This document shows, in pieces, positions 1 to 27,235 of a stretch of DNA of 27,235 nt. A program made the translations under genes and the position numbers. The notes beneath the pieces were generated by a model. That model made no database searches and was not told where the DNA came from. It saw nothing but the letters and a program-made list of their open reading frames with translations. This DNA comes from a virus (lineage: Duplodnaviria; Caudoviricetes). The stretch is from positions 1 through 27,235 of IMG/VR virus record IMGVR_UViG_3300014309_000021; one strand, written 5' to 3'. Position 1 is the first letter of the stretch, and every line of letters starts with the position of its first letter.

Positions 1-144
1 GAATTAATGAAAGAGATTGATTTTCAATCACATCCAATAGCCGAGCAAGTGTGGGCTGATTGGGAATGCCCGAAATGTAAGCGACGATTAAATTTAAGAT
101 ATTATTGCGCAAGCATGGATGGAATAGACGTTACTGAAAGATGA
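1..144 (+). CDS. Partial hypothetical phage protein (CxxC), 5' truncated by the window
   Basis: Open frame from base 1 to TGA at 142-144 (...WECPKCKRRL...). Confidence 0.5.
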   Translation, partial: ELMKEIDFQSHPIAEQVWADWECPKCKRRLNLRYYCASMDGIDVTER

Positions 145-156
145 GAAGGTGACGAA

Positions 157-372
157 ATGACCCACGAACAAACTCATGAACATATATTAACCGAAGAAGA
201 ATTGGATATCTTGGCTAAATGCAGAGAGGCAAACAAAAAATATTTAGAGGGTTTTGGTCAATATATCGATGACCTAACCGACGATGAACTTATGGAACTA
301 TTGGAAGAAACGGGATTGAATGATTGCTCGTTTGAAGACGAGAAGGAGGAAACCAATGGGCAAAACGATTGA
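157..372 (+). CDS. Hypothetical acidic phage protein
   Basis: SD AAGGTG; overlaps the next ORF. Confidence 0.6.
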   Translation: MTHEQTHEHILTEEELDILAKCREANKKYLEGFGQYIDDLTDDELMELLEETGLNDCSFEDEKEETNGQND

Positions 373-481
373 AGAAATCATCGAAACTATTGATAAAATG
401 TTGACTATTCCTAAAGCTCAGATGTATTGGGCCGCTATACCGGAAAAATATATTGTCGCAAGTGTGGTGTCGTGCTTGTGA
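356..481 (+). CDS. Small hypothetical protein (41 aa, MGKTIEEIIETIDKM...)
   Basis: SD AAGGAGG before ATG 356; below the ORF-track cutoff. Confidence 0.45.
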   Translation: MGKTIEEIIETIDKMLTIPKAQMYWAAIPEKYIVASVVSCL

Positions 482-500
482 AGAAAGTGAAGGAGGAAAA

Positions 501-713
501 ATGAAACTTACCAAAAAAGAACAAAAGGCGATTGACGCATTGAAGAAAGTCGCTAAGATATGGCCCGAATCATTATGGGTATTTGTCGATGGGTCTATGC
601 ATGTAATGAAAAAGGATAGCGAAGGCAACGCCAAATATACCAAGCTGGGAGGCGTTGACCAGGATTATAAAGCGGATGATGTTAATATTCCGTGTGATGG
701 AGGCGCTTGGTAA
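501..713 (+). CDS. Hypothetical phage protein
   Basis: AGGAGG SD before ATG 501 (preferred over 453). Confidence 0.7.
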   Translation: MKLTKKEQKAIDALKKVAKIWPESLWVFVDGSMHVMKKDSEGNAKYTKLGGVDQDYKADDVNIPCDGGAW

Positions 714-889
714 TGAAACTAATCAAGCAAACAATCGCCGCACATTATGAGCCGGGCCGCGGCAAAAGAATTGAAATGGTCGTATCTGCAGAACGTCTTA
801 AATATGACGTTAAACAAAATGGGTGTATAGTACAATCGACGTCAAGCTTATATCGGGCGGCAGAAACTTATAATAACATTATTATTTGA
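713..889 (+). CDS. Hypothetical phage protein
   Basis: TAATG coupling with the upstream ORF; GGAGG SD. Confidence 0.55.
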   Translation: MKLIKQTIAAHYEPGRGKRIEMVVSAERLKYDVKQNGCIVQSTSSLYRAAETYNNIII

Positions 890-900
890 GGGGGATTGAA

Positions 901-1131
901 ATGTCCAAAAAAGAAATTATGCTACTAATAAGTGGCTTGGAACCACGTCCACTTGATGAAGATATCCTTGATGGCGCTAAAGAAGCTGCGTATTGTAAGG
1001 GGTATAATGACGCGATAACCGATGTTGTGGGGTTGTTAAAAACCAAATCGCAAGCAAAACGGCACAAAACCAATGATGAATCATTTAGCTGGAACGAAAC
1101 AATACAGCAGTTGTATGGAGGCGAAAAATGA
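901..1131 (+). CDS. Hypothetical phage protein
   Basis: GAGGGGG SD before ATG 901; ATGA overlap with the next gene. Confidence 0.65.
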   Translation: MSKKEIMLLISGLEPRPLDEDILDGAKEAAYCKGYNDAITDVVGLLKTKSQAKRHKTNDESFSWNETIQQLYGGEK

Positions 1132-1367
1132 CTAAAGAACAAATGGCTAAAATTTTTGGATTTGAAAATAGCGAACCAAGCAAAATCCGTGAATACAACG
1201 AAGAATCAAATGTGGAAATTGTCAAGCATGGGAATGGCCGATTTATTGTAGTTGCCTATAATGAGGGCGGCTTTAAAAGCACTGCTGTTGATTTAATTGA
1301 TTTGTTGGAATGGGCATGGATCAATATGCCTGATGAAATTTTAAAGGCGAAGGAGGTGGTAAAGTGA
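1128..1367 (+). CDS. Hypothetical phage protein
   Basis: GGAGG SD; coupled on both sides. Confidence 0.7.
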   Translation: MTKEQMAKIFGFENSEPSKIREYNEESNVEIVKHGNGRFIVVAYNEGGFKSTAVDLIDLLEWAWINMPDEILKAKEVVK

Positions 1368-1672
1368 CTAGAGAGGAAATTTTATCGGCCACGCCGGAGT
1401 GGTTGAATGAACAGGCGGCAAAAATTATGGGTGTAGAAAAAGAATTTTGGAATTCGGTTTATAACGTTCGACATGCTTATGAACTTGAAGAAAAAGTCAA
1501 GGAGTCGGGGCTTATTGAAAAATATATCTATGAATTTATTGATATAGTTGGTTTTGAAACTATTTATTATGACGGCCCAATACCGACAGATAAAGGAATG
1601 TTTCAAATAGCCCACGCCACCCCTGAACAGCGAACGAAAGCTTTTCTATTATCAACGGGACCCGACAACTGA
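1364..1672 (+). CDS. Phage ABA-sandwich / BC1872-like protein
   Basis: Pattern LNEQAAKIMG...W..VYNVRHAYELEEK...ATPEQRTKAFL recognised by eye. Confidence 0.6.
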   Translation: MTREEILSATPEWLNEQAAKIMGVEKEFWNSVYNVRHAYELEEKVKESGLIEKYIYEFIDIVGFETIYYDGPIPTDKGMFQIAHATPEQRTKAFLLSTGPDN

Positions 1673-1687
1673 CCGGGTTATTTTTTT
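1660..1687 (+). terminator. Rho-independent terminator of the left operon
   Basis: ACCCGACAACTGACCGGGT stem followed by TATTTTTTT. Confidence 0.7.
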
Positions 1688-1688
1688 A

Positions 1689-1785
1689 ATTTGACCAACT
1701 CCCTAACTCCTAAAGGAGTGACCGGGCTCCGACCGAGATTAACCCTACTGATTTAGTGTCCTTCAAGCGACTTGTCAAATATCCC
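1689..1785 (-). ncRNA. Candidate structured small RNA (ydaO/c-di-AMP-riboswitch-like motifs)
   Basis: Ends pair (ATTTGAC...GTCAAAT); internal hairpin ACTCC-TTTA-GGAGT; extended -10 TGTTATAAT at 1800-1792 on the minus strand; no ORF. Confidence 0.35.
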
Positions 1786-1847
1786 CATTATATTATAACA
1801 AACGCGAAAAACTAACCCCCTTCTCTAGTTTACCGTAATATTCCTTC

Positions 1848-1876
1848 TTGTTAACAAAATGTTATGGGAGTATAAT
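1848..1876 (+). promoter_or_regulatory. SigA-type promoter for a small ORF
   Basis: TTGTTA-17 bp-TATAAT. Confidence 0.5.
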
Positions 1877-1912
1877 ATAAATGTAAACAAAAACAAAAAG
1901 GGGGAGCTGTTC

Positions 1913-2032
1913 TTGGAGGATGAGCTGTGTGAAATTAATGAAATTATTTTTGTAATGAATTCGTTGATTTTGTTGCTGATCATTCGAAAGGAGGCGATTA
2001 CAAATAGGCATGGAATGAGGGTGGTTAAATAG
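1913..2032 (+). CDS. 39-aa peptide with a hydrophobic core (MEDELCEINEIIFVMNSLILLLIIRKEAITNRHGMRVVK)
   Basis: AAGGGGGAG SD, TTG start, own promoter. Confidence 0.45.
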   Translation: MEDELCEINEIIFVMNSLILLLIIRKEAITNRHGMRVVK

Positions 2033-2049
2033 AAACACCAGCTAGACTT

Positions 2050-2072
2050 CTTTATACCAACTTTATACCAAC
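2050..2072 (+). repeat. Integrase arm-type binding sites, left arm (TTTATACCAAC x2)
   Basis: Tandem 11-bp repeat, repeated again at 2307-2327 on the other side of the core. Confidence 0.8.
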
Positions 2073-2188
2073 AACCACGGAAAATAATAAAAAATAAGGG
2101 AAAACAATTTTATACAATATATGTAAATTATATGTTTTATCTTGACTTTTAGGTAAAGAACGGGCAGCTAGGGAGCATAAACAAGATT

Positions 2189-2244
2189 CTTAAAATCCCT
2201 CGGTCCTAAAGACCGTACCGGTTCGATTCCGGTCTTCGGCACCA
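2189..2244 (+). other. attP core: 3' half of tRNA-Leu(TAA), from the anticodon loop to CCA
   Basis: CTTAAAA anticodon loop, long variable arm CGGTC-CTAAA-GACCG, T-arm ACCGG-TTCGATT-CCGGT, acceptor 3' strand and ACCA; no D-arm or 5' half upstream; adjacent to the integrase. Confidence 0.9.
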
Positions 2245-2254
2245 CAATATTATC

Positions 2255-2292
2255 AAGGGTTTGCTGGTTGTTAACATAAACTGCAAACCCTT
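2255..2292. terminator. Inverted repeat downstream of the tRNA fragment (likely terminator for the reconstituted tRNA and/or int)
   Basis: AAGGGTTTGC...GCAAACCCTT perfect 10-bp arms. Confidence 0.55.
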
Positions 2293-2306
2293 TAAATTTG
2301 CCCTGT

Positions 2307-2327
2307 TTTATACCAACTTTATACCAA
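2307..2327 (+). repeat. Integrase arm-type binding sites, right arm (TTTATACCAA x2)
   Basis: Identical to the left-arm repeats. Confidence 0.8.
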
Positions 2328-2374
2328 ACTATGAAAACCAGCGTCATTACTGCATTTTAAAGCGACCTGCCAAA

Positions 2375-2404
2375 TTTGACAAGTCGCTTTTTGTTTGCTA
2401 TAAT
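2375..2404 (+). promoter_or_regulatory. Consensus SigA promoter antisense to the integrase 3' end
   Basis: TTGACA-18 bp-TATAAT with TG extended -10. Confidence 0.65.
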
Positions 2405-2425
2405 ATTACCCGTTTTTGCCCGATG

Positions 2426-3613
2426 TCACAAACCCGCTTCTCTAAATTTTTGATTAATCAATTCCATTGCACGATCTTGTGATCTGACTGTTTTGTGTAC
2501 ATACATTTTTTTTGTTGTCTGGGGGACTGCGTGACCTAAAATGTCTTGTATGATCTCCAAAGGTACTCCAAGTTCATCATATAACCAGGTGGCGCAGGAA
2601 TGGCGCATACCGTGGAGCTTAATATATTTTAAGGGATGTTCCTCGTTGTTTATTTGGTCAATCAACCATGCCCAATAATTATCTCTGATATTTGAATAGT
2701 TAACAGGTCTGCCGTCCTGAGTGGCTATTATTAATTCAAAATCATAATAGTGTTTGGCTTTCAATTCTTCGGCCCTTTGCTTTTTTTTTAGCTCTCTTAA
2801 CGCATCGGATACGACCGGCAACATTCTAATGTCCCGGATGGAGCTTTGATTTTTGGTCTTTTTTAGCAAAGTTTTAATGTTTTCTAAATCATAAACCTTG
2901 TTTAGCATGATTGACCGCTTGATATGGATTACCATATTTTTAAAGTCGATGCAGTCCCATGTAAGCCCCATAATTTCCCCCAGCCGCATTCCAGCGCCGA
3001 ACCCCATTAAAAACAACTCATAATACCTTCGCTCTTTTGCGTGCTGTAGAAAGTAGGTTATCTGTTTTCCCGTCCAGGTGGGGGCAATATACTTTTCTTT
3101 TTCGCCACGTTTGATTTTTTCGGCTAAATTATATTTAATATCTAGATCATCGTCCTCGATAATGACCGCCCATAGTTTGTGGAGGATTCTATATGCTGAT
3201 TCCGCCTTGCAGGTTGATTGCTCATATAAATCATCGTAAAGGTTTTGTAAGTCCCGCGATTTAACCTCCGCAAGCTTTAACCCGCCGATTTCGGGAATAA
3301 TATGTAACCGGAGCCGCTTTTCATACCATTCGTATGTTCCTTTGGCAATTCGGCCACGGCTTACTGCACGTTGTGTGTCTTCCAAAAATATTTTTACATA
3401 TTTTTCTACCGTTACAGCGGTTGGTTCTACAAAAACATTCCTGCGTCGATCGGTGTTGATGTCGTCTCGTTCATCTTTGGCAGTTTCAATGGTTTTCGCC
3501 TTTAATTTGATCCATTTTTTTTTATATTCGCCATTGATTTTACCTTTTCGGATTCCAAGAAAATATGTATCACCTCTTTTAATTATTGTTCCTTTCCCGT
3601 TTTTTTCTCTCAT
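2426..3613 (-). CDS. int: Tyrosine recombinase / phage integrase
   Basis: N-terminal arm-binding region; catalytic motifs GMRLGE, HGMRH, LGH and terminal Y (KMYVH); next to attP. Confidence 0.97.
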   Translation of the reverse strand: MREKNGKGTIIKRGDTYFLGIRKGKINGEYKKKWIKLKAKTIETAKDERDDINTDRRRNVFVEPTAVTVEKYVKIFLEDTQRAVSRGRIAKGTYEWYEKRLRLHIIPEIGGLKLAEVKSRDLQNLYDDLYEQSTCKAESAYRILHKLWAVIIEDDDLDIKYNLAEKIKRGEKEKYIAPTWTGKQITYFLQHAKERRYYELFLMGFGAGMRLGEIMGLTWDCIDFKNMVIHIKRSIMLNKVYDLENIKTLLKKTKNQSSIRDIRMLPVVSDALRELKKKQRAEELKAKHYYDFELIIATQDGRPVNYSNIRDNYWAWLIDQINNEEHPLKYIKLHGMRHSCATWLYDELGVPLEIIQDILGHAVPQTTKKMYVHKTVRSQDRAMELINQKFREAGL

Positions 3614-3674
3614 AAAATCACCTTCTTGTTCTTATAATCTATGTAAAAAGATGGCTTTCACCATCTTGTTGTTG

Positions 3675-4073
3675 TCATGCCAGTTCTTCCTTGGTTGATA
3701 CTGGTTCACTAAACATTGTCTCAAGGTTTTCCAATGTGTTTAACATCATTTTTTGTCCAACAGAGGGAAGGGCTCTAACACGCCTGACCAGATCAACATC
3801 TTCTTGGGTAAAAATCGTTACCGGGATTTTCTCAAACCCAAAATCTTCCTGCCGCTGATCAGATTCACCAACCAAGTAATTTAGAGAAACTTTAAAAAAC
3901 TCAGCCAATCTCACGCACAATTCAATCGGTGGATCGTTAACTCCCTTTTCCCATTTAGAAATCGTTGTATAAGAAGCAAGCCCAAGAAAATCCGAAATAT
4001 CCTTTTGTGTTAACTCTTTTTCTGTTCTTAATTTTTTCAATCTTTTACAAAATTCGCTTTTCAATACATTCAC
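3675..4073 (-). CDS. XRE-family HTH CI-like repressor (true start possibly TTG at 4064)
   Basis: RLKKLRTEKELTQKDISDFLGLASYTTISKWEKG HTH; divergent from cro. Confidence 0.93.
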   Translation of the reverse strand: MNVLKSEFCKRLKKLRTEKELTQKDISDFLGLASYTTISKWEKGVNDPPIELCVRLAEFFKVSLNYLVGESDQRQEDFGFEKIPVTIFTQEDVDLVRRVRALPSVGQKMMLNTLENLETMFSEPVSTKEELA

Positions 4074-4087
4074 CTTCTTCCGGTATG

Positions 4088-4208
4088 ATTATATCAAGAC
4101 TTGGAGTATTTGTAAATGATAATCTATCAAGTATTTTAAAAAAACATGTGACGAAACGTCATATATTATTGTAAATCGCTTGATTAGACATCCGGTATGT
4201 GATATATT
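4088..4208. promoter_or_regulatory. Divergent CI/Cro promoters with operator candidates
   Basis: Minus strand: TTTACA (4116-4111)-17-TATAAT (4093-4088). Plus strand: TTGATT (4180)-17-TATATT (4203). Palindrome ATGTGACGAAACGTCATAT at 4146-4164; TCCGGTATG occurs twice. Confidence 0.7.
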
Positions 4209-4252
4209 ATTCATGTAGTCAAAAATAAAATACAGGCAGGAGGTGGCATTAA

Positions 4253-4441
4253 ATGACAAATAGAATCAAGTACTATCGGGAACAATCACGAATGAGCATA
4301 AACGACTTGGCACAGGTGCTGGGTTTAACTCCTGATTATATTCGAAAAGTTGAAAACGGCGATCGGGGTCTAAGACTTGAAACGGCACTTGAAATCTGTA
4401 AAGCATTAAAGAAAACTCCCAACACTATTTTTTTACCTTGA
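4253..4441 (+). CDS. Cro-like XRE HTH regulator
   Basis: 62-aa HTH (NRIKYYRE...LAQVLGLTPDYIRKVENG), GGAGG SD. Confidence 0.9.
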   Translation: MTNRIKYYREQSRMSINDLAQVLGLTPDYIRKVENGDRGLRLETALEICKALKKTPNTIFLP

Positions 4442-4478
4442 ATGTTGATTTAAAATCAAGTTGGAAGGAGCTGATAAA

Positions 4479-5420
4479 GTGGACAATTTGGTAATTGACC
4501 CGGAATTTAAAAATCTGATACCGCCGTTGACTTCAGAAGAGCGGCAACAATTGGAGGAAAATCTCATCAAAGAAGGTTGCCGGGATGCTCTAATAGTTTG
4601 GAACGGGGTTTTGGTGGACGGCCACAACCGGTATGAAATTTGCAATCAAAATGACATTCCGTTCAGAACTGAAACCAAGGGCTTCAAAGACCGGGAAGAA
4701 GCCAAGGAATGGATTATCAGGAATCAATTCGGACGCAGGAACCTAAGTGCCTATGACCGGTCGAGGTTGGCACTGCAGCTTGAAGATGTGATAAAAGCGA
4801 AAGCAAAAGAAAGACAAAAGGAGCATGGCGGCACCGCTCCGGGGAAAACACTTACGCAGAAATCTGCGGAAGTGAAGCCCATCGAAACCCGCGAGGAACT
4901 AGCCAAGATCGCAGGAGTGAGCCGGGACACCATCGACAAAGTAAGGGTAATTGAAAAAGAAGCGACACCAGAACAGAAAGCCAAACTTTCTACCGGAGAA
5001 ACCAAAGTAAATACTGTTTATCGTGAAATTAAACCCAAAAAACCAAAGGAGGAATCGCCCGTTGTACAGCCCGACAAGCCGGAATTTGAAGAAAAGGAGG
5101 GATTGCCTATAATGCAATCAGTCCCGGAGGAAAGCAGTAAAGAGGAAAAAAGAATCCACCCTTATGAGGTGGACGAGACGGGATTCCCTGTAATCAAGCC
5201 GATACGGGAAGCCCAAGAATCTATATTCAGTATATCAAAGTTCAAGGCAATTGTAAATTCGTTTATAACTGAAATTAACCCGCTTGAATTTGGCGGGGAG
5301 CGGTTTGGGGAACTATCAAAAATTGATTTAAAAAAGTATTTGTCACTAATTAAAGATACAAAAAATCAATTAAATGGAGTTGAAAAAATAATTAAACAAA
5401 TATTAGGAGGTACAAAATAA
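4479..5420 (+). CDS. ParB-like N-terminal domain protein with HTH
   Basis: IDPEFKNLIPPL...LVDGHNRYEIC...QFGRRNL motif; HTH EELAKIAGVSRDTI; GTG start after AAGGAG. Confidence 0.85.
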   Translation: MDNLVIDPEFKNLIPPLTSEERQQLEENLIKEGCRDALIVWNGVLVDGHNRYEICNQNDIPFRTETKGFKDREEAKEWIIRNQFGRRNLSAYDRSRLALQLEDVIKAKAKERQKEHGGTAPGKTLTQKSAEVKPIETREELAKIAGVSRDTIDKVRVIEKEATPEQKAKLSTGETKVNTVYREIKPKKPKEESPVVQPDKPEFEEKEGLPIMQSVPEESSKEEKRIHPYEVDETGFPVIKPIREAQESIFSISKFKAIVNSFITEINPLEFGGERFGELSKIDLKKYLSLIKDTKNQLNGVEKIIKQILGGTK

Positions 5421-6211
5421 TGGAAAATTTATTCACCCAAAACAGGATTCAATACATGATGTTGCCGGTAAAAACATTGAAATTTTCTGACTATAACCGC
5501 GATGTCCAAATTAATAGGGTTAAGAAAATGGTTAAAAAATACAATCCTTTAATGGTTGGGGTTTTAACAGTTAGCAAAAGGCCTAATGGTTTTTATGTGG
5601 TGGATGGGCAAAACAGATTGGCAATGTTAAAAACGCTTGGGATTCAAGAAGTGATATGCCAAATATCTTCGGATCTCGATTACGAAGACGAAGCGAGATT
5701 GTTTGTTGATTTAGGCAATAGCACTAAGGCAATTAGCTATTTTGACAAATTTAGAGGGCGATTGGAATCTAAAGAACCACAAGCTATAAGGATTAAAGAC
5801 ATCACCGAAAAGGCCGGCCTAAGAATTGGTAAGAACGGAGGCCAATCGAACAATAAAATTGTTTCGCTTAAGGTACTTGATGACATGTATGCAGATATCG
5901 GCGAAGAAGGGCTTTTCCGTACCTTGTCGCTTATTAAAAAAACTTGGAACGGTGCTATGAAATCATTAGAGGCTCCTATTTTAAAAGGCGTCGGGATTTT
6001 GGTTAAGCTAAACGGAACAGAATTTATTGATTGTGACTTTGTCCAAAAAATGGCTACAGTTGATCCAGTTGTGATTTTACGCGAAGGCAGGGCGGCCTCC
6101 GGCTTGACGGTTAAAGGGTTTACGGCTTATGCAGCAATCATTCATAAATATTATAATGCTGGCCGATCTGTTACGCGGATAAGCAATAAATTTGCATCAA
6201 TCGAAGAGTGA
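5420..6211 (+). CDS. ParB-like (DUF6551-type) protein
   Basis: YNR...V..S.R..GFYVVDGQNRL...EARLF motif; TAATG coupling. Confidence 0.75.
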   Translation: MENLFTQNRIQYMMLPVKTLKFSDYNRDVQINRVKKMVKKYNPLMVGVLTVSKRPNGFYVVDGQNRLAMLKTLGIQEVICQISSDLDYEDEARLFVDLGNSTKAISYFDKFRGRLESKEPQAIRIKDITEKAGLRIGKNGGQSNNKIVSLKVLDDMYADIGEEGLFRTLSLIKKTWNGAMKSLEAPILKGVGILVKLNGTEFIDCDFVQKMATVDPVVILREGRAASGLTVKGFTAYAAIIHKYYNAGRSVTRISNKFASIEE

Positions 6212-6226
6212 GAGAAGGTGATCTGA

Positions 6227-6403
6227 ATGCCACGTAAACCACAGCCGGAGGTAATGAGCGTCAACGAGGCCCGGAAGTATCTTAAAAAGCGTCACACTGT
6301 TGTAATGGCACTTGTGGAGTCTGGAGAGATACCAGCGCGGAAGATTGGTTGCCAATATCGTATAAGCAAGGCGGCGCTGGATCGATGGTTGACCAGGGGA
6401 TAA
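6227..6403 (+). CDS. xis: Excisionase-like HTH_17 protein (58 aa)
   Basis: VMSVNEARKYL...GEIPARKIGCQYRISKAALDRWL; missed by the ORF track. Confidence 0.8.
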   Translation: MPRKPQPEVMSVNEARKYLKKRHTVVMALVESGEIPARKIGCQYRISKAALDRWLTRG

Positions 6404-6444
6404 CGTCTCTGCGAACTATTCGGCATAAAGGGAGGTGAAAACAG

Positions 6445-6594
6445 ATGAACGAGGTTATCAATGATTTTCCAGAAGATTTAACATTACTCGAATGGCTTCA
6501 AAAGATTCATGAATTGGAAAAAAGAGTGGCCCAGCTTGAAGTAGAGATTCAAGCAAAGGCCATTACAAATGACGAAAACAGCAATTTAATCTAA
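6445..6594 (+). CDS. Small coiled-coil hypothetical protein (49 aa)
   Basis: GGAGGTG SD. Confidence 0.6.
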   Translation: MNEVINDFPEDLTLLEWLQKIHELEKRVAQLEVEIQAKAITNDENSNLI

Positions 6595-6765
6595 TCTGAT
6601 TTTGTTTTGTTTGGCTAAATGTTCCTTGTATTTTTCCAACGATGTAAAAATAGTATGCGCCATTAAGTCTAAAAATTCTTCTTTGGTCATGTTTTCAAAA
6701 CCGTTTTTGACATACTTTTGAAAATTTCTTTCTAATGCGAGTTTGATAGTATCCGATTCAAACAT
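6586..6765 (-). CDS. Reverse-oriented small moron gene (59 aa)
   Basis: GGAGGTG SD before ATG 6765; own promoter. Confidence 0.7.
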   Translation of the reverse strand: MFESDTIKLALERNFQKYVKNGFENMTKEEFLDLMAHTIFTSLEKYKEHLAKQNKIRLD

Positions 6766-6791
6766 CTTTATCACCTCCCCTCACCAGTAAG

Positions 6792-6817
6792 ATTCGGCAA
6801 AAGGCAATAAATTCCTG
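6792..6817 (-). promoter_or_regulatory. SigH-type promoter
   Basis: Minus strand CAGGAATTT-13 nt-GAAT matches the Firmicutes sigma-H consensus (AGGA...GAAT). Confidence 0.6.
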
Positions 6818-6837
6818 TAGAAAGTGAGGTCAACCCA

Positions 6838-6996
6838 ATGTTAAGCAAAGAGCAATCACAAATTTCGGAAATAGTAATCGAACAAATTAAACATTTGGCA
6901 AATTGGAACAGCCGAGAATCCAAACGCGAAATTAAAAACGTCGAGCAGATCCGGTTAAATTGTGAAACTATTGCAAAAATAGCGCAAGTTTGTTAG
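6838..6996 (+). CDS. Small hypothetical protein (52 aa)
   Basis: GAGGT SD; fills the gap in the operon. Confidence 0.5.
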   Translation: MLSKEQSQISEIVIEQIKHLANWNSRESKREIKNVEQIRLNCETIAKIAQVC

Positions 6997-7037
6997 TTGT
7001 TTGCAGCAATTTGTAAAGCGAAAGTGAGGAACCAAAA

Positions 7038-7316
7038 ATGGATATCATAGAATACACCGTGCAAGAACACGCAAAAACATTTGGCGGATTTCGTTCTGAA
7101 GACGAAAAGACGGAAGTGATTAATTATATTCAGCAACATGAGATACCGGTTAACGATGTAACAGATGCATTGGTGATTACGCTTTGCGCGGAGTACCGTG
7201 AGAAAAGATATGCACAACTAATGAGCATCCCGAGAGTGAGGGAAGAGGTGAGATATTTAAAAAGCAAAGGCTTTACTTACGAAGATTTCCAAAAAGCAGA
7301 AAATAGACGGTTTTAA
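7038..7316 (+). CDS. Hypothetical phage protein
   Basis: GAGGA SD. Confidence 0.7.
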   Translation: MDIIEYTVQEHAKTFGGFRSEDEKTEVINYIQQHEIPVNDVTDALVITLCAEYREKRYAQLMSIPRVREEVRYLKSKGFTYEDFQKAENRRF

Positions 7317-7338
7317 ATGGCGAAAGCGAGGAAACGAA

Positions 7339-8115
7339 ATGACACAAGGCGATAAAATCGTTATCGGTTACGGCGAATGCCTGTGTAATACTTACAAACA
7401 CGAGAAGAAAGCCGTTGATGAAGAACCGTGCGATGAATGCAGCATCACCTGTGTCTTATACGAACCGAAAGGAGGATATGAAATGTTTATAAAGCACGAA
7501 GAAGCCCCGGTTAAGAAAGTTTTTGAAAAGAAGATCGGAATTAAGTCATATGGTAGGATCGTGTTTTACAAAGCGGCAATAAGAGATCTGAAATGTGATT
7601 ATATTAATCTGGTTTTTGATGCAGAAACAAACCAGATCAGGATAAAACCAGCGCATTGTCCCGAAGGCGCTTTCAAAATCCAAGGTACTTCAACCAAATT
7701 CATTACAGCGACGCAATTCTTTAAATATTTTGGAATCAATCCCGAGGGCAGATTTGGCTATGCGATTGAGGATGAGATGTTAGTGGTGCAGTTGACGGAA
7801 AGCGAGGAGCCAAAAGGAGGGTATAAAATGAATTCAGAGCTAAACGAAAAATTCGAAGAGCTTACCAAAACCCTCGAAAAAATCGGATTTAAAGAGTTGT
7901 CAATAAACATTTATCAACATGATTGCACCGAAGAGCAAGCTAAGCGACTTGGGGAGGCGGTTGATAAAGCTGCTGAGTACAAAACCTACCACGACTCAGA
8001 CGAATCAACCTATTGGATCGAGGCAGAATTGAGATCTTGTTCGAACCTAATCAAATTCTGTTGCTTTTATACTCCAGACAAGGAGGCCTCCAATGATCCA
8101 AGTAATCCAACGTAA
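7339..8115 (+). CDS. Composite ORF of three in-frame modules (internal starts at 7483 and 7828)
   Basis: Two internal AAAGGAGG SD + ATG sites; middle module resembles 8577-8891. Confidence 0.65.
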   Translation: MTQGDKIVIGYGECLCNTYKHEKKAVDEEPCDECSITCVLYEPKGGYEMFIKHEEAPVKKVFEKKIGIKSYGRIVFYKAAIRDLKCDYINLVFDAETNQIRIKPAHCPEGAFKIQGTSTKFITATQFFKYFGINPEGRFGYAIEDEMLVVQLTESEEPKGGYKMNSELNEKFEELTKTLEKIGFKELSINIYQHDCTEEQAKRLGEAVDKAAEYKTYHDSDESTYWIEAELRSCSNLIKFCCFYTPDKEASNDPSNPT

Positions 8116-8308
8116 TCAATCCGCCCTACCACATATTAAACGCGAGTTTGATGGTCGCCCTCAGATTAGCTACAACAGCGATAATTGCATAGTAATCAGG
8201 CTTAAAGAGGGCGACGGCGATGTTTTGTTTTGCCTGAATCAAACTGTATCACAAATGCTTATTTTGTTTATCCAACATACTTTAACCGACGATGGTTTTC
8301 ATTACTAG
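8093..8308 (+). CDS. Hypothetical phage protein
   Basis: AAGGAGG SD. Confidence 0.65.
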   Translation: MIQVIQRNQSALPHIKREFDGRPQISYNSDNCIVIRLKEGDGDVLFCLNQTVSQMLILFIQHTLTDDGFHY

Positions 8309-8320
8309 CAGGAGGCCAGA

Positions 8321-8542
8321 ATGTTTGATAAGGATTTAAAAAAGTATCCGTGGCTTGCAAATTTAACAATTATATCTGACGGTTTTGTGATAGACCTAAC
8401 ACCAGCGCCGTCGCCCTGCAAGCCCAAAAAGCCCCTTGACGCTCAATTCAATTTCCCTAGCCTACACCATAAACGCTTCCACCGATGGGAAATGGAACGG
8501 GTGGACAAGCTAATAAATCAGCTAGAAAGGCAGTTCAAGTAA
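8321..8542 (+). CDS. Hypothetical phage protein
   Basis: AGGAGG SD. Confidence 0.6.
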   Translation: MFDKDLKKYPWLANLTIISDGFVIDLTPAPSPCKPKKPLDAQFNFPSLHHKRFHRWEMERVDKLINQLERQFK

Positions 8543-8576
8543 TTTCTCATCAAAAAACGAAAGCGAGGTTTTTAAA

Positions 8577-8891
8577 ATGTTTAAGGAAAAAAGCTTTGCC
8601 GAAACCGAAAGGGAAATCACGTTTACCAAGGATGGGAAAATTACTTTTAGCAGGGATGTCGTTCCGGATTTGTTGAGTTTTAGGCATGTCGATCTGTATT
8701 GGGAACCTGACAAAAAGCAGATTGGATTTGAGCCGCTAGATGATTACGGTTCCAATGATTCTTTTAAAATTAAGGGGATAATTAATTTACATATCGATGC
8801 TAGACCGTTTTTCGAACATTTCGAAATTCCGGTCCCGGTCGGAAATTATGAATATGTCATTGATAACAAAATGCTGATAGTGCAGTTATAG
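8577..8891 (+). CDS. Hypothetical beta-rich (AbrB-like?) protein, paralogue of the 7483-7827 module
   Basis: Shared pattern G.I.F...L..D....QI...P....FKI.G.....I.A..FF..F.I...G...Y.I...ML.VQL. Confidence 0.7.
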   Translation: MFKEKSFAETEREITFTKDGKITFSRDVVPDLLSFRHVDLYWEPDKKQIGFEPLDDYGSNDSFKIKGIINLHIDARPFFEHFEIPVPVGNYEYVIDNKMLIVQL

Positions 8892-8903
8892 GGGGGATCT
8901 TAA

Positions 8904-9041
8904 GTGCGCCAAAAATCTCGTAAACGTCGTCTCCGTAAGCGCGATAAATGGACGAAATATCAGCTTAGATTCCGCAAGTCAAAGAGAGCGACAAGCAACA
9001 AAATCCGGCAATGGTGTCGGGAGAACAGGGAGGCTATGTGA
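8904..9041 (+). CDS. Very basic 45-aa peptide (RQKSRKRRLRKRDK...)
   Basis: GGGGGG SD, GTG start, TGATG coupling to the next gene. Confidence 0.4.
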   Translation: MRQKSRKRRLRKRDKWTKYQLRFRKSKRATSNKIRQWCRENREAM

Positions 9042-9328
9042 TGTTTGTTTCAAGAAAAAAATGGGACGAGCTGAAAGAAAGGCTTTATAAGCTAGAACAA
9101 AAACAAAAAGAATTGGAAAATGGTCAAAAAATCACAACGGGGTTGCTGGATGGTTACGAATATCGTGGCTTTATGTTCTTTCGGAAATATAAGGCTCTTT
9201 CCCTAAAGCAAGCTGTGAAAATGATTATGGAACACCTCAATTTAAAGATAAGCGAACAACCGGAGCAAAAAGCTAAATTCGAATTGGTTAAGAAAGACAA
9301 AGAAACGCAAGAGGAGGCCCCGCAATGA
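9041..9328 (+). CDS. Hypothetical coiled-coil phage protein
   Basis: GGGAGG SD before ATG 9041. Confidence 0.7.
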   Translation: MFVSRKKWDELKERLYKLEQKQKELENGQKITTGLLDGYEYRGFMFFRKYKALSLKQAVKMIMEHLNLKISEQPEQKAKFELVKKDKETQEEAPQ

Positions 9329-9534
9329 TTACCTTTTTAGCTCAAGCCAAACGGACATTTTCCGGCCCGATATATCAAATGTCAAGACGAGTTTGTGGAT
9401 TGATTATAGGCTGCATCCCGGGGCGGAGGCGGTGGCTGTGATTACTGACCGGGAAGTATACGCGGTATTAGTTGTTATGACGTTTTGGATAGTGGTAATG
9501 TATGCGCTGATTTGGATGATAGGAGGTCGGTGAG

Positions 9535-9750
9535 GTGAAAGTAAAAATCGACGAAAGCGACGACAGGATAACATATTTAACAAGGGGTAGCTTCCGCCTG
9601 TTATGTCCGAAAAACACTAAAAACGGCGTTGGCACTCCCTGCGGCCCATGGTGTCCGGCGTGCACTCATTATCCTAAGTCCGGTACCAACCCGGAATGGA
9701 TCGAATTAAAATGTTTTCCGAATGAAGTCAAATTTGAGATAGAGGAGTGA
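9535..9750 (+). CDS. Cys-rich hypothetical protein
   Basis: CP...CGPWCPAC...C motif; GGAGG SD. Confidence 0.65.
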   Translation: MKVKIDESDDRITYLTRGSFRLLCPKNTKNGVGTPCGPWCPACTHYPKSGTNPEWIELKCFPNEVKFEIEE

Positions 9751-10127
9751 TAAATTTGAATTTTGAAAAGAATGACCTGTCAAAAGCACGAGAGGGAGAT
9801 CGATTGTGGAACTATTACGATCAAGCTTGGGAAGTGGTCGAAAGTGTCAGACCCCAATTTGAATTTCCAATCGATTTTGAAAGCGGGAACAGTTGCGATT
9901 TTAAAGGGCGAGAAACAACGGACGATATAGTTTCTACATACTTCTGGAACGAAATCCATTTCGACATTCCCGAGAGGCCGAAACGGAAGGCAAAGAAAGA
10001 AATCAAGGTGTGGGCGGTAGTTTCAAAGAAAGGCGAGATATACATGTTGCACAGCTCTGAACCAGCTGTTAATAGCCCTGATTATATGCTTTTAGAATTA
10101 GTCAAAGAAATCGAAATCGAAGAATAA
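9747..10127 (+). CDS. Hypothetical phage protein
   Basis: GTGA overlap with the upstream gene. Confidence 0.7.
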   Translation: MINLNFEKNDLSKAREGDRLWNYYDQAWEVVESVRPQFEFPIDFESGNSCDFKGRETTDDIVSTYFWNEIHFDIPERPKRKAKKEIKVWAVVSKKGEIYMLHSSEPAVNSPDYMLLELVKEIEIEE

Positions 10128-10181
10128 CGCTTTACAGAACGGTATTCAGGTAAATTATAAACGATGTGGAGGCAAAATACA

Positions 10182-10358
10182 ATGAATTTGAATATGGGTG
10201 ACAAAGTTGTGATGGTTAACTGCTATGAAGCACTGAAAAACCCCGATAAGGTTTGGACTGTTAGAAGCAAACCCTTTGATGTTTGCGGTTGTGAATGCGT
10301 GATGTTAGAGGGTAAGTCTGGCGGTTTTGAGGTTGATTGTTTGGAATTGGTTAAATGA
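10182..10358 (+). CDS. Small SH3-like phage protein
   Basis: GDKVVMVNCYEA...VWTVRS...VMLEGKSGGF; GGAGG SD. Confidence 0.65.
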   Translation: MNLNMGDKVVMVNCYEALKNPDKVWTVRSKPFDVCGCECVMLEGKSGGFEVDCLELVK

Positions 10359-10385
10359 TTTTAACTGATATGGAGGGATTTGTAA

Positions 10386-10568
10386 ATGGATATTGTTGTA
10401 ATAAAGCATACAAGCGATTACCGGGGCGATCATTCGGCAGATATTAACAAGGCATACGTATTCCCCGAAACCGCGACGCTAAAAGAAGTTTTGGGAGCAA
10501 TTGAAACAGATGAGCGGGAAGCTAGTGGATTAGAAAAATGTTGGTTTGAAATACCGATACAGAAGTGA
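10386..10568 (+). CDS. Hypothetical phage protein
   Basis: GGAGG SD. Confidence 0.65.
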   Translation: MDIVVIKHTSDYRGDHSADINKAYVFPETATLKEVLGAIETDEREASGLEKCWFEIPIQK

Positions 10569-10667
10569 GGTTTTGACAAATGACATACAAAAAGAAACCC
10601 GATAAGGAACAAGCTACCAAAGAATTGATAAGAAACATTTTAACTGACTATAGGACGGTGAGAAAAA

Positions 10668-10904
10668 GTGGATTTAAAAATTGAAGCCGGCAAAGTCATC
10701 ATAAATCCGTTTTCAAGAGGCAATAGAGTTTTAGTTTCCGTAGAGGCAAAGAACATAGACAACATCGATGACATGGCAGCGATAATTTCCAAGGAGTGCG
10801 ATCCGGCCTATCTGGTAGCTACCGGAAATAGAGATGGGTTGCTCGAAAGTATCGGGATTAAGTACGTCATGAATTATTTTGGTTTGGTTGAAGCGGATGA
10901 ATGA
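10668..10904 (+). CDS. Hypothetical phage protein
   Basis: ORF in operon. Confidence 0.6.
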   Translation: MDLKIEAGKVIINPFSRGNRVLVSVEAKNIDNIDDMAAIISKECDPAYLVATGNRDGLLESIGIKYVMNYFGLVEADE

Positions 10905-11070
10905 CTACATAACCCTATTCTGTACCAATTGCCCGGAGGTTTGGACAAGCGAATACACCTTTGACTGTGGTAAAGCCTTAAAAGACCCATACTGCGCCTT
11001 GTGCGGGAGTAAGGGGGAGCCGAACTACCGGGAGGAAACGGCGATAAAAATTGATATGGAGGAATCATGA
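10897..11070 (+). CDS. Small zinc-ribbon protein (CxxC...CxxC)
   Basis: CTNC...CALC; overlaps both neighbours. Confidence 0.55.
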   Translation: MNDYITLFCTNCPEVWTSEYTFDCGKALKDPYCALCGSKGEPNYREETAIKIDMEES

Positions 11071-11507
11071 ACAAATCAGAAGCTAAACCTTTAAAAATCG
11101 GCGACAAGATTTATAAATATCTACTTGGTGGCGTCGGTTCGTATGATGTTATTGGCAAACGAGAGTATCAAGACAACATCCAATACCATCTACGTTGCAA
11201 CAATTGTAATCACCCCGAACCATGCGAATTGTTGATCACTCTAAATGATTATGGTCAATATGTCTATGTTGCAATGCTAAACGACGATGAGGACGAACCG
11301 CAATATTCTTGGCATACCGGAGAGCCGTTCTTTTTGACCAAACAAGAGGCAATCATTCAAAAAGGTAACGAAAGTATTAAATGGCAAAGGGATGGAGTTG
11401 AAAAGTTACGCGACCGGCTCAAAGGCGCAGAAGAGAAGTTAAAAGAGATGAAAATATATATTGAGTCGGTGAATGAAGAGTTAAAAATTGATAGGAGAGA
11501 TGAATAA
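11067..11507 (+). CDS. Hypothetical phage protein with C-terminal coiled coil
   Basis: GGAGG SD; coupled. Confidence 0.7.
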   Translation: MNKSEAKPLKIGDKIYKYLLGGVGSYDVIGKREYQDNIQYHLRCNNCNHPEPCELLITLNDYGQYVYVAMLNDDEDEPQYSWHTGEPFFLTKQEAIIQKGNESIKWQRDGVEKLRDRLKGAEEKLKEMKIYIESVNEELKIDRRDE

Positions 11508-11995
11508 TGCCAAAACTTTACGAATTAACAGGGCATTACAAAAACTTAATCGAGCTGCTAGATGACGAAACAATTCCTCAAGAAGAAATTATGTCAGCAA
11601 TTCAGCAAGTCGATGGCGAGATAGTCATAAAAGCCCAAGAAATGGCTAAATTGCTCAAAAATATTGATTCGGATGCAAACGCCTACGAAATTGAAGAAAA
11701 GCGTTTAAAGGCTAAAAGGCAGTCGTTGGAGCGGCGTTACGACGGAATTAAAGAGTATCTGGAAGGTGAGTTAGTTAAAGTGGGAATGGCTAAAGTCGAC
11801 GGGATTGTTCCACTGTCGTTTCGTAAATCACTGCCAAGCGTAAATGTAATTGATGTCGCAAAAATACCTGCTGATTATATGGTCCCGAAACCGTCTGAAC
11901 CGGATAAAAAGGTAATACTTGAAGATTTAAAAAGTGGCAAAAAGATTCCTGGCGTTGAGTTGGTGACTGATAAAAAATATTTAAGAATTGGATGA
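11507..11995 (+). CDS. Siphovirus Gp157 family protein
   Basis: KLYELT...EEKRLKAKR...LSFRKS.PSV...IPADY...PDKK...G..IPGVEL. Confidence 0.9.
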   Translation: MPKLYELTGHYKNLIELLDDETIPQEEIMSAIQQVDGEIVIKAQEMAKLLKNIDSDANAYEIEEKRLKAKRQSLERRYDGIKEYLEGELVKVGMAKVDGIVPLSFRKSLPSVNVIDVAKIPADYMVPKPSEPDKKVILEDLKSGKKIPGVELVTDKKYLRIG

Positions 11996-12011
11996 CGGAG
12001 GTAATTAAACA

Positions 12012-12713
12012 ATGGCACTACTACCCAAAGAAACAACAAAACCAAAGATCGGTTTTAACGAGTATACGACTTTAATCTATGGTGCGCCTAAAGCGGGTAA
12101 ATCGACGCTTGCAAGTCAATTTGATAGTCCTCTGTTTATTGCTACGGAAGCAGGATTAAACGCCTTGGAAACCTATAATATGCCAGTTGATGGCTGGGAA
12201 ACATTTATTATGGCTTGCGCTGAGGTTGCAAAGGGTGATCATCAATATAAGACCATTGTAATTGATACAGTAGATAATTTATTCAAACATTGTTCAAATT
12301 ATATTTGTAAAAAACAAAATATTCAGCACGAAAGTGAACTGGACTGGGGTAAAGGTTGGAAACTGGTCAAAGATGAATTTTTCAGAGCTATTACCAAACT
12401 GAGTCTTTTGAAATATGGATTGGTACTTATTAGCCACGCGGAGACGACCGAAATCAAAACCAGGACTGGAACTATAACGAAATGGGTTCCTACAATGTCA
12501 AAACAAGCCAAAGAGGTAATTTTACCAATGTGTGACTTTATCTTTTTTGCTACAACAGAGCCTACAACAGAAGGATTAAAGCGGATGTTAAAAACAAAAC
12601 CTTCTGAAAACTGGGAAGCCGGAGACAGAACCGGTAAGTTTCCCGCTGAAATTGAAATGAGTTATAAAGCAATCGAAGAAAATTTTAAAAAATCAATTAA
12701 TGGAGGTAAATAA
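12012..12713 (+). CDS. AAA_24 / Sak4-like single-strand annealing ATPase
   Basis: Walker A YGAPKAGKST, Walker B TIVIDT, LISH; lies between Gp157 and DUF669. Confidence 0.9.
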   Translation: MALLPKETTKPKIGFNEYTTLIYGAPKAGKSTLASQFDSPLFIATEAGLNALETYNMPVDGWETFIMACAEVAKGDHQYKTIVIDTVDNLFKHCSNYICKKQNIQHESELDWGKGWKLVKDEFFRAITKLSLLKYGLVLISHAETTEIKTRTGTITKWVPTMSKQAKEVILPMCDFIFFATTEPTTEGLKRMLKTKPSENWEAGDRTGKFPAEIEMSYKAIEENFKKSINGGK

Positions 12714-12715
12714 TT

Positions 12716-13186
12716 ATGAGTTATAAAGACAGATTAAGTCAATTAAATGATGAGTGGGGAAAGGCCGAGGCCCCGAAAACCGATTATTCACCGTTACCCG
12801 ATGGTCAGTATGTTGTCGTTGTTGATGAGGCTAGAATTGATGAATCTGACGATGGAAGGTTATTTTTAAAATTAGGGCTCAAGGTGGTTGAAGGTAATTA
12901 TATTAATCATTTGATTTCCAAACGAAACAGTCTTGATGATTCGAGCCGGTTTGGGTATTTAAAGGCTGATTTTGGTAAAATCGGGCTTGAATTAACGAAT
13001 ATCAGCGATTTAGAGGATTTCCTGCCGAACTTACTAGATCGAGTAATCGAAGTCAGACTCAAGACAACCAAACCAAACGATCAAGGTAAAACGTATCAAA
13101 ATTGTTACATTCAAAAATTTGTATCGATGCTTAAAGATTATGACAACCAAGTTGATGGTATTAATCTTGATGATTTGGCTTTTTGA
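12716..13186 (+). CDS. DUF669-type phage single-stranded DNA-binding protein
   Basis: PLPDGQYVVVV...OB-fold pattern, acidic tail DDLAF. Confidence 0.8.
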   Translation: MSYKDRLSQLNDEWGKAEAPKTDYSPLPDGQYVVVVDEARIDESDDGRLFLKLGLKVVEGNYINHLISKRNSLDDSSRFGYLKADFGKIGLELTNISDLEDFLPNLLDRVIEVRLKTTKPNDQGKTYQNCYIQKFVSMLKDYDNQVDGINLDDLAF

Positions 13187-13204
13187 AATGTAGAAATAGG
13201 CAAT

Positions 13205-13227
13205 CGGCGCTAGTAACCCTAGCGCCG
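13205..13227. other. Perfect 9-bp GC-rich hairpin without U-tract
   Basis: CGGCGCTAG-TAACC-CTAGCGCCG in the intergenic gap. Confidence 0.6.
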
Positions 13228-13241
13228 GGAAGGAGGCTAAA

Positions 13242-13589
13242 ATGACAGCCAAATCATGGGCAGAGGTTGAAACCAAGGTAATGGAGTTGGAACGGGAAAA
13301 CGCAGAGCTGAAAGAACGAGTCGAGACTCTCGAAAGAATCGGTCATGAACTTAATCAGCTTGCTAAATCAGCCATAGAACGGCACGGGGCGATTATTGAT
13401 AAAAACGAGCGGATGGAACAAGCCTTGGAACGGGCGTGTGAATGGATGGATGATTATATTGACGATAAACTCGATTGCGAATACTGCCCGCTGCATGGCA
13501 ATAAATGCATTGATTACAAGTTTTCAAAAGACAATGGTTGTAAACGTGCTTTAATTCGACATTTTAAGGAGGGGCAAGATAATGGCTGA
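13242..13589 (+). CDS. Coiled-coil plus Cys-cluster hypothetical protein
   Basis: AAGGAGG SD. Confidence 0.7.
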   Translation: MTAKSWAEVETKVMELERENAELKERVETLERIGHELNQLAKSAIERHGAIIDKNERMEQALERACEWMDDYIDDKLDCEYCPLHGNKCIDYKFSKDNGCKRALIRHFKEGQDNG

Positions 13590-14361
13590 AACTAAAATTG
13601 AGTGGTGCGATAAAGTTTGGAATCCTACCGAGCAGTTAGAACAACCGTTAAAATGGCGAAAGCCTCAAAAGATATTTGTAAGTTCGATGATTAATTTGTT
13701 TCGTGAGGATGTACCTTTTGATTACATTGATAGGATTTTTGCAGTCATGGCGTTATGTCCCCAACACACGTTCCAGGTTCTGACCAAACGACCAGATCGG
13801 ATGCAATCCTATATTTCAACTATGGACGAATTTTCACTAAGCGAGACGGATGAGTGGCGAGATGCGCAGTACCGAGTAGATTGTGACGATGATCCCGACG
13901 GATCTACGGCGTGGCATTGTGAAACGGCTAGGATCGAGGATGCTATTTCGTTGTCACTTAGAGCATTAAGAGAAAGAAAATACTTGCCTAATGTTTGGCT
14001 AGGCGTAACGGTCGAAAATCAAGATCAAGATTGGCGAATTAAATACCTTTTAGAGACTCCAGCAGCGATTAGATTTATAAGTGTGGAACCGATGCTTGGT
14101 GAGATTGATTTAACTCAAGCTATGTATGGTGAGAAGCCAATGGGCATGAATTGCTTTGGATTTACAGATGGCTTTGGTTACGAGGCAATGTTACATTGGG
14201 TAATTTGTGGCCCTGAAACTGGCCCCGGCAAAAGGCCGATGAAGCGGGAATGGATTTTAGATTTATACCGGCAATGTGCCGATGCCGGAGTACCGTTTTT
14301 CGACAAGAAAAACATTCTTGGGCTAAATTTGAAACAATTCCCGGAGGCGAAGGTCAAATGA
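13582..14361 (+). CDS. DUF5131 (Gp37/Gp68) family protein, internally deleted
   Basis: TKIEWCD.VWNP, IFVSSM..LF, HTFQVLTKRP, NVWLGVTVENQ, RFISVEPML, WVICGPETG; Cys motif region missing. Confidence 0.85.
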   Translation: MAETKIEWCDKVWNPTEQLEQPLKWRKPQKIFVSSMINLFREDVPFDYIDRIFAVMALCPQHTFQVLTKRPDRMQSYISTMDEFSLSETDEWRDAQYRVDCDDDPDGSTAWHCETARIEDAISLSLRALRERKYLPNVWLGVTVENQDQDWRIKYLLETPAAIRFISVEPMLGEIDLTQAMYGEKPMGMNCFGFTDGFGYEAMLHWVICGPETGPGKRPMKREWILDLYRQCADAGVPFFDKKNILGLNLKQFPEAKVK

Positions 14362-14483
14362 AAATAGAGCATGTAATACATACGCATTACGAATGTGACT
14401 ATCCTTTCACTGAATCTCATTATATCAAATTCGGCGTTGATTTGATTGTTGAAGCGGTCAACGAGAAAGTGGGTGACCATTAA
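14358..14483 (+). CDS. Small hypothetical protein
   Basis: ATGA overlap; GGAGG upstream. Confidence 0.5.
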   Translation: MKIEHVIHTHYECDYPFTESHYIKFGVDLIVEAVNEKVGDH

Positions 14484-14647
14484 TGTTTCTGCTACTTGTT
14501 GGCTTAATCGCTGGGATGATTATTGGCATTGTTTTAACAGGTTGTCGAGTTGTTAAAGCGATCGACGAGTCAGGCCATAAAATGGAAATTATAAACGACC
14601 ATAAGGGCGGATATACCATCAATATTTATCTGAAAGAAGGTGATTGA
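14483..14647 (+). CDS. Small membrane-anchored protein (54 aa)
   Basis: MFLLLVGLIAGMIIGIVLTGC hydrophobic N-terminus; TAATG coupling. Confidence 0.5.
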   Translation: MFLLLVGLIAGMIIGIVLTGCRVVKAIDESGHKMEIINDHKGGYTINIYLKEGD

Positions 14648-14962
14648 ATGAAGATCAAAAAAGCCCGCAAAGATCATATTTGCGACTATTGCGGTAGAAA
14701 AATCGAAAAAGGACAGCGATATTTTTGTGAAAGACATTTTTGTAAAGAATTTGATTATGATTTCGAAGAAACAATATGCGGCTTTGATAGTCATATACAT
14801 ATCAAGTGTGGTTATAAGCAGAAAAAACACAAGGAAAGGTTTGAAAAATTCAAGTTAACTTGCAAGCACAAAGTAAACCATACTGAGTATAGTTATATTC
14901 CGGGTGAATGCGTTATGCAGCCAGAATGTCAGGTGTGTGACATTTGCGGAGAGAAATTTTGA
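14648..14962 (+). CDS. Zinc-finger phage protein
   Basis: KARKDHICDYCG..IEKGQRY...H..C. Confidence 0.7.
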   Translation: MKIKKARKDHICDYCGRKIEKGQRYFCERHFCKEFDYDFEETICGFDSHIHIKCGYKQKKHKERFEKFKLTCKHKVNHTEYSYIPGECVMQPECQVCDICGEKF

Positions 14963-14978
14963 GAAAGCAGGCGATAAA

Positions 14979-15173
14979 ATGCAACTTTTGAAAACAAAAC
15001 AAATGGAGATTCATTTCGCCATAACTTTAGGGAAGCGGGCTGGATCATTCGCCCTCGTTGGCTTTTGTTGGTGCGAATTTGATTTTATATACCAATTTCA
15101 GATCTATTTTCTTTGTTTTCAAATTACAGTTTACTGGAAAAAATCACATGTTAATAAAGCTAACACAGAGTAG
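14979..15173 (+). CDS. Hypothetical hydrophobic protein
   Basis: ORF; weak SD. Confidence 0.35.
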   Translation: MQLLKTKQMEIHFAITLGKRAGSFALVGFCWCEFDFIYQFQIYFLCFQITVYWKKSHVNKANTE

Positions 15174-15274
15174 GTAGGAGGTTTAAAAGACTATCAAATA
15201 AAAATCTTAGCTGATATTTAACTGATATTTAGTTAGTCTTAAAGTTAGCCAAGGAGGGGGAGGAAAAGAATGAC

Positions 15275-15961
15275 ATGGCCGAAGCTGAAGGATGGATTAA
15301 ACTTTACCGAAAATTGATGATTAATGACCTTTGGATTAAAGAACCATTTACAAGGGGCCAGGCGTGGGTTGACCTACTCCTTTTAGCCAATCACAAAGAC
15401 GGGTTTATTCGGGTAAGGGGGATAAAAATTCCAGTGCTTCGTGGTCAGGTTGGATGGTCAGAACGAAAATTAGGTGATCGCTGGAAATGGTCACGCGGAA
15501 AGGTCAAACGCTTTATTTCCGAACTGCAAAACGAACGGCAAATAGAGCCACAAAAAAATAATGAAACGTCCATTGTAACGATAGTAAATTATGATTTATA
15601 TCAAGAAAACAGACCACAAAACGAACCACAAAACGAACGTCAAACGGGCCACAAACGGGCCACAAACGGGCCGCAAACGGACACTAACAAGAATGTAAAG
15701 AATGAAAAGAATGAAAGTAATACTGTAAGTAATAGGGCATTCGCCCCGCCCTCTCTTCAACAAGTAACGGAATATTGTTTGGAACGAAACAACGGAATTG
15801 ACCCACAGCGGTTTATCAATCATTATACGGCGAACGGGTGGGTAAGAGGTAAAGCGAAAATAAAGGATTGGAAAGCGTGCGTCAGGACGTGGGAAAGCAA
15901 TCAAAAACCAAAGCAATCCGGTCTAGATTATCTCGAAAGGATGGCAAAAGGCGATGACTAA
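15275..15961 (+). CDS. Phage replication initiator (replisome organiser)
   Basis: GWIKLYRK...WVDLLLLANH...RGQ...S.R.L..RW...IVNYDLYQ; C-terminal PPSLQQV..YC...F.NHY.ANGW...DWKA; internal iterons. Confidence 0.88.
   Translation: MAEAEGWIKLYRKLMINDLWIKEPFTRGQAWVDLLLLANHKDGFIRVRGIKIPVLRGQVGWSERKLGDRWKWSRGKVKRFISELQNERQIEPQKNNETSIVTIVNYDLYQENRPQNEPQNERQTGHKRATNGPQTDTNKNVKNEKNESNTVSNRAFAPPSLQQVTEYCLERNNGIDPQRFINHYTANGWVRGKAKIKDWKACVRTWESNQKPKQSGLDYLERMAKGDD
15607..15684 (+). repeat. Iteron array / probable phage replication origin
   Basis: CCACAAAACGAA x2 then 11-bp CAAACGG(GCCA)-type units x4 inside the initiator gene, followed by an A-rich tract. Confidence 0.75.
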
Positions 15962-16520
15962 CCAAGATATATCAAAGCTACTACTAATGGCAAAATCAGC
16001 CTTTCCCGGACGTTCGCCGGACAATCAGCAAGAACTAGTAGCGTTAACCAATGTTTGGCGCATGGTATTAAACGAGATCCCTTACAAACTAGCCGAGGCC
16101 GCACTAATCAAAGTCCTATCGTCAACCAAGTTTTTTCCGGCCCCGGCAGAAATTAGGGAGGCGGCAGTAAGTTTGGTCCCGGGTCCGCCTACAGCCGAGG
16201 AAGCATGGGAAGAAGTCCGGAAGGTTATTGCATCGGGGCATTGCTCAATCGAAAATCAATACAATGGCTGGAAGCCTACGTGGAGCAACGAGCTGATAGG
16301 CAAGACCGTAAACGAAATGGGACTGCGGGAAATGTTTGAATCAGAAAATATCAGCATTACGATGGCGCAGTTTAAAAAATACTATGACAATAACCGAGCA
16401 GGTTACAAAGAGAAACGGCTGAATGAGCAGATTTTGAGGCTGACGGGGGCCGGAAAATTAATAGCGGAGGATAAACCAAATGCGCTGGACGCTGGAAGAA
16501 AAAACGATATTAATGGATAA
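15954..16520 (+). CDS. Replicative helicase loader/inhibitor (G39P-like)
   Basis: W..VL.EIPY..AEAAL......KFFPAPAEIR; follows the initiator. Confidence 0.75.
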   Translation: MTNQDISKLLLMAKSAFPGRSPDNQQELVALTNVWRMVLNEIPYKLAEAALIKVLSSTKFFPAPAEIREAAVSLVPGPPTAEEAWEEVRKVIASGHCSIENQYNGWKPTWSNELIGKTVNEMGLREMFESENISITMAQFKKYYDNNRAGYKEKRLNEQILRLTGAGKLIAEDKPNALDAGRKNDING

Positions 16521-16740
16521 ATATTCAACAACCGGTATCGAAACATTGGTAAAAATACTAGGCCGCAAGCCCGAAGCGATTAGAGCCGTTGCGCAGAGAA
16601 TGGGATTGAAAAGGCAAAGGGGAATAAAATCAGTAAAGTCGCACGAACGCAGGTTTCCCGATTCGGTCAGACAAAATTTCGGAATGGCAGCAGATTATTG
16701 GAACGACTTTTATCAAAGCGACGGGAGGGTGATTATATGA
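16480..16740 (+). CDS. Small HTH-like phage protein
   Basis: RWTLEE..IL...Y......L...LGR...AIR..A..MGL. Confidence 0.65.
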   Translation: MRWTLEEKTILMDKYSTTGIETLVKILGRKPEAIRAVAQRMGLKRQRGIKSVKSHERRFPDSVRQNFGMAADYWNDFYQSDGRVII

Positions 16741-17300
16741 GCAGCACAAACAGGGGTGCAATCCGGAATGATCAGGATAATTACATAACACCGGAATGGG
16801 TAGTAAACGCCCTGCTGGATAACATTGATTTACAAGGCGATGAAATTTTGGAGCCATGCGCCGGTGACGGGGCGATAATAAGGGCTTTAATTCAACGGTA
16901 CGGCAACACAAAATATTATACCGCTATTGAGATCCGCGACGAACGCAATAATTTATTAATGGCCGGTGCGGATCGCATTTATAACCAACTTGATTTTTTA
17001 AAAATAGGCGGGCCTGTAAATCCACAAGAAACAACAATTATCACCAACCCGCCCTATGGCATAGCTCAGGAGATTATTGAGCATTGTTTCGAGCTTTATC
17101 CCGAGGATGATATTATAATGCTTCTCAGATTAAACTTTCTTGGTAGTCAAAAACGCAAGGAATTTTGGGAAAGGCATCCAGTAAAACAGATTTATGTCTT
17201 GAGTAAGCGACCAAGTTTTACAGCTGGAGGGACAGACTCCTGCGAATACGCCTGGTTTGTGTGGTCAAAATGGCGGGAACCGCTGGTGAAAGTGATATGA
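16737..17300 (+). CDS. Amino (N6A/N4C) DNA methyltransferase-like protein
   Basis: D.Y.TP, ILEPCAGDG (SAM-binding), IITNPPY catalytic motif. Confidence 0.85.
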   Translation: MSSTNRGAIRNDQDNYITPEWVVNALLDNIDLQGDEILEPCAGDGAIIRALIQRYGNTKYYTAIEIRDERNNLLMAGADRIYNQLDFLKIGGPVNPQETTIITNPPYGIAQEIIEHCFELYPEDDIIMLLRLNFLGSQKRKEFWERHPVKQIYVLSKRPSFTAGGTDSCEYAWFVWSKWREPLVKVI

Positions 17301-17530
17301 CTAAAGAGATCCGCGACAAAATCAATAACCTGCAAACAAATAACAGCCATAAAACGCAACGTATCGCAGAGTTGACCGCAATGGTAGAACCGTTATTAAA
17401 GCTACGGCAAGCCGTAAGTTTGTATTTGGACGCAATGATGGTTGATGAGCCGGTAGAAAAACATTTGGAAGTAATGCGATACTTTTTAAGATTAAGTGAA
17501 AGGCCAAGCGGACAGATGGCGAAGAGGTGA
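17297..17530 (+). CDS. Hypothetical phage protein
   Basis: ATGA overlap. Confidence 0.55.
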   Translation: MTKEIRDKINNLQTNNSHKTQRIAELTAMVEPLLKLRQAVSLYLDAMMVDEPVEKHLEVMRYFLRLSERPSGQMAKR

Positions 17531-17536
17531 ATAAGG

Positions 17537-18382
17537 ATGTTAATTACAGAAACCCTATTTGGCACGGTTGACCGGGTACAAATGGCAATAGACCGATTAA
17601 AACAATTTGAACCGCCAGAAGGTTATTACCTAGCTTTCAGCGGCGGAAAAGATTCCCAAACGATATATCATTTAGCGTTAGAAGCCGGAGTAAGATTTGA
17701 TGCTTATTACAATTTGACAACGGTTGACCCACCGGAGTTGGTGAGGTTTATTAGGGAGAATTACCCGGATGTGGTTTGGAATCGCCCAAAAGAAACAATG
17801 TGGGAGTTGATAACAAGAAAAGGGATGCCGCCAGCACGAATATATCGTTATTGTTGTCACGAGCTGAAAGAACGTGGCGGCGAAAACAGAATGACAGTCA
17901 CAGGCGTTAGATGGGCCGAAAGCGCAAAGAGATCGAAAACACGGGCTACACTCGAAAAAATTGGCAAAACCATCAAAGACAAAATTTTATTTAACGATAA
18001 TGACGATGCGCGGAAAATGACAGAAATTTGTACGGCAAAATCAAAACGAGTTTTAAATCCAATTATTGATTGGGTGGAAAAAGATGTTTGGGATTATCTT
18101 AACTCAAGAAAACTTAAATATTGCGAGCTTTACGATCAAGGGTATAGTCGGCTTGGATGTATCGGATGCCCGATGGGGAATCAAAAACAGCGACTACAAC
18201 AATTTGCCCGATGGCCTAAATACTATCAAGCCTATCTAAGGGCCTTTGATCGGATGCTGAGAGAGAGAGAGAGACGAGAGCTGTTGACAACAAAGTGGAA
18301 AACCGCTCAAGACGTTATGGATTGGTGGATTTATGAAATGAAAGATGATCCGAACCAAGAAAAATTGTTTGAGGATGAATGA
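17537..18382 (+). CDS. PAPS reductase family protein
   Basis: LAFSGGKDS PP-loop, RYCC..LKE, TGVRWAES, NPIIDW, RLGCIGCP. Confidence 0.9.
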   Translation: MLITETLFGTVDRVQMAIDRLKQFEPPEGYYLAFSGGKDSQTIYHLALEAGVRFDAYYNLTTVDPPELVRFIRENYPDVVWNRPKETMWELITRKGMPPARIYRYCCHELKERGGENRMTVTGVRWAESAKRSKTRATLEKIGKTIKDKILFNDNDDARKMTEICTAKSKRVLNPIIDWVEKDVWDYLNSRKLKYCELYDQGYSRLGCIGCPMGNQKQRLQQFARWPKYYQAYLRAFDRMLRERERRELLTTKWKTAQDVMDWWIYEMKDDPNQEKLFEDE

Positions 18383-18575
18383 TTAACGCAATAGCCCGTA
18401 ATTTACCGATTTAAGCCGGGTAAAATCTAAAGGTACGAATCAAGCCGAGACACATTAAACCGCCTTAATCGGGCAGCAGGGGCTTTCTGGACACATTACA
18501 TTAACTTACTAACATCGGCATTACAAAATTAAACTTTAGCGAGTTTACAGAAATGCAACAAAAGGAGTGGGTGAA

Positions 18576-18740
18576 ATGGATTACACCGAGATTAAAAACG
18601 CTACGGTCTATATCTCGGAGGATAAGCAAAAAGTAGTTATAACAGGTTATCCGCAAGGTGAAGAACACAACTGCGACGCTATGGGGTGCGGTCAAAGCCA
18701 CGTTATTGTTAGGGCAAAGATTACTAAATTGGGGATGTGA
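18576..18740 (+). CDS. Small hypothetical protein (54 aa, HNCDAMGC motif)
   Basis: AAGGAG SD; below the ORF-track cutoff. Confidence 0.6.
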   Translation: MDYTEIKNATVYISEDKQKVVITGYPQGEEHNCDAMGCGQSHVIVRAKITKLGM

Positions 18741-18743
18741 GGA

Positions 18744-19154
18744 GTGTTTGAAATGATTAAATTTCGCGGGAAAAGGGTAGATAATGGCGAGTGGGTATAT
18801 TTTAACCATTTTGGAATTTATTGCGACAACGAAGGCAACGAGTTACAACCAAAAAGATTTATAAGAGATTGTGGTTATAAAGTCGATCCCTCCACTGTCG
18901 GCATGGGCGTTGAGATTGATGGGAAATGGTATTTTGATGGCGATATAGCCAAATGTCTCAATACCAATGATGAATGGTATATTTCGGAAATAAAGTTTGA
19001 TGGCAGTGCATTGATAATTGACGTACAACGTTACGATTATGATTATACCGCTATTGGTTGGGCACTGGAAAATGACATTCAGGAAATTAAAATCATTGGC
19101 AATAAATGGGACAACCCGGAATTGTTAGGAGGGCAAAATGAGCAAGGAAATTAA
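18744..19154 (+). CDS. YopX family protein
   Basis: IKFRGKRVDNGEWV...GDI...IIGNKWDNPELL. Confidence 0.85.
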   Translation: MFEMIKFRGKRVDNGEWVYFNHFGIYCDNEGNELQPKRFIRDCGYKVDPSTVGMGVEIDGKWYFDGDIAKCLNTNDEWYISEIKFDGSALIIDVQRYDYDYTAIGWALENDIQEIKIIGNKWDNPELLGGQNEQGN

Positions 19155-19572
19155 ACTTAAAGCTTGGGATAAAGTCAAAAGTGAAATGTGCGATGTAATG
19201 GGTATCGACTTTATTCAAAATATGATTTTGTGTTTCCCGATTACAAGAAGAACGGCAAGAGCTGGGAAATGGCGGCCTTTGGATGAATTTGAATTAATGG
19301 AATTTACCGGTTTACACGACAAGAACAGCAAGGAGATTTATGAGGGGGATGTTGTTCATTATGTTTATAAGCCGGGTGAATGGTATTGGAATCAAGATTG
19401 TATTGGAATAATTAAATGGGGAAGTACGGGCTTTAAAATGGAACCTTTACCCGGAGAAGGTGGGATTTATTCTTGGTTGGTTAGCATTCCTGGAGCGATG
19501 GAACCGAGCTGCAGAGAGTTGTTTGAAATCATCGGCAACGAGTTTGATGGGGTTACAAAATGTGAACCATAA
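19138..19572 (+). CDS. YopX family protein
   Basis: EIKLKAWDK...LMEFTGLHDKNSKEIYEGDVV...EIIGN. Confidence 0.88.
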   Translation: MSKEIKLKAWDKVKSEMCDVMGIDFIQNMILCFPITRRTARAGKWRPLDEFELMEFTGLHDKNSKEIYEGDVVHYVYKPGEWYWNQDCIGIIKWGSTGFKMEPLPGEGGIYSWLVSIPGAMEPSCRELFEIIGNEFDGVTKCEP

Positions 19573-19665
19573 CCCCGACCCGGACACGGCGACCATATGA
19601 AGCCGCCGAGTTAGTCAGATATAAACAGATTGAAACGGAGTTAAACAGGGAAAGGAGGGTGAAGG

Positions 19666-20022
19666 ATGCAGCAGATAGCAAAAGAGGATCAAGACCAGCA
19701 AGCATTAGCAGAGCTTTTGGACGGGCTTAGACTGATATGGAACCATTGCCCCAATGGAGGGAGCAGGAATGTGATTGAAGCCGCCAAGCTAAAGCGAATG
19801 GGTGTTAAAGCGGGGTTTCCTGATGTCACAATTTACAATTCTCCGCCCTGCAACAGAAACGCGAAAGGCGCGGTAATTGAACTAAAACGGGTAGTCGGCG
19901 GCAAGGTATCGCCCGAACAGACAAAATGGTTACATGATTTGGCTGAATTGGGTTGGGTTACGGCAATTTGTTTTGGGATTGATGATGCGATAAAGCAATT
20001 AAGAGCGTGGGGGTATTTGTGA
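19666..20022 (+). CDS. VRR-NUC domain nuclease (Holliday junction resolvase-like)
   Basis: HCPNGG.R...LKRMGVKAGFPD...IELK...S.EQ..W. Confidence 0.9.
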   Translation: MQQIAKEDQDQQALAELLDGLRLIWNHCPNGGSRNVIEAAKLKRMGVKAGFPDVTIYNSPPCNRNAKGAVIELKRVVGGKVSPEQTKWLHDLAELGWVTAICFGIDDAIKQLRAWGYL

Positions 20023-20041
20023 TGAATAAGGAGCTGATGAA

Positions 20042-20212
20042 ATGACCGCATTGGGAATAGTTTTGGAGTCACATAATTACACCGAACATGAGCTTTTAAC
20101 GTCATATTGTCCAACATATTTTATTAAAACCGCGCAGAAATTATGCCAAGAACAAAAGCGAGATTGTGCAAAATGCTGGGAACAAAGGGTTAATAAAGAG
20201 GAACCAAAATGA
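20042..20212 (+). CDS. Small Cys-rich protein (56 aa)
   Basis: AAGGAG SD; CP...C...CAKCW. Confidence 0.55.
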   Translation: MTALGIVLESHNYTEHELLTSYCPTYFIKTAQKLCQEQKRDCAKCWEQRVNKEEPK

Positions 20213-20506
20213 AAAAACAATACACGGACGCAGAAAAGGCAGCTATTGAAACGGAGGGCTTAAGTGAAAACGTATAACATCATTAAATGGCTTGTTTGCT
20301 TTATATATCTTATTTCTGGGTTTATTTTACAATTAAACCGGGAGAAAAATTTAATTGGACAAACTTTTTAATATTTTTATTAAGTGGGATTACGATGACA
20401 CTAATAATTGGAGGTCAAAAATGATTGAAATTGGGCCGAATTTGGCGGAGTCGATAGGCTGCATCATTATTACAATTGGTGTGTTAATAATTTGGAGGTG
20501 GAAAAG

Positions 20507-20857
20507 ATGAAACGAGATCCGCAGAAAGATTTGGAAATATGCAAGAAAGCGACAAAAGGGCCGTGGTCTTTTGGCGATACAGCCAACCACGGATATCATT
20601 TGATAATGCCGTATCTCAATGCGCATGGAGAAATTAAACCGGCAGCAATTTTGCGGCAATGGATTAGACCACCGCAGGGAGAGAACGACATGAAATTTAT
20701 CGCTGAATCTCGCGAGGCGTTGCCACATTGGATCAATCGAGCGGTTGAAGCGGAAAAACTGTTGGAACAAGCGGCGGAAGAAATCGAAAATTGCTACGGG
20801 AAAGAAACGGAGTTATCGAAAAAATTGAGGGGATTTTTAGGAGATGGCAAGGGATGA
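20507..20857 (+). CDS. Ead/Ea22-like phage protein
   Basis: KATKGPW...DMKFIAESREALP pattern. Confidence 0.65.
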   Translation: MKRDPQKDLEICKKATKGPWSFGDTANHGYHLIMPYLNAHGEIKPAAILRQWIRPPQGENDMKFIAESREALPHWINRAVEAEKLLEQAAEEIENCYGKETELSKKLRGFLGDGKG

Positions 20858-21087
20858 GCAAAAACCAACAAATAATCAAAAAAGAACTTGAAAAGTTAGG
20901 GCATATAGGGGTTGAGGTGGTTTTGGAACGCGATTGTTACTACTATAGGTCAGATCAAACCAAAAACGCCTGCAAGAACGATATTAAAAACTCATGGGTA
21001 ATGTTGGGAGTGTCTATCGAAGCAACCATAGCGGGAATTGATGAGGAAAAATATTGGCTAAGAGGTGGCGAAAATGAAACTTTATGA
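20854..21087 (+). CDS. Hypothetical phage protein
   Basis: ATGA overlap. Confidence 0.6.
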   Translation: MSKNQQIIKKELEKLGHIGVEVVLERDCYYYRSDQTKNACKNDIKNSWVMLGVSIEATIAGIDEEKYWLRGGENETL

Positions 21088-21138
21088 ATGTGACGTTTGC
21101 GGTAAAATTGGTGTGGTAATAATTTGGAGGCGGAAAAG

Positions 21139-21423
21139 ATGAAATGGAGTTATGAAGGGATTAGCCGAGATGGAACAATAAAAATTTATCCTGAAATTGG
21201 GATTGATCTTGAACCGCCGCTTTTTGAAGTTCGTACTTTTGACGGTGCAATAAGGGCTTGTAAAGAACACAATAAAATTGAGGTAAGGGTGACAGAAGCA
21301 GAAAATAAACTCAAGATAGCTCAACGCTTTATCAGGGACTTGGCTTTTGGCGATGGAAAAAGCATTCGTGGAGTTATTGATTTTGATGAAGAAATTGAAG
21401 AATTTTTAGGAGGTAATCATTGA
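21139..21423 (+). CDS. Hypothetical phage protein
   Basis: GGAGG SD. Confidence 0.6.
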   Translation: MKWSYEGISRDGTIKIYPEIGIDLEPPLFEVRTFDGAIRACKEHNKIEVRVTEAENKLKIAQRFIRDLAFGDGKSIRGVIDFDEEIEEFLGGNH

Positions 21424-21779
21424 TGACTGACATTTTCGACTTCGAACAATTGCAATTTGAACAAGGAAATTGGCAGGAGCAAAATTTTCCGAGTAGCGGA
21501 ATCCATGAATGCTTTTACGGAGTTGTCGAGGAAATTGGGGAGTTATCTCATGCTTTACTTAAAATGGATCAAGGTATTCGAGGGACAAAAGCAGAGCACA
21601 TGGCAGAGACTAAAGATGCAGTTGGGGACATTATAATATATTTGGCAGGTCTTTGTAACAAAAGGGGAATTAGCCTGCAGAGTGCTGTTGAAATGGCTTG
21701 GAATGAGGTAAAACAGAGGGATTGGGTTAAATATCCAAAGGCAGGAGTGGCAGAGGAATCGATTGGATTAACGGATTAA
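21423..21779 (+). CDS. MazG-like nucleotide pyrophosphohydrolase
   Basis: EEIGEL...DAVGDIIIYL motif. Confidence 0.85.
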   Translation: MTDIFDFEQLQFEQGNWQEQNFPSSGIHECFYGVVEEIGELSHALLKMDQGIRGTKAEHMAETKDAVGDIIIYLAGLCNKRGISLQSAVEMAWNEVKQRDWVKYPKAGVAEESIGLTD

Positions 21780-21790
21780 GGAGAGCGCTA

Positions 21791-21964
21791 ATGTACTATT
21801 TTTTACTATTATTATCAGCTATGGCAGTATCGTTTGGAGCCGTTTTGTGGGGCGGATTGTACGGATTTCTACTATTGCGGGTTGGGCTGTTTGGGTGTTT
21901 TACTACTGCTACATGGATCAGCAGGCATAAGGAGGTCAAGGATGACAAAGATCAAACTTTATAA
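21791..21964 (+). CDS. Small membrane protein (57 aa)
   Basis: AAGGAG SD; hydrophobic; explains the spurious N-terminus of track ORF 21834. Confidence 0.5.
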   Translation: MYYFLLLLSAMAVSFGAVLWGGLYGFLLLRVGLFGCFTTATWISRHKEVKDDKDQTL

Positions 21965-22469
21965 CTTAACAGAGCGTAAATTTGTCGCAAATGTTGACGG
22001 CAATCTTAATGCCAAAATGGATAATTGTATTATGGTTGAGTTGGATAGCGATATGGATATCAAGGCGACGCTGAGGGCTTATAATGACATGTTGACCGCC
22101 AAAGATATAATCAGTCATAAATTAGAGTCCGAGTTAAACCAGAGAACCGCCCTACAAGCTGCAAACAACGACGGAATGCCACATGGGACGGAAACAAGTG
22201 ATCCGGTATATAAAAAAGTACTACTACTATTACAACAAGACGCGATGATCAAAAAGCTGGAATGCGATTTGTGCCGGGTAAAAAATGATTTGTTGGTAAT
22301 TAATATTATGTTTGACCAGCTGGTGCCGGAAGAAAAAACCATCACGGAATACTACTACATAAAAGGTTACAATTGGAGTAAAATAGCCGGGATGGTGCAT
22401 TATAGCCGTGCAGAATGCTTCCGAAAACGCGATTCCGCCCTGCAAAAAATGCAACTATTTTTATGTTAA
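21942..22469 (+). CDS. ArpU/RinA-like (DUF1492-type) late transcriptional activator
   Basis: DGMPHG..SDPV, C-terminal sigma-region-4-like YIKGYNWSKIAGMVHYSRAECFRKRDSAL; last gene of the early operon. Confidence 0.8.
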   Translation: MTKIKLYNLTERKFVANVDGNLNAKMDNCIMVELDSDMDIKATLRAYNDMLTAKDIISHKLESELNQRTALQAANNDGMPHGTETSDPVYKKVLLLLQQDAMIKKLECDLCRVKNDLLVINIMFDQLVPEEKTITEYYYIKGYNWSKIAGMVHYSRAECFRKRDSALQKMQLFLC

Positions 22470-22480
22470 ATTATTACAAT

Positions 22481-22510
22481 AAAATACCACCGTAAAGGTG
22501 GTTATTTTTT
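22481..22510. terminator. Terminator (probably bidirectional)
   Basis: AAAATACCACC-GTAAA-GGTGGTTATTTTTT between convergent genes. Confidence 0.75.
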
Positions 22511-22511
22511 A

Positions 22512-22661
22512 CTACTTTTTTTGTTTTCCCATATCGGCCTCAATCAAACGCTGAATGATATTGGCCGCGCTGGTATATTTTCCGGCTTGAGTTTCTTCAT
22601 AAGCTTTTTCGCGCAGATATTTTACATGTTCCGGCTGCAAATAAGTTGTAAATTTTGGCAT
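22512..22661 (-). CDS. 49-aa ribbon-helix-helix-like regulator (MPKFTTYLQPEHVKYLREKAYEE...SAANIIQRLIEADM)
   Basis: AAAGGAGGG SD, own promoter; beta-helix-helix pattern; missed by the ORF track. Confidence 0.7.
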   Translation of the reverse strand: MPKFTTYLQPEHVKYLREKAYEETQAGKYTSAANIIQRLIEADMGKQKK

Positions 22662-22682
22662 GGTAATCCCTCCTTTTAATTG

Positions 22683-22711
22683 ATTGTACCATATATACGT
22701 TTACCCGTCAA
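22683..22711 (-). promoter_or_regulatory. SigA promoter of the RHH gene
   Basis: TTGACG-17-TACAAT with a CGTATATA box in the spacer. Confidence 0.75.
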
Positions 22712-22792
22712 GAAAATTGCTTATATAATATATGAAAATAAAAACAGCAGATAAAAGGCATAAAAAATAATTAAAAACTTTTTAAAAAGTAC

Positions 22793-22821
22793 TTGACGTA
22801 TAGAAGTATATACGGTATAAT
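22793..22821 (+). promoter_or_regulatory. Strong SigA promoter of the accessory cassette with an operator palindrome
   Basis: A-rich UP element, TTGACG-17-TATAAT; CGTATA-N6-TATACG inverted repeat at 22797-22814. Confidence 0.85.
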
Positions 22822-22857
22822 AAGAATGTAATTAAGAAACGAAAGGGGACGGGGAAA

Positions 22858-23064
22858 ATGATTAAATACCAAATAGAGGGCTATTTCTCAACAAGGCAAT
22901 GTGGAAAAATCAAAGAAAAGCTGCAAGGCAAAACCTACATGAATTTTAATATTGAATGCGGCGGGGTGGCTGGAAACAATGAAATTGTTGTAACCAGCAA
23001 TTACGACGGGACGAACGAAGATTTAAAGGAAATGTTTATACATTATGTTTTGAATTGTTTATAA
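22858..23064 (+). CDS. Small hypothetical protein (cassette gene 1)
   Basis: First gene after the promoter. Confidence 0.7.
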   Translation: MIKYQIEGYFSTRQCGKIKEKLQGKTYMNFNIECGGVAGNNEIVVTSNYDGTNEDLKEMFIHYVLNCL

Positions 23065-23140
23065 CTCAGTCGGCGGTCGGATCGTGCGGGGGCGAAAGCC
23101 CCACTCTAAGAAGGGGACTAGAAAGGAAAGGGGATTCGAA

Positions 23141-23350
23141 ATGAAAAAAATAAACTATATGCCAACGGTCGAATATCGAGGGAAAATCTATAAGCTAAAA
23201 AGCCGTAAAACCGCAATACCAAATCTTGATTTGATGGACGATATCTCTACCGCTCTATGGCTGCTCAGAAATACAGTTGCAAAAGGGTACAGTAAGGTAC
23301 AAAATCCGTTGGCGGGCATGGCCGATGTTTTGAATATAAATGGCAAATAA
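23141..23350 (+). CDS. Small hypothetical protein (cassette gene 2)
   Basis: AAAGGGG SD before ATG 23141. Confidence 0.65.
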   Translation: MKKINYMPTVEYRGKIYKLKSRKTAIPNLDLMDDISTALWLLRNTVAKGYSKVQNPLAGMADVLNINGK

Positions 23351-23378
23351 AAGGCCGCTTGAAGGAAGGGTGATTGAA

Positions 23379-23558
23379 ATGTTTAAATATTTTTACAGAC
23401 TGCGTCCGCCGGGGCCGGGATGTCAGCCAAGAGGGTTTATAGAGGTCAAGGAGGAGGATATAAACCAAGGGCAGCATTATTGGGGCTGGGTTACGTATGA
23501 TCGGGAGTTATCTCCTGCTGAGATTAATAATTATGATTTGGAGGTATCGCAATGTTAA
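23379..23558 (+). CDS. Stand-alone DarA C-terminal-like domain protein
   Basis: Y.YRLRPPGPGCQPRG...WGWVTYDRELS..EI..YDL matches the DarA_C polyvalent-protein domain pattern. Confidence 0.7.
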   Translation: MFKYFYRLRPPGPGCQPRGFIEVKEEDINQGQHYWGWVTYDRELSPAEINNYDLEVSQC

Positions 23559-23830
23559 AATTTCTTTGGAACGGAATAAAACTTGATGGTAAACTCTACC
23601 GGGCGCGATACTCGCCAAATGAGCTAATCAATCAACCAAACGGGACGATTACAATTTATGCAAAAGATTACGGACGGTTTCCTAAAATTGAGGGGCTGAC
23701 GGTACAAAATGATAGCGACTTAATGACTGATTACCATGCTAAAGATTTAATCAAGGTAACACCTAATAACCCGCATTATGCAGCGGTAAAAGCTGCACTG
23801 GATGCGGAAAATAGACATTATAGCCGGTGA
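23552..23830 (+). CDS. Conserved-looking small MGE protein (KF.WNGIK...TITIYAKDY...NDSD.MTDY)
   Basis: GGAGG SD; function unknown. Confidence 0.7.
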   Translation: MLKFLWNGIKLDGKLYRARYSPNELINQPNGTITIYAKDYGRFPKIEGLTVQNDSDLMTDYHAKDLIKVTPNNPHYAAVKAALDAENRHYSR

Positions 23831-23841
23831 ATTACGGCTTA

Positions 23842-23897
23842 TTTATTATAAATGAGTCTAAAGACCTATTTATAATAAAGATAATAAATGTTATACT
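23842..23897 (+). promoter_or_regulatory. Internal promoter with a 12-bp inverted repeat
   Basis: TTTATTATAAAT...ATTTATAATAAA; TTTATA-17-TATACT with TG extension. Confidence 0.5.
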
Positions 23898-23947
23898 TAT
23901 ATCAAGATAAAGATTAGCTCAACCGAAAGGGCGGAAGGAGATTAAAA

Positions 23948-24211
23948 ATGAAAAACGTTTATTATATCTTAATGCCGCGAGGGTTCACAAACGAAGCGAA
24001 AATTATCTGCGTGGAATCCGATAGAGAACAAGAGTTAAAAAGCTGGCTGGAACAGAAACATGTAGGGCAGGAAAACATCAACGCGATTTACCGCCGTATG
24101 TCGCTCAAAGAGGCTAAAAAGTATGAAAAAAGCTACTGTGAATTTGACGATTATAAAAACGATTCGGCTTGCAGAGCTTACTATTTTAACCCCAAGCAAA
24201 ATCAATATTAG
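23948..24211 (+). CDS. Small hypothetical protein
   Basis: AAGGAG SD. Confidence 0.7.
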   Translation: MKNVYYILMPRGFTNEAKIICVESDREQELKSWLEQKHVGQENINAIYRRMSLKEAKKYEKSYCEFDDYKNDSACRAYYFNPKQNQY

Positions 24212-24263
24212 CAGAGAGCGCCCCACGGGGCGTAATGCGCCGGAGGTCAGTCTCAAGTCTGGC
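24211..24263 (+). ncRNA. Twister ribozyme, circularly permuted (type-P5-like)
   Basis: GCA-GA-GAG / P1 CGCCC-CACG-GGGCG / UAA-UGC / P4 GUCA...UGGC with loop GUCUCAAGUC; T1 CUC:GAG; predicted cut between U24233 and A24234. Confidence 0.75.
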
Positions 24264-24285
24264 GCAAAAAAAGGAGGAAATGAAA

Positions 24286-24480
24286 ATGTTATCTAATAAA
24301 CTTTCGGAAAACATTAAAAAAGAATTATCAAATTGTCAGACTATCGAAGATTTGGCGCGTGTTATCGGTTCAGCGCATTGGTTTGGAATTGAAGAATGTT
24401 TTTGTTATGAGGTGGATTGTGAAAGCAACCGAAATCCTATTTATAACGAGCAAGGAGAACGGATTTATCCCGTTAAATAA
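24286..24480 (+). CDS. Small hypothetical protein
   Basis: AAGGAGG SD just after the ribozyme. Confidence 0.65.
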   Translation: MLSNKLSENIKKELSNCQTIEDLARVIGSAHWFGIEECFCYEVDCESNRNPIYNEQGERIYPVK

Positions 24481-24498
24481 ATTTTGGAGGCGGAACAA

Positions 24499-24807
24499 AT
24501 GCCAAACTGTGCAACATGTGGCAAGGATGTTAAAGGCGGAATCAGCATGGGCGGTACGCTCCTATGCCGGGAGTGTGCGGCAGATGTCGAGATTGAGATT
24601 GAGCGACTTCGGGCAGAGGGAAAGCAGGTGAACGTCGCAATAATAGCGCGTAAGATGTTTAGAGAGTCTTGCACGCAGGGTGGTTACAAGCTAAACGACA
24701 TCCCCAAGGAGTTGTGGGATGCAGCCAAACATAAGGCCGTGGATAAGGGGATTAGTTTGCGGGAGTTGATATTGCAAGCAATCAAGGAGTTTATAGACCG
24801 GGATTAA
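24499..24807 (+). CDS. Zinc-finger plus C-terminal Arc/RHH DNA-binding protein
   Basis: CATC...CREC; YKLNDIPKELWDAAKHKAVDKGISLRELILQAIKEF. Confidence 0.75.
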   Translation: MPNCATCGKDVKGGISMGGTLLCRECAADVEIEIERLRAEGKQVNVAIIARKMFRESCTQGGYKLNDIPKELWDAAKHKAVDKGISLRELILQAIKEFIDRD

Positions 24808-24822
24808 TCCGGTTATTTTTTT
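24797..24822 (+). terminator. Terminator closing the accessory cassette
   Basis: ACCGGG-ATTAA-TCCGGT followed by TATTTTTTT. Confidence 0.75.
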
Positions 24823-24824
24823 GC

Positions 24825-24883
24825 AAAGATGAGACTAAATGAGATTGTTTAACCTTGTTTTTGCCGGTTTAAGGGTATATCAT
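24825..24883 (+). promoter_or_regulatory. Activator-dependent late promoter (ArpU/RinA-type direct repeat)
   Basis: ATGAGAC-TAA-ATGAGAT direct repeat, poor -35, -10-like TATCAT at 24878. Confidence 0.6.
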
Positions 24884-24890
24884 GAGATCG

Positions 24891-25034
24891 TGCAGTTCCA
24901 GCAATCGTCTCCAGATATTGTATCCAAATAATGTCAAGGAGATGACGATTACGGAAACCGAATAACGCGTGCAGGCTACGCAACAACTAGACGCTCAAAG
25001 AGAGCGATGCAGGATGATACCTGTTTATTTTTTT
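24891..25034 (+). ncRNA. Candidate multibranch late-leader RNA ending in a terminator
   Basis: Stems AATCGTC/GACGATT, CTCC/GGAG, CGG/CCG, GCGT/ACGC, CGCTC/GAGCG; GCAGG/CCTGT plus U-tract. Confidence 0.5.
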
Positions 25035-25035
25035 A

Positions 25036-25156
25036 TACGGTAGAAACGCCGTAAAGCGTGGCTTGGCTTAGGCTCCACGCTCTTAAGCGCCTAGATTCCG
25101 GCTATGTAAGCCGGCAGGCGCAGAATTTTACAGTTGTCAAAAGATAGCTGTTTTTT
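25036..25156 (+). ncRNA. Candidate four-hairpin RNA ending in a terminator
   Basis: TACGG/CCGTA, AGCGTGG/CCACGCT, GCGCCT..CCGGCT/AGCCGG..AGGCGC, ACAGTTGTC/GATAGCTGT plus T-run. Confidence 0.5.
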
Positions 25157-25158
25157 AT

Positions 25159-25232
25159 TGGCCTTTAGTTTAACGGTAAAACCTGCGCCTTATATGCGTA
25201 TGTTGACAGTTCGATTCTGTCAGGGTCTACCA
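25159..25232 (+). tRNA. tRNA-Ile, anticodon UAU
   Basis: D-stem GTTT/AAAC, anticodon stem TGCGC/GCGTA with loop CT-TAT-AT, T-arm GACAG-TTCGATT-CTGTC, discriminator A, encoded CCA; U1:U72 mismatch. Confidence 0.85.
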
Positions 25233-25239
25233 GATAATT

Positions 25240-25264
25240 AGCAACCTTTCGGGGTTGCTTTTTT
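25240..25264 (+). terminator. Terminator after the tRNA
   Basis: AGCAACCT-TTCG-GGGTTGCT-TTTTT. Confidence 0.8.
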
Positions 25265-25276
25265 ATTGCTTAAATT

Positions 25277-25369
25277 TAGGCGCTCACCGGGCTGTACACC
25301 CGCAAACAGCGAACCTTCTCCGCTGCGTGAGTGCCTATTAAATTTTAGAGAGGGAATAAAAAGAGAAGG
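25277..25369 (+). promoter_or_regulatory. Structured 5' leader of antA (three-way junction with an anti-SD loop)
   Basis: TAGGCGCTCAC/GTGAGTGCCTA closing stem, two inner hairpins; loop CCTTCTC is complementary to GAGAAGG at 25363-25369. Confidence 0.65.
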
Positions 25370-25380
25370 ATGGGATTGAG

Positions 25381-26040
25381 ATGGAAGAATTAATCAGGCT
25401 GAACGAAAATGGTGGAGAATTTCCGATTGACGCAAGGGAATTGCACGAGAAACTTTTTGACGGTCAAGAACATTTTACACGCTTTAATGATTGGATTAAC
25501 AACCGAATTAAAGATTATGGTTTTGTTGAAGGACAAGACTTTTACTCAGAATTTAGTAAAAGCACTGGTGGGCGCAGAGCTGTTGAATATCATCTTACAA
25601 TTGATATGGGCAAAGAACTTGCAATGCTTGAAAATAATGAAAAGGGACGCATAGTTAGAAAATATTTTATCGCGGTTGAAAAAGCATTCAGACAAACGAA
25701 TGCGATTAAATTGGTTAGTAAAGAAGTCCGACGCGAATTGACCGATGCCTTGCGTGATTCTGGTCTTAACGAAAAGATGCATGGATTCGGTTATAAAACT
25801 TTTACCGATTTGGTTTATAAAATGGTTATCGGAATGAGTGCCAAGCAATTTAGAGTGGCACTCAACTTACCTAAAGATGCAAATGTCAGAGAATATATTA
25901 GCGAATTTCAGCGGCAGCAGGTAGCCAAGATCGAAAGGGCGGTTCAATCATTTATTGACTGCGGATTTGATTACAATGAAATTAAACAGATGTTAGAAAG
26001 CAAGGCACTGCCGACTAATAAAATCGGGTTGTTATCATGA
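25381..26040 (+). CDS. AntA/AntB-family antirepressor protein
   Basis: IDARELHE.L...TRFNDWI..RIKDYGFVEGQDF...GGR...EYHLTIDMGKELAMLE...G...RKYFI..EK. Confidence 0.9.
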   Translation: MEELIRLNENGGEFPIDARELHEKLFDGQEHFTRFNDWINNRIKDYGFVEGQDFYSEFSKSTGGRRAVEYHLTIDMGKELAMLENNEKGRIVRKYFIAVEKAFRQTNAIKLVSKEVRRELTDALRDSGLNEKMHGFGYKTFTDLVYKMVIGMSAKQFRVALNLPKDANVREYISEFQRQQVAKIERAVQSFIDCGFDYNEIKQMLESKALPTNKIGLLS

Positions 26041-26171
26041 TATTATTATGTCCCGTCTGCCGCAAGCCATTATCCAATAAGCCGGGGCAGATTGTGTTTA
26101 AATGTTGCGGCAGAGAATGGCTTATAACCGAGATTTACAAGGCGGAAAGAGAAAGAAGCGGAAAGAAATGA
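26037..26171 (+). CDS. 44-aa zinc-ribbon peptide (CPVC...CCG)
   Basis: ATGA overlap with antA. Confidence 0.45.
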   Translation: MILLCPVCRKPLSNKPGQIVFKCCGREWLITEIYKAERERSGKK

Positions 26172-26255
26172 AAGTATTGGTACCGGCAACTTGGAATTTG
26201 TTTTATTGGAGACCAAATGAAGGGATCAAGCTGGTGATTGTTAAGGATAAAGGCA

Positions 26256-26594
26256 ATGCCAAATAGAGCTTTCAAGCCATGTGCGCGATGCGGCGTCAAC
26301 CTAACCCGTGAGACGTACTGCACCGAGTGTAAACCATTGGCGCAGAGAGATGAGGACAAGAGGCGGGGCAGCGCTTATGAACGCGGATATAATGGGCGGT
26401 GGCAGCGATACAGCAAGCATTATCTTAAGCAGCCCGAGCATTTGTTTTGTGCCAAGTGTGGCGTTTTGGCTGAATGTGTCGACCATATTAGACCATGCGC
26501 TCCGGATAGCCCGGAATTTTTTGATCCTGAGAATCATCAGCCGTTGTGCATTCGCTGTAATTCGGCTAAGGGTAGGCGAGAGATTAGATATTAG
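26256..26594 (+). CDS. HNH endonuclease (terminase/cos-associated, HK97 gp74-like)
   Basis: MP....PC..CG...RGY..RW...C..C....VDHI.P...F.D..N.QPLC..CN..K; position just before cos. Confidence 0.9.
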   Translation: MPNRAFKPCARCGVNLTRETYCTECKPLAQRDEDKRRGSAYERGYNGRWQRYSKHYLKQPEHLFCAKCGVLAECVDHIRPCAPDSPEFFDPENHQPLCIRCNSAKGRREIRY

Positions 26595-26604
26595 GAGGGA
26601 AACA

Positions 26605-26817
26605 ATGATAACCTCATTTGGTCGAGGCCATAAGATTGAATATGTTAATAACAGATGGATTTATTCCGATAACAAGCAGCCCTTTGATGATTCAAGACCC
26701 TGCAAGCGGTGCGGGCGGATGCCAACTAAAGACGGATATGATGCTTGCTTGGGACACATTTGTGGGGCGACATCGACTTGCTGTGGGCACGGGACAGAAC
26801 CGCCGTATGTTATTTAA
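26605..26817 (+). CDS. Cys-rich small phage protein (RPC..CG...DACLG.I...CCGHG)
   Basis: AGGAGG SD before ATG 26605. Confidence 0.75.
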   Translation: MITSFGRGHKIEYVNNRWIYSDNKQPFDDSRPCKRCGRMPTKDGYDACLGHICGATSTCCGHGTEPPYVI

Positions 26818-26837
26818 TATATATCGAGGTGATTAAT

Positions 26838-27107
26838 GTGGACGGGTATAAACAACAGACGATATATCAGGAAACATTCGCGGAATACATGCACAGATCA
26901 GGCAGTTACAGCAAGCGGGAAATGATTAAAAAGCAGATAATATTTAACATTGCCTTTGCCGTTCATTGCGTTAAACGTATTCCAAGCGCTATATATGATT
27001 TATATTCCAAATATGTTTATGTTCCTATTTTGTGGGAATTAAACAAAAACAATGAATTGAAAATTACAAGAAAAGGAATTGATTACGTAAAAAGCAAAAT
27101 AAAATAA
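26838..27107 (+). CDS. Hypothetical phage protein
   Basis: GAGGTG SD, GTG start. Confidence 0.5.
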   Translation: MDGYKQQTIYQETFAEYMHRSGSYSKREMIKKQIIFNIAFAVHCVKRIPSAIYDLYSKYVYVPILWELNKNNELKITRKGIDYVKSKIK

Positions 27108-27192
27108 CATATATTGTAATAAATACTAGTAAAATGCATTTAAGAATACATAATCAAACATATTATTGTAATCAAATGGTAATTGAAGGGAA

Positions 27193-27235
27193 GGGGAGGG
27201 GGGCCAAAAGTCTCTGAGCTTGGGCTAAGATAGAC
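27193..27235 (+). other. Probable cos-proximal packaging signal
   Basis: GGGGAGGGGGG-CCAAAAGTCTCTG...AGAC downstream of HNH, as seen before 3'-cos sites of HK97-type phages. Confidence 0.55.

Follow-up and report, generated by a model that had tools for sequence, protein, structure and literature searches.

We identified the segment at positions 24211-24263 (+), from its sequence and predicted pairing, as a circularly permuted type-P5 twister ribozyme (Rfam RF02684), and we see an about even chance that this ribozyme, with a P2 stem of 3 bp and fitted tightly between a stop codon and a ribosome-binding site, cuts the mRNA of a phage small-gene cassette at U24233/A24234, only partly and in competition with a rival 9-bp hairpin. 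The cutting would probably be only partial because the active fold has, by prediction, to compete with this hairpin. The window, i.e., the whole stretch of 27,235 nucleotides analyzed here, is the whole IMG/VR record, which is linear and estimated to be 28% complete. As a twister, the element is one more member of a described class that is well known in phages, and it is mostly ordinary; type-P5 twisters have been described previously (PMC5408937, PMC10085705). Its parts are as follows:

24211-24213 (+): P2 5' strand GCA, forming a 3-bp P2 with 24236-24238 (sequence and Rfam alignment)
24214-24215 (+): conserved GA, i.e., G24214 at the general-base position and an A (alignment to the Rfam consensus; roles from PMC5408937)
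24216-24218 (+): T1 strand GAG, pairing with CUC at 24252-24254
24219-24232 (+): P1 hairpin of 5 bp (24219-24223/24228-24232) with a CACG loop (folding)
24233-24235 (+): U^AA cleavage strand, predicted cut 24233/24234 (class consensus, PMC5408937)
24236-24240 (+): P2 3' strand UGC (24236-24238) and T2 5' strand (G24239, C24240)
24246-24263 (+): P4 of 5 bp, including one U·G, with an 8-nt loop (24251-24258), predicted at -5.9 kcal/mol

By sequence and folding, the GCA, GA, GAG, P1 with its CACG loop, UAA, UGC and CUC all lie where the original prediction had placed them, and its reading of the whole as a permuted twister agrees with both the RF02684 match and the structure of type P5. When the class definition given in passages of PMC5408937 is applied, the essential stems P1, P2 and P4 are present with 5, 3 and 5 bp, respectively; pseudoknot T1, which in the class consists of three Watson-Crick pairs plus an A·A (PMC5408937), connects L1 and L4 through 24216-24218/24252-24254; a two-pair pseudoknot T2 (G24239·U24258 and C24240-G24257) is stacked on P2; and G24214, A24234 and G24250-C24259 align to the Rfam consensus. 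The proposed cut site and general base likewise agree with the class by alignment (PMC5408937), and both are predicted. The P4 loop holds the partners of T1 (24252-24254) and T2 (24257-24258), and the GUCA/UGGC pairing first proposed for P4 stands but is extended to 5 bp by G24250-C24259, which closes the stem. The permutation is that of type P5, in which the RNA starts at P2', ends at P4' and has P1 closed by a loop.

Compared with the RF02684 class of Roth et al. (2014), via its descriptions in PMC5408937 and PMC6765202, the element of the window has the same order (P2'-GA-T1-P1-UAA-P2-T2-P4/L4), both pseudoknots, the G-C pair closing L4, the U^A site, an optional P5 and a location among phage genes. 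It differs in having a P2 of 3 pairs where the Rfam consensus has 4, A-U as the middle T1 pair, G·U as the first T2 pair, a weak P4 and a 9-bp rival strand that overlaps the P4 3' strand. Where crystallized type-P1/P3 twisters have four Watson-Crick P2 pairs, A24210 stands opposite G24239 in the window; P2 imperfections were tolerated in a screen of natural twisters (PMC11662667). No P5 stem is present in the window, as originally noted, but this is unremarkable: P5 is optional and its absence is normal for the type. Pairing of the P5 flanks in 345 listed relatives was barely above that of swapped controls (-2.04 vs. -1.91 kcal/mol).

The Rfam Twister-P5 model matched 24210-24262 with 37.3 bits (E = 1.6e-4 against all Rfam families). 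The covariance-model check suggested in the original prediction thus gave a match, albeit one 0.3 bit under the gathering score of 37.6 bits, and this automatic-annotation score (at least 37.6 bits) is not used here as the class definition. The Twister-P5 model found no second twister in the virus record, and no covariance match to twister-sister, pistol, hammerhead, hatchet or HDV-like ribozymes was found in the whole window at E up to 5.

Relatives were collected with a pattern that fixed the P2', UAAUGC and L4 words, which are conserved by construction and provide no independent evidence. The scan gave at least 164 loci in viral contigs, 41 in named genomes and 143 in metagenomes (14 of 64 parts). 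Among the 384 distinct matches listed, 366 had 60 nt downstream; after removal of the window itself and of 19 matches to which neither register applied, 346 listed relatives remained. Their middle T1 pair is G-C in 279, A-U, as in the window, in 64 and G·U in 3 (it is U-A in the related phage contigs L360, L387 and L514), and at the first T2 position 216 have A-U, 108 G-C and 20 G·U, so that 344 of 346 pair and 2 are mismatched. The variable pair of T1 was Watson-Crick in 343 of the 346 listed relatives, compared to 240 with shuffled partners, and that of T2 in 324 compared to 189, both counts with kinship not removed. Both pseudoknots covary among the listed relatives, as do the P4 pairs, and P2 has 3 pairs in 295 and 4 pairs in 51 of them.

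These relatives also bear on the register of T2, which the original prediction had drawn as GCC against GUC with one mismatch. This was a mis-register: the middle pair of that arrangement forms in none of the 295 listed relatives with a 3-bp P2 and its flanking pairs form in 88 and 32, whereas the first pair of the corrected T2 forms in 294 of the 295. The corrected T2 is as the class description requires, with two bases bulged beside the invariant G-C pair (PMC5408937). What had been taken for a mismatch that may slow cleavage is a G·U wobble, and in the natural-twister screen G·U or U·G in the 2-bp T2 pseudoknot left cleavage roughly unchanged (PMC11662667). The substitution C24240A, put forward as a T2 repair, would instead be a knock-out that destroys the pseudoknot, since T2 pairs C24240 with G24257; judged from the pairing, the true restoration of G-C at T2 is U24258C. 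The corrected register spares a wrong control mutant.

The related phage contig G001 shares the regulator, a divergent Arc-like gene and a 92-aa gene with the window and carries two twisters over the cut-off (43 and 39.3 bits). The second (39.3 bits) is 80% identical to that of the window and has G-C as its first T2 pair, and two P4 pairs differ on both sides between the two siblings with pairing kept. Twisters of 49-62 bits are found in the same kind of cassette in L360, L387 and L391. A chance resemblance to a ribozyme, for which the score below the gathering score and the sub-cut-off matches of the Twister-P5 model in 7 of 14 control genomes (E up to 1) could be cited, was rejected as extremely improbable: the single-family search in this record gave E = 3.7e-8, the core pattern matched once in the window sequence and in none of 100 shuffles, the sibling is over the cut-off and both pseudoknots covary.

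Other RNA matches were seen in related cassettes. L514 482-550 is a twister-sister over the cut-off (43.3 bits) and L386 4202-4258 is a weak hammerhead-like match (25.7 bits). An Rfam int-alpA RNA over the cut-off (53.8 bits) lies at L354 37-100 (-), in G001, and is absent from the window.

In L513 and L514, a twister lies one gene before the ortholog of the regulator, the intervening gene being different in each, and the 87-aa ortholog of L513 (43%) ends on the first G of the ribozyme. These twisters occupy the same junction as that of the window:

L513 1641-1701: divergent twister, 25.7 bits, with a T1 C-A mismatch and P4 unformed
L514 1625-1678: divergent twister, 34 bits, with an interrupted P4 (-0.1 kcal/mol)

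The L513 copy has C-G/C-G as T2 and in addition a P3 hairpin. P4 is thus weak in all three pre-regulator twisters (-5.9 kcal/mol in the window, -0.1 in L514, unformed in L513), while it reaches -7.5 to -11.1 kcal/mol in four upstream-junction twisters and -6.6 in the G001 sibling. With three cases, tuning and decay of the weak junction twisters cannot be told apart.

The ribozyme of the window is embedded in the following features:

23822-23846 (+): terminator-like hairpin with a T-rich tail, downstream of the 92-aa gene (consensus scan; putative function)
23869-23897 (+): promoter-like site, 9/12, with TG before the -10, which would start the three-gene unit that holds the ribozyme
23948-24211 (+): 87-aa ORF, whose UAG stop supplies the first G of P2
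24272-24277 (+): Shine-Dalgarno (SD) sequence AGGAGG, predicted to be unpaired in the 3' product (pairing probability 0.001)
24286-24480 (+): 64-aa ORF, first gene of the predicted 3' product, of no PHROG or Pfam family
24499-24807 (+): 102-aa ORF with a Gin-like Cys motif and an Arc/RHH-like C-terminus
24796-24824 (+): terminator-like hairpin with a T tract at the end of the unit, also conserved in L360 and G001

As originally predicted, the ribozyme starts on the stop codon of the 87-aa ORF (the last base of UAG), and it ends 8 nt before AGGAGG. This layout of stop, ribozyme and SD is a family rule. In 262 of the 328 listed relatives whose flank was long enough, the stop of an upstream ORF falls at -9 to +1 of the first ribozyme G, and in 82 exactly on it, as in the window (controls: 4-14 for anchors shifted 40-100 nt upstream and 29/331 on the opposite strand); 294 of 336 have, within 60 nt, an SD and a start that opens at least 30 codons. 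The terminator-like site at 23822, the promoter-like site at 23869-23897 and the terminator-like site at 24796 suggest that the genes of 87, 64 and 102 aa form a putative transcription unit of their own of ~0.9 kb. Promoter-like sites of this kind are weak evidence alone (8 found vs. 7.7 expected); the matching place in L360 is a near-consensus promoter. An AT-rich inverted repeat at 23842-23880 overlaps the -35 of this site, where L360 has a different palindrome, and the repeat is a possible operator for the RHH-like protein of the unit.

The 87-aa ORF had no PHROG match and no significant Pfam match. It has two relatives at 51-54% in addition to the L513 ortholog; these came via the regulator gene, and back-translated patterns found none in viral contigs. 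The place of the 64-aa ORF is taken by other genes in L513 and L514. The original description of the 102-aa ORF as an RHH regulator is tentative, its matches being weak (phrog_6506, E = 0.0025; PF10764, E = 0.0018, below the cut-off). Its orthologs are 91% identical in L513 and 82% in L514, and none of its relatives was found in named genomes.

Genes for an integrase, a repressor, Sak4, a DnaD-like protein and an HNH protein identify the window, by its gene content, as part of a temperate phage. A host among Clostridia was not borne out. The evidence on the host is thin: Sak4 shares 71% identity with a gene of a Megamonas MAG, the 92-aa cassette gene shares 44% with one of a Clostridiaceae MAG, and these two single matches point to a host in the Bacillota. 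Upstream of the three-gene unit are:

21948-22469: phrog_36 regulator, after which the small-gene cassette comes
22793-22821: strong promoter-like site, 11/12, at the start of the small-gene cassette
23379-23558 (+): stand-alone DarA_C domain gene (PF18789, E = 3.4e-11, over the Pfam cut-off)

The DarA_C gene hints at a possible anti-defense role for the cassette. The divergent Arc-like gene at 22512-22661 (-), with back-to-back promoter-like sites at 22683-22821, is conserved in G001 and L360, where this region also contains additional genes and a long run of CTA-type triplets, both absent from the window. A tRNA-Ile gene (anticodon UAU, encoded CCA) is found at 25159-25232 (+), with a terminator-like hairpin downstream of it.

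Further analyses revealed a competing strand that the original prediction had missed:

24258-24266 (+): 9-bp complement of 24236-24244, predicted at -15.1 kcal/mol

The hairpin formed by 24236-24244/24258-24266 and the stems P2, T2 and P4 are mutually exclusive, and once position 24265 is included it is the minimum-energy fold (-15.1 vs. -5.9 kcal/mol for P4). The minimal RNA 24210-24263 also prefers a slipped helix of 6 bp (-8.4 vs. -5.9 kcal/mol), for which reason the ribozyme 24210-24263 may do hardly any cutting. The best native-compatible fold lies 8.2 kcal/mol above the best fold overall, a gap reached by 1 of 269 listed relatives (median 2.5). It should be noted that these energies omit pseudoknots and Mg2+ and rank sequences but do not predict activity. 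The G001 sibling has a 6-bp version of the hairpin with one G·U. With the 9-bp hairpin formed, the predicted 3' product has 2 unpaired bases at its 5' end (pairing probability 0.94) and a free SD. Folding is, according to these models, the likely weak point of the ribozyme.

Given partial cutting, the sequence of events would be as follows. The RNA would fold and cut during transcription through the G/A acid-base chemistry of its class, and a fraction would be cut at U24233/A24234 before the rival strand captures the RNA, dividing the three-gene message of ~0.9 kb into ~330 nt with the 87-aa gene and ~590 nt with the 64-aa gene and the Gin/RHH gene. The ~330-nt product would end in the P1 hairpin, as a putative 3' cap, and a cyclic phosphate, and the ~590-nt product would begin with a 5'-OH. 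Molecules not cut in time would be trapped uncut in the rival hairpin. After the cut, the same hairpin, 2 nt from the new 5' end, could release the upstream product while keeping the SD free, and would shield the 5'-OH end from 5' exonuclease. Overall, this would give gene-sized mRNAs with uncoupled lifetimes, and some message would stay uncut at the junction ahead of the regulator. The stability of its own that the original prediction assigned to the downstream transcript could be either higher or lower. Cleavage by a twister placed in a 5' UTR altered neither the mRNA nor the protein level in E. coli (PMC5052635).

The same folding results could also describe a decaying relic, i.e., a twister that was active in the past but by now mostly adopts the 9-bp hairpin instead and has lost any useful degree of cutting. 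This reading is consistent with a native-vs.-best energy gap that is the second largest among 270 sequences, with a P4 that is in the weakest 6% (P4 as weak as -5.9 kcal/mol in 19 of 346 listed relatives) and with the similarly poor scores of the junction twisters of L513 and L514. We regard it as unlikely, given that the catalytic and pseudoknot positions of the window are all intact, that P1, P4, T1 and T2 vary between related phages by pair-keeping changes, and that the core has been kept at the junction in three lineages while the surrounding genes were swapped. An efficient cut could instead reduce expression of the 64-aa gene and the regulator gene compared with the 87-aa gene, if RNase J degrades the 5'-OH product as in the glmS ribozyme-riboswitch of Bacillota. 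In that system self-cleavage likewise leaves a 5'-OH upstream of a coding sequence, and RNase J1, for which a 5'-OH end can serve as an entry site in Bacillota, degrades the product and is stopped by 5' roadblocks (PMC3997798); the host indicated by the two single matches fits. The element of the window, however, has no cofactor site, is intercistronic rather than in a 5' leader, and has a 5' end that is predicted to be paired and not exposed, with 2 free bases and a free SD. RNase J1 requires several free 5' bases. Moreover, the same ribozyme form is found on contigs assigned to many phyla, and the arrays of several twister copies that many phage contigs carry before strong SDs fit punctuation better than destruction. 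We consider such down-regulation improbable.

Translation might also gate the cut. A ribosome halted on the UAG would sit over P2', G24214 and the T1 strand. It would free 24236-24238 for the rival strand and lock the message uncut, so that only untranslated messages would be cut. The stop positions in the listed relatives (82 of 328 stop exactly on the first G and 262 no more than 10 nt away) and the mutually exclusive folds are in line with such a switch. However, the stop position is just as well explained by how closely phage genes are packed, and a strong rival strand is missing in most relatives. In Bacillota, transcription runs ahead of the first ribosome. If it does so here, twister cleavage at >1 per min (PMC5408937) may precede that ribosome. 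The gated switch seems to us quite improbable, and we retain the partial cutting of the message by the type-P5 twister as the preferred reading.

Whether strands like that of the window are found elsewhere was addressed in those listed relatives with at least 4 P4 pairs and an SD no more than 45 nt away, which numbered 305, 269 of them unique. Between P4 and the SD, a Watson-Crick complement of at least 5 bp to the first nine bases of the 3' product is present in 29 of the 269 (11%), compared to 3.9 with shuffled linkers (maximum 10 in 200), 6.1 in the pre-SD DNA of ribozyme-free genes (maximum 15), 16.0 with swapped 5' ends (maximum 23) and 4 with reversed sequences. The complement ends within 6 nt of the SD in 26 of the 29 and tends to follow the letters of the ribozyme (AC/GT 13/37, GG/CC 7/23, but GC/GC only 3/20). 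When kin were merged into 93 clusters, 13 had a complement, and with one sequence per cluster the count was 9.6 vs. 1.8 and 4.6; by folding, the UGC of the product pairs downstream at >0.9 in 38 of 269 vs. 11.7. A link with host GC content is weak (14/98 below 45% GC, 15/171 above). The signal is real, although only a minority carries the trait. The window itself is outside these 29 cases, as its strand overlaps P4 and its linker-only measure is 3 bp. Its complementary strand may therefore be a private accident, given that the complement is an 11% trait and the linker-only score just 3 bp. The idea that the downstream strand and the SD rebuild a type-P1 twister was discarded, as the window has an A run where GA and the T1 strand are needed. 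No report of such a strand was found in the literature searched, the scope of which excluded the discovery papers (Roth 2014; Weinberg 2015/2017).

A broader proposal, which we put forward as possible but doubtful, is that some phage type-P5 twisters carry a second, downstream P2/T2 complement before the SD that covaries with their own strand and would serve for product release and as a 5'-end cap after the cut, and as a kinetic brake before it. The window would be an extreme case, related phages would keep the junction before the Gin/RHH gene deliberately leaky by different routes, and ribozyme strength would be tuned per junction to set gene stoichiometry.

A second RNA-like element, designated element B, lies in the same cassette:

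23068-23119 (+): four-way-junction RNA-like element, in the spacer between the stop at 23064 and the next SD

It sits in the same type of stop-to-SD slot as the twister, and this spacer is conserved where the flanking genes are not. Full copies are present in 8 contigs (the window, G001, L386, L387, L391/L513, L363/L519, L514 and L524), and at least 4 of the other seven have a twister or twister-sister over the cut-off within 1.3 kb. The fold consists of a closing stem and three hairpins, with 98.2% of cells paired in 7 sequences and both partners changed in two pairs (as high in 9-10 of 500 shuffles); L524 adds two further both-side changes, in the closing stem. Three copies held out of model R1 scored 57, 75 and 49 bits. 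The copy of the window departs at 5 of 7 bases of the otherwise conserved first loop. No Rfam family came near its cut-off, the 120 pattern matches in named genomes were all judged chance and none had the 3' arm, and the element was not found in the literature searched, to which the discovery papers (Roth 2014; Weinberg 2015/2017) did not belong. The 3' arm alone, at ~20 bits, is seen before other SDs at L360 4039-4088 (-), L363 377-425 and L370 764-835. Since only the 3' arm recurs there, this suggests that the arm can travel alone. Element B is a candidate processing, stabilizing or self-cleaving RNA; self-cleavage is improbable, and a protein-binding or stabilizing role ranks higher.

In section 13 of PMC6765202, the processing of polycistronic phage-linked transcripts by ribozymes is described as proposed only, and the role of ribozymes in bacteria and phages as largely elusive. 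Like the hammerheads and twisters of that proposal, the element of the window lies between small phage genes on the coding strand, and other ribozyme classes are found next to such twisters (the twister-sister of L514). The proposal, as given there, names no mechanism, whereas here the placement is quantified and a capping or attenuating strand is proposed for the window. Splitting of the mRNA by 24211-24263 is likely, as it fits the family-wide placement, and has already been suggested in print (PMC6765202). The three-gene unit offers a cheap test of whether the cut raises or lowers the downstream genes and of whether the rival strand sets the fraction cut or the lifetime of the product. The neighboring four-way-junction RNA may outvalue the twister. 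Should the downstream strand have been selected as a cap or brake, natural twisters would have a part that has gone unrecognized, and it would provide a design rule for ribozyme insulators in Bacillota.
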